Assembly: GCA_030697795.1 (NCBI GenBank)
Contig: JAUYOV010000001.1
Coordinates: 24,486 to 88,485, forward strand
Origin: a bacterium
GTDB lineage: Bacteria > Patescibacteriota > Minisyncoccia > JACQLN01
Direction: 5' to 3'
DNA length: 64,000 nucleotides
The position numbers and the translations under genes were made by a program. A model generated the notes under the pieces. The model saw only the letters and a program-made list of their open reading frames with translations, ran no database searches and was not told where the DNA came from. Shown piece by piece: positions 1 to 64,000 of this stretch (positions are counted from its first letter, which is position 1; each line of letters opens with the position of its first letter).

Positions 1-210
1 GCCTCGATAATTTTTATTTACTAAACCAGCAGTGCAAAGTCTTCTGGTGTGTTCGCCTAAAGTTTTTTCGTTGGCTTCTAAAGCGTCTACTATAAACTGA
101 AGCGTTATGTTTCCGTGTTCTGCAATAAGCAAAAGAATTTCTATGCGATAGTGATTCGCCATTCCCTTAAGATGCCTCTCCATTTGTTTGGCAGTCTTAT
201 TTTTAGTCAT
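1..210 (-). CDS. winged-helix (ArsR/SmtB-like) transcriptional regulator, C-terminus beyond window start
   Basis: Reverse-strand ATG at 210..208; translation MTKNKTAKQMERHLKGMANHYRIEILLLIAEHGNITLQFIVDALEANEKTLGEHTRRLCTAGLV has the ArsR-type HTH pattern; partial, so absent from the ORF track. Confidence 0.55.
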   Translation of the reverse strand, partial: MTKNKTAKQMERHLKGMANHYRIEILLLIAEHGNITLQFIVDALEANEKTLGEHTRRLCTAGLVNKNYRG

Positions 211-230
211 ATCATAGAATATAAATAGAT

Positions 231-812
231 TTAGAAAATATTCCCAACTCTTTCTTTTGCGTCTAATTCTTTAATCCTTTCGTTAAGATAATTATTATCT
301 ATTTGATAGATGTTTAAAAAGTTATGAATGTCCTCTATATCTTTTTTACCTTCTTCTGGCCCACGTTGCAATAAGGCTTTTATAAGCAAAACATCTTCTG
401 GAGGTAATAAATACAGATTAACCCCTTTATATTCAAACTGAATTCTTTTTTGCTTAATATTTTCAGTAATGCCAAATTTATAGTGCTTATCAAGATTAAA
501 TTCTAAATGGCTAGTAAATTGTATAGAATGATTTCCTTCGGGATTAGAGTTTCTAACCGGTCCAGCTTTCGATGTGTGTGTATACGATTCTATGTTAAAC
601 AACTGGTCAACAATGTCGTGTTCGCCGTTTGGTAAAAAAATATCTACATCATCCGGAATTCTTTTGTTACCCAGCAAGAAAAGGCAGCCACTACCGCCTA
701 TCATCCAATTTATAGAAGCCTTATTTAATTTTTCCGCAACAGAAACCAACATCGGAAACCTAAGCATAGATTCTTCTAGCTTTTTAATATCCATATTTAA
801 ATTATACAGCAC
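231..812 (-). CDS. Pol-beta-superfamily nucleotidyltransferase domain protein
   Basis: GGSGCLFLLG...DDVDIF matches the GS-x(9-13)-DxD nucleotidyltransferase signature; 193 aa; lies immediately upstream of the wHTH gene on the same strand. Confidence 0.5.
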   Translation of the reverse strand: MLYNLNMDIKKLEESMLRFPMLVSVAEKLNKASINWMIGGSGCLFLLGNKRIPDDVDIFLPNGEHDIVDQLFNIESYTHTSKAGPVRNSNPEGNHSIQFTSHLEFNLDKHYKFGITENIKQKRIQFEYKGVNLYLLPPEDVLLIKALLQRGPEEGKKDIEDIHNFLNIYQIDNNYLNERIKELDAKERVGNIF

Positions 813-870
813 ACCCTTATAATCTCAAGTTTGTCAGGGTATGTTTATTGTGTTGAAACGATAGCTTGGA

Positions 871-980
871 TTATATTAAACCATAGTCTCAAGTATGTTG
901 GGGTGTCATAAGTTAGCCTGCCCAGAATAAAAACTAAACTCCCTGCTTCTTTAAACGGACTGAATGGAAAATTAGACATG
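871..980. repeat. dispersed intergenic repeat, degenerate module A plus module B (copy 1)
   Basis: Module B (cccagaataaaaactaaactccctgcttctttaaacggactgaatggaaaattagacatg) is near-identical to 1665..1727; a degraded module A precedes it. Confidence 0.6.
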
Positions 981-1060
981 AATTTAATTCTCAGAAGGGC
1001 AACCCTTCGTTCTTTGTTTTTATATTGATATAATAAACCTATATTAAGCACCCGTCTATT

Positions 1061-1450
1061 ATGAATAAAAGATTTAACGAATGGATTAACTTAAAAGAAT
1101 CTTTAGACAAACAAAGTAACCGTCCGCCGCTTGTTTCAAAAGGAGATATTTGGTGGGTAAGTGTTGGAGAAAATGTTGGATCGGAAATCAGTGGTAAAGA
1201 TACTTTATTTTCACGTCCGGCAATTGTTCTTAAAAAACTTGCTCATGGTTTTTATTTTGTAATTCCAACAACAACTAGACCAAGAAAAGGAACTTGGTAT
1301 GTGGATTTTAAACATCAATCTATAGATATGGTCGCTTGTCTCCATCAAGCGCGTGCAATTGATTATCGCAGGTTATCTTCTAAGCTTGGAACGCTTGATG
1401 ACGAAGATTTCGCTAGAGTCAGAAAAGGATTCCAAGAACTCTATATATAA
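1061..1450 (+). CDS. mazF: MazF/PemK-family endoribonuclease toxin
   Basis: GDIWWVSVGENVGSEISGKDTLFSRPAIVL matches the PemK/MazF N-terminal signature; 129 aa; a hairpin terminator follows at 1455..1485; no adjacent antitoxin ORF. Confidence 0.7.
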   Translation: MNKRFNEWINLKESLDKQSNRPPLVSKGDIWWVSVGENVGSEISGKDTLFSRPAIVLKKLAHGFYFVIPTTTRPRKGTWYVDFKHQSIDMVACLHQARAIDYRRLSSKLGTLDDEDFARVRKGFQELYI

Positions 1451-1581
1451 ACGAATTCCCCGCCTTTTGAGGGGCGGGGCCGCGGGAAAATCCCGAATAT
1501 AATACGAGTATATTACCAATCACTCCTACTGTCAATTGTTCCCTTATTTTGCGATAGGGTCGGGCCGAAGCCATTGTTAAT

Positions 1582-1727
1582 ATATATTAAACCACAATAT
1601 TAACATACTGACATACTTGAGATTGTTGGTATGTTGTTAACCTAGGATCGAGCTGAGGTTAGTGCCCAGAAATAAAAATCAAATTCCCCCTGCTTCTTTA
1701 AACGGACTGAATGGGAAGTTAGACATG
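1582..1727. repeat. dispersed intergenic repeat, module A (hairpin, 13-bp stem) plus module B (copy 2)
   Basis: Module A aacatactgacatacttgagattgttggtatgtt recurs at 5783..5836 and in-frame at 19881..19917; module B recurs at 921..980. Confidence 0.65.
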
Positions 1728-1733
1728 GAAGAT

Positions 1734-1934
1734 TTATAAAGAATCTTTTTTAATTTTATCTTTTATCAAGCCCTCTTTTTGTTCTTTTGTTAATAATCCC
1801 CTTGCTTCATCTAATAAGTTTTTGCAAAACTCCCAGTCTTTTTTTAGCTTTGTTATTTCTTTGTTTCTTTCTTTAATTTCGATCAACGCCACTACACTTA
1901 TAAGAATAATAGAAATTAGTAATGATATTGTCAT
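1734..1934 (-). CDS. small single-TM hypothetical protein
   Basis: 66-aa ORF with a hydrophobic N-terminus; last gene of the minus-strand operon 4464->1734. Confidence 0.3.
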   Translation of the reverse strand: MTISLLISIILISVVALIEIKERNKEITKLKKDWEFCKNLLDEARGLLTKEQKEGLIKDKIKKDSL

Positions 1935-2036
1935 AAGGTTATTTGTCTAATGGCATATTAATAAATTGATCCCGAAGGGTTACTATTCGTTTTTTATTTT
2001 TTACAGTTTACTGGTTGAAATTGATGGGGCATAAAA

Positions 2037-2984
2037 TTATTTTTCTAATTTTTGTATGTATTTTGGAAATATTTGTTTAAATATATCCATTTGACCGATT
2101 GCCCATCGAATAAGCTCATTGATTTGGTTATCTGTCATTTTCTTAATATTTGAAGGCATTTTTTTATAAACCACTATTCTTGATGCTCGTTTTTCTGATA
2201 ATTCTTCCCAATTCAAATCAGAAAATTTTATATCTATTTCTGTTTGATATTTTTTCAATACTTGGAAATAGGCTTTTACTTCTTCCTTGTCCCCCGTATC
2301 AATATAAAGTTCGGTATCAAAACGATTATCTCCTCGAAATGCCCAGGCAAATTTAAATCCTGTTTTTCCAGCTCCAAATGCGATCCAACTTGAAGGACGT
2401 GCAGTTAGGTGTCCCCATTCTGGTTTTACTTTTTCATATTCAGAGACAAGACGAGTAAAAAATTGTAAATACTTTTGATGTCTCTCATCAATCTGCTCTG
2501 TGGCTTTTTTTACTTCCTTACCCCACGTATTCGGTTCAACCACCGATTTAAAACTTAAAGCCGGATTACTTTCATCTATAGTAATTGCAGAAACCTCAAC
2601 TCCAAAAAAAGACACATCGCTTGCGTTTTCGTTTAACCACTCAAGAGCTTTTTGATGCTCCTCTCGTATTTTTTCTGATACCCATACCACATATCTCGCG
2701 CCTACACCTGAAGCGTATGTGATAATTTTTCCAAGATGATCATGATTAGTTTGGTTAAATTGATTTTCAATAATTACTTTATCTTCAGAATTTGCCTCTT
2801 TCCCTATAAGATCGCAGTTAAAATCTCCAATTCTCTCTTCTCTTTTGACGTCTATAATTTCAACTCCAATTGCTTCAGATAACTGGTCAATATTGCTTTC
2901 GAGCCATGGAGTAAAATCTGACGCTTCACCAGGGAAAACATCTCTCAAATCTACTTTTTTAATTTTGCCTAGATTTTTTTTCAT
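2037..2984 (-). CDS. DUF4268-type protein with N-terminal PD-(D/E)xK/NucS-like nuclease domain
   Basis: N-terminus VDLRDVFPGEASDFTPWLESNIDQL is the hallmark start of DUF4268-family proteins; 315 aa. Confidence 0.5.
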   Translation of the reverse strand: MKKNLGKIKKVDLRDVFPGEASDFTPWLESNIDQLSEAIGVEIIDVKREERIGDFNCDLIGKEANSEDKVIIENQFNQTNHDHLGKIITYASGVGARYVVWVSEKIREEHQKALEWLNENASDVSFFGVEVSAITIDESNPALSFKSVVEPNTWGKEVKKATEQIDERHQKYLQFFTRLVSEYEKVKPEWGHLTARPSSWIAFGAGKTGFKFAWAFRGDNRFDTELYIDTGDKEEVKAYFQVLKKYQTEIDIKFSDLNWEELSEKRASRIVVYKKMPSNIKKMTDNQINELIRWAIGQMDIFKQIFPKYIQKLEK

Positions 2985-3065
2985 ATTTTTTATTTAATTA
3001 AATCATCAACGCTAACTCCAAATATAAAACCAGCAAGGATTGTTCTTGGTAAAGATTTTTTACTT

Positions 3066-3887
3066 CTAGCGAGTAATAAGAACTATAATCTCCAGCTCTT
3101 TACCACCCATACTAATTTTACTCTCTATGCCTGACTTAAAAGCATATTCGTTATCTATTGCGTGGCTTGGATCAAAAATAACAAATATTATTCTATAGCA
3201 AGAACTCTGATTACCGTATGAAATAATATCCTCTTTGCATTGTTTTTGAATTTCTTTTTCCTTACCTTTATCTGAAATATATTTTGTCTCTATAAAAAGT
3301 CCAAGTTCTTCAATAGTAAAATCAATTGTGCTTGAAGCGGTACCAACTTTTTTATTTGGGTCTTCATATTGTAGAGTAGGAAATGGTCCTTTCAACATGA
3401 CATACAATATATCTTGAATATCATACTCGTCTCTGACTTCTAAGGAATTCTTTCCTTTCCTACGATGCTTAAGACGACTAATCACATCTGACAATCTATT
3501 CAAGATATTTATCACTTGATGGACCGAAGGGAGGGTATTTCCAACTAAAGGGATCCCTGTTTTTATTTTTGTTCTTGCACTCATCGCAAGACCTCGGAGT
3601 TTCAAAATACTTTTTGTTTTTATAGTATTTTGGAAAGACCCAATAAATCCATCAATAAATAAATCCCCATCATGCAGTTTACTTTTTGGATCAAATTCAT
3701 CACTTAAATCTCCAGTAGTGGAAATTCCAAGTTGTTTAAATATTTCTTCTATAATCCCCCAAATATTCTGTATATTACCTAGGTGTTCCTCTATTTCTTC
3801 TATATTTCCTTCGCTCCTTTTTTTCAACCAGTTTGAGATGTTATTGATGAAACTATCAAGGTATTTAATTTGGGATCGTTTATCCAT
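3066..3887 (-). CDS. hypothetical protein, C-terminal half with a possible PD-(D/E)xK-like motif
   Basis: 273 aa; IDFTIEELGLFIETK resembles a D..E.K nuclease core; overlaps the upstream Bro-N gene by 8 nt, implying an operon. Confidence 0.35.
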   Translation of the reverse strand: MDKRSQIKYLDSFINNISNWLKKRSEGNIEEIEEHLGNIQNIWGIIEEIFKQLGISTTGDLSDEFDPKSKLHDGDLFIDGFIGSFQNTIKTKSILKLRGLAMSARTKIKTGIPLVGNTLPSVHQVINILNRLSDVISRLKHRRKGKNSLEVRDEYDIQDILYVMLKGPFPTLQYEDPNKKVGTASSTIDFTIEELGLFIETKYISDKGKEKEIQKQCKEDIISYGNQSSCYRIIFVIFDPSHAIDNEYAFKSGIESKISMGGKELEIIVLITR

Positions 3888-4464
3888 ATATTATTTTATA
3901 ATCTTTTACGCTTCTATCTGCCCAGGCTTTTGTAATCTCGTCGGTTAGTATCGCATATTCTAATCCTTCTTTCATTTCCCGTTCTTGCCATTCATCGGTT
4001 AATTCTTTGCGTACTTCAATACTTTTTAAGCGTTGATTTATCCATTCTTTGCTGTATCCTTTTTGCAAATATGTTTTCATCGCCCTATTAAAAGCTAGTT
4101 CTGGATCTGCTGTTTCTTCTATCCGTTCATAGCCAACCTTAGCCAGCCATAATTTAAAAGGTTCTGCTTTTGGGGAAGGGATTGATTGGACTACACGGAG
4201 CAAATCTTCTGTGGAAAAACAGTCTGTTGCATATTTCTTTCCATCAGAAGCTACAAATTTCAGTTGTACGATTTTCTCGTACACCTCACCGCCTTCATCT
4301 TTCAACTTATTCTTTAAATCACTCCAATATCGTTTCGGAATAGTAGAATCAACTAAGACTCCTATTACATCAATAACAGAGAAATACCAAGTTTCTTTTT
4401 TTTCATTATAAAAACGGCGTACTTGCTTTTGGTTAAATAAGACTATTGAATTTGATTTTTTCAT
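3880..4464 (-). CDS. Bro-N (KilA-N/DinD-like) domain protein
   Basis: WYFSVIDVIGVLVDS...KRYWSDLKNKL...KLWLAKVGYERIEE resembles Bro-N/DinD family proteins common on phages and MGEs; 194 aa. Confidence 0.5.
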   Translation of the reverse strand: MKKSNSIVLFNQKQVRRFYNEKKETWYFSVIDVIGVLVDSTIPKRYWSDLKNKLKDEGGEVYEKIVQLKFVASDGKKYATDCFSTEDLLRVVQSIPSPKAEPFKLWLAKVGYERIEETADPELAFNRAMKTYLQKGYSKEWINQRLKSIEVRKELTDEWQEREMKEGLEYAILTDEITKAWADRSVKDYKIIYG

Positions 4465-4504
4465 AATGTAGTACTTGATTTAAAGTATACCAATCAAAAA
4501 TAGT

Positions 4505-5779
4505 TTAACAACTATTCCCCGCCACATAGCCAGTTGTCCAGCAAAGCTGGAGGCTGTAGCCGCCGGAGGGGCGGTTTATGTTTAATACATCGCCCACCAA
4601 ATAAAGCTGGGGCAATATGCGCGATTGCATCGTTTTAAAATCAACCTCGCTTAATATTACTCCACCACTAGAAACCGCCGCTTTATCTTTGCCTAATAAT
4701 CCATCTACATTTAAAATAACAGCTTTTAAAAGCGAAACAAGTGTTTTGCGTTCGGCTGTTTTTACACTGTGGTTAAATGTCTCGCCGTCTATGACGGAAA
4801 GCATAAGGATAGGTTCTACCATGGCTGGTTTAACCAGCATAGAAAGTGTGTTTTTAATTTTTTTATTGCTTTGTTCGGTTAAAATGGTTTGGAGTTTTTG
4901 TTTTAAAGCAGATTGGTCTAGGTTTGGGAATAAATCGAGTTTTATGGTTACATCCGCTTTTTCGGCGTAATCGGCACCTTCGCCTGTGTTTAAAAGTTCG
5001 CCAACTTCGCTACTCATATTTAAAACAGTTGGCCCGCTTATGCCAACGTGTGTAAACAAAAGTTTGCCTTCTTTTGCAAAACATTTCTCTATTCCTTTAT
5101 ATACAGTCATTTTTACGTTATCCAAAGTTACACCGGCTAATCTTTTTACCCATTCGTCTTTAAGTGTAATTGGTACAAGCGCTACATCGTTTTCTTTTAC
5201 AGTGTGCCCCAAATCTTTAAGCCATTTAAAACCTTCGCCGGTAGAACCTGTTTCTGGGCGAGATGTTCCGCCAGTTGCCACAATGCATTTGTGGGCGTGG
5301 ATTATAGATTTATCGGCAAGGGTTATAGAAAATTGTTTTAAATTTTGATCAAAACTTATTTTTGTAACTGCGGAATTAGTTTTAACTTTTACTCCTGCAT
5401 TTTTTATATATTTAACTAAAACATTTAAAACAGTTTCAGCTTTGTTAGAAACCGGAAACATTCTGCCTTCGTTTTCTTCTTTCATCTGCATACCTTTTTT
5501 ACCAAAAAAAACTATTGTTTCGGTTACGCCAAATTGAGAAAACGCCGAAAACAAAAATTTATCGCTTTCTTTATATTTAGCTAATATTTCGCGGATATTG
5601 GGCTTGTTGTTGGTTACGTTGCACCTGCCACCGCCTGTAATTAAAAGTTTTTTGCCAAGAGTTTGGTTTTTTTCTAACAGTAAAACGCTTTTGTCTTTTT
5701 CGGCAGCTCGCCCAGCCGCCATCATACCAGCCGGCCCTCCGCCGATTACTACTACATCAATTGGTTCATTAGATTTCAT
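4505..5779 (-). CDS. HI0933-family (BaiN-like) NAD(P)/FAD-dependent oxidoreductase
   Basis: VVVIGGGPAGMMAAGRAA dinucleotide fold, GGGRCNVTN motif, C-terminal GYSLQLCWTTG; 424 aa. Confidence 0.8.
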   Translation of the reverse strand: MKSNEPIDVVVIGGGPAGMMAAGRAAEKDKSVLLLEKNQTLGKKLLITGGGRCNVTNNKPNIREILAKYKESDKFLFSAFSQFGVTETIVFFGKKGMQMKEENEGRMFPVSNKAETVLNVLVKYIKNAGVKVKTNSAVTKISFDQNLKQFSITLADKSIIHAHKCIVATGGTSRPETGSTGEGFKWLKDLGHTVKENDVALVPITLKDEWVKRLAGVTLDNVKMTVYKGIEKCFAKEGKLLFTHVGISGPTVLNMSSEVGELLNTGEGADYAEKADVTIKLDLFPNLDQSALKQKLQTILTEQSNKKIKNTLSMLVKPAMVEPILMLSVIDGETFNHSVKTAERKTLVSLLKAVILNVDGLLGKDKAAVSSGGVILSEVDFKTMQSRILPQLYLVGDVLNINRPSGGYSLQLCWTTGYVAGNSC

Positions 5780-5782
5780 TAA

Positions 5783-5836
5783 ATATATTAAACCACAATA
5801 TTAACATACTGACATACTTGAGATTGTTGGTATGTT
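5783..5836. repeat. dispersed intergenic repeat, module A only (copy 3)
   Basis: atatattaaaccacaatattaacatactgacatacttgagattgttggtatgtt fills the gap between the HI0933 gene start and the ABC-F stop. Confidence 0.65.
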
Positions 5837-7289
5837 ATCGTTCTAAATCCAGAACTTCGTCTATGCGTATCTGCGCCACAAATTCTGGAACGTGACTAAC
5901 TAAAACCATCGCGCCTTCGTAATCATTAAGGGCTTTAGCAATTATGGGTAAATGCCTAAAGTTTATGTGGTTGGTAGGTTCGTCTAATATAAGTAAGCCT
6001 GGGCGTTCTAAAACCAAACGGGCAAATGCCACTAAACCTTTTTGCCCTTCGGATAGTGTTCCAATTTTACTGTGCATATGTTCGCGAGTAATTAAAAAAC
6101 CGGCCGCAATAGAACGAAGTTCCTCTTGGCTGGTTTCGTGTGTGGTAACAGCAGAAAGAGATTCGTAAACTGTATCGTTAAAATTAAGTGTAGAAAAATC
6201 TTGGCGGTAGTAGCCTACTTTTACACCACTCGCAATTTTAGCGCCTTTGGCTTTACCCGAAGCTAAACATTCTAGTAACGTACTTTTACCAATTCCGTTT
6301 GGCCCTTTTAAAAGCAGATGCGTTTTCTTTTTTAAAGAAATTTCTACTTTTTTCTCTACAACTTTATGATTAATTATTATACCAAGCGAAGTTATGGCAA
6401 GCGCTTCGCCCACAAAATCGGTTTGGTTAGGAATAGTAAAAGGCCTAATGGTTTTATCTTCTTTACGCACATCTACCATTTCGTCTTCCATTTCGGCAGC
6501 TTTTTCGCGCATACGTTTGGCTAACAAACGTAATTGGCCACCTTTGTTGGCAAAGAAGTTAGATTTGTCTTTGTTTTCTTGAATCTGTTTGGCTAACTGT
6601 GCATTTTTTCGGTTTTCTTTTTCTATGCGGGCAGTAATATCTTTTAAAGCATCGTTGTAGTTACCCACATACCATTCTAATTTTTGGGTATGAAGATCTA
6701 AGTATAAAACACCTTCGGTAAACGAATTTAAAAAATCGGCATCGTGCGAAATAACAATACAGGTTTTTTGATATTCAATTAAAAATTTTGTTAAATGTTC
6801 AATACCTTGTTTGTCTAAATTGTTGGTAGGTTCGTCTAAAAGTAAAAGATCTGGATTTTGAATAAGGGCAAAAGCCAAAAGAAGCCTAGCTTGCTGACCA
6901 CCAGAGAATGTTTTTATAACTTTATCGTGTTTTGCCGTAAGGTTAACTGCTTCTAAAACTGCATCTATTTTTGGGTCGATGTCGTAAACTTTTTTTGGGA
7001 AAGCTTTGGCAAAAAATTCGGTTACGGTTAAATCGAGTTCGTTTCTAGAAATAACTTGGCGTGCGATAGCAATAGAAAGATTAGGCGAAATTATTACACT
7101 GCCACTTTCGGCTTTATATGTGCCAGTAATTAAACCGAAGATTGTGCTTTTACCTGCGCCGTTTTGACCCATTAGCGTTATTTTGGCTCCACGACGCACC
7201 GAAAAAGTCGCCTCGTCTAGAAGGCGCTTACCATAGGAATGTTCGAACGAAACCTCGTCGAACCTTAGTATTACTTCGTCTCGAGCCAT
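5835..7289 (-). CDS. ABC-F family ATPase (two tandem ABC domains, no TM domain)
   Basis: Two Walker A motifs (GQNGAGKST, GPNGIGKST), two LSGGQ-like signatures, two LLLDEPTN Walker B motifs; 484 aa. Confidence 0.85.
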   Translation of the reverse strand: MARDEVILRFDEVSFEHSYGKRLLDEATFSVRRGAKITLMGQNGAGKSTIFGLITGTYKAESGSVIISPNLSIAIARQVISRNELDLTVTEFFAKAFPKKVYDIDPKIDAVLEAVNLTAKHDKVIKTFSGGQQARLLLAFALIQNPDLLLLDEPTNNLDKQGIEHLTKFLIEYQKTCIVISHDADFLNSFTEGVLYLDLHTQKLEWYVGNYNDALKDITARIEKENRKNAQLAKQIQENKDKSNFFANKGGQLRLLAKRMREKAAEMEDEMVDVRKEDKTIRPFTIPNQTDFVGEALAITSLGIIINHKVVEKKVEISLKKKTHLLLKGPNGIGKSTLLECLASGKAKGAKIASGVKVGYYRQDFSTLNFNDTVYESLSAVTTHETSQEELRSIAAGFLITREHMHSKIGTLSEGQKGLVAFARLVLERPGLLILDEPTNHINFRHLPIIAKALNDYEGAMVLVSHVPEFVAQIRIDEVLDLER

Positions 7290-7384
7290 AGTACTTTACA
7301 GAATAGCGTATTTATTACTTAAAAACAAACTCCGCAATTTAAACTTGCGGAGTTTGTTTGGGCTAACTGTAATTTCTTTGTCGA

Positions 7385-7708
7385 TTACTTATCCATTATA
7401 TCTTTCATTGAAGCACTGCTTTCTGTTGCTTTTTCGTTTTCTTTAACATATTTTTCTCCAACAGCTTGCAAATCTTTACCTTTTTCAATTGCGGTTTCAT
7501 CTTTATACTTCATTCCCATTTCTTGCATTACTGTTCCGCTTGTTTTCATCATTTCCGCCATTTTTTGAATACTACCCGATTGTTCTTTCATCATACTGAT
7601 TGAATCTTGCAATTTTTTATCTTGCATACCACCATTAGAACCTCTGATTGTATAACCTATACCACCAGCAACTACGGCAATTATTATAATTATTATTACG
7701 TTTTTCAT
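7385..7708 (-). CDS. small secreted/membrane-anchored Met-rich protein, possible Cu(I)/Ag(I)-binding accessory (CusF-like role)
   Basis: Hydrophobic N-terminus; Met-rich segments MMKEQSGSIQKMAEMMKTSGTVMQEMGM; immediately downstream of the RND pump. Confidence 0.45.
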   Translation of the reverse strand: MKNVIIIIIIAVVAGGIGYTIRGSNGGMQDKKLQDSISMMKEQSGSIQKMAEMMKTSGTVMQEMGMKYKDETAIEKGKDLQAVGEKYVKENEKATESSASMKDIMDK

Positions 7709-7827
7709 TTTATTATTTTTATTTTAATTAATTATTAACTACATTACACGATTACACAAACACAAATATTAACAGGCGGTTCACGCGAAAAATTATTATG
7801 TTTCATTTTGATTTATTTTAAGTTTTA

Positions 7828-10800
7828 TTAGAATCCTGATGATTCATATCTTTTATACTGTTGTGTTGCAGCTTTTTTGCCAAAGCGATAAAACAAGGCA
7901 GGGGTTAGAAAAAGCGAAATAATAGTAGAAGATACAAGCCCCCCAAATATTACTACCGCTAGCGGATGAAGCATTTCTTTGCCTGGATCGTGCCCAGAAA
8001 TTAAAATTGGCACAAGAGCTAAAGCTGTTACTAACGATGTCATTAAAACTGGCACAACTCTGTCTAGTGTTGCTTTTACAATTGTTTCGGGCGCAAAAGG
8101 TAGACCTTCTTTTTGCACCAAAGTTAAGCTACGTCCTATAAGCATTATTCCGTTTCTAGAAACAATTCCTGCTAGCGAAATAAACCCAACCATATGCGCA
8201 AGATTCACCGATCCACCTGTAAGCCAAATTCCAACCATTCCGCCAATTAAAACCGTTGGAATATTGGTCATAATCAAAAGCGCAATTGGTATTGATCTAA
8301 AGGCGTGATATAGCACGCCAAAAATCATTATAATGCCAACAATAAATACCAAGGCTAACCTTTGTGAACTTTCTTTTTGGCTTTTATAATTTCCTTCAAA
8401 AGAAAGTGTGGTGCCCACAGGAAGTTTTTGTGATTCAATTGCGGTTTTTGCTTTATCAACCGCTCCCACCACATCGGAACCTTGATAATTTGCAGAAACC
8501 ACAAGAACTCTTTTACCGCCTTCATGATCTAAACTATTTCGACCGCCTTCAATTCGAACATCACCTATACTTCCCAACGATTCCGCTCCTTTAAAAGGAA
8601 GAGACAAATCGCGGATAGATTCCATAGAGCCTTTAGATTCTGCGTCAAAATACGACACAACATTTACAGACGCAGCCCCAAGACGAACTTGGCCAAGCTT
8701 ATCGCCCATTAATCCCATTTCAATATCGCTGGCAACCGAACCAGGAGAAAGACCATATTCTGCTAGACGGTTTTGATCAACATAAATTCGAAATTCTGGA
8801 ACAACTGTATTTTGTTGAATACGCGCATTCGAAATTCCTTTTTGTTTTTTTAATTCGGCCACAACTTGTTTAGCGGCGCGTTCCATATTTGCAGGATCAT
8901 CGCCAAAAACTTTTACAACGATTGGCGCACGCACACCAGAAATTAACATTTCTACTCGGTGGGTTATGGGTTGCCCTAAACTAAAATCTGCACTGCCGAA
9001 TTTATCTAGTATTGCTTGAACATTACTAAAAATTCTTTTGTATTCTTTTTCAGAACCAGTTTTAATAGCTATTTGTAGTTCGCTAGAATTAGCACTTCCG
9101 CCATGAGGGTCTGCCGGAGCACGACCAGCAATATGACTAACTTGGCGAATACCTTCTACCTTAAGAAGTGCGTTCTCAAGTTTTGTAACATATTCATTTG
9201 TTGTAGAAAGAGCGGTGCCTGGCGGTAAAAAAATCATTGCCACCATAGAGCCTTCATTAAAAGGAGGAATTCCTTCTTTGCCAGCAAAAAAATACATACC
9301 CACAGTAAGAAGCAAAACAATAATTATTGCGCCACCCATACTTTTTACATTCTTAATACACCAATATATCCATGGAGTTATACGTTCTTTAATTTTTTGA
9401 ACTATTTTTGTTTCTTTTTCGTGCCCTGCTAGAGCTTTATCGTTAAGCAAAAGAGCAGATAAAACCGGAGTCACTGTAAGCGATACCACCATAGATGCCA
9501 CAAGAGAAACAAGATAGGCAGAACCAAGAGCAATAATGAGCCTGCCTTCTATGCCCGGCATTAGGAATATTGGAAAGAATACAACAGCTACAAGAATGGT
9601 TGCGTAAACAATTGAATTTCTAACTTCTTGTGAAGCTTGTAAAACAATATCTTCACGATTTTCTTTTTTACCGCCCGATACCCAAACACGCAGTCGATGA
9701 AAAATATTTTCCACATCAACAATAGCGTCATCAACAAGTTCGCCCACAGCGACTGCGATACCACCCAGCGTCATAACATTTACCGAAAAACCAAAATATT
9801 TAAACACTATGGCTGTAGCAAGAATAGATAAAGGAATTGCTGTAAGAGTGATAGCTGTTGTTCTGGCATTCATTAAGAAAATAATGAGAATAAGTACAAC
9901 CAGCAACGTACCGTCTCTAAGCGCATCTTTAACATTATCTAAACCTGCGCTAATAAATTTTTCTTGTCTAAAAAGATCTGAATGCAATTCAACACCTTTT
10001 GGGAGACTAATTGATAACGATTCAAATGTTGTGTTTATGGCATCTGTAACATTTATTGTTTGTGCGTCGGGTTGTCTAATAACTCGCAAAATAACGCCTG
10101 GTTTGCCATCGATGCCACCGCTACCACGGATAGGGCTAGCGCCTTCAATTACAGAGGCAATATCTCCAATACGAATAGGTCTTGATCCTGTCATACTGCG
10201 GCCAATAGCTACTTCTTGTAAATTTGAAATTTCAGTAGGAGCAGTAAGAATGCGTATGGAATATTCTTTTTCGTCTTGCGTAACTAAACCGCCACTTCTG
10301 TTTGTTAAAGTATTTTCTATGCTTTTGCGAATATCGTCGAACATTATTTCATAACGCCGCATACGTTCGGCGTTAATATTTATTTGCCATTCGCGAACAT
10401 CTCCACCCATAACAAGCACGCTGGCTATACCTGGTGTTTTTTGAAGCGCTGGACGAATTGTCCAATCCGCAAGTGTTCGAAGTTCCATTGGGGTTATATT
10501 TGAATCAGAAGAATTGATTCCTACCCACATTATTTCTCCTAAAAGAGAAGTCGATGGACCAAGTATAGGTTTTACGCCTTGCGGTAACACAGCTTGTGTT
10601 AAGCGTTCTTGCACTATTTGTCTGTTACGCAAAATATCGCTTCCCCAAGCAAATTCAATATTAACAGTCGCTTGAGAATACGATGCATTCCCTGTTAATC
10701 TCTCAATGCCCGGAGCGCCAGCTATAACTGATTCAATCGGGTTAAGGACCAACTTTTCTATTTCTTCCGAAGCCATGCCAGGGTTTTCTGCAAAAATTGT

Positions 10801-10941
10801 AACTGTAGGTTTATTTATATCTGGAAGAATATCTACTTTCATTGTGGCGACACTCCAAATACCTATTACTGTCATAAATCCAGCAATAAGAAGCACAAAA
10901 ATTTTATTGCCTAACGACCATGAAATTATTTTATTAAACAT
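7828..10941 (-). CDS. RND efflux transporter permease, CzcA/CusA-like heavy-metal (HME) type likely
   Basis: 1037 aa, 12-TM RND architecture; N-terminus VDILPDINKPTVTIFAENPGMASEEIEKLVLNPIE matches the HME-RND start pattern. Confidence 0.8.
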   Translation of the reverse strand: MFNKIISWSLGNKIFVLLIAGFMTVIGIWSVATMKVDILPDINKPTVTIFAENPGMASEEIEKLVLNPIESVIAGAPGIERLTGNASYSQATVNIEFAWGSDILRNRQIVQERLTQAVLPQGVKPILGPSTSLLGEIMWVGINSSDSNITPMELRTLADWTIRPALQKTPGIASVLVMGGDVREWQININAERMRRYEIMFDDIRKSIENTLTNRSGGLVTQDEKEYSIRILTAPTEISNLQEVAIGRSMTGSRPIRIGDIASVIEGASPIRGSGGIDGKPGVILRVIRQPDAQTINVTDAINTTFESLSISLPKGVELHSDLFRQEKFISAGLDNVKDALRDGTLLVVLILIIFLMNARTTAITLTAIPLSILATAIVFKYFGFSVNVMTLGGIAVAVGELVDDAIVDVENIFHRLRVWVSGGKKENREDIVLQASQEVRNSIVYATILVAVVFFPIFLMPGIEGRLIIALGSAYLVSLVASMVVSLTVTPVLSALLLNDKALAGHEKETKIVQKIKERITPWIYWCIKNVKSMGGAIIIVLLLTVGMYFFAGKEGIPPFNEGSMVAMIFLPPGTALSTTNEYVTKLENALLKVEGIRQVSHIAGRAPADPHGGSANSSELQIAIKTGSEKEYKRIFSNVQAILDKFGSADFSLGQPITHRVEMLISGVRAPIVVKVFGDDPANMERAAKQVVAELKKQKGISNARIQQNTVVPEFRIYVDQNRLAEYGLSPGSVASDIEMGLMGDKLGQVRLGAASVNVVSYFDAESKGSMESIRDLSLPFKGAESLGSIGDVRIEGGRNSLDHEGGKRVLVVSANYQGSDVVGAVDKAKTAIESQKLPVGTTLSFEGNYKSQKESSQRLALVFIVGIIMIFGVLYHAFRSIPIALLIMTNIPTVLIGGMVGIWLTGGSVNLAHMVGFISLAGIVSRNGIMLIGRSLTLVQKEGLPFAPETIVKATLDRVVPVLMTSLVTALALVPILISGHDPGKEMLHPLAVVIFGGLVSSTIISLFLTPALFYRFGKKAATQQYKRYESSGF

Positions 10942-10952
10942 ATTTTTATTTA

Positions 10953-12671
10953 TTACATTTCCATTCCGCCCATTGATTCTTCTTTGTCTTTTTTATTAGA
11001 AGGATCCATATTGCTCTCTTTGGGCAATATGTCTTCGAGCAACATATCTTCTTTAATATCGGGTGTTGGGTTTATTAGATAGTGATCACTATTTTTAATT
11101 CCGCTATATATCTCTACCGATGCACCCAGAGTACGGCCAATAGTTATCTTTTTAATGAATATCCTGCCTCCTTCAGATACCCCCAACATATAAGGCAGGC
11201 CTGCTTCATTCCACAAAATTGAGGAAAGCTTAATAATAGGAGTACTTGAATTTTCTGGAGCAATAACGCGCACCGAGGCTCCGGCTGGCCAATTAACTTT
11301 ATCGATAAGGACGGCATCAGCCATATATGAACCTGATTCGTTAAGGGTAGTACCAACGCCAAGTATTTTGGCTTTATATACATCTCTTGGAAATCCAGGG
11401 CGAACGACTGAAATTTCATCTCCCTTTTTAGGTTTAACAATATTGTTTGGAATATTCATTCTTACAATAAGATTGCTATCATTGAACCCAGAAATAACGG
11501 CAATCGGCATGGTAGGGTCAACAAGATCGCCAACTTTTCTATAAATTGCCGATACAGTACCTGCCCGCGGAGATATAATGTATGATCCGCCGTTAATTTC
11601 TCTGGCCACTGTGTTGTACGCTACCTCTGCCGCATCTGCTTCTGCATGCGCCATTAGCCTCTCTTTTTCAATCGCCGACCCTCCTTCATTCACCATAATT
11701 TTATATTCAGTTTCTTTGTCATCTAGTTCGGCTTGAGTCATTCTGTAATCGGAAAGCGTATCTAAAAATTCTTTTCCATCTTCAATAGCAGATAGTTTAA
11801 ATTCGTTTACAGCTGAATCTCCTGCAAAATTTCCAGAATTATTTGCAAGCTGTACTACAAGTGAAAAATAATTTTCCGCATCTTCTATGGGTAAATCGGT
11901 AGAATTTTTTAATTTATCGGCTAATTTAAGAAGTGCAGTTTCATAAGCGCTTTGGATATTTGGGCTATAAATTCCATATTGTGGATTTAGTCCACCAAAA
12001 CGGAGATATCGCCAATCGGTAAAATTGGTTAAAACACTAACATGATTTGAAAGTGTTCTTTCTATAAAAGATCGGACAGTGTTTTTTTTAGATACTACTT
12101 TTTTACGCATACCATCAAGCGCCATAAAAGAAAGATCAGAACTTGAAGTATTGTTGCCGCTAAGAGCATTTTTTAAGGCATCAAGACGTTTTTTCTCTTT
12201 GGATGAAAATTCATCGGCTATACTTGCTTGCGCCTTAGATCGATTAGCCGCTTCGGCTTGTTCAGCCAGCATTTTAATCAGCTCGGGCGTGGCTGGCGCA
12301 GCAGATATTTTTCCTAAGATTTTTCCAACTGAAACAGTATCTCCAATACGTACTTTCCAATCAATAATTACACCTTCCCGTTGGGGTTGTATTTGTGATA
12401 CTTCCGAAGAAATAATTTCTCCAGGCCAAGAATTATTTAATTTATTGTTATCATCTGTCCCCACTATTCCAACAATAGAGGTATCATTTAAAGGGTTATA
12501 TGGAGTGGTTGTTTCTGTACTGTCTGCCTTAGTTACTTCTGCTTTGTTTACAAGGGGAAAAAGCATAAAAATAGTTACGATAATAGATAAGACCAAAACC
12601 GATAATAACGTAAGTGTGGGTGGATGGCGTTGTTTTATTTTCTGTGTAATATTTTTTAATTTTTCTTTCAT
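10953..12671 (-). CDS. RND efflux periplasmic adaptor (membrane fusion protein), Met-rich C-terminal tail
   Basis: N-terminal TM, coiled-coil/beta-barrel regions, HlyD-like; C-terminus ...EESMGGMEM; upstream of the RND permease on the same strand. Confidence 0.65.
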   Translation of the reverse strand: MKEKLKNITQKIKQRHPPTLTLLSVLVLSIIVTIFMLFPLVNKAEVTKADSTETTTPYNPLNDTSIVGIVGTDDNNKLNNSWPGEIISSEVSQIQPQREGVIIDWKVRIGDTVSVGKILGKISAAPATPELIKMLAEQAEAANRSKAQASIADEFSSKEKKRLDALKNALSGNNTSSSDLSFMALDGMRKKVVSKKNTVRSFIERTLSNHVSVLTNFTDWRYLRFGGLNPQYGIYSPNIQSAYETALLKLADKLKNSTDLPIEDAENYFSLVVQLANNSGNFAGDSAVNEFKLSAIEDGKEFLDTLSDYRMTQAELDDKETEYKIMVNEGGSAIEKERLMAHAEADAAEVAYNTVAREINGGSYIISPRAGTVSAIYRKVGDLVDPTMPIAVISGFNDSNLIVRMNIPNNIVKPKKGDEISVVRPGFPRDVYKAKILGVGTTLNESGSYMADAVLIDKVNWPAGASVRVIAPENSSTPIIKLSSILWNEAGLPYMLGVSEGGRIFIKKITIGRTLGASVEIYSGIKNSDHYLINPTPDIKEDMLLEDILPKESNMDPSNKKDKEESMGGMEM

Positions 12672-12761
12672 TTGTTTATGTGATTTTTTAATTTTTTAAC
12701 AAAAAAATCCTTGCACTATACAAGGATTTTCCGACATAAAAACATAACTAAAACGATGTTA

Positions 12762-13127
12762 TTATGTCGGTTTTATAAAGTTTGGACTTACTTCAAACAA
12801 AGATAGCCAACTTCTGATTTTGGGTTCACCTATATATAAGTTACTCCAGTACTTCCATTTTGAATAACTTAATATATTAAGTTGGAAAAAAGATAATGCT
12901 ATTAAACTTAATGTCGAAAATAGAAAAATGATTAAAGATAGAGTACTTAAAATGGTAGTTGCTAATACTAATTCTTTAGCATGGAAAATATGAGACGTAA
13001 ACTTATCATGGCTTGATGCCATATTATCCATAGAAAAAACTGAGAAAAATGCGCAAAACAAAACCGCACCTATTACGGTGAGAATTGAAAAAACAATAGA
13101 AGCTTGTTTAAAAGTGTTTTTCATCAA
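12762..13127 (-). CDS. hypothetical membrane protein
   Basis: 121 aa with 3-4 hydrophobic segments. Confidence 0.3.
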   Translation of the reverse strand: MMKNTFKQASIVFSILTVIGAVLFCAFFSVFSMDNMASSHDKFTSHIFHAKELVLATTILSTLSLIIFLFSTLSLIALSFFQLNILSYSKWKYWSNLYIGEPKIRSWLSLFEVSPNFIKPT

Positions 13128-13427
13128 TAAATCTATTTAACTTATTTAATAAGGATATACCCTATAGGGGTATCAAGTCAAGAAGTGGGTATTTGCTTAA
13201 AAATATGATCTACAGAAGATTGGGTATATAAAAAAGACTCCCTTTTATAGGAAAGGTATAAACTGAGCCAAGGTCGCTTCAACAAATGGATTGGGATATC
13301 TTTTGAAACAACTCGCCAAACAAGCTCTCCTGCACGCCAATTTCGCTCATAGCAATTCCTCCAGTTTAGGGTTTTAAAGAACTTTTGATTGAATTTACTG
13401 CCTTATTTTGCTATTATACTCTCATAT

Positions 13428-13501
13428 TGCGGGATCGTCTAATGGTAGGACACCTCCCTTTGAAGGAGGGTATCTTGGTTCGAATCCAGGTCCCGCAGCC
13501 A
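13428..13501 (+). tRNA. tRNA-Gln (anticodon UUG)
   Basis: Cloverleaf folded by eye: U1-A72 acceptor TGCGGGA/TCCCGCA, anticodon loop CTTTGAA, T-arm CTTGG-TTCGAAT-CCAGG, discriminator G, encoded CCA. Confidence 0.8.
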
Positions 13502-13533
13502 CCGTGCACGAACAGAGGTGAGAGCCTTTGTTT

Positions 13534-14592
13534 TTATATTGATTTCTTAATTTTTCTGGCTAAATTAAACAGTTTGTAAAATAAAGGTTTTATAATTATG
13601 TCTACATTGCCGATGTATTCAAATTCTTCACCTTTAAAACGCCTTTTAAACGTAGTTAGCGAAGCCCACAGCTTTTCATCTATACCGCCCAGATCGTAAT
13701 ACTTAAAACCCATTTTTTTAGATTCCTTAATGCCGTACCAATGCAAATACGTAGTTATTTTTGAAGGAAGTTCTAAAGTTGCCGAAGCGCCAAACAAATA
13801 AGTTGCCGTTCCGCCAAAAAATAAAACCATATTTATGGCTCCCACCCTACCCTCGTGTTTACCCACAAAAAAACAAATTGATAGATCATTCTTTTTGGCT
13901 TTTTTAACACTAAGCGCAATTTTTTGTATAGTTTCAAAATAACTCATATCAGGAAAAATATGCTTGCTGTTGTTTCTGTAGCTTGTATCTTTAGCTAAAT
14001 TAAAAAACTGGTTTAATTCCTCTGTATTTAAAGATTCTTTTGTTTCTACGGTTACGTTCTTTCTTTCGGCTTTTCTAACGTTAGCCCTATTAGAGGGATG
14101 GAATTCGGTTAAAATCTCTTCTTCGGTTTTATTTAAGTTAATAGCCAAATTGCGGCGAGGCTGAATATAGTATTCTGGAAAAGAAACTGCTAGACCCTTT
14201 ATTTTAAATCTCTCCTTTATGGGCGGTTCGAATCTTACAAAAATAAATTGCGGGAAATTTTCTTTAACCCACACCTGTAAAGATTTAAAAAGGTCGCCTA
14301 TTTTTTCGTTTGTATTAAAAAAATTTAAATCAAGCGCTGGACCGCGCGGAATATAACCATAAGATTGTTTTAAGGGTAAATTGCAATAAATCAAAGTAAA
14401 AAAACCAACAATATTTTCACCCGAAGTTATTTTAAAACGCTCGGTTTTTCGCCCCAGTGCGGTTTGAAAGCTACCCCACTCCCACGAAAGCATAAAACTA
14501 CCTATGGGGGGGTAATTTTTTATAACAAAACTATTCCAAATTTCTTTTTCGTCGTCAGTTATAGGTTTAATTTTAATTTCGCTATTTAACAT
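13534..14592 (-). CDS. FemAB-family peptidoglycan interpeptide-bridge aminoacyltransferase
   Basis: 352 aa; FemX/FemAB-like N- and C-terminal acyltransferase halves (WNSFV...SWEWGSFQ..., ...TYLHWYGIKESKKMGFKYYDLGG). Confidence 0.7.
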   Translation of the reverse strand: MLNSEIKIKPITDDEKEIWNSFVIKNYPPIGSFMLSWEWGSFQTALGRKTERFKITSGENIVGFFTLIYCNLPLKQSYGYIPRGPALDLNFFNTNEKIGDLFKSLQVWVKENFPQFIFVRFEPPIKERFKIKGLAVSFPEYYIQPRRNLAINLNKTEEEILTEFHPSNRANVRKAERKNVTVETKESLNTEELNQFFNLAKDTSYRNNSKHIFPDMSYFETIQKIALSVKKAKKNDLSICFFVGKHEGRVGAINMVLFFGGTATYLFGASATLELPSKITTYLHWYGIKESKKMGFKYYDLGGIDEKLWASLTTFKRRFKGEEFEYIGNVDIIIKPLFYKLFNLARKIKKSI

Positions 14593-15085
14593 TATTCAAA
14601 AAAATGGTATTACCTATTTTAATATTGTTCTTTTTGCTAAACCCTGCGTTAACTTCTAAAATATAGTTGGCTTTTTTAATGGGCAAGTAAAATTTTGGGT
14701 TCGCCGGATCAAACTTATTAGAAACATTGTGGCTAATATCTACTATTTGATTGTTGTTTATCCAAATAATATCTATAGGGAAATACATATCTGGCATCCA
14801 AAAGTTATAATAATCGGCCTTAGAGAATATAAACAACATTCCGTTTGATGCATCCAGACTAGTACGCCCCGACAAACCCTTTTGAACTTCGGCTGGAGTT
14901 TCGACAATTTCTACAGAAATTTTTGTATCATTTATTTGAACATAAGGGACACTTTGCTTAATTGTATTTTTAACTGTGGCCGTAAGATTTGTATTAACTA
15001 TGTTAAACACTGGATGTTTAACATTTTGCACCCAAAAGACCGCGGACCCTAGAAAAATTAAGCCACTTAAAATATATTTTCGCAT
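14582..15085 (-). CDS. DUF192 (COG1430) secreted protein
   Basis: Signal peptide; GMLFIF...WMPDMYFPIDIIWIN matches the DUF192 core. Confidence 0.65.
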   Translation of the reverse strand: MRKYILSGLIFLGSAVFWVQNVKHPVFNIVNTNLTATVKNTIKQSVPYVQINDTKISVEIVETPAEVQKGLSGRTSLDASNGMLFIFSKADYYNFWMPDMYFPIDIIWINNNQIVDISHNVSNKFDPANPKFYLPIKKANYILEVNAGFSKKNNIKIGNTIFLNNVK

Positions 15086-15158
15086 AAATATTTCTTTTGC
15101 ATTATAGCATCAAATCTGGATTTTTTAATAGAAAAGGGCTAATCTGAAACCAAAGTCT

Positions 15159-16307
15159 ATGGAACCCCTAGCTTCTAAAATCCGCCCAAAAAACCTAGAT
15201 GATTTTGTTGGGCAAGAACATTTGGTTGGTTTGGGCAAGCCGATACGGGTTGCTATAGAAAAAAAGCATTTGTTCTCGTTTATTTTATGGGGAACCCCTG
15301 GAGTTGGCAAAACCACGCTCGCTAAAATTTATGCCAATGCCTTAGATGCTAAATTTTACGAACTTTCGGCCGTTTCGGCCGGCAAAGATGATATTAAAAA
15401 AATTCTCAGTGAAGAAAATGGCCAACGTCGAAGGTCTGCCATTATGCAGGCTAAAGTTTTATTTCTTGATGAAATACACCGCTTTAACAAAGCCCAGCAA
15501 GATTTTTTATTGCCCTATGTGGAGTCGGGTCAGTTGACGCTGATAGGCGCCACCACCGAAAACCCAAGTTTTGAGATTATATCTCCCCTGCTCTCGCGTC
15601 TGCGAGTTTTTATTTTAAACGAATTTTCTAATGCAGAAATGGAAAAAATAATTAATCGCACCGGTTTAAAATTAAATAGCGAAGCCAAAGAATGGTTAAT
15701 TGCCATGGCTAACGGTGACGCAAGGCAAGCTATTGGCCTTTTGGAAAATACCAATAAGCTTTACCATAAAATCACGCTAGAAAATTTAAAAAATGCCTTG
15801 CAATCTAAATTTTTACGCTACGACAAAAAGGGCGAAGAACACTACAACACCATAAGCGCCTTTATAAAAAGCATGCGAGCGAGCCAACCCGATGCCGCCA
15901 TCTATTATCTAGCCCGAATGATAGATAGTGGCGAAGACCCGAAATTTATTGCGCGCAGAATGGTGGTATTTGCTAGCGAAGATATAGGGCTTGCCCAACC
16001 TACTGCGCTAGTTGTAGCTAACGATGTTTTTCGGGCTTGCGAGACCATCGGTCTGCCCGAATGCGGCATCAACCTAGCGCATGGTGTGGTTTATCTGGCA
16101 CAATGTAAGAAAGACCGCAGAGCTTACGACGCGTACAAAGAAGCCATGAGCGATGTTAAAAAATTAGGCAACTTGCCTATCCCCTTAAAAATCCGCAATG
16201 CTCCAACAAAATTAATGAAAGAGCTCGGCTACGGCAAGGGTTATGAAAAATATACCAAAGAAGATTTACTGCCAGAAAAACTCAAAAGTAGAAAGTATTT
16301 AGAATAA
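15159..16307 (+). CDS. rarA: replication-associated recombination protein A (RarA/MgsA AAA+ ATPase)
   Basis: MRP-like start ...RPKNLDDFVGQEHL, Walker A GTPGVGKTT, Walker B LFLDEIHRFNK, C-terminal MgsA domain ...ARMIDSGEDPKFIARRMVVFASEDIG. Confidence 0.85.
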   Translation: MEPLASKIRPKNLDDFVGQEHLVGLGKPIRVAIEKKHLFSFILWGTPGVGKTTLAKIYANALDAKFYELSAVSAGKDDIKKILSEENGQRRRSAIMQAKVLFLDEIHRFNKAQQDFLLPYVESGQLTLIGATTENPSFEIISPLLSRLRVFILNEFSNAEMEKIINRTGLKLNSEAKEWLIAMANGDARQAIGLLENTNKLYHKITLENLKNALQSKFLRYDKKGEEHYNTISAFIKSMRASQPDAAIYYLARMIDSGEDPKFIARRMVVFASEDIGLAQPTALVVANDVFRACETIGLPECGINLAHGVVYLAQCKKDRRAYDAYKEAMSDVKKLGNLPIPLKIRNAPTKLMKELGYGKGYEKYTKEDLLPEKLKSRKYLE

Positions 16308-16403
16308 ATTTATCGAAGTGGGACTTCAATAATTTAAGTTTGTAAATTAACAACAACACTCCGACATTCTCAAGAATATTGGAATATTGAAAAAAATTAA
16401 AAT

Positions 16404-16835
16404 ATGGAAATAGAACAACATTCAGAGGGACAAAAAGAAATATTTTTAGAACATTTGCGAGATGAAATCTGGCAAGTAGCGCAGGAAATGGGTGTTGAAT
16501 TAACAGCTGAGGAGTTAAGAGTAGCATGGGCAGGGTCAAAAATAGAAGAAGAAATGTGGGTACCGTTTAAACTGGGCGACCGCGCTTCCGATTTTTCTTT
16601 AAAGGCCAAAGATACAACTCGATCTTCCAAAGAACGTCGCGAGGCTGGCGTGCATAGTTTGGTGTTAAAAGCTGCTACTTATCTTAGAGGCTCTCCCGAG
16701 ACTTCGGCCGAATGCCTCCAGTATGCCCGTGATGTTTGGAGCGAAAAATATGTTTGGGATGAACGTGATGTGCCTCAACCGATTCCAACCCCGCAACAGG
16801 ATCAAGCTATTAAAGAGGAAAAAGAAGCTGCTTAA
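16404..16835 (+). CDS. hypothetical protein, locally elevated GC
   Basis: 143-aa ORF in a ~48% GC segment; no recognised domain. Confidence 0.3.
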   Translation: MEIEQHSEGQKEIFLEHLRDEIWQVAQEMGVELTAEELRVAWAGSKIEEEMWVPFKLGDRASDFSLKAKDTTRSSKERREAGVHSLVLKAATYLRGSPETSAECLQYARDVWSEKYVWDERDVPQPIPTPQQDQAIKEEKEAA

Positions 16836-16849
16836 AATTTTTATTAAAA

Positions 16850-17452
16850 ATGAAAAGAGTTTTTATTATTCACGGCTACGATGCCACGCCCGAAGACAAT
16901 TGGCTCCCTTGGCTTAAAAAAGAATTGGAAGCTAAAGGATTTGATATTGCGGTGCCCCAGATGCCCGAAGCCGATAACCCAACCTTGGAGAAATGGCTTT
17001 CGCATATTCAACAACTTATCGGCGAGTGCGATGAAAACACTTTTTTGGTCGGCCATAGTTTAGGCACTATAACTATTTTAAGATTTTTAGAAGCTTTGCC
17101 CGAAAACCAAAAAGTTGGCGGAGTTGTTTTGGTAGGCGGTTTTTCTGAATCTTTAAACTTTAAGCCCTTAAAAACATTTACCGAAAAACCGCTTGATTAC
17201 GAAAAAATAAAAAGATCAATAATAACTGACCAAATTAGCACGAGCTTGCGATCGCAAGCTCGTGCTAAAGAAAGAATAGTAGCTATACATTCTACTGATG
17301 ACCCCAGCGTTCCTTTTAGATTCTCCGAAATTATTCGCGACAAGCTTAGCGCGGAACTTATAACTCTGCATGGACTCGGCCATATAAATTGGAAGAGTAA
17401 TTGTCTTGAACTACCACAAGCCTTGGTTGCTATACTCAAAATGAATGAATAA
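16850..17452 (+). CDS. RBBP9/YdeN-like alpha/beta serine hydrolase carrying an in-frame palindromic insertion
   Basis: IIHGYDATPEDNW...GHSLG nucleophile elbow ...HG.GH; a 34-bp perfect palindrome (17235..17268) encodes an extra loop. Confidence 0.65.
   Translation: MKRVFIIHGYDATPEDNWLPWLKKELEAKGFDIAVPQMPEADNPTLEKWLSHIQQLIGECDENTFLVGHSLGTITILRFLEALPENQKVGGVVLVGGFSESLNFKPLKTFTEKPLDYEKIKRSIITDQISTSLRSQARAKERIVAIHSTDDPSVPFRFSEIIRDKLSAELITLHGLGHINWKSNCLELPQALVAILKMNE
17235..17268. repeat. perfect palindrome centred on CGATCG, intragenic and in-frame (copy 1)
   Basis: ttagcacgagcttgcgatcgcaagctcgtgctaa; near-identical copy at 63476..63507; related palindrome at 19481..19516. Confidence 0.9.
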
Positions 17453-19013
17453 AGAAAATTTGTACAAAATTCTGCCGATTGCTGCCTTGCTGGCCTTGGC
17501 TGTTTTTTTTGCTTTTTATTACCCGCCTACTGTCGGCATAGATAATTATTACCACATCAGACACGCTTGGATTTATCAAACTCAAGGAATCTTTAATAGC
17601 GATTTTCCTTGGCTGGAAAATTCCGTTATTGGGAAACTAGGTGGCGATATTTGGTATGGTTTCCATATATTACTTATTCCTTTCACTTTCTTTACAGATC
17701 TTCTTTTGGGAATTAAGCTTGCAACTGTAGCTATTATTTTTTTCGCACTATTTGCAGTTTATTTTATATTTAAAAAATTTAATATTCGCTGGCCATTTCT
17801 ATGGACTATATTTTTCTTTTTTTCTGTACCTGATGTTCATTTTAGATTAATGATGCTTCGCCCACATGTTTTAACCTTGGCTTTATTAGCTATAATATTC
17901 TACTTGTTAGTACAAAAGAAATTTGGTAAATCAATTTTTATTACTTCGGCTCTAGCTTCATTTATACATATTTCTCTTTTATGGTTACCCCTGCTTATAG
18001 CTTTTGTTATTTTTATTTTCCAAAAAATATTCGAAAAGCGTTGGGAAATTAAAAATAATATTTATTTATTCGCTGGTTTAATTTTTGGTGTAATTTTAAG
18101 GCCAAACGCTCTATCTTCCCTAAAACTTGCCTATATTCAGGTTATTCAACTAAGTTTAGAAAAGTTAAATAACGCACCTTTAAGATTTGGCACAGAACTT
18201 CGTCCTGGCAATGATCTAAGTATACTTTTATTCGAAATTTTACCAATATCTTTAATTGTTATAGCAAGCATTGTTAGTTTGGCAATCTTTTTAAGAAAGA
18301 GAAAAATTAGTTTAGAAAATCAAGAAAAAACCGTTATATGGAGTTTAGTTACCTTTTTTATAATCTTTGGCGTATTGTTTTATACTTTTGCCCGCCGTAC
18401 TGCCGATATCTGGGTTTTATTTTCTATATTACTAGCTGCAGTAGCTTTTTCTATGGTTTTAAAAAATAACGAAATATATTTAAAGTTTAAAAAAATATTT
18501 TTAACTATATTTTTTGTGGTAATAATTGGTTTTGGCGCTCAAACATTAAGAATTGTTTCTGGTTACATTTCTGGCTTGCCACCACAAAATATGTTTAAGG
18601 AATCTGCCAACTGGCTCAAAGAAAATAGTGAAAAAGGAGATATTGTTTTTAATACTCGTTGGGATAATTTTTCTTTTATGTTTTTTTGGAACCAACATAA
18701 TCATTTTATAAATGGCATGGATCCAATATTCGAATATTCAAACAATAAAAGCTTATATCTACAGCATTACTTTTTAGAGATAGATAAAATCTTAATGGTG
18801 AATGGCGAAGCCTACACTTGTGGTGCTAACCCTTGCCAAGAAGGTGCTGTAAGCACGGTTTACGATTCGTTAAAAAATAACTTTAAAGCAAAATATATAT
18901 TTGTGGAACCTGCCAGAAATCCTATGCTCTATAAATTTTTAGATTCCAATAAACATTTCGATAAAGTTTTTGATGCTAGAAATAGCTTAGAAATTGTTTT
19001 CAAAGTTTTATGA
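17445..19013 (+). CDS. polytopic membrane protein, putative GT-C-fold glycosyltransferase (paralog 1)
   Basis: 522 aa, ~12 TM segments then a soluble Cys-containing C-terminal domain; D.YYH motif near the N-terminus; paralogous to the next gene. Confidence 0.45.
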   Translation: MNKENLYKILPIAALLALAVFFAFYYPPTVGIDNYYHIRHAWIYQTQGIFNSDFPWLENSVIGKLGGDIWYGFHILLIPFTFFTDLLLGIKLATVAIIFFALFAVYFIFKKFNIRWPFLWTIFFFFSVPDVHFRLMMLRPHVLTLALLAIIFYLLVQKKFGKSIFITSALASFIHISLLWLPLLIAFVIFIFQKIFEKRWEIKNNIYLFAGLIFGVILRPNALSSLKLAYIQVIQLSLEKLNNAPLRFGTELRPGNDLSILLFEILPISLIVIASIVSLAIFLRKRKISLENQEKTVIWSLVTFFIIFGVLFYTFARRTADIWVLFSILLAAVAFSMVLKNNEIYLKFKKIFLTIFFVVIIGFGAQTLRIVSGYISGLPPQNMFKESANWLKENSEKGDIVFNTRWDNFSFMFFWNQHNHFINGMDPIFEYSNNKSLYLQHYFLEIDKILMVNGEAYTCGANPCQEGAVSTVYDSLKNNFKAKYIFVEPARNPMLYKFLDSNKHFDKVFDARNSLEIVFKVL

Positions 19014-20569
19014 AAACTCTAATTCCAGTTTTATTTTTTTTATTACTTTCAATAGTTTTTAATTTTTCCTCACCCAATATCCCCGACCCCGATTCTTTTT
19101 ATCATATTGCGCACGCTAAAATTTACCGCACCGAAGGAATAACTTTTAAAGAATTTCCTTGGACACAGTTTTCGACCATCAAACAATATTCTGCCGACCT
19201 TTGGTATGGTTTTCATATTTTATTGATTCCTTTCTCTTACTTTTCCGGAACACTTGGCATTAAACTTGCTGGGGTTTTGTTAACATTTTTTGTTTTACAC
19301 TCTCTGTTTTTTGTTTTAAAAAAACTGAATGTTGTTTATTCTGGGCTTTGGACATTTCTGGCTTTTGTTTCGGCACCTAACATATTAAACCGCCTGCTTA
19401 TGATGCGGCCGCATCTTTTATCTTTAGCTTTAATCATCTTGATTTTTTATTATCTGACACACCACAAAAATCAAGTAACACATACACTGAGCATACGATC
19501 GTATGCTCAGTGTATGATAATTTTTACCCTTTCATTTTTAGTCTCATGGATACATTTAAGCTTAGTTTGGATTCCCGTGATGGTTTTTGGAATAGTATTT
19601 TTAATTAAACTAATTATCGAGAAAACTTGGTTCTGGCGCGAAGGCTTGGTTTTATTAGCCGGTAGCATAACAGGCTGGTTGGCTAGGCCAAACCCTATTG
19701 GAGCCATAAAACTTGCCTACATTCAAGTGATAGAGCTTATGCTTCAAAAACAACAAGAAGTTACACTTCTTTTTGGGCGAGAAATCTTTCCTTTAGCACT
19801 CCAGACTCTTTTCCAAAACTTCTCTGCATTTGTGATTCTATGGTTTTTTGCCATAGTGGTTTTAATCTTGCTGATCAAAAAACATACCAACATACTTGAG
19901 AATGTTGGTATGTTATCTTCGGGCATAATATCTATAATATTTTTTATCTTAACTTTAACCACCGCTCGCCGTTCGCACGATATCTGGATTCCTTTTGGCA
20001 TAATTTTTATTGCGTTAGTGTTAAGCGAAGCACTTAAACTAAATAAAAAAAATAGTTTATATTACATAACTATTTTTATAACAGGCTTAGTCACAATATT
20101 TTTAACAATTTATACTCCCTATAAAAATAGTACTAGCTTAAAAGAAAACGCTATAAAACCAACTAAATTCAAAGAAGCGGCACTATGGCTAAAAGAAAAT
20201 TCCCAACCAAAAGATATTGTTTTTAATGTACGCTGGAGCGATTTTCCCATGCTTTTTTATTGGAACAATAAAAATTATTATATTGGGGGTATGGATCCTA
20301 TATTCCAATATTCTTTTGATAAAAATCTCTATTGGAAATTTCACTATATTTCGGTAGACGAAGTCACTAAATATACTTGTGCCACCCCTGCTTGCACCAA
20401 AGAGATGCTTGTAGATACCTATACAGTTTTAAAAAACGATTTTAAGGCCAAGTATGTATTTTTAGAAAAACAAAGAAACCCGCTTTTTTATTATTATCTA
20501 GAATCAACTCCAAAACACTACGCCAAGAAAATAGATACCTTAGCCGAAGCGGTTTATGAAATAAAATAA
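19010..20569 (+). CDS. polytopic membrane protein, putative GT-C-fold glycosyltransferase (paralog 2) with two in-frame repeat insertions
   Basis: 519 aa, same architecture as paralog 1; contains the 36-bp palindrome at 19481..19516 and a module-A hairpin copy at 19881..19917, both in-frame. Confidence 0.45.
   Translation: MKTLIPVLFFLLLSIVFNFSSPNIPDPDSFYHIAHAKIYRTEGITFKEFPWTQFSTIKQYSADLWYGFHILLIPFSYFSGTLGIKLAGVLLTFFVLHSLFFVLKKLNVVYSGLWTFLAFVSAPNILNRLLMMRPHLLSLALIILIFYYLTHHKNQVTHTLSIRSYAQCMIIFTLSFLVSWIHLSLVWIPVMVFGIVFLIKLIIEKTWFWREGLVLLAGSITGWLARPNPIGAIKLAYIQVIELMLQKQQEVTLLFGREIFPLALQTLFQNFSAFVILWFFAIVVLILLIKKHTNILENVGMLSSGIISIIFFILTLTTARRSHDIWIPFGIIFIALVLSEALKLNKKNSLYYITIFITGLVTIFLTIYTPYKNSTSLKENAIKPTKFKEAALWLKENSQPKDIVFNVRWSDFPMLFYWNNKNYYIGGMDPIFQYSFDKNLYWKFHYISVDEVTKYTCATPACTKEMLVDTYTVLKNDFKAKYVFLEKQRNPLFYYYLESTPKHYAKKIDTLAEAVYEIK
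19481..19516. repeat. 36-bp perfect palindrome centred on CGATCG, intragenic and in-frame (family member 2)
   Basis: catacactgagcatacgatcgtatgctcagtgtatg; each half is related to the 17235 palindrome (cacgagcttg|CGATCG vs cactgagcata|CGATCG); encodes about 12 aa extra relative to paralog 1. Confidence 0.85.
19881..19917. repeat. module-A hairpin repeat copy inside a coding sequence
   Basis: aacataccaacatacttgagaatgttggtatgttatc, ~30/34 identical to intergenic module A; encodes NILENVGML. Confidence 0.6.
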
Positions 20570-20617
20570 AAAGTCGAAGTGTTTTTGTTTACTTCGACTT
20601 TTGTTAAGATCGACCAA

Positions 20618-21568
20618 TTAAGCAGTTTTTATAAACTTCTCATACACCATTTTGGCGGCATTAACATCTTGAACAGCAAGGCCAGTAAAATAAGCTACTT
20701 TAACTCCATCGCCGAGTTCTAATCTGCCCAATGAAGCATCACCTATATTGGCTACGCGATTATCTATTCTTGCAAAGTTTATATCTTGATAATAACCCTC
20801 GGTCAAAGCCTGTTTAAACTCACCACTTTTTTTACATTGTTCTTCGTTATCTGGAATAACAATTGCCCGTATCATTATTTCTTTATCAAGCTGAGTCGTG
20901 CGAGAATCGCCACCCATAACTGATATAAAAACCCCTGCTGGCAAATCTTTAAAAAACAATATCGGCTCCGGTGTAGGCACAGCGCTCAAAATCGCTTGAG
21001 TATCGACTAGAGCAGAAGCGATTGAATCATGTAGTATAATATTATCGAACACCGAGTGTTTGATAATTTCTTGCTTAAATTTTTCTCTATTTTCAGCGTT
21101 GCGACTATGAACATTTATAGTAGTTACCCCTAATTCAGCAAGGCACAAAGCAACGGCTTTGGAAATTTTTCCCGTACCTAATATGGCAACAGATTTAACT
21201 TGTGGAGCAAAATATTTTAAACCAAGCGCGCCAGCCGCGCCAGTTCGCATATTGGTTATATATTCAGCATCCATCTCAATCGCGTTTGACGCGACTTCAT
21301 TATTTTCAGGCTGGATTTTTATAACCGCGCTCCTTTGACCTAACTTGCCTTGAGATTCGGATGGCAACTCTTCTATAAATTTATATCCTGTATAGCCCGG
21401 TATACTCGCTGGCATTTTTAGAGTAAACCGACCCAGTGCATCTACATTTTGCTCGCGGGGCGGCATAGTGGCTAGGCCTTGCCCATACAATCTAAAAACT
21501 TCATCGCAATTAGCCAAAAAATCTGCCGCAGAAAAATTACTTTCTATAAAATCTGTTGGGATTTTCAT
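20618..21568 (-). CDS. ornithine cyclodeaminase/mu-crystallin family protein
   Basis: 316 aa; Rossmann segment ILGTGKISKAVALCLAELG and overall OCD-family layout. Confidence 0.6.
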   Translation of the reverse strand: MKIPTDFIESNFSAADFLANCDEVFRLYGQGLATMPPREQNVDALGRFTLKMPASIPGYTGYKFIEELPSESQGKLGQRSAVIKIQPENNEVASNAIEMDAEYITNMRTGAAGALGLKYFAPQVKSVAILGTGKISKAVALCLAELGVTTINVHSRNAENREKFKQEIIKHSVFDNIILHDSIASALVDTQAILSAVPTPEPILFFKDLPAGVFISVMGGDSRTTQLDKEIMIRAIVIPDNEEQCKKSGEFKQALTEGYYQDINFARIDNRVANIGDASLGRLELGDGVKVAYFTGLAVQDVNAAKMVYEKFIKTA

Positions 21569-21623
21569 TTTCCTCCTTTGGCTATTTTAAGCAATTTTTT
21601 AGATAAATAAAAGAACTACAGAA

Positions 21624-22235
21624 TTACTGATTAACTGGCGGGGGAAGTCTTTTTTTAAAAACAATATATTTCATACCCAAAAAATTCCAAGTTAAAACTA
21701 AAAATACCGAACTTAAGGCGGCAATATTATCCCAAAGTTTTGCCGAAATGCCTTCGGGCGCGCCTATCACGTCTACCATATAAGAAGCCCAGCCGACATT
21801 TAACAAAGCGCTACCAGAAACTACCACAAGAAACAAAAAGAAATTGCCTTGCTTTTGAAATGTCCAGTTTTTATTCCAAATAAAGCTATTTACCACGGCA
21901 CAAGTAAAAGATATTGCCTTAAAAATAGCAAAATAAAGCCCATGCGTAATGTTTGTTATGTAAATTAAAAAATTCAAAACCCCTAAATCTAAAAATGTGT
22001 TAGATAAACCCACTACAAAGAATTTTCCAAACTGATACACAAAAGGCCTCCAGATTTGAGATATTTTATAAGTTGCATATAGCCCCAGCACCGACAGGGG
22101 CGATATAATAACCGGCAACAAATATTTATTTATTGGTAATTTAAAATCTAAATTCTTAATAACTACCAACAACATTATAGAAACAAAAAAACCTAGAAAC
22201 AGCGCCTTTAAAGCGTCTTTTTTTGTAAAAATCAT
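21624..22235 (-). CDS. GtrA-like membrane protein
   Basis: 203 aa, multiple TM; FGKFFVVGLSNTFLDLGVLNFL and FLGMKYIVFKK resemble the GtrA family. Confidence 0.55.
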   Translation of the reverse strand: MIFTKKDALKALFLGFFVSIMLLVVIKNLDFKLPINKYLLPVIISPLSVLGLYATYKISQIWRPFVYQFGKFFVVGLSNTFLDLGVLNFLIYITNITHGLYFAIFKAISFTCAVVNSFIWNKNWTFQKQGNFFLFLVVVSGSALLNVGWASYMVDVIGAPEGISAKLWDNIAALSSVFLVLTWNFLGMKYIVFKKRLPPPVNQ

Positions 22236-22345
22236 ATACTTTTCGCTAATATACGAATTAACACGAATATGGCTAATAAGAATTTACATCAAATCTAAAA
22301 CCATTCACTATATTAGCGCTGATTAGCTATATTCGCGAGAACTCT
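22236..22345. promoter_or_regulatory. conserved ~100-bp upstream leader element with dyad symmetry (copy B)
   Basis: ttttcgctaatatacgaat...cgaatat..ctaataag...tatattagcg..agctatattcgcgag; homologous to 24798..24900 and 53230..53325, each directly upstream of a minus-strand start codon. Confidence 0.5.
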
Positions 22346-24797
22346 AAAGATTAAACTTTGGTTCGTTGGGTTGAAGCTGGGGTTGAGCCTGTTCTAAAGA
22401 TGGCCCCAACCTAGCTCGCGCCAATATTTCCTGTTCTACCACCTCCCTTTCTTTACCATAAGTCATACGCGACAAATTCTTAACAACTTTTATAGTTTCA
22501 GCATTGCCCTGAACCGGCGGATAAGTTTTTAAATTAAACGGCCTCGATGTTTGCCCTTTAAACATAAGTTTAACATAGGCATTATGATTATCTAAATTTA
22601 TTAAATCGCGCTCATTAAAAAGTGGAGCCAACTGCGGTTTTAAAAATTCTGCATCTTCCACACCAATCCTAAACATAATCATGGTGCCGACGTTGCCAAA
22701 AACCGCAGCCTTAATTTTATCGGTCAGCTGGGCAATATACTGATGCGCCATTACCATGCTTAAGCGATATTTTCTGGCTTCGGAAAGAATAGTGGCTATA
22801 GAATCGGTAGTAAAATTTTGGAATTCATCTAAGTATAAATAAAAATCCACTCTTTCCGATTCGCTAATATACGCGCGTCTCATAGCATTTAACTGCAACT
22901 TGCCCACAATCATTAAACCTAAAAGATTAGCATTAACGTCGCCGACTTTGCCTTTAGAAAGATTGGCCAAAAGTATTTTTTTCTCGTTCATTATTTGGGC
23001 AAAATTTATGCCAGATTTTGTTTGGCCAATAATATTTCGCATCATGCCATTTTCTATAAACCGGCCCACTTTGGAAACCAAATAACCCAACATTTCCGAT
23101 TTATGAAAATCGCTGGTTTGAGCCATTTCTTTTTCCCAGAAAGATTTAACTATGGGATCGGTGACTTTGGCTACTTTATTTTTTTGAAATTCTTTATCGG
23201 TAAAAATTCTTGGAATTTCCACCAAAGTGCCGGGGTCAGCCTCGTCGGCCATCAGCGTAAGCATGGCATTTCGCATATTATGTTCAAACATCGGCCCCAT
23301 AGTTTCGGGCGGAAATAACTTGTAAAAGATCGACATCATTTCCTGAACCACAAAATCTCTTTCTTCGGTGCTGGCCGCTTCCAGCATATTTATGCCAATC
23401 GGGCGTTCTATATCGGAAGGATCAAACAAAATTACATCTTTCCATCTGTGTTGTGGAATATGCGATAAAGTATATTCAACTAAATCACCGTGCGGATCCA
23501 ACACCGCAATACCATTACCCATTTCTACATCTTGGCGGATCATTTCTTGCAACAAAGTAGATTTACCGGTTCCGGTTTGACCAATAATATAAGAGTGTCT
23601 TCTACGATCGTCTGGAGCAATCCTGACAATAGTTTGCTCTGAACGAAATTCATTCCAGCCCAAATACGGCCCATCATTCATGCCCCAAGGCGCAGGCGCC
23701 GAACGGGCTTTCAACCATTTAATTTTTGGCACTCTAATACCTTGATGAGGCAGGTGATAGATGCTGGCCAGTTCTTCGGAACTTAAAATTATTTTTTTAT
23801 TTTCATCAAAAAGCCTAAAGCTAAATTCAAAAATAATATTTTTCTTTTTTTCTCTGCTTTCTGAAAAATCATTTAAATTAGGAAAATTAAACTGATTAAA
23901 AGAAGTTTCAAAATCTTTTAATATGAGTTCGGCCCGTTCTTCGGTTGGGGCCGAAGCTACTAAACGAATATTAACCTCAAAATTAGGCTTAGCGGCATGG
24001 TTTTCTATGCCTTTTATAATTTCTTGATCTTGGGGAGTTAAAACAGGATTAGCCTTTTCTGCTTTTACCTTAAACGGAGCCAGCCACGATTTTTTAACCA
24101 AATGAAAGGCTTTATCGAAAGAATAGCCCTCCTGCATTTTTTTAGTAATTTTAAAAGCTGTTTTATTAAACTTTTTAGGAGATGGCCGCATTAAAATCTG
24201 CATGACCGCGCCTTCGTTATCTATTAGTTTTGAAAAATGCGTAGCAATTTCATTTAAAGGATCAACTTCTAAATCTTGATATGTTTTTATAGGTAAAAAA
24301 GAACTGCGACGCGTTCTTAAATAAGAAGCGGCTACCCCGCCACCCTGCTCTGGTATAAAAATATTATAGTCGGGCGCGGGTTCAACCACAGCTTCCGAAG
24401 AAACAGAATGCACCGCCCTTACCAACATATCTTTATATCTAGCAGGCACAGAAACATAAAACCTAATTTCATTTTTTATATAGGCAATTTCCCAAACCAA
24501 ATAGGGCTGGCCAAATTCAAAAATTCTCCATGAGCCTTTTTCCATCATAGAAGCAAACACAGAATAGAGCTGTTCCATAGGCTGAGTTCTTTCTTTGTCT
24601 GTTTTAGGTTTTTGCCCAGGCTCTAAATATTCATCTTGGGGAATCAAAATTAAAAAAAGCTCCATATTAAGCCCGCGAGCTACCCGCCCGCGATTCTTAA
24701 TGGAGCCAACAACCAGATAAAAAACAATAAGCCCGGCTAAAAATAAGCCGAACAATAAACCAACGCTAGGGAAAAAACCCAATAAAATCTCAGACAT
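22344..24797 (-). CDS. VirB4/TrbE-like (DUF87/HerA-FtsK superfamily) type IV secretion ATPase
   Basis: 817 aa; N-terminal TM segment; Walker A IIGQTGTGKST, Walker B-like LYLDEFQNF; C-terminal SMVMAHQY segment. Confidence 0.55.
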   Translation of the reverse strand: MSEILLGFFPSVGLLFGLFLAGLIVFYLVVGSIKNRGRVARGLNMELFLILIPQDEYLEPGQKPKTDKERTQPMEQLYSVFASMMEKGSWRIFEFGQPYLVWEIAYIKNEIRFYVSVPARYKDMLVRAVHSVSSEAVVEPAPDYNIFIPEQGGGVAASYLRTRRSSFLPIKTYQDLEVDPLNEIATHFSKLIDNEGAVMQILMRPSPKKFNKTAFKITKKMQEGYSFDKAFHLVKKSWLAPFKVKAEKANPVLTPQDQEIIKGIENHAAKPNFEVNIRLVASAPTEERAELILKDFETSFNQFNFPNLNDFSESREKKKNIIFEFSFRLFDENKKIILSSEELASIYHLPHQGIRVPKIKWLKARSAPAPWGMNDGPYLGWNEFRSEQTIVRIAPDDRRRHSYIIGQTGTGKSTLLQEMIRQDVEMGNGIAVLDPHGDLVEYTLSHIPQHRWKDVILFDPSDIERPIGINMLEAASTEERDFVVQEMMSIFYKLFPPETMGPMFEHNMRNAMLTLMADEADPGTLVEIPRIFTDKEFQKNKVAKVTDPIVKSFWEKEMAQTSDFHKSEMLGYLVSKVGRFIENGMMRNIIGQTKSGINFAQIMNEKKILLANLSKGKVGDVNANLLGLMIVGKLQLNAMRRAYISESERVDFYLYLDEFQNFTTDSIATILSEARKYRLSMVMAHQYIAQLTDKIKAAVFGNVGTMIMFRIGVEDAEFLKPQLAPLFNERDLINLDNHNAYVKLMFKGQTSRPFNLKTYPPVQGNAETIKVVKNLSRMTYGKEREVVEQEILARARLGPSLEQAQPQLQPNEPKFNL

Positions 24798-24900
24798 TAG
24801 TTTTCGCTAATATACAAATCTACGCGAATATACTAATAAGGCATATAAATTCTGATCTGATTCGCCATATTAGTATTAATTAGCTATATTGGCGAGAGTT
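24798..24900. promoter_or_regulatory. conserved ~100-bp upstream leader element (copy A)
   Basis: ttttcgctaatatacaaatctacgcgaatatactaataag...ttcgccatattagtat...agctatattggcgag. Confidence 0.5.
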
Positions 24901-25333
24901 ATAGTTTTTCTATTTTGCCCAATTCTTCTAGCTTCATTCTAAAATCTGGATCGTCTTTCAATTCATCGTGAAATTTATCTTCCAACCAAGGATCATTCAT
25001 ATTCTTAACCATACGAATAGCCTTTTCCAAACTAGTTTTTTGAGCTACTTCTTTTAAATGCACCAATTTTTCTTCTTGGGGTAAATGCGCTACATCTAAA
25101 ACTTCTTGCTGTATTTCTTCATCCAATAAAACTTCCTCTTGCACTTCTGCGGCATCAGTATTTTGATCGTCTGCCACCTGAGGTTGAGCAGTTGGAAGTT
25201 CTCCAGATTCCTGTGCTGAAATTTCTGGCGCAACCTGTGCCTCAATATTTTCTTGGGGCAACAAAACCTCGGGCGCGACTTCTGTTTCTGAAGCTTCTGG
25301 GTTTAATATGTTTTCTTTAGAAATTTCGTCCAT
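24899..25333 (-). CDS. acidic hypothetical protein
   Basis: 144 aa, very E/D/Q-rich low-complexity N-terminal two-thirds. Confidence 0.3.
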   Translation of the reverse strand: MDEISKENILNPEASETEVAPEVLLPQENIEAQVAPEISAQESGELPTAQPQVADDQNTDAAEVQEEVLLDEEIQQEVLDVAHLPQEEKLVHLKEVAQKTSLEKAIRMVKNMNDPWLEDKFHDELKDDPDFRMKLEELGKIEKL

Positions 25334-25370
25334 AAGATGATATTATTATAGCATATATCTAAACCTTTAA

Positions 25371-26894
25371 ATGAAGAAAATAACCTTTTTGACTTTGTTA
25401 GGTATTTTAGCTGTTTCTGTTTTTTTTAGATTTTATCAAATCAAAGAAACTCCATCGGGTTTATACCCCGACGAAGCAGTTAATGGTGTAAATGCCTTAG
25501 AGGCTTTAGCCTATAAAGATTGGAAAATTTTTTATCCCGAAAACTATGGCCGAGAAGGCTTATTTATAAACCTTCAATCCATAAGCGTTAACCATTTTGG
25601 TGCTTACCCTTGGGCTTTAAGAATAGTTTCGGGAATATTTGGCGTTCTTACCGTTTTAGGCTTGTTTTTACTAACTCGAGTTTTATGGGGCGATCGCATA
25701 GCTTTGCTTTCTAGCTATATGATGGCGATAAGTTTTTGGGCGGTTAATTTTTCGCGCATAGGTTTTCGGGCAATTATGCTACCGTTTGTTTTAGTCTGGG
25801 CTTTTTATTTCTTTTGGTCTGGAATTTTAAAACAAAATCGATATTTAATTATTGTTTCAGGCTTAATTTACGGTTTAGGCTTTCATACATATATTTCTTG
25901 GCGATTATCTCCCCTTCTTATACTTTTAGTTTTTTTAATGCTTCTTGTTAAAAAGGATTACAACAAAAAGTTTATTTTAAAATCTGTTTTATGGTTTTCT
26001 ATAGCAGGCTTTATAGTGATGTCTCCCCTCGCTTTATACTACTTTAATAATATTCCCGACTTTTTTGGCCGGGCCGGTGATGTTTCTATTTTTAAAACTG
26101 CCTCACCCGCAAAGGCTTTCGCTGAATCTGCAGTAAAAACATTGGGTATGTTTAATATTTACGGCGACGCTAACTGGCGACACAATCTTTCCACTAGGCC
26201 TGAACTTTTTTGGCCTTTTGGCCTAGGTTTTATTATTGGCCTTGCTTCTGTATTAAGACGTTTTACCTCGGATAGAAATTTCTTTTTAATTTCTTGGTTT
26301 TTTGTAATGTTATTGCCCAATTTTCTTGCACCCGAAGGTGCGCCCCACGCCTTGCGTGCTTTAGGCGCCATGCCGGCTGTATTTATTATGTCGGCTATAG
26401 GCTTAAATAATTTTTATAATTGGGCTCAAAATAAATTAGATCACAATTCAAAAAACATAAAGCGCATTAAAAAAGAATTTACTTACTTATGTTTACTAAG
26501 TTTGATTTTATGTGGCGTTTGGGAATTTAGAACTTACTTTGTTGTTTGGGCCAACAAAATGCAGGTTATAACTAGTTTCGAAACTCGCTTAACCCATATT
26601 GCCAATTACTTAAATGGTCTAGACTCTAAAACTCAAAAATATGTAGTAGTTAACGAAACTGGCTCTATAATAAAAGGCGTTTCTATACAGGCTCAACCTA
26701 TAATGTTTTTGGCGCACAAACAAAATATAAAATACCTAAACACAACCGAAATTGATTCTATCCCCTTAAATTTAACCGATGCGACTATCGTTTTAACAAA
26801 ATACGACCCAGAATTATTCCAAAAAATAATGGCCAAATATCCCAAGGCGCACGAAGCTAACTTGATAACATTTAAAGCGATACGAATACAATGA
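25371..26894 (+). CDS. GT39/PMT/ArnT-like membrane glycosyltransferase
   Basis: 507 aa polytopic; first periplasmic loop has YPDEA (DE motif of GT-C PMT/ArnT-type transferases). Confidence 0.65.
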   Translation: MKKITFLTLLGILAVSVFFRFYQIKETPSGLYPDEAVNGVNALEALAYKDWKIFYPENYGREGLFINLQSISVNHFGAYPWALRIVSGIFGVLTVLGLFLLTRVLWGDRIALLSSYMMAISFWAVNFSRIGFRAIMLPFVLVWAFYFFWSGILKQNRYLIIVSGLIYGLGFHTYISWRLSPLLILLVFLMLLVKKDYNKKFILKSVLWFSIAGFIVMSPLALYYFNNIPDFFGRAGDVSIFKTASPAKAFAESAVKTLGMFNIYGDANWRHNLSTRPELFWPFGLGFIIGLASVLRRFTSDRNFFLISWFFVMLLPNFLAPEGAPHALRALGAMPAVFIMSAIGLNNFYNWAQNKLDHNSKNIKRIKKEFTYLCLLSLILCGVWEFRTYFVVWANKMQVITSFETRLTHIANYLNGLDSKTQKYVVVNETGSIIKGVSIQAQPIMFLAHKQNIKYLNTTEIDSIPLNLTDATIVLTKYDPELFQKIMAKYPKAHEANLITFKAIRIQ

Positions 26895-28609
26895 AAAATT
26901 TAAAATATAATATTCTTGCTGGGTTAATAATTACTTCGGCTTTAATATTAGCCGTTTTTTCGGTCAAAAACGATTCTGTAACCACCGATGAATCGCCTCA
27001 TGTTTCGGCTGGCTATTCCTACCTAACGCAAAAAGATATGCGCTTAAACCCAGAACATCCGCCTTTGATGAAAGATTTGGCGGCAATTCCCCTATTATTT
27101 AAAAAAATTAACTTTGATGCAGGGCATTATTCTTGGCAGAATGATATCAACGGCCAATGGACTTTTGGCACGCACTTTCTTTATGAAAGCGGAAACAACC
27201 CCGACAAGATAATTTTTAATGCCAGGCTCGCTGTAATGCTTATCTTTGTTTTGTTAGGCATTGTGGTTTATATATGGGCAAAAGAAAGATACGGCGGTAA
27301 AACCGGATTGTTTGCATTATTTTTAACTGTATTTTCGCCCAACATTATGGCGCATGGCCGTTATGTAACCACCGATGTCGCCGCCTCATTCGCTTTTGTT
27401 TTAGGTACTTACTTTTTTGTTAAGTTTATAAACAATCAAACAAAAAAGAATTTATTGTTTGCTGGCTTAGCGTTTGGCGTGGCTCAACTTTTAAAATTTT
27501 CTTTAATAATTTTGGTGCCATTATTTATTTTTACGGGACTCGTTTATTGGATAGTTTCAAAAAAGATTTCTTTCTCGCGACTTATCTTGTCCCTAGTGGC
27601 TATTTTTACTATTGGCTATTTGCTAGTCTGGCCAGTTTACCAATTTCACGTCTGGAAATATCCCGTCGAAAGGCAAAAAGCCGATACAACATTTACTTTG
27701 CGTTCTTACCCAGTTAAACCTTTGGCTAATGCTGTTATTTGGATGACGGATAAACCATTACTGCGCCCCTACGCTCAATATTCGCTTGGGCTTTTGATGG
27801 TTTTTCAAAGAACCGGCGGTGGCAACACAACTTATTATATGGGCGATGTGGCCTCTGTTGCTTGGAAAAGTTATTTCCCCATAATCTATCTGCTTAAAGA
27901 ACCCATTCCCATTTTAGCTTTAATAGCCCTCGCTGTTATTTCTGTTTTGCCGCGAAATAAGTGGCGTTGGTCATCAATTAAATTTTGGATTAGTAACAAT
28001 TTTACCGAATTTGTCTGGCTAACTTTTATAGTTATCTATTGGGGTTTAAGCATAAAAGGAAACTTAAATATTGGAGTCAGACATGTTTTGCCAACTTTTC
28101 CATTTATATATATGCTTACAGCTGGGCAAATTTCTAGCTGGGTTAAAACTGGTTTAAAACCAATAAAAGTTTTAGTTGTTTGTATTTTTGCCATATGGCT
28201 TGGTATGGAAACACTAAGCACTTACCCCTATTACCTTTCGTACTATAACGAATTCGCTAGTGGCCCAGATAACGGTTATAAATATGCGGTAGATTCCAAC
28301 CTAGATTGGGGGCAAGATTTAAAACGTTTAACAAATTTTGTTAATGAAAATAATATAGAAAAAATAAAACTAGATTATTTTGGCGGTGGCAACCCAGAAT
28401 ATTATTTAGGCAATAAATATGAACGTTTAGATGCTAACGATACTTCGCAACGCCACGGCTGGCTAGCAGTTTCGGCTACTCTATTACAAAACGGCCGAGC
28501 CACCGCCACCAAAGGCTTCCAAGGTGATACAACGTTCTATAAATGGTTAAACGATTACGAACCCGTAACTAAAATTGGGTATTCTATATTTGTTTTTAAA
28601 ATTGATTAA
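26891..28609 (+). CDS. GT39/PMT-like membrane glycosyltransferase
   Basis: 572 aa polytopic; TTDESPH loop motif; overlaps the upstream GT39 by 4 nt. Confidence 0.6.
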   Translation: MKNLKYNILAGLIITSALILAVFSVKNDSVTTDESPHVSAGYSYLTQKDMRLNPEHPPLMKDLAAIPLLFKKINFDAGHYSWQNDINGQWTFGTHFLYESGNNPDKIIFNARLAVMLIFVLLGIVVYIWAKERYGGKTGLFALFLTVFSPNIMAHGRYVTTDVAASFAFVLGTYFFVKFINNQTKKNLLFAGLAFGVAQLLKFSLIILVPLFIFTGLVYWIVSKKISFSRLILSLVAIFTIGYLLVWPVYQFHVWKYPVERQKADTTFTLRSYPVKPLANAVIWMTDKPLLRPYAQYSLGLLMVFQRTGGGNTTYYMGDVASVAWKSYFPIIYLLKEPIPILALIALAVISVLPRNKWRWSSIKFWISNNFTEFVWLTFIVIYWGLSIKGNLNIGVRHVLPTFPFIYMLTAGQISSWVKTGLKPIKVLVVCIFAIWLGMETLSTYPYYLSYYNEFASGPDNGYKYAVDSNLDWGQDLKRLTNFVNENNIEKIKLDYFGGGNPEYYLGNKYERLDANDTSQRHGWLAVSATLLQNGRATATKGFQGDTTFYKWLNDYEPVTKIGYSIFVFKID

Positions 28610-28800
28610 AAAAGACTTATATTTCTCTTTCTATCGAAGTTCCACTTCGATAGGTTTTAATGTCTTAGATAACTTTGACTTTTACCACAATATTTGCCAT
28701 ACTAATTATAGCGTTTGGAGGGTTCGCCCTCTCACAGCTTTCAAGCTGTAGCCAGACGCTAACAAAGAACCCGCCTTTTGGCGGATTTTTTGTTTTAAAT

Positions 28801-29133
28801 TTATAGCCGATCTTTTACCATACGAATCAAATCATACTCATTGTGATATATACCGTGACGAGAGAAAACAAGGATTTTGTATGATTCTCCCTTAATTAAT
28901 TGAAAAATAACTCTATATCCTTTTGATTTGCCAATATTTTCTCGCAAAGGAATAACTCTTCCTTTATATATTTTTAACCCACCAAACCCAGGAAACAGAT
29001 CAATCCCGGGTGTTTCTTTAATACCCTTTAGGCAAAAAAGACGTTCCCATGCTTCTAACGATTCTTGTGGAGTTGGAAACCGTCGCAAGTTTCTGAAATC
29101 TTTTTCAATATCATTATGCCGAGACAACTCCAT
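28801..29133 (-). CDS. RelE/ParE-superfamily toxin-like protein
   Basis: 110 aa; KGYRVIFQLIKGESYKILVFSRHGIY resembles the RelE/ParE core; 12 nt downstream of the Panacea-domain gene. Confidence 0.5.
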   Translation of the reverse strand: MELSRHNDIEKDFRNLRRFPTPQESLEAWERLFCLKGIKETPGIDLFPGFGGLKIYKGRVIPLRENIGKSKGYRVIFQLIKGESYKILVFSRHGIYHNEYDLIRMVKDRL

Positions 29134-29145
29134 GAATATTCTTGA

Positions 29146-29658
29146 TCAAATATTTGCCATCTCGCCGTATTTGTTACGATAGAGAGATAAATTATAATCA
29201 ATAACCTCATTTGGCTTAGTAGCAATCCACGGAGCTTCACCGTGACTGGCATTTTTCATTTCTGATCCAGTAAATTTATCCCACTTAACGGCAATTTCTT
29301 CAAGCATTAACAATTCTTCTTTTTCAAAAACATTTACATCAAAATCAGCCACTAAAACTTCGATGTGCTGTTGATCATTATATCCATTTCCAATTTTTCG
29401 TTTAGTGATTTTTATCTCTTGCCCATCCATCTCTTTAAGAATTTTTTCTGCCATACGAGGTACAGGTCCGTTTTCAAAACGAAGATATTCATCACCAGTA
29501 ACTGAACGGCCATATTTTTCAAAGAAATCAAAGTCTAGATAATATAAAAGCTTCATCATTTTGAGCTTACCCAAAGTGCCATTCTGAATCCTTTTTGCAA
29601 AGAAAATAATGGCGTTTCTATACTTTTTTTGATTGATTTTAGTTACATTTTTAACCAT
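29146..29658 (-). CDS. Panacea (DUF4065, SocA-like) domain antitoxin-type protein
   Basis: KMMKLLYYLDFDFFEKYGRSVTGDEYLRFENGPVP matches the Panacea/SocA domain. Confidence 0.6.
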   Translation of the reverse strand: MVKNVTKINQKKYRNAIIFFAKRIQNGTLGKLKMMKLLYYLDFDFFEKYGRSVTGDEYLRFENGPVPRMAEKILKEMDGQEIKITKRKIGNGYNDQQHIEVLVADFDVNVFEKEELLMLEEIAVKWDKFTGSEMKNASHGEAPWIATKPNEVIDYNLSLYRNKYGEMANI

Positions 29659-29715
29659 ACATATATAATACGCCTTTCTCTTAAATTCTACAACTTAGGG
29701 CAAACAATGACTTCT

Positions 29716-29853
29716 TCTACGCTACTACTCCAAAACGGCGGAGCTAACGCCATAAAAGATTTTAAAGGAAGTACCACGCAGTATAACTGGCTAAATGCCT
29801 ACGAACCCACAGCAAAAATTGGGTATTCTATATTTATGTATAAAATAGATTAA
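29716..29853 (+). pseudogene. orphan duplicate of the 3' end of the GT39 gene 26891..28609
   Basis: Encodes STLLLQNGGANAIKDFKGSTTQYNWLNAYEPTAKIGYSIFMYKID*, compared with the GT39 C-terminus ATLLQNGRATATKGFQGDTTFYKWLNDYEPVTKIGYSIFVFKID*. Confidence 0.55.
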
Positions 29854-29911
29854 CCACACACCTAGCAAGGATGGTCATTGCTAGGTGAGGAATGGCTTTT
29901 ACTAATTTAAA

Positions 29912-30343
29912 CTATTTTCTGTAACTTTTTATTAAACTCAAACACTCTCCATAAGCTTCTGCCTTTCCACCAATAAACTCATTTAGTCCATATTCTTCTA
30001 TTTTGTTGCTCTCTGGTAATTTTTCCCTGTAATCCTTTCTATAACTTTTTACTAATTCTGCAACGTGTAGCTCTAAAGATTTATTGGTTATTTTTTCAAT
30101 AAAACCCCTTGCTATTATTAATTCAATCGTCTCCTCATATAAATCTTGCAAGTTTTCCCAGAGTTGAAATGTTTGGTATTTGTCATCTTCTTGAAGATTC
30201 TCCCACTCATCCGGTTCAATTTCCACAAAATTATCATCCTCTTCAGCATATTCATGGTTCATTACGAGGAATGGAAAATAAAAATCGGGATGCTGGTGCA
30301 AATATTTTAATATTTGAATTGCAAGTTCTCTACTTATGTCCAT
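29912..30343 (-). CDS. hypothetical acidic protein
   Basis: 143-aa ORF, no recognised domain. Confidence 0.3.
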   Translation of the reverse strand: MDISRELAIQILKYLHQHPDFYFPFLVMNHEYAEEDDNFVEIEPDEWENLQEDDKYQTFQLWENLQDLYEETIELIIARGFIEKITNKSLELHVAELVKSYRKDYREKLPESNKIEEYGLNEFIGGKAEAYGECLSLIKSYRK

Positions 30344-30377
30344 ACTCGATCTTTGATCAAGTATTAGGTAAAGTCAA

Positions 30378-31394
30378 CTATCTAACTCTGTATACACCTC
30401 TACCCATAAATTCAAGATAATTTTTGTCACGTAAAACCTGTAATTGTTGACGAATTTTATCCTTATGGTTTGGGCTACTTTCTGCCACAAGAACTGTAAG
30501 TGCGGTAAGCGCGGAAGGAGTTATCTTTTTAGTATCTAGAATATTCGCTTGTCTTAAAAACCAAGCAAACGCAAAAGCACCCGATCGTTTATTGCCATCG
30601 ATAAATGGGTGATCTTTAACTATAAAATATAACAAATGTGCCGCTTTTTCTTCTGCGCTTTCATATAATTCCTTACCGCCAAAAGTCTGCATTACATTAC
30701 CAACAATTCCTGCCACAGAACCCTTGCTTCTTTCCGTACCAAAAATATTAGTGGCTTCTTTTTTATGAATAAGCTCTGCTTTTAGTTTATTTAAACTATC
30801 GGTAATTTTCTCTGCAGTTAACTCAACTTTCTTTTTTGTTAATTTTCCTTTTGGTAAAATGCCTTTGTCGTAAGCATCAAGCGATAACCAAGTATCCGCA
30901 AAAAGCGATATAAGTTCAATGGCGTCTCCCGCGTTCACACTAGACCCTACAGGTAAAATCTTTTTAATGTTTTCTACAATGCTTAAAAACTGTTCGTAAT
31001 TTTTAGCAATTCGGTTTTTGTTTATAGCAAAACCATCTACAACATAGCTTTTTAGTGTTTTAGTTGCCCACTGGCGAAAAATAGTTGCTTTTTTGCTATT
31101 AACCCGATAACCAACCGATAAAATCATATCAAGATTATAGAATTGCACTTGATATATTTTTCCATCGTCGGCAGTATGTGCAAATTTTGCACATACTGAA
31201 GTAGCATCTAATTCTTTATCTTTTAGGATATTTCTAATATGCTTTGTCACAACCGAACGTTCAGCCTGAAAAACCTCGGATATTTGAGCCTGCGTAGCCC
31301 AGATAGTTTCGTGCGTAAAATCACCCCGAAACTCAATAGCTCCGCTTTTTGCTTGATAAATCACTAATTCCTTATTTTTCTTTATATTCTTCAT
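30378..31394 (-). CDS. RhuM-like N-terminal domain fused to a Fic/Doc domain
   Basis: N-terminus LVIYQAKSGAIEFRGD...ETIWATQAQISEVF is RhuM-like; C-terminus HPFIDGNKRSG is the Fic/Doc motif. Confidence 0.7.
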   Translation of the reverse strand: MKNIKKNKELVIYQAKSGAIEFRGDFTHETIWATQAQISEVFQAERSVVTKHIRNILKDKELDATSVCAKFAHTADDGKIYQVQFYNLDMILSVGYRVNSKKATIFRQWATKTLKSYVVDGFAINKNRIAKNYEQFLSIVENIKKILPVGSSVNAGDAIELISLFADTWLSLDAYDKGILPKGKLTKKKVELTAEKITDSLNKLKAELIHKKEATNIFGTERSKGSVAGIVGNVMQTFGGKELYESAEEKAAHLLYFIVKDHPFIDGNKRSGAFAFAWFLRQANILDTKKITPSALTALTVLVAESSPNHKDKIRQQLQVLRDKNYLEFMGRGVYRVR

Positions 31395-31999
31395 TTAAAC
31401 TTATAGTAAACCTTATTCTGAATGCGTAGATCTAAATAATCCAACAAAGCGGTTGGGCCGGTTTTTTTAATTTCGCCTAACGATTGTTTTAAAGTTTCTA
31501 AGGTTTTATATATATTCTCGCTTAAATTTAAACGCAAGACCCAGCCTTCGCTGGTTGTAAAATCAAAATCGGAATAATTGGAATCTTCGGTTTTAGTGTC
31601 TAATAATTTAATTTCAAACTTTGTTGCTAATTCCTCTTTTAAAAAATTTATTTTACCTAAAGTATTTGGGTCCAAAAGTTTATCGCCAACTTTAAGCTCT
31701 TTATTTGTTTTATCTTCTACAACCGGAACCATATTGCCACTAACCTTAGCCCCTTCGTTAAAAGAAACGCCTTCCTTGTTTAACCAAAAACACTTTCCTG
31801 TTTGGCATAAAACTGCCGACAAGGTTTTATCTATAGAATTTTCTTCTTTTACTTCTTGGCTAACAGTATGCTTTTTAAAATAGAAAAATATTCCAGTAAT
31901 TAAGGCTAGGGTTAAAAACAAAAGTGGCCCCGCATAGCTAGGGACTTTTACTTTTGAAAAAACATTTTCTTTTTGCGCAAGACGGAATTTTTCAGCCAT
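31391..31999 (-). CDS. membrane-anchored hypothetical protein
   Basis: 202 aa, single N-terminal TM; overlaps the RhuM-Doc gene by 4 nt (co-transcribed); weak resemblance to FtsQ-like layout only. Confidence 0.3.
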   Translation of the reverse strand: MAEKFRLAQKENVFSKVKVPSYAGPLLFLTLALITGIFFYFKKHTVSQEVKEENSIDKTLSAVLCQTGKCFWLNKEGVSFNEGAKVSGNMVPVVEDKTNKELKVGDKLLDPNTLGKINFLKEELATKFEIKLLDTKTEDSNYSDFDFTTSEGWVLRLNLSENIYKTLETLKQSLGEIKKTGPTALLDYLDLRIQNKVYYKFK

Positions 32000-32105
32000 T
32001 TGAAAAAACTCTAAATACTAAAAACTAAATTCTAAACAAACCCCAATTCTCAAAACCCAAAACTGTTTAGAACTTAGAATTTATAATTTGTTTAGAGTTT
32101 AGATA

Positions 32106-33389
32106 TTAGGATTTGGGATTTATGGATTTAAAGGTAAGGTATCTTTGCAGATTCTTTGGAATAGTTACCGAACCATCCTCTTTTTGATTGTTTTCTAATA
32201 TGGCAATTATAGCGCGTGAAGTAGCCACAGCTGTGCCGTTTAATGTATGAACAAAGTCTGTATCGCCATTTGGTAAACGATATTTAATATTTAAGTTTCT
32301 AGCTTGGTAATCTGTGGTGTTAGAAGTAGATGTAACTTCGCCCCATTCGCCTTGTGGTGAGCCTGCTGTCGAACCACCTCTACCCGGCATCCAAGCTTCT
32401 AAATCGTATTTGGCAGCAGCTTGCGCGCCTAAATCGCCAGTGCACATTTCTAAAACACGGTAAGGAATATTTAAACCTTGGAAAATTCTTTCTTCCAAAC
32501 ACAAAATTTCTGCGTGCATATTTTTAGATTCTTCGGGCGTGGTAAAGGCAAACATTTCCACCTTGGTAAATTGGTGTACTCTATATAACCCCTTGGAATA
32601 TTTGCCATATGCGCCAGCTTCTCGGCGGAAACAATGCGATAATCCAGCATATTTTTTAGGTAACACTTTTGAATCTAAAATTTCATCGGCATGATAGCCC
32701 GCCAAAGCAACTTCGGCGGTAGCAATCAAACCTAAATCGGAATCTGTAATTTCGTAGGTTTGAGCTTCGTCGCCTTTTGGCAAATAACCTGTGCCTAAAT
32801 AATATTTAGAACGAACTATATCTGGCGTAAACAAAACTTCAAAACCTTCTTCGCGTAGTAAATCTAGCGTATAAGTTATTAAAGCTAGTTCTAACATTGC
32901 GCCTTCATTTTTTAAATAGAAAAATTGGCTACCGGCAACTTTGGCGCCCGCTTCAAAATCTACCATGCCCAAACTTTCAGCCAACTCTAAATGGTCTTTG
33001 GGTTTAAAAGAAAATTCTGGAATATTGCCAACAGCTCTTATTTCTTTATTGCCCTTATCGCCCACGCCTTCTGGAACTTCATCAAATGCGGGGTTTGGTA
33101 TTTGCGAAAATTTTTCCGCAAGATCACTGGCTACAACATCTAATTCTTTTTCCTTAACTTTTATTTTTTCTTTTAAGCTTCTGCCCTTTTCTCTATCTTC
33201 TTCGGAGGTCTCTTGACCTAAAGCAGATATTTCTTTAGCCATACGCCTAATCTCTTCGGTTTCCTGTATAAGAGCGCGGCGACGCTTATCGATTTCTAAA
33301 ATTTCATCAACATCAATTTTATAACCCTTTCTGCGAATGGCTTCTTTAATATAGTCTGGTTTTTCTCGTAATAACTTAATGTCTATCAT
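32106..33389 (-). CDS. serS: seryl-tRNA synthetase
   Basis: 427 aa; N-terminal coiled-coil arm MIDIKLLREKPDYIKEAIRRKG, class II core motifs (GLSHCFRREAG..., GDLGAQAAAKYDLEAW). Confidence 0.9.
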   Translation of the reverse strand: MIDIKLLREKPDYIKEAIRRKGYKIDVDEILEIDKRRRALIQETEEIRRMAKEISALGQETSEEDREKGRSLKEKIKVKEKELDVVASDLAEKFSQIPNPAFDEVPEGVGDKGNKEIRAVGNIPEFSFKPKDHLELAESLGMVDFEAGAKVAGSQFFYLKNEGAMLELALITYTLDLLREEGFEVLFTPDIVRSKYYLGTGYLPKGDEAQTYEITDSDLGLIATAEVALAGYHADEILDSKVLPKKYAGLSHCFRREAGAYGKYSKGLYRVHQFTKVEMFAFTTPEESKNMHAEILCLEERIFQGLNIPYRVLEMCTGDLGAQAAAKYDLEAWMPGRGGSTAGSPQGEWGEVTSTSNTTDYQARNLNIKYRLPNGDTDFVHTLNGTAVATSRAIIAILENNQKEDGSVTIPKNLQRYLTFKSINPKS

Positions 33390-33503
33390 ATTATTTTTTC
33401 ATAAACGCTTGCTCTCCGAAGCTAATGCCCTACTACGCTCCTCCTTCGCCAAGGCTACGGAAGGACACGGTAAAGCTTCGCAGGGCTCTCCTTCGCTATT
33501 GTA

Positions 33504-34862
33504 TTAAATATCTTTATTTTTGGGGCGAAGGAGAGGGAATAATATCACATCTCTAATATTGGTATGTTCACCTATTATCATAGCTAACCTGTCGATACCA
33601 ATACCCAAACCAGCCGCTGGGGGCATCCCATATTCTAACGCTTCCAAAAAATTCTCGTCTAGGCGTGTAACTTCTTTATTGCCACCTCTGAAAGCCTGTT
33701 CTTGGCGTTCCATTTGTTCGCGCTGTATTAAAGGATCATTCATTTCCGAAAAACCTTTAACAACTTCCGAACCATTTAAAACCAATTGAAAGCTTTCGGT
33801 TAATTTTGGATCGCCTTCTTTTAATTTAGCCAGAGGCATTATGCTTTCTGGATAATGCGTAATAAACATCGGGCCTGCTATTTTGGCTCTAACTTCTTTT
33901 TTATAAAATTCGTCTAATTCGGACGGATCAACCTCGGTATATTTTTTGCCAGTTTTTTCTTTAAATATTTTAGAAAAATCTTTAGTTTGCCATTGGCCCT
34001 TTATCCATTTTTTAAGAAGCTTTTGAGTAAACTTCATTAAACCTTTGTAATCTTGGTAGGCCCAATAAAGTTCTAACATAGTAAACTCTGGATTATGTAC
34101 TGGGCTTATGCCTTCGTTTCTAAAACATCGGCCTATTTCGAATATTTTTTCAAAACCCCCCACCAATAAGCGCTTTAAATAAAGTTCGGGCGCCACGCGT
34201 AAATATAAATCTATATCTAGCGCGTTTAAATGAGTTTTAAATGGTTCGGCCAAAGCGCCACCAGCCAATGGTTGCAACATCGGAGTTTCTACTTCCATAA
34301 AGCCTGCTTTGGCTAAAAACTTTCTGATATCGCTTATTAGTTGCGAACGATTTTTAAAAGATGCCTTAACGCCTTTGTTTAGAATTAAATCTATATAACG
34401 ATGGCGCATTCTTTCTTCTATATCTTTTAAGCCAAACCATTCTTCGGGCAGTGGACGCAAGGTTTTTACCACAATTTTAAAGCTATCAACTTCTAAAGTT
34501 TTGGTGTCTTGCTTAGTTTTAAATAATTTGCCGCCAACTTCTATAAAATCGCCCACATCGGTAGTGGTTTCGAATAATTTAAAAACTTCCTCGCCTAAGC
34601 GATCTTTCTGTAAAAAAACCTGCACTTCGCCGGTATTATCTTCTAAATCTAAAAAAGCCGATCCGCCGTGTAAGCGCATAGCTTTAATACGCCCGGCCAA
34701 AAATACAGGTGTGGCCGAAGCTATTAAAGAATCAAAATTTTCGTGAATATAAGAATTCGTATAATCCTTACGCACCCGAGCGGGATAAGGGTATTTACCC
34801 GCGTCTTTTAGAGCTTTAAGTTTGGATATTCTAGTATCCCTAAGTTCATCTAATGATGCCAT
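33504..34862 (-). CDS. lysS: lysyl-tRNA synthetase, class II
   Basis: 452 aa; motif 3 YGMPPAAGLGIGIDRLAMIIGEHTNIRDVILFP; N-terminal OB anticodon-binding region. Confidence 0.9.
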   Translation of the reverse strand: MASLDELRDTRISKLKALKDAGKYPYPARVRKDYTNSYIHENFDSLIASATPVFLAGRIKAMRLHGGSAFLDLEDNTGEVQVFLQKDRLGEEVFKLFETTTDVGDFIEVGGKLFKTKQDTKTLEVDSFKIVVKTLRPLPEEWFGLKDIEERMRHRYIDLILNKGVKASFKNRSQLISDIRKFLAKAGFMEVETPMLQPLAGGALAEPFKTHLNALDIDLYLRVAPELYLKRLLVGGFEKIFEIGRCFRNEGISPVHNPEFTMLELYWAYQDYKGLMKFTQKLLKKWIKGQWQTKDFSKIFKEKTGKKYTEVDPSELDEFYKKEVRAKIAGPMFITHYPESIMPLAKLKEGDPKLTESFQLVLNGSEVVKGFSEMNDPLIQREQMERQEQAFRGGNKEVTRLDENFLEALEYGMPPAAGLGIGIDRLAMIIGEHTNIRDVILFPLLRPKNKDI

Positions 34863-34949
34863 TAATGTATTTTAGCTTTTAAAGCAACTTGGGTCAAAGT
34901 CATTTAAACAAAAAGACCGAGGAAAGTTATTCTTTCCTCGGTCAAAACT

Positions 34950-35126
34950 CTATATCCTCCTCGGTTTGTTCTGAGAAGGGTTATCGGTCATGGTGTTCTG
35001 GGTAAGTTCTCCCTCTGGCGGACGCAGTGAAGGATCAATGTGAGACAAACTCGCACGAAGCGAGTTCAACTCCCCAATCGAAAGCGGCCGTTGCATTTCT
35101 CTGCTCCCGAATATGCTGTTATCCAT
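34950..35126 (-). CDS. small ORF (58 aa) in a standalone transcription unit; possible small protein, or the region is an ncRNA
   Basis: Minus-strand tataat-like box near 35185, AAGG RBS 4-5 nt before the ATG at 35126, 12-bp-stem intrinsic terminator at 34907..34940; ~50% GC; no homology recognised. Confidence 0.25.
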   Translation of the reverse strand: MDNSIFGSREMQRPLSIGELNSLRASLSHIDPSLRPPEGELTQNTMTDNPSQNKPRRI

Positions 35127-35231
35127 ATAGCCTTCTCCCCAGAAGGTTGAGTGGAATTGATAAAAGAACACTAGCCAAGCTAGTTTTTATATTATACAAA
35201 ATCCATTTAAAAAGACAAATTTAACAAATCC

Positions 35232-35702
35232 TCACTTTATCGCTAAGATTTTATATTTTAGCTTACCCATTGGCGTTACAGCTTCAACCTCTTCGCCGGG
35301 TAATCTAAAAAGAAACGCTTTACCTAACGGCGATTCGTTGGATATTTTATTTTGCATAGGGTCGGCACCATTCGAACCCACAATAGTATAAATTATTTTA
35401 TCGCCTTTTTCGTTTTTGACTTCTATAGTATCGCCTACTTCTATGGCAACCCTAGCTCCCGCCTTGTTTTTGTTTTCATCTATAATAACCGAAGTTTTTA
35501 CCAATTCTTCTAGTTCTCTTATTCTGCCTTCATTAAAAGCTTGAGCTTCGCGAGATTCTAAATATTCGGCGTTTTCGGAAAGATCTCCCAACGACTTAGC
35601 TTCTTCGATACGTTCTGCAATTTCGTGGCGTTTAACTGTTTTTAATTCGTGTAATTCTTCTTTAAATGTATCTAAATCGGCTTGAGAAATATATTTTTGC
35701 AT
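35232..35702 (-). CDS. greA: transcription elongation factor GreA
   Basis: MQKYISQADLDTFKEELHELK...SENAEY...; start moved to the internal Met because the track ORF extends into the upstream structured region. Confidence 0.85.
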   Translation of the reverse strand: MQKYISQADLDTFKEELHELKTVKRHEIAERIEEAKSLGDLSENAEYLESREAQAFNEGRIRELEELVKTSVIIDENKNKAGARVAIEVGDTIEVKNEKGDKIIYTIVGSNGADPMQNKISNESPLGKAFLFRLPGEEVEAVTPMGKLKYKILAIK

Positions 35703-35741
35703 ATTTGTCTGTGAGCGTAGCGAATAGCTACAAATATGCAA

Positions 35742-35895
35742 CCCCGCTCCAATTTTGCCGTGATAATTTGTTTGATCTTAAAAAAATAACAAAGTTGATC
35801 TAATTTCTGTGAAGCGCGTGTGCGAATAGCACATGCCTTGATGGGCGAAGCGCTTCGCCATAAACTATTTTGCAAAATTGGCGTGGGGTTGCTTA
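35742..35895 (-). ncRNA. candidate structured RNA (terminal ~20-bp inverted repeat closing a ~150-nt element)
   Basis: caaccccgctccaattttgc (35742..) pairs with gcaaaattggcgtggggttg (35871..); internal perfect 16-bp palindrome ggcgaagcgcttcgcc; lies between the folD terminator hairpin and greA. Confidence 0.3.
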
Positions 35896-35931
35896 CATTT
35901 ATTTATTAATAAAACACCAATGTGATTGGTG

Positions 35932-36801
35932 TTAGTTTTTAAATTTAGTTGAATACTTAAATAATTTTGCTACATTAGAAAAAAGCCGAGCTACCGTAAT
36001 TGGGCCTACGCCACCCGGAACTGGAGTAATTAACGAAATTTTGTCTTTCACAGAGTCTAAGTCTACATCACCTACTATCTTTCCGTCAACCCCGCCCTTG
36101 CCTGCAAGGGCGGGGTCAAGGATGGAAAACCCAGCATCTATAACTACGGCACCGCTTTTTAGCATATCCCCCTTTATTAAATTTGCCTCACCCACAGCGC
36201 TTATAACAATATCCGAACCCAAAGAAATTTGTTTAACCTGCTCTTTTGGCGTATTTTTATCTATGATAGATACTGTTGCACCTTCCTTTATAAGCATCGG
36301 CACTAAAAACCTGCCCACGAGCCTGCCGTAGCCAAGTAAAGCTATTTTTTTGCCAGACAAACTAATATTTTCCTCTTTTAAAATATCTAAAATAGCTTCA
36401 GCTGTTGGCGGGTTAACTAAAGAATGCTCATTAAAAAACATACCCACCGATCTATCAGAAAGCAGATCGGGATCTTTCTCTGGCGGTATAACATTTAAAA
36501 TAGAGGTGTTAATTTCGGCAGGTAATGGCATCTGAACCACCACAGCCGAAACATTTTCCATTTTTACTATTTTATTTAAATATACCCTAGCTTTTGAAAA
36601 ATCATCTTTAGAATAATGATAATGCTTAAAACCAAAACCTAAACTTTCGGCGGTTTTTCTTTTTTGAATTATATAAGAAGAATTATCTTTTTTGGCACCA
36701 AAACTAACCACAGCCACGCTTGGTTTTTGTGGCCATAAATTAGTTTCTTTTTTAATTTCTTCTAAAATTTTATTGGCTAATTGCCTACCATCAAAAATCA
36801 C
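35932..36801 (-). CDS. folD: bifunctional methylenetetrahydrofolate dehydrogenase/cyclohydrolase FolD (GTG start)
   Basis: 289 aa; ...VGRFLVPMLIKEGATVSI... and C-terminal PVPGGVGPITVA typical of FolD. Confidence 0.85.
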   Translation of the reverse strand: MIFDGRQLANKILEEIKKETNLWPQKPSVAVVSFGAKKDNSSYIIQKRKTAESLGFGFKHYHYSKDDFSKARVYLNKIVKMENVSAVVVQMPLPAEINTSILNVIPPEKDPDLLSDRSVGMFFNEHSLVNPPTAEAILDILKEENISLSGKKIALLGYGRLVGRFLVPMLIKEGATVSIIDKNTPKEQVKQISLGSDIVISAVGEANLIKGDMLKSGAVVIDAGFSILDPALAGKGGVDGKIVGDVDLDSVKDKISLITPVPGGVGPITVARLFSNVAKLFKYSTKFKN

Positions 36802-36957
36802 AATAGCTTTTAGCTTATAGCTTATAGCTTATTAGGTAAATTCCTAAAAAGCTAATAACCTAGAAAGCTAGTTACCTAGTTAAATACCATTCTAACACTT
36901 CTCGCGCTATTGGTGCTGCTATATTCGAACCCTCGCCACCGTTTTCTACTAAAACTA

Positions 36958-38760
36958 TTAAAACAATTTCTGGGTTTTCGTATGGCGCAAAAACAGAAAA
37001 CCAAGCATGCGTATTATTACCCACACCGGTTTGAGCTGTGCCTGTTTTGCCACCTGCACTGCCTGGTAAAGATGAAAGAGCTTACCCGAACCCGAAACAA
37101 TTGTTTCATGCATGGCCTTACGAATTATTTCTAAAGATTCTTGATCTACAAAATTTTTGCTTAAAACTTCGGGCTCAATATTTTTTATAACCTTGCCCGA
37201 AGCATCTGTTACATTCTTAACCACTCTTGGTTTAAATAAAGTACCATGGTTTGCGATGGCCGAAGTAGCGAGAGACAATTGCACAGGGGTTGTCTGCACA
37301 AAACCTTGCCCAATAGACATATTATAAGTATCGCCCGAAAACCAACCTTCACGCTTGTTTAAACGTTTCCAGTTTGGCGTAGGAATAAAACCATCGGCCT
37401 CACCCGGCAAATCTATTTCTGTTAATTTTGAAAAACCAAATTTTTTATAATATTCCGCCAGTTTTTCTGGCCCTAAACCCGGAATATCACCATAACCACC
37501 GCCCACAGTATAAAAAAAGATGTTAGAAGACATGGCAATCGCCTTATAAACATCCACTAGGCCCAAAACTTTCCAGCCTTTAAATATTTGGTTGCCTACC
37601 GTTATAAAACCTTTATCATTTATTAAAGTTTTATCGCTAACAATTTTTTCTTGAAGCGCGCCTATGCCAATAAATGGCTTAATGGTAGAACCCGGCGGGT
37701 AAACTCCGCCAATGGCACGGTTAAACATGGGCTGGCTATTACTTTCAAAAAGATTTTTAAAAGTTTCTAGGCTTAAACGTGTTGTAAAAACATTGCTATC
37801 GAATAAGGGAAAACTTTGTAAAGCCAATACTCCACCGCCCCTTGGATCGATTGCAATTGCAGCGCCCCTACCTAAACCAATAGCATTTAAATGCCTAGCC
37901 ATAATCTCCGTTAACTTGGCTTGTAAATCGGCATCTAAAAATAAATTTAAATTATTACCCGCCACAGCTTGCCTACTGCCCACCACCCTACCGATGCCAC
38001 CCTGGGCATAGCTTTCTAACATCGTTACGCCGTTTTGGCCTCTTAAATAATTTTCGTACTGAAGTTCTGCGCCATCTTTGCCAATAACATCTGTTAACAA
38101 AAAATCATTTTGTTTTTTGATATCCTTTTCCGTAACTCGGCCGGTATAACCTAAAACATGACTAAACACTCCTCGGTCTTCGTATTCTCTTTTAAAATTT
38201 TCTTCCAAGCGGAAACCCGGCAAGTTTTCTATTTGGCTTTTAAAAGCTAAAAGTTCGTTATGATCCAAATCTTCTAAAACTAGCACCGGGCGAAAAGAAA
38301 ATCTATTTATATCTTGATATTGTTCTTTTATGGCATCGGGCGATTGTTGCAAAAGCTCGCTTAAAATTTTTACTATTTTTTCTTGAGCTTCCTTGTTTCT
38401 AGGTAGCTCGGCCGGAATCATCACCAAGTTAAAAGACAAAACATTTTTTACCAAGGTTTTACCCTTAGCATCGTAAATTATGCCCCGAGGCGCCCGATCC
38501 CAAATTTCTTTTATATAGTTAGCTTTAGCTAGCGCGGTATATTCTTTATTTTTAAAAATAACTATATACAGATTTCTAAATAAAACCACACCAAAAATAA
38601 GCAGAAGGACCAAACCCAATTTTTTTATGGCTGAATCCGAAATGGTTTTAGAAATTCTGTTCTCCCACTTAAAGCTATTTTCGGCCAGCTGATGTTTATC
38701 AAAAAAAATCTCATCTATTTCTAAATGGTCTAGGTTTTTTATTCTTTTTTTTCTAAACAT
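36958..38760 (-). CDS. mrdA: penicillin-binding protein 2 (MrdA-like D,D-transpeptidase), apparent C-terminal frameshift
   Basis: N-terminal TM, dimerisation and transpeptidase domains. The canonical GGKTGTAQ...HAWF...FAPYENPEIV...AAPIA tail is in the +1 frame from about 37053..37081 down to a stop at 36872. Confidence 0.7.
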   Translation of the reverse strand: MFRKKRIKNLDHLEIDEIFFDKHQLAENSFKWENRISKTISDSAIKKLGLVLLLIFGVVLFRNLYIVIFKNKEYTALAKANYIKEIWDRAPRGIIYDAKGKTLVKNVLSFNLVMIPAELPRNKEAQEKIVKILSELLQQSPDAIKEQYQDINRFSFRPVLVLEDLDHNELLAFKSQIENLPGFRLEENFKREYEDRGVFSHVLGYTGRVTEKDIKKQNDFLLTDVIGKDGAELQYENYLRGQNGVTMLESYAQGGIGRVVGSRQAVAGNNLNLFLDADLQAKLTEIMARHLNAIGLGRGAAIAIDPRGGGVLALQSFPLFDSNVFTTRLSLETFKNLFESNSQPMFNRAIGGVYPPGSTIKPFIGIGALQEKIVSDKTLINDKGFITVGNQIFKGWKVLGLVDVYKAIAMSSNIFFYTVGGGYGDIPGLGPEKLAEYYKKFGFSKLTEIDLPGEADGFIPTPNWKRLNKREGWFSGDTYNMSIGQGFVQTTPVQLSLATSAIANHGTLFKPRVVKNVTDASGKVIKNIEPEVLSKNFVDQESLEIIRKAMHETIVSGSGKLFHLYQAVQVAKQAQLKPVWVIIRMLGFLFLRHTKTQKLF

Positions 38761-39229
38761 TATTAAAATCTTTAGCTAAAAATTTATTAAATAAAAAACT
38801 GCTGGCGGCCGATGTAAATATTAAAAGCACTATTGGGCCAATTCTATTTACGCCTTCGCTTATATTACCCAAGCCCAGCGCCCAATTTAAAGAAAATATA
38901 GTTAAATAAAAAACTAAAATCCCGAACCCAGAAAATACTAAAGTTTGCCAAGCCGAGCGGTGGAAGAAATTGGTAAGAAACCATCTTTCAAAAACCAGCA
39001 TCAACATTAAAGCTATAAATATTATACCTAAGTTAAAAGGGGTGGTAATTCGTATATATATTAAAGAAAAAAGAAAAAGAATTTTTAAGTGTTTAGTTGG
39101 CAAAAATAAAAAGCCGAAAGGTAAAATGGTAAAAAATAGGTTAGGGATTAAGCTTGCGCCCAAAAACCAAGGCAAAATTGCCAGATCCAACAAAACCCCA
39201 ATAACTAAAGTAAGGTAATACCACTTCAT
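38753..39229 (-). CDS. MreD-like rod-shape membrane protein
   Basis: 158 aa, 4-5 TM; immediately upstream of and overlapping mrdA, as in mreCD-mrdA clusters. Confidence 0.45.
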   Translation of the reverse strand: MKWYYLTLVIGVLLDLAILPWFLGASLIPNLFFTILPFGFLFLPTKHLKILFLFSLIYIRITTPFNLGIIFIALMLMLVFERWFLTNFFHRSAWQTLVFSGFGILVFYLTIFSLNWALGLGNISEGVNRIGPIVLLIFTSAASSFLFNKFLAKDFNNV

Positions 39230-39285
39230 TGTTAGTTATTATTGAATATACTTAGTTAAAATACAAATGCTATAATTAAGCTTAG

Positions 39286-39879
39286 ATGAAAAAGGACTTT
39301 TGGAACAATATATTTTCTCAAGATAAGAATTATGTAAAAGTAAGTCCTCTTTTTTTAGACGAACTATTTAAACATATTAATATAAAACCAAATTATAAAG
39401 CTCTAGATATCGGTTGTGGTACTGGAGATCTGGTTATTAAATTAGCTAAAAAAGGTTTTCAATCTATTGGCTTAGATGTTTCCGATGCTGCTTTATCTAA
39501 GGCAAAAAATAACGCAGAAAAAGAAGGTGTAAAAAATTTAACAAAATTTATAGAGTTTGATATTGATTCTTCCAATTATAAAAATATACCAGATTCCCCT
39601 TTTAATTTAATAGCCTGTAAATTAGTTTTTGCTTTTATAAAAGATAAATTCTCTTTTTTAAAAAACATTAAAAACATTCTAACTAAAGATGGGCATTTTG
39701 TTTTAATAACACCTGTTTTATACCCCAACGTTGAATACAGTGAACATCTTAAAAAAATATCTGTAGATAAAGAAAGAACATTAGAACTATTGAATGAAGT
39801 GTTTAGTAAAGTAGAAATTTTTAAAGAAACTCCAATAAAAGGAAACGGCACCGAAATTATTTTTATAGCTTCTCTATAA
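39286..39879 (+). CDS. class I SAM-dependent methyltransferase
   Basis: ALDIGCGTGDLVIKLAKKG motif I; 197 aa. Confidence 0.8.
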   Translation: MKKDFWNNIFSQDKNYVKVSPLFLDELFKHINIKPNYKALDIGCGTGDLVIKLAKKGFQSIGLDVSDAALSKAKNNAEKEGVKNLTKFIEFDIDSSNYKNIPDSPFNLIACKLVFAFIKDKFSFLKNIKNILTKDGHFVLITPVLYPNVEYSEHLKKISVDKERTLELLNEVFSKVEIFKETPIKGNGTEIIFIASL

Positions 39880-39946
39880 AAAAGTTATAAAACAAAAATG
39901 CCCGTCTTTTACACGGGCGTAAAGGAGAATTTCGTTTGGCTTTGTT

Positions 39947-40207
39947 TTAAGCCAAACCCAGTTCTTTTAATTCTGTGAGTGTATGAACTTCCGCCCAAAA
40001 TTTAAACCCTTCTTCAAGAAGTTCCTCTAATTCTTTAAACATATTCAAACAAAAACGTATAATTTCTTCATCATTATCGGGATCATTTTTTAGCCCTACT
40101 ACTCTTTCAAATTCTCTTAAATTATCTGGAAAGTTTCTAAACATAAGAGATTCTCGCGCTAAAGCCAGAGTTTCTTCTTTTAGTTTTTCAAATTCTTCGG
40201 TGTTCAT
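39947..40207 (-). CDS. hypothetical small acidic protein
   Basis: 86-aa ORF, last gene of the minus-strand block 43096->39947. Confidence 0.3.
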   Translation of the reverse strand: MNTEEFEKLKEETLALARESLMFRNFPDNLREFERVVGLKNDPDNDEEIIRFCLNMFKELEELLEEGFKFWAEVHTLTELKELGLA

Positions 40208-40242
40208 ATTTTTTCTCCTTGTTTTAATGTTTTTAAAAGAAC

Positions 40243-40836
40243 TTATGAATTTAGTAATCCATCTACAAATTTGTAAAAACTCTCTTTTTCCTTTCTTACT
40301 TTATCACCTTTTGCTATTTCTGTTTTTTCTCTTAGTTTTATCCTGTCATCTTCACTAAGTCCGACTGGTCTTAAGGGTGTGCTTAGTGTTTTAGCAATTT
40401 CTTCTTGTTGTACTTCTTCAAAACCTCTTAACATTTCTAATTTATTCAGTTTTCCTGCTAATTCACCCACAGAATTTGCAAAACGCTGGCGAATTTCTAG
40501 CCGTCGTTCTTTTCTTTCTGTTATGTGATCGACTATCAATGACCCAATATCAGCAATAGTTTTTCCTAAAATCGGTTTAACTTCAGCTGGTTCTGTTAAA
40601 ACATCTTTTTTTGCTTCTTGAACAACTCTTTTTACTTCTACGCCCTTGTCAGCCATAAATAACTTTACTCTTATTCCTAATGCAATAACACCTACTATAG
40701 CCTCCGCAGTAGTTATTTTTTTCTCGGCTTGTTCTGGTGTTACTAATGTTTCGTCTTTTTCTGTTTCTGGATTTTCTTTTTGTTCTTGAGCTTCTCTTCC
40801 TTCTGGATAGAATTTCCCTAGTTCACTAATTCTCAT
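40243..40836 (-). CDS. hypothetical protein with one central hydrophobic segment
   Basis: 197 aa, charged and coiled-coil-like. Confidence 0.3.
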   Translation of the reverse strand: MRISELGKFYPEGREAQEQKENPETEKDETLVTPEQAEKKITTAEAIVGVIALGIRVKLFMADKGVEVKRVVQEAKKDVLTEPAEVKPILGKTIADIGSLIVDHITERKERRLEIRQRFANSVGELAGKLNKLEMLRGFEEVQQEEIAKTLSTPLRPVGLSEDDRIKLREKTEIAKGDKVRKEKESFYKFVDGLLNS

Positions 40837-40894
40837 ATTTAAATATATACATGCTGGGTATATTTAAGTAAAGAATTTGAGAGGTCATTTAAAA

Positions 40895-41563
40895 TTATTT
40901 ATCATTCAATAAAAAATCCTTTCCTTCTTTTATAACTTCATCTATACTCCCCCATTGTTTTGAGGCATATAAATTTCTTAATCCTTTCTCGTTTGGCTTG
41001 CCTTTTTGTTCGGGATTAGAAAAATAAGATAAGGACTCTTTAAGTAATTCATATTTTTCATACCCGAGTTTATCTTTAAGATTCAAATAATAAAAATAAA
41101 ACATAAAATGGTTTAATTCATGCAAAAGAACTTTTATTTGTTTTTCTGGGGTATCGTTTAAATAAATATAAATAAACTTATCTTTGTAGCTATAAGGACA
41201 TAAAGATAAAGATGTTAAATAAATTGTAATATTATCAAAAGGAAATTCTTTTTTATATAAATTCTCTAATTTTTGTAAAACTAATCCACCTTTTTCTTCC
41301 CATTTATTTTCTAAATTTTTAATAACATTTTCTATTTTTTGATGATTTTTTATTTCCCATTCATTTAAAAAAGTTTTTATTCGCACACCTGCGTCTTCTT
41401 TGTTTTTAGAATTTTCTATCTCTTTTCTTAATTTTGAATCCAATTGGCTAAGAAGTTTCTCACGAATATTTTCTCTACCATGCTTTAAATGCTTAAACTC
41501 AAAAACACCATCTAGGTGGTTTTTGGTGTCTTTCTCTATTGAATATGTTATTTTTAAATTCAT
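40895..41563 (-). CDS. HExxH-motif protein, putative zinc metallopeptidase
   Basis: 222 aa with LLHELNHF (HExxH); directly downstream of the Cys/Asp precursor peptide. Confidence 0.35.
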   Translation of the reverse strand: MNLKITYSIEKDTKNHLDGVFEFKHLKHGRENIREKLLSQLDSKLRKEIENSKNKEDAGVRIKTFLNEWEIKNHQKIENVIKNLENKWEEKGGLVLQKLENLYKKEFPFDNITIYLTSLSLCPYSYKDKFIYIYLNDTPEKQIKVLLHELNHFMFYFYYLNLKDKLGYEKYELLKESLSYFSNPEQKGKPNEKGLRNLYASKQWGSIDEVIKEGKDFLLNDK

Positions 41564-41623
41564 TTTTTAAAAAACCCTCAATTCTGTGTATTTTACAGAA
41601 CTGAGGGTGAACTTCAATCATGA

Positions 41624-41767
41624 TCAATCTCCGTCAATGCAATCGCAATCGCAACTGTCACATTCCACACAATCGTCGCAGTCGTGACAATCGCAATCGC
41701 AAGAGCTATCGGGCATGACCGCACTAGCATCATGTCCATGCTTTAGCTGGACAATACCTGCTGGCAT
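41624..41767 (-). CDS. Cys/Asp-rich 47-aa precursor peptide (candidate ranthipeptide/SCIFF-like RiPP precursor)
   Basis: MPAGIVQLKHGHDASAVMPDSSCDCDCHDCDDCVECDSCDCDCIDGD: 9 Cys alternating with Asp/Glu in the C-terminal 25 aa; starts 16 nt after the rSAM/SPASM stop; below the ORF-track cutoff. Confidence 0.55.
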   Translation of the reverse strand: MPAGIVQLKHGHDASAVMPDSSCDCDCHDCDDCVECDSCDCDCIDGD

Positions 41768-41782
41768 TATTCTCACCCCCTT

Positions 41783-43096
41783 TCATGGTTGAAGTGGAAC
41801 TAGGATTTTACTACTTACAAGCCTAGAAATCGTTTCCTCTGCTTCTTTTATAATAACACCATATTCCTTAGAAATAACACTAGGGTCAATATTAGATCCA
41901 ACATTCCTCGATTCCATAAGAATTTTATACATTCTATGATCTATGGATAACCAATTTCTTTGGTTAAAAAATGCTATTGCACCAAAACTTTCTGGCCTAA
42001 AACGCACCTCATCAGAAACTCTATATAAAGTATTTCCTTTATTTTTAGTCTTATTTTTTATCACATGGAAATTGCGATTAATACAGCCCAAACAACTAGG
42101 GTCCTTACCCCCTAAACCTCTATTATGAGTATAAGCTTCTATTCTACAACCACCTCCACAAAAAAATGGGAAGGCAGAACATTTATCTTTACATAATATG
42201 GGTATAAGAGAATCATCCCTCCATGCATGCATATTATTCCAAGCATTTTTTAATCCATCTGCAATATTTCCATACTCCATAGAAGCATGAGAACAAGGAC
42301 GAATTTCGCCATTAAAACCAATTGAACAAGAAGTTTTAGCAGCCGTACAACTTCTAAAACCAAACGTGGCGCGGGCATCATTGTTTGGAAACACACAAGT
42401 TGGATAATGTTCTAAAGAATCAACATTAATATCGTACTTATCTCTAATACGTAAAAGCACTCCAAACATTTCCGTTAACTGGGCTTGATCTATAGAAAAC
42501 TCACTAAAATCAAGACAATTACTAGGAGCAGAAGCTTTTGTAGCACAAAAAGTTTTAGCTCCTAGTTCTTTAGCTAATTTTCCTGTCTCTTCAATAGTGT
42601 GAAAATTATCTTTTGTAACTACCATGTTAACAGAAACACCCAACCCGTTTTGTACAGCAAATCTAATCTTTTTAACAATTATTTTATAAGAACCTTTCCT
42701 TTGGGAGATTTTATCATTTATTTGAGGATCAGCCGACATAAGAGATGTTAAAACTGATTTAATACCCAGCTCTCCTAACAAATAAATCATTTTTGGCGTT
42801 AATAAAGTTATATTACTATTTAAATTGAAGGTTATTCCTCTTGATCTCATCCTTTTTAATATATTACTGATCCTAGGAATAACAAGCAGGGGTTCCCCAC
42901 CGGTTAAGGTAATACTAAAAACATTATTTTCAACCACCTCTTTTTCAACAAGACAAAAAATACTATCATTAACCTCAAAAACAGGACTGCCTATCTCTTC
43001 CGATCGCCAATAGTTATAACAATGAATACAGTTATGATTACACCAAGATGTAAGCTCCCACTGTACATTTATAGGTCCAGAAAGCCTAGTAAACAT
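41783..43096 (-). CDS. radical SAM enzyme with C-terminal SPASM domain (peptide-modifying maturase)
   Basis: CNHNCIHC (Cx3Cx2C) at residues 19-26; C-terminal Cys cluster CTAAKTSC...RPCSHAS...CKDKCSAFPFFCGGGC typical of SPASM auxiliary Fe-S domains. Confidence 0.8.
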   Translation of the reverse strand: MFTRLSGPINVQWELTSWCNHNCIHCYNYWRSEEIGSPVFEVNDSIFCLVEKEVVENNVFSITLTGGEPLLVIPRISNILKRMRSRGITFNLNSNITLLTPKMIYLLGELGIKSVLTSLMSADPQINDKISQRKGSYKIIVKKIRFAVQNGLGVSVNMVVTKDNFHTIEETGKLAKELGAKTFCATKASAPSNCLDFSEFSIDQAQLTEMFGVLLRIRDKYDINVDSLEHYPTCVFPNNDARATFGFRSCTAAKTSCSIGFNGEIRPCSHASMEYGNIADGLKNAWNNMHAWRDDSLIPILCKDKCSAFPFFCGGGCRIEAYTHNRGLGGKDPSCLGCINRNFHVIKNKTKNKGNTLYRVSDEVRFRPESFGAIAFFNQRNWLSIDHRMYKILMESRNVGSNIDPSVISKEYGVIIKEAEETISRLVSSKILVPLQP

Positions 43097-43192
43097 GATA
43101 CTTTCTCCTTGTGATTTGTTTAGTATAAAAAGTACTGTTTAAAGTGTATTACTACATATAACTATTGTCAATTAGTTATATTTTAGGTATAG

Positions 43193-43762
43193 TTGATTAG
43201 AAAAATTATAAAAGTTATGAAAGAAATAGAAGTTAAAATTGAATTAACATCAAAAGAATTTAAAAACCTTACTCCTGTTTCTAGTGGTTTCCACTTGGAA
43301 AGAACTTTTGGTTATTTTAAAAAAGATTTTTCAAATATAAAAGAAGGCATATTTCCAAGAATAAAATATATAGATGGAAAGAAAAAAGAAGTTATTTTAA
43401 CTGTAAAAAGAAAAATAAAAAAGAACGTTAAATTTTTTGAGCGAGAAGAAATGGAAGTTAAAATGACTGGAGGGGAAAAAATAGAAATATTAAGAGAGAT
43501 GATAAAATCTTTAGGATTTAGTAAAGAAATAATTTTTGAAAAGAAAAGAAAAAATATTTTTAAAAAAGATATAGTGATTTCTTTCGATAAACTCCCTTTT
43601 GGTTTTTTTGTTGAGTTTGAAGGTGAACCAGAAAAGATAAACAAGTATCTTGGTAAATTTAATCTTTTAAACCGTCCTAGAATTACTAGAGCATACCTTG
43701 GAGTGTGGGAAGATTATAAAAACAAAAATAATATTAAAGAGGAGGATTGTCTTTTTAAATAA
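43193..43762 (+). CDS. CYTH-domain (triphosphate tunnel metalloenzyme/CyaB-like) protein
   Basis: MKEIEVKIEL (ExExK signature) near the N-terminus; true start probably 43217. Confidence 0.6.
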   Translation: MIRKIIKVMKEIEVKIELTSKEFKNLTPVSSGFHLERTFGYFKKDFSNIKEGIFPRIKYIDGKKKEVILTVKRKIKKNVKFFEREEMEVKMTGGEKIEILREMIKSLGFSKEIIFEKKRKNIFKKDIVISFDKLPFGFFVEFEGEPEKINKYLGKFNLLNRPRITRAYLGVWEDYKNKNNIKEEDCLFK

Positions 43763-43854
43763 GAAGATTGAAATATGTATTCAAAACTTTAAAAACTCAA
43801 ATTAAAAACCCCTGCTTGTGTTTCAAGCAGGGGGGTTCTATAGAGGCTTAGCCT

Positions 43855-45234
43855 CTATAGAGATTTGCCGAAGCTGTCGGCGAAGAGGAAGAAATCGCCG
43901 AAGCCGATTTCTCCATTCCAATCGAGGTCATATTGCTGAACCTCTTGGGTAAGAGCTTTTCGGCCAAAGTAATCGGCAAAGAGGAAAAAATCTTCGAAAT
44001 CTACCATGTCGTCGCCAGTAAAATCTGGAATGGGTAAAGAAACAACTTCCCACTCCTTAGAATTTACCAGCAACTTATCGGGATCGTACCGAACGAATTC
44101 GGTTGTATCTGTCACTTCCACTTTTACAGTATGCTGACCATAGCCAATACTCGTGTCTGTAACCTGGAAAGTTGTGGCATCATCGGCTATGGGCATAACT
44201 ACCCCATCCACAAACCATTGGATTCTTAAATTATGATCCGTCGGCTGAGGCATATTCCTTATTGTGAAAGTGGTGGTATGCTCGCCAACATCTACCGCCA
44301 AATCCGCCAACGGATTGACGTATTTGTAGATGGCTTTGACGATGGCTTCACGGCAGACCTTGCAGAACTGGGGCCTAGGTTCAACATCTGGATCGTAAGC
44401 ACCCATAGTGCATTTAAGCTCTGGATGATACCATCCAGATGCAAATCCTCCACCACCTTCAAACAAACCAACCCTACCAGCAAATTCATCTACAGATGGA
44501 GTTGGAATAGGAACTGTTGGATCAATCCAATGTTTCCACCTTATGAGATTGAATTTTGTTTCGGTGGTTACATTGATCAAACCAACAGTACTTCCAAAAC
44601 TTCTTTCGGTTTGACCAGGCTTCATAGCAAGAAGACCTGTGTATTCATCTTGAACACCTGCTAGAGCGTGCGCTAATTCGTGCGCACATGTACTCGCATA
44701 TAGCTCGGGAACAAAAGGTTTCGGATCACCACGTAACATTCCTGCACCTAAAGTAGCTATACCTATTAAAGATAGGCCAGGAGGCTGCGCAGCCTCAGCA
44801 CCAGCAAAATCGTTTACAATTAAAACTGAAACAATTGGATCCTCTTTGCCAAAAAAACTTCTGGAAATAGATTCTATTATTTCAAGATTCGGGTTATAAC
44901 CGCCAAACTGCCCAAAATAAGTTTTGGGTGTCTGGCCGTATTCTACAGCAGAAAGAAGTGAATCTTGAGAAGCTGCCCATATCAGATGCACATTGAAAAA
45001 CTTCTTGTACTCCTTGTAAGGTGTACGTTCAAACATATTATCAATCGCCAACCTAGCATCGCTGTAGAATCTTTCTCTCATAGAAGCCGTGTAAGCCTCT
45101 GAAAGAAAGACTATGTTTACTCTGTTACTGCTGTGGCCGTTTTCCATTATTGCGGTTATGGTTGGTACTTCTTCAGAAAATACAGAAGTTACCCAAGCCA
45201 TAACAATGGCTAAAGTGAAAATATATTTTTTCAA
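43855..45234 (-). CDS. secreted M64-like zinc metallopeptidase with C-terminal dockerin-type repeats
   Basis: Signal peptide; HELAHAL HExxH; tandem Ca-binding-like repeats DFTGDDMVDFEDFFLFADYFG and DLDWNGEIGFGDFFLFADSFG. Confidence 0.6.
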   Translation of the reverse strand: MKKYIFTLAIVMAWVTSVFSEEVPTITAIMENGHSSNRVNIVFLSEAYTASMRERFYSDARLAIDNMFERTPYKEYKKFFNVHLIWAASQDSLLSAVEYGQTPKTYFGQFGGYNPNLEIIESISRSFFGKEDPIVSVLIVNDFAGAEAAQPPGLSLIGIATLGAGMLRGDPKPFVPELYASTCAHELAHALAGVQDEYTGLLAMKPGQTERSFGSTVGLINVTTETKFNLIRWKHWIDPTVPIPTPSVDEFAGRVGLFEGGGGFASGWYHPELKCTMGAYDPDVEPRPQFCKVCREAIVKAIYKYVNPLADLAVDVGEHTTTFTIRNMPQPTDHNLRIQWFVDGVVMPIADDATTFQVTDTSIGYGQHTVKVEVTDTTEFVRYDPDKLLVNSKEWEVVSLPIPDFTGDDMVDFEDFFLFADYFGRKALTQEVQQYDLDWNGEIGFGDFFLFADSFGKSL

Positions 45235-45257
45235 CTTTTTTCCTCCTCTTAAGATTT

Positions 45258-45296
45258 AAGGTCAGACCTTGTCTTAGGGATTAAGGTCTGACCTTT
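45258..45296. terminator. hairpin element aaggtcagacc...ggtctgacctt plus T-run (member of a 2-copy family)
   Basis: 11-bp stem then ttttt; related copy at 47629..47668. Confidence 0.6.
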
Positions 45297-45463
45297 TTAG
45301 GAATTTTTTAAAGGACTAGCCGTGGTTTTGAATGTTTTTATGATACCATAAAAGATAAGCAAAAGCAAGTTAGCAATTATCCACAATAGGAAAAAGAAAA
45401 AGGTATACTCGTTAGAGCATACCTTTAAGGAAGGAACACGGAGTTACTGGTCGGCCGACAGAA

Positions 45464-45583
45464 TCAGCTATTGCTGGTATCGGCATCGTCATCGCCGTCA
45501 TTTCCTTGCTCTTCGGCGGGACCGTCATCCCAGTCTTGGTAATCGGAATCCCCGTCTCCGCCGCCCAAGCGTAGTTGGCTCAT
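45464..45583 (-). CDS. acidic 39-aa small peptide with strong RBS
   Basis: AAGGAGGTGATATAA-ATG; MSQLRLGGGDGDSDYQDWDDGPAEEQGNDGDDDADTSNS; ~55% GC; downstream of the GNAT and M16 genes on the same strand. Confidence 0.3.
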   Translation of the reverse strand: MSQLRLGGGDGDSDYQDWDDGPAEEQGNDGDDDADTSNS

Positions 45584-45665
45584 TTATATCACCTCCTTTC
45601 GCCAGTTTGATATTGAAAGAACTTACTAGTTAGCTTACAACTTTTAAATATATACCTTAAAATAT

Positions 45666-46265
45666 CTACGTCAATGGTTGCCCCCTACTTTTAAACTTTT
45701 GGAGTAAAGATTCTATTTTATCTAACGAATCTCTAAGTATCGCGAAACGGAAAACATCATAGTACTTACCATCAAAAAACCTATGTTCCTTAAAACAGCC
45801 TTCCTCGCAAAAACCATAGGATGAAACTGCGTTTCTCATTGTTGAAAGGGAAAGGCAGTTATACTCAAAAACTTCAAAACAAATCTTATGGATTGGTAGA
45901 AATTTAAATAAATAACGCACTATCACAACGATAGCTTCGGCCCCATAGCCCCTATTCTCATAATTCTCATCAATATAGACATTTACAAATATATATCCAT
46001 CAATATGGTTGAAATTGAAAGAGAATATTGTTCCTAGAGCCACAACGTCTTTTTTACGCAATACTATGAACTGTAGATGACGATTTCGTTCAAATTCCCT
46101 AGCTAGTTCTTTGGTAAAATTCTCCGGACTCACAACTTCTCGTTTCGCTGAAAACAAAGCCAGAAACCGTGATTCATTACGCCATCTGTGTAAAGTGGGA
46201 TAATCAGAATCCTCAATCGGTTTAAGGGTTATTCTGCTGGTTTCTAGATCTTCGGTGGCCACCAC
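45666..46265 (-). CDS. GNAT-family N-acetyltransferase
   Basis: 199 aa; acetyl-CoA-binding-like core ...NRGYGAEAIVVIVRYLF... Confidence 0.7.
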   Translation of the reverse strand: MVATEDLETSRITLKPIEDSDYPTLHRWRNESRFLALFSAKREVVSPENFTKELAREFERNRHLQFIVLRKKDVVALGTIFSFNFNHIDGYIFVNVYIDENYENRGYGAEAIVVIVRYLFKFLPIHKICFEVFEYNCLSLSTMRNAVSSYGFCEEGCFKEHRFFDGKYYDVFRFAILRDSLDKIESLLQKFKSRGQPLT

Positions 46266-46333
46266 GTTCTCCTTTCTCGTTTATCAAGGTACATTGTTTG
46301 ATAACCTATATAACCACACTTAACACTATGTAA

Positions 46334-47572
46334 TCAAATCCTATTTTTTATATCTTCTGGACCTAAAATTGTCAATAAACTGTTATCTTTTTTTAAGTAT
46401 TTTTTACCTGTCTTTACCACTTCTTCAAAAGTGGTTTCTCTAATTATTTTTTTATAGTTCTCCGGTTCAAATAATTTATTGAACAAGCTGAGTCCTTCCC
46501 CTAAAAAATTAAGTTCATTTTTTGAGCTTGAATAAAAACGATCAAAAACATTGTATATTTTTTCTTTAGTCTCTTCGATTTCTTGCGGGGATATATTTTG
46601 TAAGAAATTATAAATTGAATCAAATATTATTTTTACCGTTTTTGATGGATTAGAAGAAGCTGTTTGGATTTGGAAAATTCCTGCATCTGTATATCTGGTG
46701 TTGAAGGTATTTACAGTATAAACTAAGCCTGTTTCGTGTCTCAATTTTTCAGATAAAAAGCTTTTAGTTCCAAAACCTAGGTAGTTACTTATTATTGCCA
46801 GCGCGGCTTCTTCTTTTAGGTTCAGTCCTCCTGGGGTATGAAAATTTAATAATATTCTTGTTTGTTCTGTTTGGTTAGATACATATAAATAGTTTTCGTG
46901 ATTATTTAAAACCAACACAGGTTTTTCTGTTTCTGATTTTGAATTACTACTCCACGATCCAAAATATTGTTCTGTTTCTGCCAGAATTTGTTTATGAGGT
47001 AAGTTACTTATTACTATGATAGCGCTCCTTTCCGGTGTGAAATAACTGCGCTGGTATTCTCTTAGTTGTCCTATTGTTGAACCCTTTATTACATCCATAG
47101 AGCCGATTGGTTCTTGAGAAAGCGGGTGTGCGCTAAAAAAGTTTTTTAATACTAAAAAATTAAACTTTCTAATTGGTTTGTTTTCGTCTATCAATGCTTC
47201 TTCTATAATAATTTTTTTGTTTATTTCAAAATCTTCAGTACTTATTTCAAAATCATTTATTAGCGCGCTTAAAACTTTTATAGAATCATCCATATATTTT
47301 ATTGGTAACTCTATAATAAAATGAGTATTTTCACGGCTGGTAAAAGCATTGGTGTAAGCGCCTACTTGTTTCCTGCCAGTTTCGTTGTAGAGATTATTTA
47401 TTTTTTTACAAAGCAAATGTTCTAGAAAATGAGTATAACCCAGCTGATCTTTTTTTTCGTGTCGCGCGCCGGCTTTTACCCACAACGAAACTATAGCAAC
47501 AGAGGCGCTTTCATTGGTTGAAGTGATTAGTCTTAATCCATTTTTTAGTACGCTTTCTCGGTATTTAGGCAT
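46334..47572 (-). CDS. M16-family (pitrilysin/insulinase-like) zinc peptidase
   Basis: HFLEHL inverted zinc motif (HxxEH) at residues ~48-53; 412 aa. Confidence 0.75.
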   Translation of the reverse strand: MPKYRESVLKNGLRLITSTNESASVAIVSLWVKAGARHEKKDQLGYTHFLEHLLCKKINNLYNETGRKQVGAYTNAFTSRENTHFIIELPIKYMDDSIKVLSALINDFEISTEDFEINKKIIIEEALIDENKPIRKFNFLVLKNFFSAHPLSQEPIGSMDVIKGSTIGQLREYQRSYFTPERSAIIVISNLPHKQILAETEQYFGSWSSNSKSETEKPVLVLNNHENYLYVSNQTEQTRILLNFHTPGGLNLKEEAALAIISNYLGFGTKSFLSEKLRHETGLVYTVNTFNTRYTDAGIFQIQTASSNPSKTVKIIFDSIYNFLQNISPQEIEETKEKIYNVFDRFYSSSKNELNFLGEGLSLFNKLFEPENYKKIIRETTFEEVVKTGKKYLKKDNSLLTILGPEDIKNRI

Positions 47573-47628
47573 ATTTTTGTATAAATTATTATACTAAAAA
47601 ATATATTATTTGACAATAGATTGATACT

Positions 47629-47668
47629 CCTAAGCACACTAAGACCAGACCTTGGTTTAGTAAATTAA
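47629..47668. repeat. hairpin element agaccagacctt...aaggtct (family with 45258..45296)
   Basis: ctaagaccagaccttggtttagtaaattaaggtctttt is alignable to the 45258 element. Confidence 0.5.
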
Positions 47669-47791
47669 GGTCTTTTATTGTAAATTATGCCACTACTTGA
47701 CAAGTAGAGCAATGATATGCTATACTTGTTACAGTACCAAAAATAGTAAGGTTTTTCCTTACTAAATCATCCCTTAAAGGAGGATATCCCG

Positions 47792-48088
47792 ATGGAATCT
47801 GCAACCCACATTCAGGACCAACAGGATCAGGCCTTGAGAGGCAGAGTGAAGCGCATAGCGTTCTTTTTCTTCATAATGGGCTTCTGGGGTTGTCTCTTAA
47901 CCATAGGGGCACTGCGCCAACTGAATCACGATCTGAATCGGTGGGCTGATACCAGAATCCATTATGGTATCGTCGGCACGGAAGAACAATCACCCCCTAG
48001 GTGGGTTGGCGAGGCAAGCAAAACAATCAAGGCCGAACTCACAGGGGCCAAGCCCAAGATCGAAGCAGTGATTGATCTGCTGTTCTGA
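47792..48088 (+). CDS. hypothetical single-TM protein, elevated GC
   Basis: GGAGG RBS; 98 aa; strong terminator at 48118..48150 (tcccctctct...agagagggga + T-run). Confidence 0.35.
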   Translation: MESATHIQDQQDQALRGRVKRIAFFFFIMGFWGCLLTIGALRQLNHDLNRWADTRIHYGIVGTEEQSPPRWVGEASKTIKAELTGAKPKIEAVIDLLF

Positions 48089-48235
48089 ACTATGATCAAT
48101 CACCAAAATCTTATCTCCCCTCTCTATAACTAGAGAGGGGAATTTTTTTATTTAAATCTTTATCGTGGGTATCCCCGTAGTAGAACTTTGGCAACTTCGA
48201 CACAAGGTCGAAGTATTAAGAACAGCCAAAGTTCA

Positions 48236-51200
48236 CTAACGGGGCAAGATTTCTTTGAACGAAGGGAGGCTTCGGCCGATGCTTATGTCGGGCAGATTAT
48301 CGGCAGGATTGTTTTCGTTAGAACCTTTTTCACAAACTAAGCCATCGGAATCTGTAACACGAAGCTTAATATTTTTTGATCCCGGTGTAGAAAAACTAGC
48401 CGAAGCCGTAGAAGCATTTGTTGGGCCAATTACCGTAGCTCCAGCTGCTTCCGAAAAATCCCAATTCCAAGCTGTCTTAGTTGCTCCCCCGCTAACTGTG
48501 GTTGTGTCTGTAAATGTAATTGGTTCGTCTTTAGATGCCCGCAAAGGCAACATACTAAACGATAAGGCGGGAGCGGCGTGTTTAATTGTTGTAAAACTAG
48601 AACCATTGGCTTGGGCGCTTAAACGCGCGGGATCGCTTTCCCAAACCGTTACGCGCCAATCATAAGTTTTATTAAAGTCTAGAGTGGCCAGTGGAATGTT
48701 ATAAGAACCAGAAGAAGAAACAACTTGCCCCGTATCTTTAACCACGCCACCTGTGCCTTGATCCGTTATTACAGCTTGGTAAGCATATTGCGTATCGCCT
48801 CCAGCATCGGAAAAATTCCAACTTAACGTCCAGCCAAATGGAGCCACACAATAATTACTTGGCGCCGATGGAGAAAATGCATTAACTGTTGGCGCAACAT
48901 TTGGCAGAACAACAATATCTACGTGGGCAGCGCGCGAAATTCCACCACGCTCCACAATAACTTTAGCCGTATAGTTACCAGCCGAAGAGTAATGGCAAGG
49001 CCATGCTGGAGGATCGTAATTCATAGAGCTTTCGCCATCTTTTTTGTGAGTCCAACCGCCTGTTACTACAGTGTCGGAATCTGGGCCAGATTTATTGCAA
49101 TAAAAAGTATAATTATTGCTAACACCTGTTATATTGCTAGAAATTGAAACCGACATATTATTTCCAGAGCCCGGAGTTTCTTTGCCAGCTGGCGAAACAG
49201 TAAACGAAGTAATACTTAAGCTTGGATTAACTGTGATATATACATCATTCGAAGCAGTGCGGCCATCTGAACTTGTGCAAGTTATTGTGAATTTAAATTC
49301 TCCCGGCACAGAAAGAACTCCTGTAGACTGCGAATACGGAACAGATTCAGCAACAGGTTTAGAGCCACTCCAGTTTGGACCTGTGCCACCAGAAGCCGAA
49401 CAAGTTACGGCATTGGTTGTTCTCCAAGAAAGCGTAGCCGATGTTCCAGATTCTATAGAAATTGGTCCATCGGAACTGTCGGCTTTAATATCTACGCTTA
49501 ACGCCGGTAAAACAGTAAAGGCATATCTTCTTTCGGCCACCGCGCCACCACGCTCCACAATAACTTTAGCAGTGTATGTTCCGGGTGTTGTGTAATTACA
49601 AGCGTCTACTGCAGTTTTACTTAACGTGCCGGCAGGCACGCCATCGTGTTTTGCGGCGTAACCCGTTATAACATTTGTTCCAGCATCTGAACGATTGCAA
49701 TAGAATGTAAAGTTACTAGAACTATTAACATTGCTTGTAATGGTTGCGCTTATATCTACACCATTAACTGGCACTGCTTGATTATTAGGATTTGGAGTGA
49801 GTGTGATCGGGTCTGTAATAGTTACGTAAGCACTAGAAACAACAACGCTACAGGCATCTAATAACGAACCATTTTTTAAAACGACACTATATGTGCCAGC
49901 ACTGTTGAATTTAGTTATAAAACTAGTTCCTGTTCCAGTTGCAGGTGAACCACCTGTAACTGACCACGAATAACCAAGAGCTGGGTTTCCAGAATTATCA
50001 GATGAAAAAGTTATATTTTGACCAGTTGAGCCTGTAGAAGAAGTTGGACTACAAACAGGAGCGGCTCTGGTGGTAACAGTAACCGAAGCCGTCGTTCCGT
50101 TTGACGTGCTAGCTGAAATTAAATTTCCATATTGATCTGTATAATTTGCATATATTGTTGCAGAAGCACTTGTTTGACTATTTGTGCCTTCTCCTGTAGC
50201 CAAACCTTTTTGGCTTGTATTGTTTATACTAGCAACAGCCGAATTTGTTGAGCTCCAACTTGCACTATTAGAAACATCGGCCGATCCAGATGTATCACAA
50301 ACGCCTGATGAGTTGCATCCATACGGATAATATTCACTAACAAGTTGTTGTGTATTATCAATTCTAATAGTAGATAATGGAGGCAAAACTTTTATCCCCG
50401 GTGTTCTCACATCAACCGAACTAGAACAATTTACTGTTCTGGTTTGCGAACTAGACGTTACGGTTAAACTTCCAGTTTTTGTTCCAGCAGTTGTGTACGT
50501 TGTATCGCCAAGCGCAGAAGTTTGCCCTGCTAAGGGAGCCGTTCCGCCCCAAGAATATGTATATGTTCCAAAACCACCGCCACCAGTTACACTGCTTGTC
50601 CAAATAACTCTCTCACCTTTGGTTGTTTTTAATTTTCCCGGAGCACACGAAACACTAAGCCCTGGCAATGAAACCGAAACAGGAATAATCGCTTGAACCG
50701 CCGAAGCCGAACCGCGTTCAACAATAACTTTGGCGTTATAATTGCACGTACCCGAAGCGCAAGCATATTGATGAGCCATAGATTGAGGATTTGTATTTAC
50801 ACCCGCACATCTGTAACCACTCAAATTTGAAGCACAATTGCCCGGAGGTACTGGCGGCAAAGTTCCGCAAAAAACTTCTATGCCAGCTATGCTGGTACCG
50901 TTATAACCACAATTCCACCAATAATTATAATTTATTGTGCCTATGGCTTGGCCACTTACGCTAGACGAAAACGTGGTATTTAAAGGCGATGAACCAGACG
51001 TTGGCGTAACAGAAAAGTTAACGTTTAAAGACGGCGCGGCAACATTAACGGTAACGCTACTGGGAGCAGACGTGGTGCCTCCAGCGCCAGTACAATTTAA
51101 TGTATACGTTTGAGATTGAGTTAAACTGCCCGTACTTTGACCGTATGTGTTTGAGGTGCCACTCCAACCACCCGGCGACACCGAACAACTGCCGGCATTA

Positions 51201-52801
51201 GTGGAAAACCATTTTAGATAAGCCGCGGTATTGTAGCTAATACTAGCCGAGCTGGCATAACCGCCATTGGGGTTATTAGATATCTGCAAAGTGGCAGTTG
51301 GAGCTGGCGGTTGTGAAACATTAACAGTAACGGTATCTGTTGGACTAGTACCGCCCGTGCCAGAGCAAGAAATAGAGTATGTTCTACCAGAAGTTAAGTT
51401 TCCGCTTGATTGAGAACCCGAAGTTCCCGTCCAACCGCTGGGTGAAACAGAACAAGCCGAAGCATTGCCAGAAGACCAAGATATAGTAGCCGCAGTATTA
51501 TAAGCAATTGTTATAGAAGCATCCGAATTATTGGCTTTAACATCGGCGGTTGGTGTTAGAGCTGTTATAACTAAATTTACAGTAGCACTAGTACCGTTTG
51601 GAGAACCGGTAACCGTTATCGGAAAAGTTCCTGCGGGAGTATTTGACGTTGTAGAAATCGTCATACTTATTGAACAGCTAATATTCGGAGCGCAGGGATT
51701 AGGACTAAACGAAGCATTTGCTTGGCTGGGCAAACCGCTAACAGATAACGTAATAGGTTGAGTAGTTCCTCCAGTTTTTGTTGTTGTTACCGCAAATATA
51801 CTCGTGTTTCCTTTCAATATACTTATGTTGCCATCACTCCCCCTTGATACAGAAACCGTATAGGTAAAGGGTATTACTATATTTACAGTTAAACTAGCTG
51901 ATCCAGAAGTTGTGCCACTAGAATTTGAACAAGACATGGTATATGTTGTGCCAGAGCTTGGAGAAACAGTTGTGGCACCGAATGTATTTGGCTGAACCGA
52001 ACCAACGTTGGTAACATTACATCTAGAAGCACCCGAAGACGACCAGCTTAATGTTGCCGACGAACCTTGTGTGATTGTTGATGGACTAACAGAAATAGAA
52101 ACTGTTGGTGGTGCTGGCGAACGCGTAGCTGTGCAAGAAGCATTAGAGCCTCCGTTTGAACCAGAACAACTCCAATTTGTAGAACCACCTTGCGATGGGA
52201 ACGATGGATTAGATGGACTCGCCGAACCAGAACTACAAAAACTTCCGGAATATCCACCAGCATTATATGCATAATTGGTTGCATTGCTTCCACAAGAGCC
52301 ATTTACTGGGCAAGCTTGCGTGTTACAAGAAACAGTTTGTGTGGATGGACCGACACAATAATTCGTACCACCGCAAGAAGCCGTGCCTTGGCAAGTTCTA
52401 GACTGTGTTTTGGTTCCACCGCCGCAAGATTGCGTACAGCTACTAGTATCGGTCCAGCCACTCCAAGTAGCATTTGTTGGCGAACAACTTGGTGGTGGAG
52501 GTGGAGGTGCTGGATTACAAGATCCCCCGGAACAACCATAAGAACAAGTTTGGATATATCTGGTTGAACAATTACGCGCTCTATACCAGCGTTGACTGCC
52601 CGAACAATAATACCCCGATGAACAAACTGCGGCTAACTGACTATAGCTAGAATCGGAATCCGAAGTATCACTTATTTGAGCATCTACTTGGCTAGAAAAA
52701 AGTATAAAAGCCGAAACCATAACAGCCACAGTAAAAATTAAATAAGGGGCTAACTTAATAAGTTTAATATTTTTTAAATTGGCTTTAGAAAAATTTAGCA
52801 T
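48236..52801 (-). CDS. giant (1521 aa) secreted/cell-surface repeat protein with Cys-rich N-terminal region, many Ser/Thr/Gly-rich beta-sandwich-like repeats and a C-terminal PKD-like domain
   Basis: N-terminal signal/TM; Cys-dense region (residues ~60-230); repeated Y.(L/M).C.G.GG...VTVNV modules; WNWDFSEAAG...RVTDSDG PKD-like signature near the C-terminus. Confidence 0.65.
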   Translation of the reverse strand: MLNFSKANLKNIKLIKLAPYLIFTVAVMVSAFILFSSQVDAQISDTSDSDSSYSQLAAVCSSGYYCSGSQRWYRARNCSTRYIQTCSYGCSGGSCNPAPPPPPPSCSPTNATWSGWTDTSSCTQSCGGGTKTQSRTCQGTASCGGTNYCVGPSTQTVSCNTQACPVNGSCGSNATNYAYNAGGYSGSFCSSGSASPSNPSFPSQGGSTNWSCSGSNGGSNASCTATRSPAPPTVSISVSPSTITQGSSATLSWSSSGASRCNVTNVGSVQPNTFGATTVSPSSGTTYTMSCSNSSGTTSGSASLTVNIVIPFTYTVSVSRGSDGNISILKGNTSIFAVTTTKTGGTTQPITLSVSGLPSQANASFSPNPCAPNISCSISMTISTTSNTPAGTFPITVTGSPNGTSATVNLVITALTPTADVKANNSDASITIAYNTAATISWSSGNASACSVSPSGWTGTSGSQSSGNLTSGRTYSISCSGTGGTSPTDTVTVNVSQPPAPTATLQISNNPNGGYASSASISYNTAAYLKWFSTNAGSCSVSPGGWSGTSNTYGQSTGSLTQSQTYTLNCTGAGGTTSAPSSVTVNVAAPSLNVNFSVTPTSGSSPLNTTFSSSVSGQAIGTINYNYWWNCGYNGTSIAGIEVFCGTLPPVPPGNCASNLSGYRCAGVNTNPQSMAHQYACASGTCNYNAKVIVERGSASAVQAIIPVSVSLPGLSVSCAPGKLKTTKGERVIWTSSVTGGGGFGTYTYSWGGTAPLAGQTSALGDTTYTTAGTKTGSLTVTSSSQTRTVNCSSSVDVRTPGIKVLPPLSTIRIDNTQQLVSEYYPYGCNSSGVCDTSGSADVSNSASWSSTNSAVASINNTSQKGLATGEGTNSQTSASATIYANYTDQYGNLISASTSNGTTASVTVTTRAAPVCSPTSSTGSTGQNITFSSDNSGNPALGYSWSVTGGSPATGTGTSFITKFNSAGTYSVVLKNGSLLDACSVVVSSAYVTITDPITLTPNPNNQAVPVNGVDISATITSNVNSSSNFTFYCNRSDAGTNVITGYAAKHDGVPAGTLSKTAVDACNYTTPGTYTAKVIVERGGAVAERRYAFTVLPALSVDIKADSSDGPISIESGTSATLSWRTTNAVTCSASGGTGPNWSGSKPVAESVPYSQSTGVLSVPGEFKFTITCTSSDGRTASNDVYITVNPSLSITSFTVSPAGKETPGSGNNMSVSISSNITGVSNNYTFYCNKSGPDSDTVVTGGWTHKKDGESSMNYDPPAWPCHYSSAGNYTAKVIVERGGISRAAHVDIVVLPNVAPTVNAFSPSAPSNYCVAPFGWTLSWNFSDAGGDTQYAYQAVITDQGTGGVVKDTGQVVSSSGSYNIPLATLDFNKTYDWRVTVWESDPARLSAQANGSSFTTIKHAAPALSFSMLPLRASKDEPITFTDTTTVSGGATKTAWNWDFSEAAGATVIGPTNASTASASFSTPGSKNIKLRVTDSDGLVCEKGSNENNPADNLPDISIGRSLPSFKEILPR

Positions 52802-52806
52802 TAAAA

Positions 52807-53229
52807 TTATTTAATTTTTTCTATATTGGCCGCGTAAAGCATGCCTATAGATTTTTGAGCATCTATAAAGTTTATTCTAACCTTGGTATCCTTTTTTAAA
52901 ATAGAATCTTTTTTGCCATCCCACATAGTTTCGGGAAAGGTAGCTACAGTATATTCTTTAGCATCACTGCCTAGCAAAACAAAAGTACTGGCTTTTATAT
53001 CTATAGAACTAATAACCCCCTCAACTTCGTTTATAGTTTGATCTATTAATTTAACCTTGCTATTTTTTGCGCCAGACCCAGAATCACTGCCAGAAAAAAT
53101 AAAATAAAAAGCGGCGCCAATTAAAACAACTGCGCCCATAGCCAGCATAATTTTTTCTTTTGATTTCCCAGTAGCAGAATCATAAGGATCTATTACTGGC
53201 CCTTTTTGTGAATCGTAATCCATAAACAA
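52807..53229 (-). CDS. membrane-anchored hypothetical protein (TTG or internal ATG start)
   Basis: 140 aa, one TM; preceded by conserved leader element copy C. Confidence 0.35.
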   Translation of the reverse strand: MFMDYDSQKGPVIDPYDSATGKSKEKIMLAMGAVVLIGAAFYFIFSGSDSGSGAKNSKVKLIDQTINEVEGVISSIDIKASTFVLLGSDAKEYTVATFPETMWDGKKDSILKKDTKVRINFIDAQKSIGMLYAANIEKIK

Positions 53230-53325
53230 TATACTAATCTACAAATTGATACGAATTATACTAATGGCTTCACGAATATTTGTAACTTATTCGTAGCATT
53301 CGCATACATTCGTATATTGGCATAA
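53230..53325. promoter_or_regulatory. conserved upstream leader element (copy C, diverged)
   Basis: acgaattatactaatggcttcacgaatatt...attcgcatacattcgtatattggcat shares cgaatat/actaat/tatattggc blocks with copies A and B. Confidence 0.4.
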
Positions 53326-54105
53326 TTATCTGATTTCGAAGACCACGCTCACGTTAACCGCAACTTCTTGGCTACCCGACTGGATGTCTGGCACGCCTCC
53401 ACCGCCTATGCCCGCGCCTATACCATAGGCTTTTTCATAAAATATTGGCGGCTGGCCGTTGTAAGATTCGGAAAACGTAGCCACCCTGCCCAAACGCACG
53501 CCCGCAAGTTTAGCCATTTCTTTGGCTTTAATTTTGGCTTTATCAAACGCCATCTTTCTGGCTTCAGCTTTAAATTTTTCGGGCTCATCCACAAAAAAAT
53601 CTATACCTTGAACTTGGTTGGCGCCCCGAGCCACTGTGCCCGTTACTATCTCGCCTACTTTTTTTAAATCGCGCACTTTAATTTCGGCCGATTGCGAAGC
53701 CGAAAAACCTGCGGGAACTTGCCGGCCATTTACATAATCGTATCTGGGGTAAAGGTTATAATATGTAGTTTTAATATCTTTAGCTTCCACGCCCAAGCCT
53801 TTTACATAATCTATAACCTTATTCATGTTTTCGGTATTATTCTTTTGAACTGCATCGGCGGTTTTGCCATCGGTCACCACGCTTATACTTATTTTAGCAG
53901 TATCGGGCGTAACTGTAACTTCGCCCTCGGCATTAACAGTTATGGTTTTAATATCTTGGGCTATGGGGCTAACCCAACCGAGCCTAGCTAATAAATCCCA
54001 GAAACTATTTAAGGCAACTATTAAAAGCAAAACTGTTAATATTCCAGCGGCATATTCTGTTATCCGATTCTCGCGCAAAAAAAGCTGTTTGATTTTATTT
54101 AGCAT
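53326..54105 (-). CDS. SIMPL-domain (DUF541, BP26/OMP28-like) protein
   Basis: N-terminal TM then ...ITVNAEGEVTVTPDTAKISISV... and C-terminal ...QEVAVNVSVVFEI typical of SIMPL; start set to the internal Met. Confidence 0.6.
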   Translation of the reverse strand: MLNKIKQLFLRENRITEYAAGILTVLLLIVALNSFWDLLARLGWVSPIAQDIKTITVNAEGEVTVTPDTAKISISVVTDGKTADAVQKNNTENMNKVIDYVKGLGVEAKDIKTTYYNLYPRYDYVNGRQVPAGFSASQSAEIKVRDLKKVGEIVTGTVARGANQVQGIDFFVDEPEKFKAEARKMAFDKAKIKAKEMAKLAGVRLGRVATFSESYNGQPPIFYEKAYGIGAGIGGGGVPDIQSGSQEVAVNVSVVFEIR

Positions 54106-54239
54106 TGGCTTAAATCCTAAATCCGAAGCACGAAATACGAAACAATATCTAAATTCCAAATTATAAAAATAAACCGTTTAAAAAATTTGGATTTTGAATA
54201 TTAAAACTTGTTTAGAATTTCGATATTCGGATTTCGAAT

Positions 54240-54671
54240 TTGTGCTATTATTATAACAATATGTTTAGACTTTTACTATACACAGCCTTAATAGGCGGGG
54301 GCACATACCTAGCGGCAACTATTTTGCCAGATACGTACAAAGAAACTATTTTAAAAAAAACCGGCTTGGGCAACATCCAAGGCGAAAGTTTTGCTTTGTT
54401 TAATCCTGTGGGCGAACGCGCCAAACTTATAAACGACTTAAAACAAAATATATCGGCTCTGGAAAATTATGCCAAAGGCGACGCGGCTATTGCGCCCGCC
54501 ATTGAAGAATCCAAAGAGTTATTGGCAGAATTAGAAAAATTAAATCCAAAATCTAGCGTAACCAGCAGTGTTGTTGGAAAAATATTGGGAGTTACGCCTC
54601 CTGCCGAAACTGCTAGCGTCGCCAACACAGCTGAATTAACTGCCGAACAAAAAGCCAAAATCTGCAGGTAA
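54240..54671 (+). CDS. membrane-anchored hypothetical protein
   Basis: likely true start at the MFRLLLYTALIGGG Met (54261); terminator ggaccgc..gcggtcc + T-run at 54688..54716. Confidence 0.35.
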   Translation: MCYYYNNMFRLLLYTALIGGGTYLAATILPDTYKETILKKTGLGNIQGESFALFNPVGERAKLINDLKQNISALENYAKGDAAIAPAIEESKELLAELEKLNPKSSVTSSVVGKILGVTPPAETASVANTAELTAEQKAKICR

Positions 54672-54819
54672 TTTATCGGAAGGACCGCCCTTCCCAAAAA
54701 AAGCGGTCCTTTTTTTATAATTTGATCGGATACCGAGTGTTTAATCAGATTCTTGTCTTATTCTACTCGTCTCTGTTACACTGCCACCAGTTCTTAAACT
54801 TACCTAAAAGGAGGTTTTG

Positions 54820-55052
54820 TTATGATGTGCTTTCGCGAAGGCTGTCATCACGGTATAGATGAACCGGGCGGAGTGGAATTGATCGTTGGGGTTGGCACCA
54901 GAGGCAGTATCGGCAGTTCAAGAGCCAGAATTTCGGCAAAGTTCTGTTCTGTCACCTGCACTTCCATTTTTCTGGTACAATATCCTTCTCAATCGGATAT
55001 TCTGCGAAAAGTGGGAGAGCTTTGCGAGAAGCAAACTCTCGCCTCCTCCTGA
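54820..55052 (+). CDS. small Cys/His-containing ORF in a GC-rich islet
   Basis: AAAGGAGG RBS; MMCFREGCHHG...; ~55% GC; flanked by an imperfect inverted repeat (54718..54752 / 55058..55088). Confidence 0.25.
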
Positions 55053-55188
55053 ACCAACTTGATCGAACACTCGGTGTTTGATCAGGAGAATTTAAACAAA
55101 AAATAAAGCGGGTATGCATTATGCATCCCGCTATTTTTATTAAAATATTCTCATATTCTTGAGAATGTGAGAATATTTTTGTGCTTGG

Positions 55189-56850
55189 TTAAACTGGCCG
55201 GCGCTTGTTTCTTAATTCTTCCCGATAAGCGGGAATTTTATTTACGGCGTCGGCCAAGAACTTAGAAAAAATATCCCAACGAACTACCGCCACTGTCAGC
55301 CTTCGCTCGCCCCGATAAATTTTACCTTCCAACGTTTGCCCCAAAGCTATCAGACGGCGAGATTCTGCCTTAAGCCAGGCGTCGTCTGCTGGGTGAGCAA
55401 TCAGACACAGGTAGGGCGAGTAAGGATCTTCGTTTTTTGCTTGGATAATAAGAGCTAAACCGCCAGCCAGACCATACTCTTTATTGTTTTTAACTGACTT
55501 TTTTTCAGAGCTGTTTCTGAATTCAACCCAAGCCCCCACGGGCAGAATATTGAAAGCATTAGCGATAGCCGCCAGCGCGTAAGCCATCATCGGCAATTGC
55601 TTCTGTCTGTGAAATACTAAATTATAATCGGACGGCATTTCCAGCACGGCTATTAACCGATCCAGAGCCAGCAATTCCGGTCGGCCGATAACCACCTCGT
55701 TTATAAAACTTTCGGTGAGCGAGAGTATCAGCGCCGAAGCCATAAATTTGTTGGCTAGGCGTTCCACAAAAGTCTGCGCGTCAACACCACTCTCTGCTGG
55801 TCTAGCTTTAGCGCTAGTATGCGGATCAAGCTCATCCAAAATTCGGCGTTCCTGACCAAGAACATCCCGCTGGTGAAAAGAATGAGTAATTATTTCCTCG
55901 GTTGATTCTGATTGAACGATGCACTCCGATCTATATACAAACCGGCTCGCCCATATATAGGAGTGGTGAAGAATAAGATCTTCCAGCCCTTCTGGCAAAT
56001 CACAGCCATGGGTGCGCAATAGCCTGACCACTTGAGCACTTCTGGCTTCGTGCCCAGCCAAATCTTGCCCGCCCCACATACCACTGTTTTCCAGCAGGCC
56101 CGCCAAAAAGAAAATCTCCAGATCGGTGGTATCAAACGGAATAAGGTCGCTGTAGCCAGAAACTAAATTCCCCCATTCCACATTTTTTCTAAACCAGTAA
56201 GCCACGCGAATTGCGGTGATGGCCAGCTTCAAAGCCTCCCTAGCTTCTTGTTCATTTGGCGCAGGCATGCCTTCCAGTTCACCCAAAATTCTGCCTTCGC
56301 CGTTTAAAAGATCATAAGCCGCTTGAAATACTGCCACGCGAAGATCCTTCACGGCTTCACCCAAAGATGCTACTTCTTTGATCAGCTCCGAATCTGGCGG
56401 ATTTTTTGAAGACAATGCCGCACTATTTATCCCTTTTAAACTTAACAGCACTGCCCGGCAACGCTCGTAGATTTCAATGGCAGAACGGTAGATTGTTTCA
56501 GCGCGGGCTTTGGCGCTTTCTGCTGTTTGAGCGCGGGCGCGTTCCAGTTCTTGCGTCAGTTTCCCCAGCGCCACAGCGTCAAAAGCAACTTTATGTGGCC
56601 ACATCACCACATCCAGATTGGCAATTCCTTTGCCACCGAATAAAATAATTTTATTCGGATCTAACAGTACGCCGGCTTCTATTTTGTTGGGACCGCCCAC
56701 CCGTCCGGGGAAACTTACCGATTTAGCCGTATAAATATCGTAATCGGCATCGCGTAAACCAATTTCAATTTCGTTTAAACTAGCGCGTCCAATTTGGGCA
56801 ATCTTATTATCCTCCAAGGCCATTTCCACAAAACCATTTTTGAATTTCAT
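55189..56850 (-). CDS. large hypothetical protein (553 aa) of atypical high GC, no recognised domain
   Basis: ~50-55% GC against a ~35% background; own terminator-like hairpin at 55108..55135 and palindrome aatattctca...tgagaatatt at 55140..55173. Confidence 0.45.
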   Translation of the reverse strand: MKFKNGFVEMALEDNKIAQIGRASLNEIEIGLRDADYDIYTAKSVSFPGRVGGPNKIEAGVLLDPNKIILFGGKGIANLDVVMWPHKVAFDAVALGKLTQELERARAQTAESAKARAETIYRSAIEIYERCRAVLLSLKGINSAALSSKNPPDSELIKEVASLGEAVKDLRVAVFQAAYDLLNGEGRILGELEGMPAPNEQEAREALKLAITAIRVAYWFRKNVEWGNLVSGYSDLIPFDTTDLEIFFLAGLLENSGMWGGQDLAGHEARSAQVVRLLRTHGCDLPEGLEDLILHHSYIWASRFVYRSECIVQSESTEEIITHSFHQRDVLGQERRILDELDPHTSAKARPAESGVDAQTFVERLANKFMASALILSLTESFINEVVIGRPELLALDRLIAVLEMPSDYNLVFHRQKQLPMMAYALAAIANAFNILPVGAWVEFRNSSEKKSVKNNKEYGLAGGLALIIQAKNEDPYSPYLCLIAHPADDAWLKAESRRLIALGQTLEGKIYRGERRLTVAVVRWDIFSKFLADAVNKIPAYREELRNKRRPV

Positions 56851-57013
56851 ACCAAACCTCCTTTTTTATATAAAAGATCTAGCCGTTATCGGTTAGCTAA
56901 GCTTAGCAACATAGCCCAAGAATTAGCAATCCTGCATCTTCTTTGGTTAAAAAGGCGCGGGATAAAAATACCGAACGCTTGTTTGAGCGTTCGGTTTGTT
57001 AAATGTGATTGTT

Positions 57014-57298
57014 TTATATAAACTTAGTTTTTCTGGTTAGGTGATTCCCCTTTTTATCAAAAAATCTATAATCCCAAAAATATTCGCTTTCAGCGCCTGT
57101 AACTCTTAAAACAACAACAGAAACATATCCTCCGTTAAGGTGGCTGATTTTAATATTGGCTTTTCCAGAAAAAGCTCTTGCGGAAAAATCAATATTGAAT
57201 TCGCCTGTTTCGGTTTTCTTGCCTAAAAAAAATTGACACGGCACAGCCATAGCTAACTCTAAAGCTGTCTTACGGATTTTACTTACAACCGAGTCCAT
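57014..57298 (-). CDS. hypothetical small protein
   Basis: 94-aa ORF followed by an intrinsic terminator (ataccgaacgc...gcgttcggt + T-run on the minus strand) at 56960..56995. Confidence 0.3.
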   Translation of the reverse strand: MDSVVSKIRKTALELAMAVPCQFFLGKKTETGEFNIDFSARAFSGKANIKISHLNGGYVSVVVLRVTGAESEYFWDYRFFDKKGNHLTRKTKFI

Positions 57299-57506
57299 AA
57301 TATACGCCTTTTGATAGAGTTTATTTGTATATAAAGATCTAACTATATATAAACACTATAACCCTATTTACGTCAACCGAGCTGGGGTCAAGCCCGTTGA
57401 ATATCGCCAAGATTACACAAACACCGATCAACAATTTATGCTATCGCCTAAAAGAGTGACCATACTAACAAAGACTACCCTTATTAGTTGTTAGAGTTGT
57501 TAGCTT

Positions 57507-57529
57507 TACTGCTCCGCGGGCAGGATTCG
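57507..57529 (-). repeat. displaced partial copy of the tRNA-Asn 3' end (T-arm/acceptor), direct repeat with 57825..57847
   Basis: tgctccgcgggcaggattcgaac vs tRNA tgctccggtggtaggattcgaac (20/23). Confidence 0.6.
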
Positions 57530-57542
57530 AACTCAATTCCCG

Positions 57543-57815
57543 CTAGGAGCGGGATGAGCCATCCGATAAAAATTCTTTTAACAATCTTATTCGTTCTTTA
57601 TAGCCAAATAGACTCTTGAGAAACTTTTCTCTTCTCATCGCTTCGGATCGTGACTTATATATTTCACTTTTGATGAATAATAATGGTCGCCTGTTTTTCG
57701 TAGATTTAACCTTGCCACCAAAATGCTCTTTGAGTCTAATGTCGATTTTACTTGTTTGCCCAATGTAAAGTTTTTTATCTTTTTGGCTATAAAGAATATA
57801 TACAAAATAGTTCAT
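57543..57815 (-). CDS. GIY-YIG nuclease-domain protein
   Basis: MNYFVYILYSQKDKKLYIGQTSKIDIRLKEH...NRRPLLFIKSEIYKSRSEAMRREKFLK is a GIY-YIG core; start set to the internal Met because the track ORF runs into the tRNA. Confidence 0.6.
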   Translation of the reverse strand: MNYFVYILYSQKDKKLYIGQTSKIDIRLKEHFGGKVKSTKNRRPLLFIKSEIYKSRSEAMRREKFLKSLFGYKERIRLLKEFLSDGSSRS

Positions 57816-57826
57816 AAAATACTTTG

Positions 57827-57898
57827 CTCCGGTGGTAGGATTCGAACCTACAACCATCGCCTTAACAGGGCGCCGCTCTACCGTTGAGCTACACCGGA
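57827..57898 (-). tRNA. tRNA-Asn (anticodon GUU), CCA not encoded
   Basis: Reverse complement folds: acceptor TCCGGTG/CACCGGA, D-arm GCTC-AACGGTA-GAGC, anticodon loop CTGTTAA, T-arm GTAGG-TTCGAAT-CCTAC, discriminator G. Confidence 0.8.
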
Positions 57899-57936
57899 GC
57901 GAAGTATTTTATACAAAGAATTTTTATCGAAATTGG

Positions 57937-57998
57937 CCTGCAACCATCGCCTTAACAGGGCGCCACACTACCTCCGCCAGCTGGCGGAGAGCTACCGC
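57937..57998 (-). pseudogene. partial tRNA-Asn-like copy (D-arm and anticodon-arm sequence, no T-arm) with an inserted perfect hairpin
   Basis: 24-nt exact match caaccatcgccttaacagggcgcc to tRNA-Asn 57851..57874; upstream gtagctc D-arm remnant interrupted by the hairpin tccgccagctggcggag. Confidence 0.5.
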
Positions 57999-58168
57999 GG
58001 AATATATTTTTTAAGAACAATCATAATATAACCTGTAAATATATAACCTGTAAATCCCTAGTTATCAAGCTTAAGTTTGCGCTGTGTTAAACTCGACCGA
58101 TAGAAAAACCAATCCCAAAAACGCAGCTCGAGTGGTGGGCTGTTTTTGTTTTAGAAGCGTGGGGTAGA

Positions 58169-58315
58169 CTACATCGAAATAACTCCCGAAATAACGATCA
58201 GCGCGGCCCAAACATAGTTGAGCCAGCTGGGCCATTTTAGCTTGGTCGTGAGTGCCATCACCACGCCCAGCACAACCGCTCCCCACCCTGTAAATAATCC
58301 TGCGAGTAAATCCAT
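58169..58315 (-). CDS. possible 48-aa two-TM small membrane protein (GC-rich)
   Basis: AAGGAG ~13 nt before the ATG; MDLLAGLFTGWGAVVLGVVMALTTKLKWPSWLNYVWAALIVISGVISM; preferred over the overlapping track ORF 58071..58286, which has no RBS and a low-complexity product. Confidence 0.25.
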   Translation of the reverse strand: MDLLAGLFTGWGAVVLGVVMALTTKLKWPSWLNYVWAALIVISGVISM

Positions 58316-58384
58316 ATAGAAATTATACTCCTTTTAATTTACAATTAAATAGTCGTCTGTTGATAACTCACAAACTTTTTAGCT

Positions 58385-59092
58385 ATGCCCGAATTTATTC
58401 AAGAACTAGTCTCTCCCATGCTTAGTGGCGTGCTTACCATGTTATTTTTGGTGTGGTTTGTTTTTTATCGCGCCACGCGGAAATTGTTTTTAACTTTTTG
58501 GATTGGACTTGTTTTATGGGTTTGGCTGGTTACAGTTTTTTTGCTGGCGCAACAAGACAAATTCTTTTTAAAACTTTCGCTCTCATCATTGCCTAACATT
58601 GGCTTACTGTTTGTGCCGATTATAGTAGGCCTAAATTTTTTGGCAAAATCCAGCACTTTCCGAAAAATAGTTGATAACATTTCTCAACCTTGGCTGATCG
58701 GAGTGCAGATGACCCGAATGATGGGCGTAATGTTTTTGGCGCTTTATGCCAGAGGTTTAATGCCGGCGGAATTTGCCATTCCGGCTGGCGTAGGCGATGT
58801 AATAGTGGGCACCACAGCGCCCCTGGTGGCCGTTATGCTGTTTTTAAATCGGCCCGGTGCCAAAAAAATAGCTATTGTTTGGAACATAGTAGGTTTCGCC
58901 GAATTGGTTCTGGCCATAGGTCTTGGTTTTTTAACTTCGCCTACACCTTACCAAACACTAGCGCTTGATAGACCTAATAACTTTCTTTTTGAGTTTCCGC
59001 TGGCCTTAATACCCACTTTCGCCGTGCCTTTATCGTTACTGCTTCATATCTTTTCTCTCCGTGTCTTACTTAAACGGAAAACCTTGTCTTGA
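58385..59092 (+). CDS. hypothetical polytopic membrane protein
   Basis: 235 aa, ~6 hydrophobic segments. Confidence 0.4.
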   Translation: MPEFIQELVSPMLSGVLTMLFLVWFVFYRATRKLFLTFWIGLVLWVWLVTVFLLAQQDKFFLKLSLSSLPNIGLLFVPIIVGLNFLAKSSTFRKIVDNISQPWLIGVQMTRMMGVMFLALYARGLMPAEFAIPAGVGDVIVGTTAPLVAVMLFLNRPGAKKIAIVWNIVGFAELVLAIGLGFLTSPTPYQTLALDRPNNFLFEFPLALIPTFAVPLSLLLHIFSLRVLLKRKTLS

Positions 59093-59109
59093 TCTAACCT
59101 GCGGCGTTT

Positions 59110-60225
59110 TTGGGCAGTTATATAGATATGAAGGTCTGCTATTTAAACCACGATCTTAAAGACTCCACCGGCGCCGGGCGGTTTTGTTTATCTTTAATTA
59201 AAGAGATAAAAAACATTCTGACGGAAAGCCAAATTACGGTTTTAACTTCCGAAGCCAGCGATCACAATTTAGAAAAACCCATACTCAAGAGCGGTGTGAT
59301 GGGCGCGGTTTTTTCTTTGCCAAAAATAAGGCGTGTTTTCAAAAAGTGCGATGTTATACATGCTCTAGACGGTTGGCCCTATGGAGTTTTGGCTATGCTA
59401 GCGGGCTTTGGCTTAAAAAAGAAAATTATTATAACCGCCATTGGTAGCGGAGCTGTAGCGCCACTATATAGTTTTTGGCGCCGAGTGATTATTAGCTGGG
59501 CTTATCGCCGAGCCACCAAACTTACCGCTATTAGCCATAATACAAAAAAAGAAATATTAAAAATTCTGCCTGATCTGAAAATTACTGTCATCAATCACGG
59601 AGTTGATTTCAATAAATTTTCCTACTTCGCTAAAGCTTCGCAGGACAAGCAAGTTACAAAATACAAACCATATATCCTTAGCGTCGGCACGCTCAAAAAA
59701 AGAAAAGGATACGAATATTCAATCGCGGCTTTTGCCAAGATAGCTCCGGAATTCCTCGATCTTAAATATGTTATTTTTGGTGCGGATAATTCTAAAGAGA
59801 AAAAAGAGTATGCCAGATTAAATCAAATTGCGGAGGAATTGGGAGTAAAGAATCAAGTTATATTTTTGTCCAAAAAGATTTCGGATGCCGAACTAACTGC
59901 TTTATACAAAAACGCCGAACTTTTTATTTTATTGCCCCAAGACGCGGCTAAAGATATAGAAGGTTTTGGTTTAGTTTTTTTGGAAGCCGCCGCTTGTGGT
60001 CTGCCTGTAGTTTCGGCTAAAGACACTAGCGCCGAAGATGCGGTTTTAGATGGTAAAAATGGAATTTTGGTATCGGCCCAAGATACGGCCGCCGCGGCCG
60101 AAGCTATAAAACAAATATTATCCGACAAAAAGCTTAGTGAATCGTTTAAACAAGCCTCGCTAGAATTTGCCCAAAAAATGAGCTGGCACAAAACCGCCAC
60201 CGCTTACGCCGAGCTTTATATTTAA
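59110..60225 (+). CDS. GT4-family (group 1) glycosyltransferase
   Basis: C-terminal GFGLVFLEAAACGLPVVSAKDTSAEDAVLDGKNG matches the GT4 EX7E region. Confidence 0.8.
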   Translation: MGSYIDMKVCYLNHDLKDSTGAGRFCLSLIKEIKNILTESQITVLTSEASDHNLEKPILKSGVMGAVFSLPKIRRVFKKCDVIHALDGWPYGVLAMLAGFGLKKKIIITAIGSGAVAPLYSFWRRVIISWAYRRATKLTAISHNTKKEILKILPDLKITVINHGVDFNKFSYFAKASQDKQVTKYKPYILSVGTLKKRKGYEYSIAAFAKIAPEFLDLKYVIFGADNSKEKKEYARLNQIAEELGVKNQVIFLSKKISDAELTALYKNAELFILLPQDAAKDIEGFGLVFLEAAACGLPVVSAKDTSAEDAVLDGKNGILVSAQDTAAAAEAIKQILSDKKLSESFKQASLEFAQKMSWHKTATAYAELYI

Positions 60226-60285
60226 TTTATATCGTTTTGACAGTCCCCCTTTAACCCTATATACTTACAGTAAAACAGTAATACC

Positions 60286-60750
60286 ATGCCTATAGTTAAA
60301 ACCCAAAAAAAGGATGAGACGCTATCTCTTTCTAAGATCAGCACTAAACATCAGGTGACTATTCCCCAAGAAGTGTTTGAAGAATTACAACTAAAAATTG
60401 GTGACTTGGTAGAAATAGTAGCCGAAAGAGGTAAAGCCACCCTCGTTCCCAAGAGGGTGGTTTCCCGTCCACTGGCATCTAAACTCTCGGCCCGGGAACA
60501 AAAAACTCTCCAGTCTGCCCAAAAAAAGATTGAAGCCATCAATAAAAACATCCTTACCTCAAAAGGGCTGACGCCAGCTGAAGCGGATGTAGCAGTCAAG
60601 ATTGGACTGATTAACCATGATCAAAAATACTGGTGGCTGGAGGAATGGCAAGAAGGTGAGCGCGAGGTAGAGCGCGATATCAAGGCAGGCCGGGTCTCTG
60701 GACCGTTTGAGACCGCAGAGAATCTGCTCGCGCACCTCCACCAGCTATGA
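60286..60750 (+). CDS. AbrB/MazE/SpoVT-type swapped-hairpin DNA-binding antitoxin with long C-terminal extension
   Basis: ISTKHQVTIPQEVFEELQLKIGDLVEI is the AbrB/MazE fold signature; overlaps the downstream toxin by 4 nt. Confidence 0.55.
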   Translation: MPIVKTQKKDETLSLSKISTKHQVTIPQEVFEELQLKIGDLVEIVAERGKATLVPKRVVSRPLASKLSAREQKTLQSAQKKIEAINKNILTSKGLTPAEADVAVKIGLINHDQKYWWLEEWQEGEREVERDIKAGRVSGPFETAENLLAHLHQL

Positions 60751-61004
60751 GAACCGAAACCACCCCGCGCTTTGACCGGGAGTACACCCGGTTGCCCCAG
60801 CACATCCAAGCGCGAGTTGATAAGCAATTTGCGCTCCTTCTTTCTGATCCCCGCCACCCTTCACTGCGAATACGAAAAATGAAAGGCTGGAGAGATATTT
60901 GGGAAGGTCATGTGACCCAAAACTGTTGCTTCACTTTTAACATTGTTGGTGATATCTATATATTTAGACGCATAGGCACACATAATATTTATAGGAAACC
61001 CTAA
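60747..61004 (+). CDS. RelE/ParE-family toxin
   Basis: 85 aa; ...LRIRKMKGWRDIWEGHVTQNCCFTFNIVGDIYIFRRIGTHNIY resembles the ParE/RelE C-terminal core. Confidence 0.55.
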   Translation: MRTETTPRFDREYTRLPQHIQARVDKQFALLLSDPRHPSLRIRKMKGWRDIWEGHVTQNCCFTFNIVGDIYIFRRIGTHNIYRKP

Positions 61005-61043
61005 AGACAACTATCTTTCTTTATAATATAATAGAATAAAAAA

Positions 61044-61424
61044 ATGGCTTTAACAAAAATAGTAATCGGCGTATTAATAGGCGGGGTTTTGGCTTTGGTG
61101 GGCTATGGCATTTACGATTATCGCCAGCCGGGTAAACTAGACGGCTTGGCCCAATGTATAAAAGATAGTGGCGCCATTTTTTACGGCGCTTTCTGGTGTC
61201 CGCACTGTCAAAATCAAAAAAAGATGTTTGGTAAATCAGATAGGCTTTTACCATATGTAGAATGTTCCTTACCGAGCGGACAAGGTCAAAATCAAACTTG
61301 CGCAGATAAAAAAATAGAAGGCTACCCTACTTGGGAGTTTAAAGATAGCACTCGGGCCACTAAAGTATTTTCTTTAGGAGAACTAGCCGAGAAAACTGCT
61401 TGCCCGCTACCCGAACCAAAATAG
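61044..61424 (+). CDS. membrane-anchored thioredoxin-fold protein (DsbA-like, WCPHC active site)
   Basis: N-terminal TM; FWCPHCQNQKK CxxC motif. Confidence 0.6.
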   Translation: MALTKIVIGVLIGGVLALVGYGIYDYRQPGKLDGLAQCIKDSGAIFYGAFWCPHCQNQKKMFGKSDRLLPYVECSLPSGQGQNQTCADKKIEGYPTWEFKDSTRATKVFSLGELAEKTACPLPEPK

Positions 61425-61427
61425 CCA

Positions 61428-61940
61428 ATGATAGATTCTGTTAACTTTATTCTTTCTGTTTTTGCTGTTATTGCTCAAATAGCCATAGTGTTTTTAATTG
61501 TGGCCAAAATAACTAAAAACCAATCTATTTTAAAATTTGTTAACGAAAAAGTTTTAATATTATCTTTGGTAATCGTTTTGGGCGGAATATTTGGCAGTTT
61601 ATTTTATTCGGAAATTGCCGGTTACGCGCCTTGCTCTTTATGTTGGTGGCAAAGAGTTTTTTTGTATCCGCAAGCTATTATTTTGGGTTTGGCTTTAATA
61701 AAAAAGGATTTGGCTGTAACTCGTTATATTAAAACCCTGTCTTTATTTGGATTAGTTATCTCGGCCTATCAATCGCTTTTACAAATGGGTTTGGTGCCAT
61801 CTATAATATGTGGCACTAGTTCTATAAGTTGCGCTCAAAGATATTTTATAAATTTTGGTTATATAACTTTACCTTTAATGGGCTTTACCGCTTTTTTGCT
61901 TTTAACTATCTTAAACTGGAACCCCGCCCTTGAAGACTAA
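61428..61940 (+). CDS. disulfide bond formation protein B (DsbB/BdbC family)
   Basis: 4 TM; CSLCWWQR first Cys pair and a second Cys pair (CGTSSISC) in the second loop, as in BdbC. Confidence 0.65.
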   Translation: MIDSVNFILSVFAVIAQIAIVFLIVAKITKNQSILKFVNEKVLILSLVIVLGGIFGSLFYSEIAGYAPCSLCWWQRVFLYPQAIILGLALIKKDLAVTRYIKTLSLFGLVISAYQSLLQMGLVPSIICGTSSISCAQRYFINFGYITLPLMGFTAFLLLTILNWNPALED

Positions 61941-62183
61941 TATTCTGACTTGCGATTATAAAAAGTTTGTTTAATTTTCAAAATATTTTTCCGTAACACT
62001 TTGAACAATTACCATTTTTAGTCTTCTCTTCAAGGGCGGGGTTGACACGCTTTTGCCTATAAGTTAGACTACTCCAGCTAAGGTGCATAAGGCATCCCAA
62101 GCCCCAAACCCAGGTAAGCGCCTAAACGGCCAAAAACCTAAGGTTTCGGGAGTTCTTTCACTCTTATTAGGAGGTTTATCCTA

Positions 62184-62441
62184 ATGGATCAGCAGACCCA
62201 GACCCGCCAGAGTCTCCTCGTAGTGGAGTTCAACGAGATCAACCAGCCCGGCTGCTACATCACCCCCAAGGGCGACCTGGTGCGCGTGGTTCCGGAAGGC
62301 ATCAAGGCCCAGCACTCCCCGCTCATCACCGTGGAGTCGAAGGACGACACGCGGGTGACCAAGATCTCCGACAATGCCTTCGAGCCCATCGGCAAGGCCA
62401 GGCTCCTGGCCGCCAACGCCGATCTCGCGGTCAACTTCTAG
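62184..62441 (+). CDS. hypothetical 85-aa protein of very high GC (~62%) with own promoter-like region, GGAGG RBS and terminator
   Basis: MDQQTQTRQSLLVVEFNEINQPGCY...; codons dominated by G/C third positions, unlike the rest of the window; TTGACA-like box at 62041; terminator ccccgttccaa..ttggaacgggg + T-run at 62479..62515. Confidence 0.45.
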   Translation: MDQQTQTRQSLLVVEFNEINQPGCYITPKGDLVRVVPEGIKAQHSPLITVESKDDTRVTKISDNAFEPIGKARLLAANADLAVNF

Positions 62442-62549
62442 AACCTGACCTGACGGTCTCGTCTGGAAACAAGCTTCATCCCCGTTCCAACTAAATTGGA
62501 ACGGGGATTTTTATTTTGGGTTAAAAAGTTGCCATCCATAATAGAAAAT

Positions 62550-62572
62550 CTATCGAAGTGGAACTTCGATAG
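62550..62572. repeat. 23-bp hairpin ctatcgaagt-gga-acttcgatag (family also at 28631..28653 and, degenerate, 16311..16331)
   Basis: Perfect 10-bp stem; each copy sits just after a plus-strand stop codon. Confidence 0.6.
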
Positions 62573-62637
62573 AAACAAACCCAGCACCTTTTGTTTAAAA
62601 AGGTGCTGGGTCTTTTAATAATTACTAACTACTACGT

Positions 62638-63045
62638 TTACCAGCCATAGTTCGGCAAAAACTTTTGCAGAATGCTGGAACTGAATGGTGCTGGAGCTAC
62701 CGATCCGCCAGTTGGAGCCGGAGCAAATCCTCCCGAAGATCCTGCTTGCCCGCCAGAGCCTTGCGGCGGCTGGGAGCTTGGCGAGGGGCTACCGCCACCT
62801 TGTTGGAGCACCCCCTCTATGTTCTGTCTGATATTTTCACGGATATTCTGCCTGACATTCTGCTGAACGCCCTGCTGTATATTCTGCTTGATACCCTGCT
62901 GAATTTGCCTCTGCTGTTGGATATTTTGTTTAACATTCTGTTTTGTGTTTTGCCTCGCCGTTTGCACTGCCTTTCTAGCCGCATTTATTTTAATTTGATA
63001 TTCCGAACGAATAGCTCGAATTTTTTCTTCCATTTCCCTTTGCAA
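62638..63045 (-). CDS. Gln/Asn-rich low-complexity protein
   Basis: 135 aa; QNIQQ/QNVRQNIRENIRQNIE repeats, Gly/Ser-rich tail. Confidence 0.35.
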   Translation of the reverse strand: MQREMEEKIRAIRSEYQIKINAARKAVQTARQNTKQNVKQNIQQQRQIQQGIKQNIQQGVQQNVRQNIRENIRQNIEGVLQQGGGSPSPSSQPPQGSGGQAGSSGGFAPAPTGGSVAPAPFSSSILQKFLPNYGW

Positions 63046-63062
63046 ACGAGAAACCTCGTTAC

Positions 63063-63269
63063 CTACATTGCCACCAGCCTGCCCGGAACTACTTGCCCCG
63101 AACCTTGTTGAGGTGTCCCGACCGAAGTGGGGAGGGTAGAGGGAACCGTCCCTATCGTAGTTGTATCTGTTGGAGTTGTGGCTGTGGTGCTATCTTGCGC
63201 CATCGCGTCAAACACGGCTAAAGCCAAAGAAAATATAAAAACCGAAAACATTAAAAAAACTTTTTTCAT
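63063..63269 (-). CDS. small secreted Thr-rich protein (signal peptide)
   Basis: MKKVFLMFSVFIFSLALAVFDAMAQ then a T/P-rich segment; may be the N-terminal part of one gene with 62638..63045. Confidence 0.3.
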   Translation of the reverse strand: MKKVFLMFSVFIFSLALAVFDAMAQDSTTATTPTDTTTIGTVPSTLPTSVGTPQQGSGQVVPGRLVAM

Positions 63270-63475
63270 ATATTTTTTAAATCAATAAATTTTTAATATA
63301 TATCAACATTGTATCATTTATCAGTCAAAGACTTTATCCACAATCTAATCTTGGCACATTGCCCACACTAATAATTGTAATAAAAAGAACGATAGATATG
63401 GAAATTATTTTACGGGGATTATTGAACAGATAATTATCCCGCATCTTTTTAATCAAAAAGGTGCGGGACTTTACC

Positions 63476-63507
63476 TAGCACGAGCTTGCGATCGCAAGCT
63501 CGTGCTA
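63476..63507. repeat. 32-bp perfect palindrome centred on CGATCG, intergenic copy
   Basis: tagcacgagcttgcgatcgcaagctcgtgcta, identical core to 17235..17268; lies just downstream of a minus-strand gene, next to the hairpin cccgcatcttttt..aaaaaggtgcggg. Confidence 0.9.
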
Positions 63508-63535
63508 TTTTTAACTTCAATAGATAAACCACCAG

Positions 63536-63994
63536 TTAAAATCCAGCTGGCGGGCCAGTAGGTATTCCTGCGGGCGGCCCAAATTGAGTTCCGGCTGGTG
63601 GACCAAACTGGGTACTGGCAGGCGGGCCAAAAGACCCGCCCGAGGGCGCGCCGCTCTTTTCCATTTGTTCCTTAACTTTTTGCTGTATAATATTTTGAAT
63701 TTGTTCCTGTGACGGCGGACCGTTCTTCATCATTTCCGGTGTAACTTCTACACCTTTAGGCAACATTTTTTGTATATCTTCGGCAGATGGAGGACCCTTT
63801 TTTAACATTTCTGGCGAAACATCAACGCCTTTTGGAATCATCTTTTGTATATCTTCAGCCGAGGGCGGACCACTCTGACCCTCAAACCCTGCGGGGGCAC
63901 CGCCTTCAAAACCGGCCGGCGGTTTCATTAACTTAGAAAAGCATTGCCCCATCGCTTCACCCACAGATTTATCTGGAATACCGCCCGATTTCAT
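63536..63994 (-). CDS. Pro/Gly-rich tandem-repeat protein
   Basis: Repeats GPPSAEDIQKM(I/L)PKGV(D/E)V(S/T)PEM(L/M)KKGPP and FGPPAGTQ; start 6 nt from the window edge. Confidence 0.35.
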   Translation of the reverse strand: MKSGGIPDKSVGEAMGQCFSKLMKPPAGFEGGAPAGFEGQSGPPSAEDIQKMIPKGVDVSPEMLKKGPPSAEDIQKMLPKGVEVTPEMMKNGPPSQEQIQNIIQQKVKEQMEKSGAPSGGSFGPPASTQFGPPAGTQFGPPAGIPTGPPAGF

Positions 63995-64000
63995 TTTTTC

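Follow-up and report, generated by a model that had tools for sequence, protein, structure and literature searches.

A TTGA-centred palindrome of candidate phyla radiation bacteria, a probable operator of a small ArsR/SmtB-like autoregulator

Results and discussion

The palindrome contained in module A, a repeat of the 64,000-nt stretch of bacterial DNA analyzed here (hereafter, the window), is probably the operator of a small, dimeric, ArsR/SmtB-like autoregulator that is found across the candidate phyla radiation (CPR) and is encoded at the very edge of the window (1..210, minus strand). Most likely, the module A hairpin is not a transposon end. The strict association of the palindrome with an ArsR-like winged-helix (wHTH) gene and with the promoter of that gene argues for an operator bound by a protein and against a MITE. 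From the sequence family, its distribution, gene association, promoter overlap and synteny, all of which were directly observed, we infer actual binding, repression and a sensed signal.

The palindrome family

Six full sites and one half site are present in the window among ~70 genes, and the palindrome is therefore not ubiquitous, nor is it a generic terminator. Four of the seven are located within the first 6 kb, beside the ArsR-like gene. The sites and the genes at that end are as follows.

1..210, minus strand: ArsR/SmtB-like winged-helix gene (Pfam HTH_5/MarR), first 70 codons, cut by the window edge
231..794, minus strand: nucleotidyltransferase-fold gene (DUF2204/DUF6036), the first gene now behind the putative operator-promoter
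804..849, minus strand: palindromic site with degenerate arms (model match 28.8 bits; orthologous site in the related locus L038)
871..910, no strand assigned: A', a half or degenerate module A with inverted centre, ATATTAAACCA + TCTCAAGT + ATGTTGGGGTGT
1582..1641, plus strand: module A copy 1, 21-nt flank and palindromic site, core 1603-1634
5783..5842, plus strand: module A copy 2, palindromic site, core 5804-5835
16349..16394, minus strand: family member with other arms, CAATATTCCAATATTC-TTGA-GAATGTCGGAGTGTTG, between the stop of one gene and the start of the next
19875..19920, plus strand: perfect canonical site, in-frame in GT-C paralog 2, peptide KKHTNILENVGML
55138..55183, plus strand: family member, AAAATATTCTCATATTC-TTGA-GAATGTGAGAATATTTT, 10 nt past the stop of a minus-strand gene for a 553-aa protein

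The first-pass annotation described module A as an element with a 13-bp stem. The repeat is real: 1582-1635 and 5783-5836 are 100% identical over 54 nt, and a repeat that long far exceeds what 64 kb would yield by chance. Only the third copy (19881-19914) forms the perfect 13-bp stem, closed by an 8-nt loop; the hairpin of copies 1 and 2 is imperfect, with 11 of the 13 pairs Watson-Crick and two G.T. Both copies had been placed exactly between stop and start codons. This holds for copy 2, where the palindromic site starts within the ABC-F stop codon (5835) and is followed, on the minus strand, by TGGTTTAAT, 7 nt and the ATG of a flavoprotein gene (start 5779), but not for copy 1, which is situated between two convergent stops 283 nt apart and has a flank that bears TGGTTTAAT on the minus strand. 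The sequence at 871-910 is the half or degenerate A'. The degenerate copy at 804-849 and the members at 16349-16394 and 55138-55183 had been overlooked.

The 32-nt core palindrome (ACATACCAACAT-ACTTGAGA-ATGTTGGTATGT) was identified at 33 loci in ~22 Patescibacteria (CPR) MAGs of 38-62% GC by a pattern scan of the genomes of 185,579 species, in which all taxon-labelled loci came from CPR/Patescibacteria MAGs. The core is nearly invariant among the 33 loci. In the palindrome family, the centre, ACAT[A/T]C-TTGA-GAATGT (CTTGAGAAT in the 46-bp site), is conserved and the arms covary: 14 of the 19 arm base pairs show covariation, and 94 double-sided arm changes were observed compared to 39 in shuffles. 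Palindromy continues to 17-22 bp per arm, with copy-specific outer sequences that differ greatly among the sites of one genome, as in the window and in L004. TspO recurs among the near neighbours of the sites (L027, L028, L043 and L048), as do the flavoprotein gene, a glutaredoxin-like gene, YgjP and an alkylation-repair gene.

Many intergenic copies begin 0-30 nt past a stop codon, as would be expected of a hairpin that functions at the RNA level at gene ends by stabilising the 3'-UTR, terminating transcription in an unconventional way or serving as a target of RNase III. The long stems, complementary beyond the conserved core, and the mismatches of copies 1 and 2, which are G.U-compatible on the plus strand, fit this explanation as well. 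We nevertheless consider it quite improbable: copies past stop codons occur in either orientation, other copies are located inside ORFs and at -35 regions, the AT-rich stems have no T-run or U-tract, a separate conventional terminator lies downstream of the site at 55138-55183, the hairpin has no Rfam match, and the specific partner of the site appears to be a DNA-binding wHTH protein. As for an intrinsic terminator, the stem composition, the lack of a T-run, the occurrence in both orientations and inside ORFs, and a terminator scan that called no palindromic site argue against it.

The ArsR-like gene and its promoter

In relatives, the full-length ArsR-like protein consists of 94-95 aa; the window ORF shows 73% identity to the L028 protein (tblastn) and 81% to its ortholog in L038. 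Pfam HTH_5 matches both the window ORF and the L028 protein above the cutoff (E = 1e-6), the match to the NCBIfam ArsR/SmtB subfamily (38.6 bits) falls below the model cutoff of 55, and a profile search against the PDB retrieved CadC/ArsR/HlyU with E-values of 5e-5 to 3e-3. The structure prediction is of low confidence (pLDDT 58). The consensus sequence has no cysteine, so that the usual thiolate metal sites are unlikely, and contains no metal-site motif obvious by eye.

Searches from both the DNA and the protein side link this gene to the palindrome. In 8 of the 33 loci found by the DNA-side search, two sites ~335 nt apart exactly enclose an ArsR-like gene of 94-95 aa, an arrangement for which we roughly estimate a chance expectation of <1 case. 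The protein-side search, where loci were fetched through the protein only, gave six loci from Sungbacteria, Uhrbacteria and a lineage of Parcubacteria. Each of the six has a site that spans about -55 to -10 relative to the ATG and another that overlaps the stop codon; a site at the former position was found also in ~10 further loci. The promoter layout TTGAGA, 16+/-2 nt, TAnnnT, 6-7 nt, ATG is present in ~10 of 14 regulator genes as well as at 804-849 in the window, where it reads TTGAGA (828-823), 16 nt, TATAAT (806-801), 6 nt, ATG (796-794) and scores 11/12 in a promoter scan. With the -10 element only 6-7 nt ahead of the ATG, the mRNA is predicted to be leaderless. The nucleotidyltransferase-fold gene that follows in the window is absent between operator and ArsR-like gene in L038.

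Under the operator reading, the site at the regulator's own gene would cover the -35 element, namely the TTGAGA of the invariant centre, together with the spacer, and binding there would shut off transcription of the regulator, the stop codon of which is overlapped by the second site. Further sites would put other genes under the same control. The site at 5797-5842 could control the operon headed by the flavoprotein gene, which includes the accessory nuclease block, and the site at 1596-1641 the locus beside the mazF/small RNA pair; the other putatively controlled positions are two intergenic ones and one inside the GT-C gene. At these sites, the bound protein might block initiation, form a roadblock or anchor a loop. 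Against this reading, the centre does not face the gene downstream in a constant orientation, and at the flavoprotein gene, TTGAGA points away from the gene.

A small wHTH protein could, alternatively, bind parS/matS-like sites involved in chromosome organisation and not in the control of specific genes. The conservation of the protein is unusually high for a regulator (among at least 2192 clusters, the best 120 are >80% identical, across candidate phyla), the sites are tolerated inside ORFs, and the window sites are clustered regionally, beside the gene. However, the sites systematically overlap -35/-10 elements and start codons, no ori/ter skew switch was seen in the window, and no ParA-like partner is adjacent, which leaves such a role extremely improbable.

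Sites inside ORFs and the spread of the palindrome

About 15 copies of the palindrome are located inside ORFs, and 15 of 15 are read in a single frame (..ILEN..M). Among these is the perfect copy in GT-C paralog 2 (ORF 19010..20569), which had been correctly recognized as an in-frame module A core and encodes HTNILENVGM. The in-frame TspO site is kept in two lineages. In MutY and MnmA, the site is a net insertion (+17 aa and about +7 aa, respectively), whereas the copies in PurN, YchF, ArgRS and GT-C paralog 2 add no length. Two other perfect palindromes in the window, centred on GATC, are clean in-frame insertions as well, one in a Ser_hydrolase gene (+16 aa compared to the L035 ortholog) and one in GT-C paralog 2 (+13 aa). 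Point mutation cannot explain the sites inside ORFs of unrelated housekeeping genes.

These observations bear on the explanation closest to the MITE-like, mobilising element proposed in the first-pass annotation: a non-autonomous mobile palindromic element (MITE-, REP- or Rickettsia-RPE-like), copied by a trans-acting enzyme, to which the ArsR-like link is secondary in that the element carries, or has become, the site of the protein. The dispersal of the palindrome, with the same 32-mer present in unrelated ORFs of different genomes, the net insertions, the GATC-centred insertions, the exact 54-nt duplicate and the presence of A', which is absent as such in L038, all speak for mobility. The hallmarks of transposition were, however, not found. 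At the edges of 57 palindromes, 2-6-nt direct repeats were no commoner than in shuffled pairings, which speaks against a MITE with target-site duplications; no REP-type GTAG/CGTC end tag was detected; and no transposase, RAYT or recombinase was recognised in the window, where 9 ORFs near the repeats were scanned with Pfam and the other ~60 read by eye. Given, in addition, the low copy number (6-7 per 64 kb in the window, and none across 20 kb of L040), the copies without added length and the syntenic stability of the sites among relatives, we consider this explanation unlikely. The heterogeneous flanking 4-mers, the copy number and the copies inside ORFs speak against a REP/RAYT system in particular.

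The operator reading is compatible with a mobile element that would explain the spread of the sites. Near-perfect 32-nt sites with 17-22-bp arms exceed the reach of a typical ArsR dimer and, as a point against a plain operator, look more like the outcome of hairpin/cruciform selection or of copy-and-paste spread. We tentatively suggest, as a possibility that we do not favour, that the TTGA-centred palindromes are mobile operators, spread by copy-and-paste or patch replacement into promoters and coding sequences, possibly through the same process that inserted the GATC-centred palindromes into ORFs of this genome. If this is the case, the regulon of a minimal genome would grow by operator transposition, not by point mutation.

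Accessory genes, module B and mazF

The following additional features lie between A' and copy 2 of module A.

914..980, plus strand: module B copy 1, non-coding, without a stable fold (L038 ortholog ~80% identical)
994..1021, plus strand: terminator-like hairpin and T-run after module B copy 1
1061..1450, plus strand: mazF/pemK toxin gene of a CPR-wide subfamily (Pfam PemK_toxin)
1452..1535, minus strand: convergent small RNA gene, -35 TTGACA (1535-1530), -10 TATACT (1512-1507)
1657..1727, plus strand: module B copy 2 (ortholog in L034), then a terminator-like hairpin at 1729-1751
1734..4504 (genes listed to 4464), minus strand: replaceable accessory block between module B and the flavoprotein stop
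4505..5779, minus strand: gene for an HI0933-like flavoprotein, also conserved in relatives; next gene downstream from module A copy 2

The accessory block encodes a 66-aa membrane ORF, a DUF4268 protein, a DpnII/MboI-like nuclease fold and a Bro-N protein. Its place is taken in L034 by four unrelated genes and the flavoprotein gene is conserved, which bears out the earlier suggestion of an accessory-gene hot spot around the repeats but contradicts the claim that the copies of module A delimit a block at 1734-5779, the replaceable part being 1734-4504. The site that lies past ABC-F and ahead of the flavoprotein gene is syntenic in L035 and L037, with changed arms. The left part of the 54-nt tract of module A agrees with L034 at the mazF-side locus, and the right part with L035/L037 at the ABC-F-side locus; the identity of the two copies would represent a gene-conversion or duplication tract and not a pair of transposon ends.

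The nearby accessory genes, the repeats around mazF and an extra AIRS gene in L037, which has a duplicated site plus flank on either side, would all be accounted for by a lox/FRT/dif-like or attC-like recombination site that bounds gene cassettes. The 13-8-13 architecture of the palindrome (13-bp arms, 8-bp asymmetric spacer) resembles such sites, the window sites are directly oriented, and at orthologous sites the window and L034 carry the spacer in opposite orientations. Against this explanation, an invariant centre with variable arms is the reverse of what recombinase sites display, no tyrosine or serine recombinase gene was seen near any site, and many sites lie within essential ORFs. The junctions between L034 and the window are at the flavoprotein stop and beside module B, not in a palindrome, and palindromes do not mark the breakpoints between L043 and L045, two almost identical strains, either, so that the proposed recombinogenic delimiting of the block finds no support. 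We regard a recombination site as very improbable; the centre, the arms and the lack of a recombinase gene speak against the lox/FRT/dif type. Against an integron attC, inspection by eye showed no GTTRRRY core where the sites end, the (near-)perfect palindromes lack bulges, and no integrase was found.

That module B forms a ~65-nt direct repeat flanking mazF, as first annotated, was confirmed: the core (941-980 and 1688-1727) is 95% identical over 40 nt, and similarity with small indels reaches ~914-980 and ~1657-1727. Module B is a lineage-specific sequence. Returning to the operator reading, module B would travel beside a site, and the unit of site and module B would have been duplicated on either side of an independently mobile mazF + small RNA module. 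An extended -10 (TGATATAAT) at 1026-1034 precedes mazF, and no gene for a protein antitoxin is adjacent. A separate observation is that mazF is accompanied by a conserved, convergent small RNA of ~55 nt (predicted): the conserved RNA runs from ~1500 to 1455 and ends in a hairpin (1479-1458), and its U-rich tail adjoins the mazF stop.

Comparison with known systems

Rickettsia palindromic elements (RPE) are selfish in-frame palindromes that, like the CPR copies inside ORFs, are translated within unrelated host proteins; some CPR copies are clear net insertions too, and the GATC-centred palindromes of the window behave alike. In contrast to RPE (100-150 bp), the CPR element is 32-46 bp long and low in copy number, is tied to the gene of a specific DNA-binding protein and to promoters, and in several ORFs adds no length. 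REP/BIME sequences with RAYT are likewise short (~35-45 nt), imperfect palindromes, mostly located just past stop codons, with arms that differ between subfamilies, but the CPR element lacks the GTAG/CGTC tag and a visible RAYT gene, occurs in tens and not hundreds of copies, and is not limited to extragenic DNA.

Palindromes of the parS/CIRCE type are similarly conserved at the nucleotide level across very distant genomes, together with their binding protein, and parS, as the CPR site, may be intragenic and beside the gene of its protein. The CPR protein belongs to a different family, however, and its site overlaps the promoter and has variable outer arms. With the ArsR/SmtB autorepressors (SmtB, CzrA and CadC, with 12-2-12 sites, and HlyU), the CPR system shares a small dimer-type winged-helix protein, an inverted-repeat site over the regulator's own promoter and additional sites elsewhere. 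It differs from these in that the protein lacks cysteines and its NCBIfam match falls below the curated family cutoff, and in that the site, with arms of 13-22 bp and a centre of 4-8 nt, is nearly perfect and much longer, is conserved at the nucleotide level across candidate phyla, always recurs over the stop codon of the regulator, and is found in-frame inside ORFs.

Repeated elements and genes in the AT-rich window

The window is AT-rich (37.5% GC), and the hairpin repeats that the first-pass annotation described around mazF are correct, after adjustments to the details of individual copies. Module A occurs as an exact duplicate of 54 nt at positions 1582-1635 and 5783-5836, with a partial third copy at 19861-19914. 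The hairpin is imperfect in both exact copies; at 19881-19914, the 13-bp stem is perfect and the loop is 8 nt long (ACTTGAGA). Module B lies in direct orientation on both sides of mazF, with 95% identity over 40 nt (941-980 vs 1688-1727) and a similarity that extends to ~65 nt once indels are allowed. The genes in this part of the window are:

231..794, minus strand: nucleotidyltransferase-fold gene
1061..1450, plus strand: mazF
consecutive genes, minus strand: 66-aa ORF, DUF4268, DpnII/MboI-like nuclease fold, Bro-N, HI0933-like flavoprotein
3066..3887: the DpnII/MboI-like (GATC-type) nuclease-fold gene of that series
4505..5779, minus strand: the HI0933-like flavoprotein gene of that series
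5835..7289: ABC-F ATPase gene

A palindrome family across the CPR

A scan for the palindromic core of module A (the A core; pattern ACATACNNACATACTTGAGANTGTNNGTATGT) in 185,579 species, each represented by one genome, identified 33 loci in ~22 MAGs. All of the taxon-labelled loci belong to Patescibacteria (Saccharibacteria, Kaiser-, Giovannoni- and Paceibacteria, and the Parcubacteria group), and the 32-mer is nearly invariant. The loci have GC contents of 38-62%. Rather than being a repeat of this region alone, the A core is shared across the CPR. Viral contigs yielded no hits to either the A or the B core, and there is thus no sign of a phage origin for them; Rfam contained no match at module A or B, either at the gathering threshold or at E ≤ 10.

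By searching the fetched loci for TTGA between complementary arms, we delineated a wider palindrome family with a conserved centre, ACAT[A/T]C-TTGA-GAATGT, and outer arms that vary by copy (for example, TATATATTCTCACATTC.., TACTCCGACATTC.., TACCGCTAAGTTCCAAAGTTC...) yet keep their complementarity. In an alignment of 53 sequences, 14 of the 19 arm pairs show two-sided changes, with 94 double-sided change cells observed compared to 39 ± 5.5 after shuffling, and the pairing collapses on sliding the partner column. The inner 14 arm pairs were partly selected for in the search; pairs 15-17 were not, and these are still paired in 60-80% of the copies. With a covariance model derived from the 53 sequences, six full members were located in the window; they are listed here along with the half copy:

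804-849, minus strand: palindromic site
871-910: half copy of the palindrome
1596-1641, plus strand: palindromic site
5797-5842, plus strand: palindromic site
16349-16394, minus strand: palindromic site
19875-19920, plus strand: palindromic site
55138-55183, plus strand: palindromic site

The six full members amount to ~1 site per 10 kb. The palindrome is therefore not ubiquitous between genes, so that the objection foreseen in the first-pass annotation, namely, that such repeats might be generic terminators, does not apply.

Association with a predicted ArsR-like regulator

Matches to the covariance model in the fetched loci are paired ~335 nt apart, and the DNA between paired sites encodes one common protein of 94-95 aa, with the consensus M.K.KTAKQMERHLKG.ANHYRIEILLL...GITLEDIVE.LGANEKT.GEHTRRLY.AGL.NKKYRGKFVEH.LSPYGKTFV.FLKSFQ. 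Matches to Pfam HTH_5/MarR, to NCBIfam ArsR/SmtB (sub-threshold) and to CadC, ArsR and HlyU in the PDB identify it as a winged-helix protein of the ArsR/SmtB type; the AlphaFold model has a pLDDT of 58, with a shallow alignment. Of the 33 loci picked by DNA alone, 8 have the regulator gene next to the palindrome; so do L038, a locus of a close relative, and the window itself (truncated ORF 1..210). The family includes at least 2192 clusters at 90% identity, the best 120 of which all exceed 80% identity; these belong to Parcubacteria, Uhr-, Sung- and Paceibacteria. In the reverse test, six loci were retrieved via the regulator protein only, from three lineages (a Parcubacteria lineage, Sungbacteria and Uhrbacteria), and all six contained one palindrome just 5' of the ATG and one over the stop codon. 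On the best-supported explanation, the two would form a regulator-operator pair of ArsR/SmtB type that is new and spans the lineage; a search of the accessible literature found no paper describing the palindrome sequence or the regulator-palindrome pair.

In loci L043-L048, from other CPR genomes, the regulator gene tends to neighbour variable or defence-type genes (PD-(D/E)XK nucleases, a reverse transcriptase, methyltransferases, a DDE transposase, a terminase), and TspO is a recurrent immediate neighbour.

Promoter overlap and predicted autoregulation

About 10 of the 14 regulator loci share the arrangement CTTGAGA, 16 ± 2 nt, a TATAAT-like hexamer, 6-7 nt and ATG. In this layout, the -35 hexamer of a predicted leaderless promoter coincides with the invariant palindrome centre. 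The geometry of the site at the regulator gene is that of a classical autorepressor operator. In the window, the site at 804-849 has the same layout (TTGAGA, 16 nt, TATAAT, 6 nt, ATG) and would drive the nucleotidyltransferase gene, which is followed by the ArsR-like gene. In L038, the regulator gene comes directly after the operator and the nucleotidyltransferase gene is absent, which makes the latter (231-794) an insertion into the operon in the window. More generally, -10 elements are located 6-7 nt before the ATG, with no Shine-Dalgarno sequence, at 801-806 (start at 794) and 5787-5795 (start at 5779) in the window and at the regulator genes of L012, L028, L043, L047 and L048; given this spacing, these genes appear to be transcribed as leaderless mRNAs.

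Copies within open reading frames and the spread of sites

Classification of the copy positions with a simple ORF model showed that many intergenic copies start 0-30 nt past a stop codon, in either orientation, and that many copies lie 10-60 nt 5' of a start codon. About 15 copies are internal to long ORFs that encode unrelated proteins (ArgRS, PurN, MnmA, YchF, MutY, CapA, a ComEC-like protein, YgjP and GT-C). These share one orientation and reading frame, with the peptide HTNILENVGM or an arm variant of it (HTDILENVSM, for example); with five of the six frames open, such a bias is very unlikely to arise by chance. Here, TTGAGA was considered as an internal promoter and rejected because there is no -10 element at the proper distance.

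When in-ORF copies, including those in PurN, YchF and ArgRS, were aligned to solved structures, these three showed no net length change, and the same holds for the copy in GT-C paralog 2 compared to paralog 1 and to the ortholog in L035, a locus of a relative. In MutY, the palindrome is a clear addition of 17 aa, and in MnmA, of about 7 aa. Hence, the ORF copies are not uniformly insertions; perfect 32-nt sites within conserved ORFs cannot have originated by point mutation.

Palindromes of another kind, centred on GATC, are also present in the window. An identical perfect palindrome, TTAGCACGAGCTTGC-GATC-GCAAGCTCGTGCTAA, occurs at 17235-17268 and 63476-63507, and the former adds 16 aa in frame to the Ser_hydrolase gene (16850..17452) when compared with the 73%-identical L035 ortholog. 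Another perfect palindrome, with 16-bp arms (CATACACTGAGCATAC-GATC-GTATGCTCAGTGTATG), at 19481-19516, gives GT-C paralog 2 an extra 13 aa in frame compared with paralog 1; it was found in none of the loci searched for it. The window also encodes a nuclease-fold protein of the GATC-type DpnII/MboI kind (3066..3887). Such clean in-frame inserts suggest that a process that creates or transplants palindromes is active in this lineage. This process, the main rival or complement of the operator explanation, may be the route by which operators spread; against the operator explanation itself, an ArsR-type dimer has no obvious need for arms of 17-22 bp or for copy-specific outer sequence.

Other sites and a possible regulon

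The site beginning within the ABC-F stop codon, before the flavoprotein gene, is kept in L035 and L037, where the flavoprotein is 84% identical and the arms have changed (ACACCC..GGGTGT vs ACATAC..GTATGT in the window); in L037, this site is duplicated around an additional AIRS-domain gene. Sites lie 5' of TspO in L027 and L028, and TspO itself contains an in-frame site (..PYILEN[IV]RML..) that two lineages (L043 and L048) have in common. Genes downstream of other sites encode a glutaredoxin-like protein, a small monooxygenase-like protein, YgjP, a DNA-alkylation-repair protein and a TruB fusion; in L043 and L045, a site is located 3' of a PIF1 helicase gene. A stress-response theme among these neighbours is possible, with the recurrent TspO, flavoprotein, glutaredoxin-like and DNA-repair genes hinting at redox or porphyrin stress.

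A separate recurrent hairpin, (TCT)ATCGAAGT-GGA-ACTTCGAT(AGA), is present at 16310-16330, 28628-28658 and 62545-62575 in the window and, just 3' of the palindrome, in L035 and L037; it is probably a conserved terminator-type element.

Mobility, recombination and module B

The first-pass annotation interpreted the repeats as MITE-like or recombinogenic elements, with two A copies delimiting an accessory block at 1734-5779. A 22-mer from module B used as a query matched one metagenomic contig only, L034, the homologous locus of a relative. There, the mazF 3' end is followed by a GC-rich element, an A-like palindrome with an inverted 8-nt centre, module B, four genes unrelated to those of the window (245, 78, 96 and 234 aa) and the 3' end of the flavoprotein gene. 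These four genes replace the 66-aa ORF, DUF4268, DpnII/MboI-like and Bro-N genes (1734-4464), and the junction falls exactly at the flavoprotein stop codon. The replaceable block is thus 1734-4504, between module B (or the following hairpin) and the flavoprotein stop, and is not bounded by the two A copies. The 4-kb stretch here has the lowest GC content of the window (33.6%).

Hairpins as breakpoints of variable blocks were also rejected because the breakpoints lie elsewhere, both between the window and L034 and between L043 and L045, which encode an identical regulator and are ~92% identical over the shared TF-TspO segments. Tests for target-site duplications and for REP or conserved end tags at the palindromes detected none. 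The repeats themselves are confirmed, and the MITE or recombination interpretation is only partly supported. A lox/dif-like site, with a 13-8-13 layout, was dropped because the centre is conserved and the arms are variable. The identical pair of A copies resembles a conversion tract: the left 30 nt of the duplicated A (TATATTAAACCACAATATTAACAT.CTGACAT) match the mazF-side locus of L034, and its right-hand part (ACTTGAGATTGTTGG..TGTT) that on the ABC-F side of L035 and L037.

Module B is ~80% conserved in L038, whose MazF is 95% identical at the protein level. It contains short ORFs on both strands, and the two differences between the upstream (B1) and downstream (B2) copies are synonymous in either; a coding role was rejected as neither L034 nor L038 keeps a start codon or the frame. 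A structured RNA was likewise rejected by fold z-scores (+1.1 to +1.6 on the plus strand; -0.7 and +1.6 on the minus strand). B1 and B2 of the window resemble each other more than their own orthologs, which suggests conversion. Module B always lies ~12-25 nt from a palindrome, or ~65 nt in the case of the window B1, with the half copy of the palindrome between them. Because L050 (82% MazF identity) has the mazF-RNA pair described below with neither module B nor a palindrome, module B is not tied to mazF.

Elsewhere in the window, the tRNA-Asn gene (57826-57898) has a 36-nt partial duplicate (92%) ~90 nt away, at 57937-57972, beside a GIY-YIG gene (57543..57857); this could be a scar of integration at the tRNA.

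A predicted RNA convergent with mazF

The MazF of the window is a member of an 'antitoxin-less' subfamily found across the CPR, whose proteins have 128-130 aa and ~70% identity. In every locus examined for the element 3' of mazF (L034, L038, L039, L040-42 and L050; 74-95% MazF identity), ATTCCCCGCC-loop-GGCGGGGCCGCGGGAAAATCCCGAAT comes after the stop codon. Ahead of this element, the opposite strand carries TTGACA, 16-17 nt, TATACT and 6 nt, with the hexamers conserved and the spacer diverged; in L040, the promoter is weaker (TTGACC / AAAATA). Conservation extends from the predicted transcription start to the hairpin and U-rich tail, and in L050 one stem position is G.U on the RNA strand and an A.C mismatch on the mazF strand. 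The window feature is:

1452-1535, minus strand: predicted convergent sRNA of ~55 nt, AUAUUCGGGAUUUUCCCGCGGCCCCGCC-loop-GGCGGGG, with a U-rich tail and the promoter TTGACA-17-TATACT

Good comparative evidence, then, argues for a putative convergent sRNA of ~55 nt directly after the mazF stop codon. As a candidate, it could serve as an RNA antitoxin or a cis-antisense regulator; Rfam searches at the gathering threshold and at E ≤ 10 gave no match to it.

Implications and comparison with known systems

CPR bacteria have tiny genomes with few recognisable regulators and, to our knowledge, almost no regulatory circuits defined by experiment. The predicted pair, a 95-aa winged-helix protein with >80% identity across candidate phyla and a 32-46-bp site whose conservation reaches the nucleotide level, would, if true, be one of very few lineage-wide cis/trans pairs for the CPR. 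It would define a directly testable regulon and offer a leaderless promoter/operator part for the emerging genetics of cultivated Saccharibacteria. For annotation, caution is warranted because the palindrome resembles a MITE or a terminator, yet is translated within real genes, and the in-frame copies raise the question of how long perfect palindromes enter CPR ORFs. Compared to known ArsR/SmtB pairs, the putative sites described here are unusually long and unusually conserved, and include in-frame copies within genes.

Follow-up and report, generated by a model that had tools for sequence, protein, structure and literature searches.

Several recently described phage-defence nucleases provide a framework for reading the locus analysed here. 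PADLOC family PDC-S11 corresponds to 'Madara', a recently characterised single-protein, modification-dependent (Type IV-like) nuclease that restricts T4 carrying glucosyl-hmC but not unmodified T4; its D63A substitution abolishes defence, and its C-terminal domain was described as EVE-like (bioRxiv 10.64898/2026.09.05.749240). MdgA, a DUF4268 protein, degrades modified T4 DNA in vitro. Another nuclease domain, PF18742, has been documented to act as a non-specific effector DNase and serves as the effector in Detocs and in long-B pAgo (BPAN) systems. DinD-like Bro-N proteins are catalogued as PDC-S13 and PHROG 15286; a literature search for validation of PDC-S13, or for DinD-like Bro-N genes beside restriction-modification (R-M) systems, returned nothing relevant.

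Members of these three families lie side by side in the window (the whole 64-kb stretch of DNA that was analysed). An earlier note had described here an operon of four genes on the minus strand, adjoining a solo MazF, and had proposed a defence or mobile-element module in an island context. The four ORFs are real and lie where claimed (ORF map, all on the minus strand): g1 at 3880-4464 (194 aa), g2 at 3066-3887 (273 aa), g3 at 2037-2984 (315 aa) and g4 at 1734-1934 (66 aa). A MazF/PemK gene identified with Pfam indeed adjoins them, at 1061-1450 on the plus strand. The Logan assembly, made independently from the same sample, reproduces positions 1606-4733 of the window with 100% identity, and the gene order is thus not an assembly artefact. 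GC content is 0.26-0.35 in g1-g4, compared to 0.38-0.39 in neighbouring genes and 0.375 in the whole window. Together with the assignment of g3 to PDC-S11/Madara and of g1 to PDC-S13, and with the effector domain of g2, the low GC content supports the proposed defence or mobile-element character of the locus. We interpret the four genes as a low-GC defence islet made of independently mobile, co-oriented modules rather than as a four-component machine, a reading to which we give a probability of about two in three; the foreign, horizontally acquired origin suggested by the low GC is part of this reading and shares its probability.

The term 'operon' holds only in part. The shared strand and the g1/g2 overlap stand, while a single operon is unproven, given intergenic gaps of 81 nt (g2-g3) and 102 nt (g3-g4) and promoter and terminator scans of the locus that yielded nothing above (shuffled) background. 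Since g1-g4 all read in one direction and no strong terminator separates them, co-transcription and some co-regulation are plausible. A promoter-like site on the minus strand (4484-4511; TTGTTA-16 nt-TATACT with a TG upstream of the -10 element), picked up by a consensus scan that overall was not above shuffled background, sits between an HI0933-like gene and g1. Its -10 element coincides with the 5′ limit of Bro-N homology, and judging by its sequence the site may function as a promoter.

The g3 product aligns with the PDC-S11 profile over its full length (residues 1-312 versus profile positions 1-314 of 318, E-value 1.6e-100), as it does with three further PDC-S11 models. Its DUF4268 domain, recognised previously, was recovered as PF14088 (residues 172-310, E-value 1.1e-25). 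The N-terminus had been called NucS/PD-(D/E)xK-like: the PD-(D/E)xK motif and core were found, while the resemblance to NucS was not recovered by Foldseek. Across 27 relatives, D58, E73, N74, Q75, H81 and H83 never vary, and in the AF2 model (pLDDT 84) beta-strands 2-3 place D58 and E73/Q75 in a PD-(D/E)xK-type core, where D58 is probably the equivalent of Madara D63. The best Foldseek matches of this model were T3SS-chaperone/YbjN-like folds (E-value 4e-4), with no EVE/PUA fold in the top 50. The combination of an N-terminal PD-(D/E)xK domain with a C-terminal DUF4268 domain is shared with Madara of E. coli ECOR34 and with MdgA/MdgB. As in Madara, the acidic catalytic motif is invariant and the gene occurs singly beside R-M systems; unlike Madara, g3 comes from a low-GC MAG. 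By family membership g3 is a PDC-S11/Madara-type nuclease. Activity against modified phage DNA would be expected by analogy with E. coli Madara and MdgA: recognition of hypermodified phage DNA would fall to the DUF4268 domain and its cleavage to the N-terminal PD-(D/E)xK domain (D58, E73-x-Q75), with g3 working alone. Relatives of g3 stand alone or beside Type I/III-like R-M genes, and their neighbours vary (a methyltransferase with a helicase, hsdM-hsdS, hypothetical plasmid genes); because these neighbours differ, the family can be regarded as a single-gene one with no obligatory partner.

A nuclease-like D..E.K core had been suspected at the C-terminus of the 273-aa g2 product, and this region proved to be a PF18742 (REase_DpnII-MboI) domain (residues 125-268, E-value 2e-30) with the core motif D189...E200-T-K202. 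The protein consists of an N-terminal helical bundle (~1-110) followed by the PD-(D/E)xK domain (~122-272; AF2 model, pLDDT 79). All 16 relatives compared have E154, D189, E200 and K202 unchanged, and g2 carries the complete active site. Its closest solved relative is EcbAgaN of the long-B Argonaute system BPAN (PDB 23wq), which belongs to the same Pfam family, has a two-domain layout as well, and aligns its D298/E309/K311 to g2 D189/E200/K202; by this analogy the N-domain of g2 could autoinhibit a toxic nuclease. In contrast to AgaN, whose N-domain spans 220 aa, g2 has an N-domain of ~110 aa that is helical and shows no similarity to it. The PADLOC Aga_Helical-REase match covers the C-terminal part of g2 only, and phmmer and PADLOC profiles align just residues ~107-256, which indicates that an AgaN-type N-domain is absent; a Foldseek search with the N-terminal bundle gave no match. 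There is no Argonaute among the genes flanking g2 (g1, the HI0933-like gene, g3 and g4) or in the examined contexts of its full-length relatives, and with an N-domain unrelated to that of AgaN we rejected a role of g2 in a pAgo system. In Detocs-type and other systems PF18742 is an exchangeable effector that likewise follows sensor modules of variable kind, either N-terminal or upstream, but the present locus has no two-component signalling gene and g2 has no receiver domain.

A census of 1.84 billion representatives revealed 2,753 with the PF18742 nuclease domain, and their N-termini are varied; the full g2 architecture was present in only four 50%-identity clusters among them. We propose that g2 is a promoterless effector-nuclease cassette whose rare helical N-domain would restrain the catalytically intact PF18742 domain, as modelled on EcbAgaN, until an infection cue or a partner releases it.

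The g1 product had been described as Bro-N/DinD-like, in agreement with its Pfam match (Bro-N, E-value 4.5e-9), but its truncation had been missed. It matches PDC-S13 with an E-value of 4.6e-92 over profile positions 1-193 of 286 only, and PHROG 15286 over positions 2-190 of 274. It follows 283-aa relatives collinearly as far as ...SVKDYK (residue 190) and then reads IIYG-stop. The gene is therefore 3′-truncated (194 versus ~283 aa): the Bro-N domain and the conserved helical region, together residues 1-190, are both present and alike to those of PDC-S13 and PHROG 15286 proteins, while the C-terminal ~90 residues of the complete ~283-aa PDC-S13 architecture are gone. A tblastn search across the window found no remnant of this C-terminus, and its displacement to a place downstream of the cargo was rejected. 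Over residues 1-190, thousands of family members from many phyla share 81-93% identity with g1, and the intact 190-codon frame is 93% identical to full-length relatives. At the DNA level, g1 is ~90% identical to a copy from Aminicenantes, another phylum, with homology stopping abruptly at both ends; the similarity to full-length Bro-N genes breaks off ~10 nt before the ATG of g2. Given the intact frame and the tight coupling to g2, g1 could still be functional.

The neighbours of Bro-N genes are highly diverse across 65 genomes; the closest g1 relative has RadC and PLD-nuclease genes next to it, which g1 lacks. Within the clade of g1, a restriction-type nuclease repeatedly begins 2 nt after the Bro-N gene. 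These nucleases (PLD/NgoFVII-like, AlwI and GmrSD) have different folds, and their recurrence hints that Bro-N and the downstream nuclease are functionally linked. The idea that short Bro-N forms always precede defence cargo held only partly: one short form (L012) is due to a frameshift, and others precede a dehydrogenase or unknown genes.

The reported 8-nt overlap of the g1 stop with the g2 start (ATGGATAA; 3880-3887, minus strand, from ORF coordinates) is present. The conserved first codons of g2, ATG-RAT-ARR, include a -1-frame stop and so create the overlap themselves; the same type of overlap (ATGAATAG) recurs in another locus (L002) between a g2 relative and an unrelated 65-aa ORF. Thus, the overlap marks a cassette junction and not an ancient gene pair. 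Full-length g2 relatives begin from -8 to +5 nt from the stop of unrelated upstream genes, which include the 65-aa ORF and genes for a methyltransferase, a DUF4145 protein and an AAA_15 ATPase. Accordingly, g1 is a ~590-nt piece of a widely transferred DinD-like Bro-N gene; in the scenario we favour, the arrival of the g2 cassette replaced the 3′ third of this gene, and g1 would now mainly supply transcription and coupled translation to g2.

The alternative that survives best, though we consider it unlikely, is that residues 1-190 of g1 and g2 form a sensor-effector pair, in which the Bro-N fragment would sense phage DNA or protein and relieve the autoinhibition of g2, as pAgo does for AgaN, with g3 and g4 being bystanders or accessories. 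Such a pair would fit the 8-nt overlap and the lack of a separate g2 promoter, the usual translational coupling of g2 relatives to a variable upstream gene that may be a sensor, the nucleases directly preceded by Bro-N genes in the clade of g1, and the intact g1 frame. However, the overlap is produced by the first codons of g2, g1 is cut down from a protein normally of 283 aa, and other short Bro-N forms precede unrelated, partly housekeeping genes. Moreover, no other g2 relative was found with a Bro-N neighbour, or the reverse: none of the 80 genomes with a g1 relative had a g2 relative (and a DUF4268 domain was nearby in 1 of the 80), seven contexts of full-length g2 relatives contained neither Bro-N nor DUF4268 neighbours, and the best 145 PF18742-domain matches included no fusion to Bro-N. 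In a more general form, which we regard as a rather improbable speculation, the g2 family would be a promoterless 'plug-in' effector nuclease behind varied sensors, the retained 190-residue Bro-N part being the sensor here, and DinD-like Bro-N would be the conserved 5′ partner of restriction nucleases that are exchanged downstream of it through recombination near codon 190-200.

It is very unlikely that g2 belongs to the conventional, sequence-specific Type II endonucleases of the DpnII/MboI kind and has its methyltransferase elsewhere in the genome. The Pfam family name and a size near that of DpnII/MboI would agree with such an enzyme, as would one relative (L007) flanked by an N6/N4 methyltransferase on one side and a ResIII helicase on the other, and the avoidance of some 4-bp palindromes in the genome (TCGA 0.56, GGCC 0.63, CCGG 0.68). 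Yet PF04556, the true DpnII family, did not match g2 at E ≤ 0.1, the ORF map of the 64-kb window contains no methyltransferase, and GATC is not avoided (161 observed versus 160 expected, ratio 1.00), so that we rejected a true GATC-specific DpnII/MboI enzyme. Most g2 relatives also lack an adjacent methyltransferase, and the domain itself is documented as a non-specific effector.

We rate as equally improbable a reading of the cluster as mobile-element debris that is decaying and no longer functional, the residue of one insertion after another at an att-like site beside the ABC-F gene. The repeats around the locus bear on this possibility. A repeat unit, u2 (1582-1727), lies just downstream of g4 and consists of A (1582-1635), a spacer and B (1688-1727). 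Its A copy is identical at 54/54 positions to a second perfect 54-nt copy at 5783-5836, which makes up the entire spacer from the ABC-F stop codon to the start codon of the HI0933-like gene, and its B part matches 941-980 at 95% identity. Beyond mazF lies an older, diverged A'/B unit, u1 (821-985), with an A part that is ~80% identical and partly inverted and a B part that is 95% identical. The genes had been said to be bounded by A/B repeats, which is right for the B+A unit after g4 but imprecise at the other end, as the next perfect A copy lies beyond the HI0933-like gene; given the second A copy at 5783-5836, the repeat-bounded segment is 4.2 kb long and includes that gene. The repeats were rejected as integron attC sites (DNA folding z-scores from -0.09 to +1.6 versus shuffles, no long imperfect hairpins) and as a known RNA (no credible Rfam match, folding no better than shuffles). 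A search of JGI metagenomes for an island-free relative via the A repeat gave no exact match, and an exact-sequence lookup of the HI0933-like protein found no record.

The last gene, g4, encodes a single hydrophobic segment near the N-terminus (Kyte-Doolittle mean of 2.5 over 19 residues), in line with the single transmembrane helix predicted earlier. It has the GC content of 0.26, no match in Pfam, NCBIfam or PHROG, and no relatives in 257 related loci except in the same sample; small ORFs that follow g3 relatives are unrelated to it in sequence. We regard g4 as a putative orphan ORF of doubtful significance. This low-GC orphan, the truncation of g1, the A/B units, the solo mazF and the fact that no integrase gene was recognised near the locus are what decay would predict, but neither g2 nor g3 is truncated, both retain every catalytic residue that is invariant in their families, and g3 is 81% identical to intact relatives.

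Finally, a conserved four-gene system is refuted, since in the 257 related loci g1 with g2 and g2 with g3 occur together only in this sample, which is the very lack of co-location that the earlier note had named as evidence against its proposal. Close g3 relatives adjoin other genes than here, and a 267-aa protein encoded upstream of the closest of them was discarded as a g2 homologue after BLASTP found no similarity.

Through the proposed islet of independently mobile modules, an uncultivated low-GC lineage is seen to carry both a Madara-type Type IV nuclease and an AgaN-like effector nuclease that stands as an orphan; the locus is also a clear example of how a defence islet is assembled from cassettes. 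As the g2 family is rare and usually coupled to an unrelated upstream gene, it is tractable for studying how a portable nuclease is wired to different sensors. The DinD-like Bro-N gene crosses phyla at ~90% DNA identity and often stands directly before restriction nucleases. Current understanding is unchanged unless the link between Bro-N and these nucleases proves functional; if it does, a Bro-N 5′ partner with swapped nucleases would represent a new modular Bro-N-plus-nuclease defence architecture.

The four minus-strand open reading frames described in the earlier note were all found at the positions it gave: a Bro-N gene (g1, 3880-4464, 194 aa), a PF18742 nuclease gene (g2, 3066-3887, 273 aa), a DUF4268 nuclease gene (g3, 2037-2984, 315 aa) and a small ORF (g4, 1734-1934, 66 aa). 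The g1 and g2 frames share 8 nt; gaps of 81 and 102 nt separate g2 from g3 and g3 from g4. A Logan assembly built from the same run reproduces positions 1606-4733 at 100% identity, so the gene order and junctions do not stem from misassembly. The GC content of g1 to g4 (0.347, 0.325, 0.339 and 0.26, respectively) is below that of the adjacent HI0933-like and ABC-F genes (0.385) and the window mean (0.375). We conclude that the cluster is genuine, of foreign origin and linked to defence, but composed as a mosaic of known kinds. A DUF2204/DUF6036 nucleotidyltransferase gene (231-812, minus strand, GC 0.32), at the opposite end of this low-GC accessory stretch, may be a further cargo gene of the island. 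A MazF/PemK toxin gene (1061-1450, plus strand) has no adjacent antitoxin ORF; the sole MazE/AbrB-like domain protein of the window (154 aa, 60286-60750, plus strand) is encoded 59 kb from it.

g1 is a broken gene of the PADLOC PDC-S13 type. Its DinD-like family yielded more than 8,000 matches at 81-93% identity (Aminicenantes, Omnitrophica, Planctomycetes, Patescibacteria and others), with a usual length of about 283 aa. g1 is collinear with these relatives to residue 190 and then stops, covering only the first two-thirds of PADLOC and PHROG profiles; the missing C-terminal segment was not found anywhere in the window. A copy in an Aminicenantes MAG shares about 90% DNA identity with g1 over a stretch that begins about 20 nt before the ATG and closes at codon 190; on both sides of this stretch the DNA is unrelated. 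Homologous copies occupy 3895-4484 of the window and 5001-5852 of L208, a locus of the closest clade. A promoter-like site (4511-4484), judged by consensus match only, falls exactly at the 5′ junction. Independent Bro-N truncations fall within about 10 nt of codons 190-194. In one Jacksonbacteria MAG (L031, 2139-5390) the Bro-N-like region extends into an open frame of 1,085 codons, which may be a Bro-N module fused to a large C-terminal protein.

Judged by its sequence, g2 represents a known effector nuclease with a rare form of N-terminus. PF18742 matches residues 125-268 (E 2e-30), and the Argonaute-associated 'Helical-REase' models of PADLOC match only this part. The only PDB sequence match is EcbAgaN (23wq), whose D298, E309 and K311 align with D189, E200 and K202 of g2; these three residues and E154 are invariant in the 16 full-length relatives that a search of 5.8 billion clusters yielded. 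In the EcbAgaN system the C-terminal domain is a non-specific, toxic DNase, which the N-terminal domain keeps autoinhibited until pAgo, once bound to its target, brings it together into an octamer (PMC13535254). PF18742 also serves as an alternative effector in Detocs. An exhaustive profile search found the nuclease domain in 2,753 representatives and the whole g2 architecture in only four clusters, after which scores drop from above 400 to about 135 bits. The remaining proteins have varied, mostly unannotated N-termini, occasionally with receiver, AbiTii or STAND domains. The N-terminal helical bundle of the g2 AF2 model (pLDDT 79) gave no significant structural match.

The earlier note had read the four genes as one operon, a possible defence or MGE module, to be abandoned should the genes never be co-located in other genomes. 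As a four-gene system the proposal did not survive: the combination is unique to this sample, and across 257 loci (g1 relatives in 125, the g2 domain in 120 and g3 relatives in 15) g1 with g2 and g2 with g3 co-occur only in its own locus. A narrower alternative is that residues 1-190 of the Bro-N protein and g2 form a sensor-effector pair. No g2 relative lies nearby in any of 80 species genomes carrying a g1 relative (72 copies are long), and Bro-N is absent from the best 145 hits of the g2 nuclease-domain search. The genes directly beside g1 relatives vary widely (most are housekeeping genes, and a minority belong to R-M or defence), and other short Bro-N forms are followed by unrelated, partly housekeeping genes. 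On the other side, restriction nucleases recurrently stand directly after Bro-N genes: the closest clade has tight RadC, Bro-N, PLD/NgoFVII-like nuclease arrays (L208, L209, L012) and arrays of a 194-residue Bro-N, RadC-MTase, AlwI REase and MTase (L009-11), and in one of the 80 genomes (L095) a GmrSD-DUF4268 fusion follows Bro-N. g2 relatives, for their part, habitually ride behind variable genes. Full-length ones occupy seven different contexts; in four of these they start -8 to +5 nt from the stop of an unrelated upstream gene (L002, L007 and L008, each at 6001; L096 at 5001) and the rest are solo. The upstream neighbours are a 65-aa ORF, a DUF4145 gene, an N6/N4 MTase gene in a context that also has a ResIII helicase gene downstream and, in L096, an AAA_15 ATPase gene interrupted by an IS1595 transposase insertion. 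The 8-nt overlap itself arises because the conserved first codons of g2, ATG-RAT-ARR, contain a -1 frame stop; the same overlap joins the g2 relative in L002 to an unrelated ORF. On account of the nucleases behind Bro-N genes and the variable genes ahead of g2 relatives, we retain the pair as an unlikely reading.

That g2 is a DpnII orthologue can be dismissed, with no PF04556 match, no methyltransferase in the window and GATC at expectation (161 observed vs 160 expected). The palindromes TCGA (0.56), GGCC (0.63) and CCGG (0.68) are under-represented in the window, which suggests past or present restriction pressure at these sites, though the window has no methyltransferase.

g3 is firmly assigned to the PDC-S11/Madara family, of which it is a new member. 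It matches all four PADLOC PDC-S11 profiles, the best over its full length (E 1.6e-100), and residues 172-310 correspond to Pfam DUF4268. PDC-S11 received the new name Madara when it was characterised in E. coli ECOR34; it is a single protein restricting T4 with glucosyl-hmC DNA, as well as other Tevenvirinae, while unmodified T4 is not restricted. Its N-terminus is a NucS-like PD-(D/E)xK domain, defence is lost in D63A, and the C-terminal domain is described as EVE-like (bioRxiv 10.64898/2026.09.05.749240). In g3, D58, E73, N74, Q75, H81 and H83 are invariant in 27 relatives, down to 43% identity, and fall on the central strands of a model predicted with good confidence (pLDDT 84). Foldseek with this model returned neither NucS nor EVE entries, the best matches being T3SS-chaperone/YbjN-like folds in the C-terminal half, and we therefore hold these fold labels unconfirmed. 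g3 relatives have no fixed partner: they lie behind an MTase-helicase pair and a further, unrelated protein of 267 aa, behind hsdM-hsdS in an island that also carries a DpnII-like REase, or among hypothetical genes on plasmids. g4 has a single hydrophobic stretch near its N-terminus, matched no family and had no relative in any of the loci compared; it is possibly not a functional gene.

Locus-specific repeats, A and B, lie around the cluster. The 54-nt repeat A makes up the whole intergenic spacer between ABC-F and HI0933 and is present in perfect copies 4.2 kb apart (1582-1635 and 5783-5836); repeat B lies at 1688-1727 and 941-980. A unit of B, spacer and A follows g4, and an older, diverged one (821-985) lies beyond mazF, so that the units flank this gene. 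They do not fold like attC sites, and have no credible RNA family match and no exact match in JGI metagenomes. The identity gradient (100% vs about 80%) suggests, by inference, successive cassette insertions at one att-like site beside ABC-F; on that reading the HI0933-like gene would, oddly, belong to the newest segment. Among the profile-searched ORFs of the window no integrase gene was recognised, and no empty insertion site was found.

Elsewhere, a second accessory islet (28801-31394, minus strand) encodes a SocA/Panacea-domain antitoxin (29146-29658), its 110-aa neighbour (28801-29133) and a RhuM-Fic-DpnI_C fusion protein (30378-31394); the same fusion type follows a short Bro-N gene in L052. 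A GIY-YIG nuclease ORF (57543-57857, minus strand) abuts tRNA-Asn (57826-57898, minus strand). Its predicted start overlaps the tRNA, the true start probably lying downstream, and the arrangement may be a homing or integration-site feature.

Most economically, the cluster can be read as a defence islet. A cassette carrying g2, and possibly g3 and g4 as well, would have taken the place of the 3′ end of a transferred Bro-N gene that lay downstream of a housekeeping gene for a flavoprotein. g1 would then serve chiefly as an expression platform, g2 as an autoinhibited effector nuclease awaiting a trigger, and g3 as an autonomous Type IV nuclease.

What the first reader, a model, noticed from the sequence alone, without database searches (positions are those of the whole stretch)
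17235..17268. Family of perfect palindromes centred on CGATCG, inserted in-frame inside coding sequences
Three perfect palindromes belong to one family: 34 bp at 17235 inside the YdeN-like hydrolase gene, 36 bp at 19481 inside GT-C paralog 2, and 32 bp at 63476 in intergenic space. The half-site consensus is CAC-(T)GAGC-(A)T(T/A)(G/A)-CGATCG. The two intragenic copies keep the reading frame and add ~11-12 residues that are absent from the paralogous gene 17445..19013. This resembles in-frame insertion of selfish palindromic elements, as in Rickettsia palindromic elements, and its functional consequence is unknown. The core GCGATCGC also equals the cyanobacterial HIP1 octamer.
Basis: seen in the sequence. 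Interest (0 to 1): 0.65.

Follow-up and report, generated by a model that had tools for sequence, protein, structure and literature searches.

The report
Dispersed 34-bp perfect palindromes in Patescibacteria
The three palindromes are real copies of a short repeated DNA element found in several ultra-small (Patescibacteria/CPR) bacteria. The element has been copied between genes and, in frame, into working genes, and it always brackets the gene of a small DNA-binding protein that probably recognises it.

Summary
Window positions 17235-17268, 19481-19516 and 63476-63507 are perfect palindromes of 34, 36 and 32 bp. None of 200 simulated windows reached 32 bp.

They belong to one ungapped family of about 34 bp: RTAnCMY-GAGC-WTR-CGA|TCG-YAW-GCTC-RKGnTAY. 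More than 130 distinct copies turned up in Patescibacteria MAGs and groundwater metagenomes, and none in viral contigs.

The variable stem positions co-vary strictly as Watson-Crick pairs, both across copies and at orthologous sites. G·U pairs are not enriched, which points to a DNA-level constraint.

Most copies lie just 3' of genes. About 10-20% sit in frame inside genes: Ser_hydrolase, the GT-C-like membrane protein, MnmA, TsaD, RsmA and UvrC. Orthologue alignments show the window's hydrolase copy is a private 16-residue insertion. The paralog-2 copy is an older 14-residue insertion shared by a sub-clade.

A new lead emerged. A conserved 190-aa protein with a wHTH and a Cas2-like domain ("mini-PaaX") has its gene bracketed by cognate palindromes in 15 of 16 loci. 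The upstream copy abuts an extended -10 promoter. The window's MAG carries three paralogues.

The resemblance to HIP1 is coincidental. The best reading is a REP/RPE-like mobile palindrome that serves as the mini-PaaX recognition site. How it moves is unresolved.

The parts
17235..17268 (.). Family-A perfect palindrome (34 bp) inside the Ser_hydrolase gene. It encodes ISTSLRSQARAK in the CGA|TCG phase.
   Evidence: RNA hairpin -27 kcal/mol, z = -6.6.
17222..17269 (+). The 48-bp (16-codon) lineage-specific insertion in the hydrolase, residues 125-140 (ITDQISTSLRSQARAK). It is the palindrome plus about 13 extra bp on its 5' side.
   Evidence: Alignment A1 of 27 orthologues. Codon-level comparison with the syntenic empty site in L021.
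16850..17452 (+). Host gene 1: alpha/beta serine hydrolase (Pfam PF06821 Ser_hydrolase, E = 3.8e-25), 200 aa. Orthologues are typically 183-190 aa.
19481..19516 (.). Family-A perfect palindrome (36 bp) inside membrane-protein paralog 2. It encodes HTLSIRSYAQCM in the CGA|TCG phase.
19457..19516 (+). Expanded loop of paralog 2, residues 150-169. It is 14 residues longer than in paralog 1 and in most homologues. The orthologues in L021, L047 and P0241 carry a co-evolved palindrome at the same site.
19010..20569 (+). Host gene 2: 519-aa multi-pass membrane protein, paralog 2.
63476..63507 (.). Family-A perfect palindrome (32 bp), intergenic. It lies 29 bp downstream of the stop of the minus-strand gene 63536-63994. 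A T-run follows on the + strand only. Locus L012 holds an orthologous copy.
61420..61432 (.). Empty site. This is the tight junction between two co-directional genes. In the syntenic locus L002 (6625-6664) the same junction holds a 40-bp family-A palindrome within a 55-bp spacer.

Best explanation
The window's three palindromes are copies of a roughly 34-bp perfect-palindrome repeat element. I found it only in Patescibacteria-type genomes.

Shown:
- The element has a defined extent of 17 bp per arm. It has an invariant inner core (GAGC-WTR-CGATCG-YAW-GCTC), a conserved T/A at position 16, and five variable positions per arm that are always complementary to the other arm.
- Copies have been added to genomes over evolutionary time. 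There are filled and empty orthologous sites, and identical 32-mers at unrelated loci.
- Most copies lie within about 100 bp after a stop codon.
- A minority lie inside genes. There, only length-compatible insertions in tolerant loops survive, nearly always read in the CGA|TCG phase as (S/T)-(L/I/M)-R-S-(Q/Y/H)-A.
- Once in place, copies persist at orthologous sites. They change by mirrored substitutions in both arms.

Inferred:
- The element is the recognition site of a conserved dimeric 190-aa protein (wHTH plus Cas2-like domain, 'mini-PaaX').
- That protein represses its own gene through the upstream copy, which sits directly against an extended -10 promoter.
- The protein can presumably bind the dispersed copies too.
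- The strict Watson-Crick symmetry, including the central CGATCG and without G·U tolerance, reflects a DNA-level constraint. That constraint could be symmetric dimer binding and/or hairpin or cruciform formation with arm-to-arm correction. It does not look like an RNA structure.

The insertion mechanism itself is not resolved. Overall the system behaves like REP/REPIN-RAYT or RPE elements, but with a different partner protein.
For: Family and extent:
- 20 perfect palindromes in 12 Patescibacteria loci from a scan of 185,579 species genomes.
- More than 120 further loci in metagenomes. None in viral contigs.
- The position profile shows complementarity of 0.86-0.91 at variable positions 11-16, falling to the 0.26 background beyond position 18-20.
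- Covariation score is 0.416 against 0.141 in shuffles (0 of 500 reach it). There are 3-4 Watson-Crick pair types per variable pair, and G·U is not enriched.

Insertion:
- The hydrolase segment is absent in 22 of 26 aligned orthologues and in the closest syntenic one.
- The paralog-2 segment is absent in paralog 1, in L016 and in almost all representatives.
- The MnmA insertion is unique among 120 homologues.
- An intergenic site is filled in L002 and empty in the window.
- The window holds two identical 32-mers. One MAG holds five identical TAGCACGAGCTTACGA arms.

Persistence with mirrored change:
- Orthologous sites show 73 paired changes against 39 other differences.
- Between the window and L021 in paralog 2, four or five arm positions are changed in mirror image.

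Partner protein:
- The gene is flanked upstream and downstream in 4 of 4 loci fetched by protein alone.
- It is flanked in 15 of 16 loci overall. A TGnTATAAT-type -10 lies 6-10 bp beyond the upstream copy.
- The inner core is identical upstream and downstream in 12 of 15 loci, although it differs between loci.
- Pfam PaaX_M matches at E about 1e-24.
- The AF2 model (pLDDT 84.6) has a C-terminal domain matching Cas2, VapD and PaaX folds.
- There are 530 homologues, several per MAG. Three are in the window's MAG.
Against: - No binding or activity data exist. The protein-site link rests on gene neighbourhood, promoter geometry and homology to PaaX repressors.
- The window itself contains no mini-PaaX gene.
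- Most dispersed copies are not next to promoters, so a classical regulon is not evident.
- A dimeric reader explains symmetry at recognised positions. It does not obviously explain why variable positions differ between copies within one genome yet stay symmetric.
- No target-site duplication, fixed insert length or transposase was found. The inserts are 42, 48, about 51 and about 63 bp.
- The strict search pattern hit only about five species representatives. Breadth across Patescibacteria rests on divergent core variants seen next to mini-PaaX genes.
Confidence: 0.55

Rival explanations
1. A purely selfish miniature palindromic element (RPE- or MITE-like), moved by an unidentified transposase or by host replication/repair. 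It has no dedicated reader. The mini-PaaX genes are simply flanked by hairpins that act as transcriptional insulators or terminators.
For: - In-frame insertions into unrelated housekeeping genes.
- Presence/absence at orthologous sites.
- Identical copies.
- Contigs often break at copies.
- Most copies are not promoter-associated.
Against: - The bracketing of mini-PaaX genes is near-universal (15 of 16 loci). It is position-specific: the upstream copy abuts the -10 and the downstream copy overlaps the stop codon. The core variant matches per gene.
- Copies persist at orthologous sites across about 30% protein divergence with maintained symmetry. That is unusual for junk.
- No transposase was found nearby. 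A DDE gene in L014 is unrelated to the copies.
Confidence: 0.2
2. An RNA-level element. The hairpins act in transcripts as intrinsic or bidirectional terminators, RNase III sites or protein-binding stem-loops. They are conserved for RNA structure.
For: - Very stable hairpins, -26 to -27 kcal/mol, z about -7.
- Median position about 35 bp after stop codons, with an excess of convergent over divergent contexts, 18 versus 10.
- Flanks are modestly T-rich at +19/+20.
- The 63476 copy scores as terminator-like on the + strand.
Against: - The central 6 bp, which would be the loop, is the most conserved and most symmetric part.
- G·U pairs are no commoner than other mismatches.
- The T-run is weak or absent in most copies. 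For the 63476 copy it is on the strand opposite to the neighbouring genes.
- Copies inside essential coding sequences would terminate or cleave their own mRNA.
- There is no Rfam match.
Confidence: 0.1
3. Static cis-regulatory sites (operators, or parS/matS-like chromosome-organising sites) that evolved in place, with no copy-and-insert history.
For: - The upstream copies sit in operator position.
- Sites are conserved at orthologous positions.
- parS-type palindromes are known to lie inside genes (established knowledge).
Against: - The intragenic copies are extra sequence relative to orthologues, +14 to +21 codons, not recoded pre-existing codons.
- A tight 3-bp gene junction in the window is a 55-bp spacer with a palindrome in L002.
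- 32 of 32 bp are identical between unrelated loci.
Confidence: 0.07
4. HIP1-like oligonucleotide enrichment, driven by a CGATCG/GATC methyltransferase and repair bias as proposed for cyanobacteria.
For: The centre contains CGATCG. Two window copies contain GCGATCGC.
Against: - GCGATCGC occurs 3 times in 64 kb, and only one of those is outside the palindromes.
- CGATCG occurs 7 times against 5.1 expected.
- 65% of copies have ACGATCGT at the centre.
- The conserved unit is 34 bp, not 8 bp.
- The host is Patescibacteria, not a cyanobacterium.
Confidence: 0.02
5. An assembly or sequencing artefact, such as fold-back chimeras.
For: Palindromes can arise from library artefacts. Contigs often end at copies.
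Against: - The same family appears in independent projects and assemblers.
- It appears at orthologous sites in different genomes.
- Reading frames are preserved through the copies in conserved genes.
Confidence: 0.01

Closest known systems
REP/REPIN elements with their RAYT genes (Bertels & Rainey, PMC3116915; PMC3337134)
   Same: - Short (20-40 bp) palindromic repeats dispersed mostly outside genes, often just 3' of genes.
- A conserved, vertically inherited single-gene partner whose gene is itself flanked by the cognate repeats.
- Several partner paralogues per genome, each with its own repeat variant.
- Long persistence at orthologous sites.
   Different: - The partner is a wHTH plus Cas2-like (PaaX-type) protein, not a Y1 HUH transposase.
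- The palindromes are perfect through the centre, with no loop.
- Copies are single, not REPIN doublets.
- Copy number is tens, not hundreds.
- About 10-20% of copies are intragenic.
- There is no GTAG head motif.
Rickettsia palindromic elements (RPE; reviewed in PMC10969869, see also PMC1779305)
   Same: A palindromic repeat that has inserted in frame into many unrelated, functional protein-coding genes of a reduced-genome bacterium. It adds a peptide segment in tolerant regions.
   Different: - RPEs are about 100-150 bp imperfect palindromes restricted to Rickettsia.
- Here the unit is 34 bp and perfect.
- It is found in Patescibacteria.
- It is mostly intergenic.
- It is linked to a specific protein gene.
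PaaX-family repressors and their palindromic operators (E. coli PaaX, PDB 8a39)
   Same: - An N-terminal wHTH followed by a Cas2-like dimerisation domain.
- A palindromic site overlapping the regulator-controlled promoter.
   Different: - The Patescibacteria protein lacks the PaaX C-terminal ligand domain (190 aa against about 305-316 aa).
- Its sites are 34-bp perfect palindromes.
- The sites are duplicated downstream of the gene and dispersed genome-wide, including inside coding sequence.
HIP1 (GCGATCGC) of cyanobacteria
   Same: Shares the CGATCG centre. Two window copies contain the full octamer.
   Different: - There is no octamer enrichment.
- The unit is 34 bp.
- The central octamer is ACGATCGT in most copies.
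- The phylum is different.
IS200-type minimal insertion sequences
   Same: A unit of about 680 bp. It holds one small gene preceded by a perfect hairpin that can block incoming transcription, and it is followed by a second hairpin of related sequence.
   Different: - No Y1 transposase.
- The unit sits at syntenic positions (mnmA-X-alaS in L005 and L017).
- It shows no sign of recent transposition as a whole.

Membership tests
Rickettsia palindromic elements (RPE) | Repeated palindromic element inserted in frame in functional ORFs | tested here: met
   Hydrolase, paralog 2, MnmA, TsaD, RsmA and UvrC carry copies with the reading frame preserved.
Rickettsia palindromic elements (RPE) | Element length about 100-150 bp, imperfect palindrome, Rickettsia lineage | tested here: not met
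   The unit is 34 bp and perfect. Hosts are Patescibacteria MAGs.
REP/REPIN-RAYT | Short palindromic repeats, mainly extragenic, many copies per genome | tested here: met
   About 80% of copies are intergenic. There are at least 10 copies in the sampled parts of one MAG and 3 in this 64-kb window. Copy number is lower than for classical REPs.
REP/REPIN-RAYT | Partner gene is a Y1 HUH transposase (RAYT) flanked by the repeats | tested here: not met
   The flanked gene matches PaaX_M/Cas2 and has no Y1 transposase family hit. Its fold is Cas2/VapD/PaaX-like. The flanking itself is met in 15 of 16 loci.
REP/REPIN-RAYT | Mobile unit is an inverted doublet (REPIN) with a conserved GTAG head | tested here: not met
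   Copies are single. Pairs occur only around mini-PaaX genes. There is no conserved GTAG at the flank.
HIP1 | Strong genome-wide over-representation of GCGATCGC (about 1 per kb) | tested here: not met
   3 per 64 kb, two of them inside the palindromes. CGATCG occurs 7 times against 5.1 expected.
MITE (IS-derived) | Terminal inverted repeats plus a target-site duplication of fixed length | tested here: inconclusive
   The whole element is two inverted arms. The conserved TA at positions 15-16 could be a TA duplication. However, filled/empty comparisons are too divergent (71-74% identity), and the inserts are of unequal length: 42, 48, about 51 and about 63 bp.
MITE (IS-derived) | A parent autonomous IS with matching ends | tested here: not met
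   None was seen in about 700 kb of fetched loci. The only DDE transposase (L014) is not bounded by family copies.
Intrinsic (Rho-independent) terminator | GC-rich hairpin followed by a U-tract on the transcribed strand, located after a gene | tested here: inconclusive
   Hairpin and location are met. The T-run is only weakly enriched (52% T at +19/+20). For 63476-63507 it lies on the non-coding strand. Two of three window copies are inside coding sequence.
PaaX-type repressor/operator pair | wHTH plus Cas2-like middle domain protein | tested here: met
   PF20803 at E about 1e-24. The AF2 model hits Cas2, VapD and PaaX 8a39.
PaaX-type repressor/operator pair | Palindromic operator overlapping the regulated promoter | tested here: met
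   The upstream palindrome ends 6-10 bp before a TGnTATAAT-like -10 in most of 15 loci. Extended -10 motifs are enriched about 10-fold at flanks. Binding itself was not tested.
PaaX-type repressor/operator pair | Protein binds the site; effector-responsive C-terminal domain | not testable with these tools
   Needs EMSA or ChIP. The C-terminal PaaX domain is absent (190 aa).
Integron attC | Imperfect 57-141-bp palindrome with extrahelical bases, adjacent integron integrase | tested here: not met
   The palindromes are perfect and 34 bp. No integrase is present in the flanking gene lists.

The most novel reading that the evidence does not exclude
Patescibacteria harbour a REPIN-RAYT-like, vertically inherited 'repeat plus keeper' system built on a different enzyme. 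In this reading the wHTH/Cas2-like mini-PaaX does more than bind the 34-bp palindromes. It acts on them at the symmetric CGATCG centre, using the invariant Asp at the end of the first strand of the Cas2-like domain. That activity would generate new copies, arm-swapped chimeras, and arm-to-arm homogenisation that keeps every copy a perfect palindrome. It would be a new class of palindrome-mobilising or palindrome-maintaining protein related to Cas2.
Probability: 0.15. Interest if true: 0.85.

Novelty: new variant of a known kind. Interest (0 to 1): 0.68.

Why it matters
Patescibacteria have tiny genomes and very few known mobile elements or regulators.

A conserved palindromic repeat has four notable properties here. 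It spreads to new sites. It survives inside essential genes such as mnmA, tsaD, rsmA and uvrC. It keeps perfect symmetry through mirrored substitutions. It is tied to a multi-copy wHTH/Cas2-like protein.

If confirmed, this would give three things:
- A first candidate cis/trans regulatory or genome-organising module for this phylum.
- A second, independent example of the REP-RAYT type of long-term repeat-host association, with a different protein.
- A natural system for studying how perfect palindromes are tolerated and maintained.

There are practical consequences too. The copies break metagenome assemblies. They add 14-21 residue segments to proteins that annotation and structure prediction should expect.

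Tried and rejected
- Fetching the rest of the window's contig failed. The hydrolase (P0001) and a mini-PaaX of the same MAG (P0139) are not in the gene-position index.
- I looked for a target-site duplication or exact insertion junction. The hydrolase filled/empty pair and the L002/window pair are only 71-74% identical, and both inserts carry about 13 extra bp on one side. This was inconclusive. An all-against-all search for presence/absence among 144 loci gave one usable case.
- I looked for a close MnmA relative (over 90% identity) lacking the insertion. The nearest is 76% identical.
- The L017 and L018 strain differences turned out to be scaffold gaps (N runs), not element polymorphism.
- I rejected the idea that the outer variable arm is an inverted copy of the target flank. 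The variable positions fall into recurrent subtypes (TAGCAC, GTATCAC, GTCTCAC and others) shared between unrelated loci.
- Literature searches for the palindrome, CGATCG or PaaX together with Patescibacteria or Saccharibacteria found nothing relevant.
- Rfam gave no family at any copy.
- Viral contigs gave no copy.
Full report
**1.

The window contains perfect palindromes at three sites:
- 17235-17268, 34 bp: TTAGCACGAGCTTGCGA|TCGCAAGCTCGTGCTAA.
- 19481-19516, 36 bp: CATACACTGAGCATACGA|TCGTATGCTCAGTGTATG.
- 63476-63507, 32 bp, identical to the inner 32 bp of the first.

No other perfect palindrome in the window exceeds 18 bp. In 200 first-order Markov simulations the longest palindrome averaged 17 bp and never exceeded 28 bp.

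The window is 37.5% G+C. It holds only three GCGATCGC octamers, two of them inside these palindromes. CGATCG occurs 7 times against 5.1 expected. This is therefore not a HIP1-type genome.

**2. Gene context in the window**

- 16850-17452 encodes a 200-aa alpha/beta hydrolase (Pfam Ser_hydrolase PF06821, E = 3.8e-25).
- 17445-19013 and 19010-20569 encode two paralogous multi-pass membrane proteins of about 520 aa. Neither has a Pfam match, so the 'GT-C' label is unverified.
- Both intragenic palindromes are read with a codon boundary at the centre (CGA|TCG = Arg-Ser). They give ISTSLRSQARAK and HTLSIRSYAQCM.
- The third copy lies 29 bp after the stop of the minus-strand gene 63536-63994 and upstream of the next minus-strand gene. 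Its T-run is on the + strand, so it is not a canonical terminator for its neighbours.

**3. It is a real sequence family, found in Patescibacteria**

I scanned one genome per species (185,579 species) for GAGCWTRCGATCGYAWGCTC(N0-1)GTG. This gave 13 loci:
- 12 are in MAGs labelled Patescibacteria group, Saccharibacteria, Minisyncoccia or 'bacterium'.
- One is a 20-bp chance-like match in a Planctomycetota genome.

Those loci hold 20 perfect palindromes of 24-46 bp centred on CGATCG.

Viral contigs gave none.

From 121 distinct copies, the element is 17 bp per arm:
- Consensus: R-T-A-n-C-M-Y-GAGC-W-T-R-CGA | TCG-Y-A-W-GCTC-R-K-G-n-T-A-Y.
- The centre octamer is ACGATCGT in 65% of copies and GCGATCGC in 35%.
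- Complementarity between arms is 0.86-0.91 at the variable positions 11-16. It falls to the 0.26 background beyond position 18-20.
- No gap is needed to align the window's two subtypes.
- 76 of 125 copies are perfect over all 17 pairs. Another 20 differ only at the edge.

**4. Symmetry is maintained, and at the DNA level**

I aligned 132 distinct copies ascertained by one half-site plus the centre. The five variable stem pairs each show three or four Watson-Crick pair types. For example, at columns 8/35 the counts are UA 56, CG 40, GC 25, wobble 3 and unpaired 7.

The covariation score is 0.416 against 0.141 in shuffles (0 of 500 reach it). It is 0.04-0.13 for slid partners.

G·U cells are about one sixth of non-Watson-Crick cells. 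That is what chance gives, so there is no sign of RNA-type wobble tolerance.

The central six bases would be the loop of an RNA hairpin. Yet they are the most conserved and most symmetric part. One variant changes CGATCG to CTATAG symmetrically.

At orthologous sites, where flanks are 65-89% identical, I counted 73 positions changed in mirror image in both arms, against 39 other differences. The clearest cases:
- L001 versus L082: 89% flank identity and one mirrored A:T to G:C change.
- L017 versus L119: five mirrored changes.
- Window paralog 2 versus its L021 orthologue: CATACACTGAGCATACGA|... versus CATATATTTAGTCTACGA|.... Here four or five mirrored changes alter the encoded peptide to HIFSLRSYTKYI.

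A minority of copies have several correlated mismatches and look like arm chimeras of two subtypes. An example is L009: GTGTCACGAGCTTACGA|TCGTATGCTCAAGACAC. Imperfect copies are over-represented inside genes.

**5. The intragenic copies are insertions**

Hydrolase:
- Among 27 aligned proteins, most orthologues are 183-190 aa and lack residues 125-140, ITDQISTSLRSQARAK.
- The closest, fully syntenic orthologue (L021; gene order RarA, 143-aa gene, hydrolase, P1, P2, OCD) has an empty site.
- Three more distant orthologues (P0018, P0024 and P0027; DNA examined in L014 and L016) carry decayed family copies. These sit in the same loop but in a different register: GAGCATGCGA|TCGCAAGCTC and GAGCCTGCGA|ACGCAAGCTC.
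- That pattern indicates independent hits in a permissive loop.

Paralog 2:
- The loop is 14 residues longer than in paralog 1, in the L016 homologue and in nearly all of about 57 aligned homologues, which are representatives of clusters at 50% identity.
- Only the near clade (L021, and P0241/L047) shares it. This insertion is therefore old and inherited.

Elsewhere the family sits in frame in MnmA, where it is unique among 120 homologues, and in TsaD, RsmA and UvrC. Six of seven independent intragenic events use the CGA|TCG phase. Two of the three phases are open, so this bias is only suggestive.

An intergenic presence/absence case also exists. A 3-bp gene junction at window ~61425 corresponds to a 55-bp spacer with a 40-bp palindrome in L002.

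Insert lengths differ: 42, 48, about 51 and about 63 bp. No target-site duplication could be established.

**6. Where the dispersed copies lie**

Of the copies with genes called on both sides:
- 41 are between co-directional genes.
- 18 are between convergent genes.
- 10 are between divergent genes.
- About 19 are intragenic.

In co-directional spacers the median distance is about 35 bp from the upstream stop, against about 100 bp to the next start. Flanks are only mildly T-rich. As RNA, the window copies fold at -26 to -27 kcal/mol with z about -7. No Rfam family matches.

**7. A partner protein**

In four palindrome-ascertained loci, a conserved 190-aa gene lay between two family copies about 650 bp apart.

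Its features:
- It matches Pfam PaaX_M (the Cas2-like domain) at E about 1e-24, and Cas2 weakly.
- It has 530 homologues at E <= 1e-10, all labelled Patescibacteria-type, with several paralogues per MAG.
- By accession series, three of them (P0131, P0139, P0163) belong to the same MAG as the window's hydrolase P0001.
- The window itself has none.

I then fetched four loci by protein alone, without regard to palindromes. All four have a family palindrome upstream and downstream.

Over 16 distinct loci:
- 15 have both copies.
- The upstream copy ends 6-10 bp before a TGnTATAAT-like extended -10. Such motifs are about 10-fold enriched at palindrome flanks, mainly because of these loci.
- The downstream copy commonly overlaps the stop codon, with the TGA supplied by the YTGAGC arm.
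- The inner core (GAGN-NNN) is the same upstream and downstream in 12 of 15 loci, although at least seven variants exist between loci.

An AlphaFold model (pLDDT 84.6) shows an N-terminal helical and beta-wing domain alignable to the PaaX wHTH. Its C-terminal ferredoxin-like domain has best PDB matches to Cas2, VapD and PaaX. An Asp at the end of the first strand of the C-domain is invariant in 45 sequences. Whether it is catalytic is unknown.

**8. Interpretation**

The evidence best fits a REP/RPE-like mobile palindrome that is also the recognition site of the mini-PaaX proteins.
- Shown: family, extent, dispersal, insertions, persistence, mirrored evolution, and gene bracketing with promoter geometry.
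- Inferred: binding, autorepression, and a DNA-level cause of symmetry.
- Unknown: how new copies are made.

Rival readings are weighed in the rival section. These are a purely selfish element, an RNA hairpin or terminator, static operators, HIP1-type enrichment and artefact. The last two are essentially excluded.

**9. Novelty**

Full-text searches found no description of this family, nor of PaaX-like proteins in these bacteria. The library is incomplete, so this is not proof of novelty.

The behaviour matches two known kinds, REP-RAYT (PMC3116915, PMC3337134) and RPE (PMC10969869, PMC1779305). It fails the defining features of both: there is no Y1 transposase, no doublets, and the unit is 34 bp and perfect. 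I file it as a new variant of a known kind.

Noticed in passing
window 19881-19914, 55142-55179, 16355-16395; L021 8146-8183 and 11718-11751; L014 3563-3590 and ~3908-3950: A second palindrome family, 'B' (..AACATTCYCACATTCTGCAGAATGTGRGAATGTT..). Its centre is CTGCAG in L021 and L014, and CTTGAG and imperfect in the window.

It occupies orthologous sites in the window and L021. One site is the RarA/143-aa spacer. The other is in frame in paralog 2 around residue 290 (peptide NILENVGML). Paralog 2 therefore carries copies of two different palindrome families.
   Followed up: partly
window 1-~240 (minus strand, cut by the window start); L014 3600-3905; L069 880-1152: A roughly 101-aa ArsR/MarR-type wHTH gene. 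In L014 it is flanked on both sides by family-B palindromes. In L069 it is flanked by two identical related hairpins. This mirrors the mini-PaaX/family-A arrangement. The window's homologue is truncated and shows no clear upstream palindrome.
   Followed up: partly
L001 6222-6794, L005 4479-5051, L017 10001-10588, L019 10001-10573, L023 4001-4570, L024 4001-4573: The 190-aa wHTH plus Cas2-like 'mini-PaaX' gene family. It has several paralogues per genome. Some sit in conserved synteny (mnmA-X-alaS in L005 and L017). Each is bracketed by cognate family-A palindromes.
   Followed up: yes
metagenome loci L048, L061, L065, L070, L075, L080, L087, L101 (copies within ~30 bp of a contig end): Many short metagenome contigs begin or end at a family-A copy. 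This suggests the repeat, or its palindromic nature, breaks short-read assemblies of these genomes.
   Followed up: no
L017 15660-16090 / L018 15900-16270: A direct repeat of about 73 bp (AATCAGCTTCACTAGCTTCGTTAGCTTGTTAGGTCAGAACC...) lies on both sides of a very small gene next to the ribosomal-protein cluster. Scaffold gaps (N runs) sit at the repeat. It is unrelated to family A.
   Followed up: no
window 62574-62616: An ordinary imperfect hairpin with a 5-nt loop and T/A runs on both sides. It looks like a bidirectional terminator. It shows the genome also uses conventional hairpins that lack the loop-less perfect symmetry of families A and B.
   Followed up: no
window 63536-63994 (minus strand, runs off the window end): The gene upstream of the third palindrome encodes a Pro/Gly-rich protein with tandem repeats of about 20 residues (GPPSAEDIQKM[IL]PKGV[DE]V[ST]PEM[LM]KKG). 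Function unknown.
   Followed up: no
L014 4305-5003 / L015 422-1120: A DDE_Tnp_1 transposase gene lies about 1 kb upstream of the hydrolase orthologue that carries a decayed family-A copy. It is not bounded by family palindromes.
   Followed up: no
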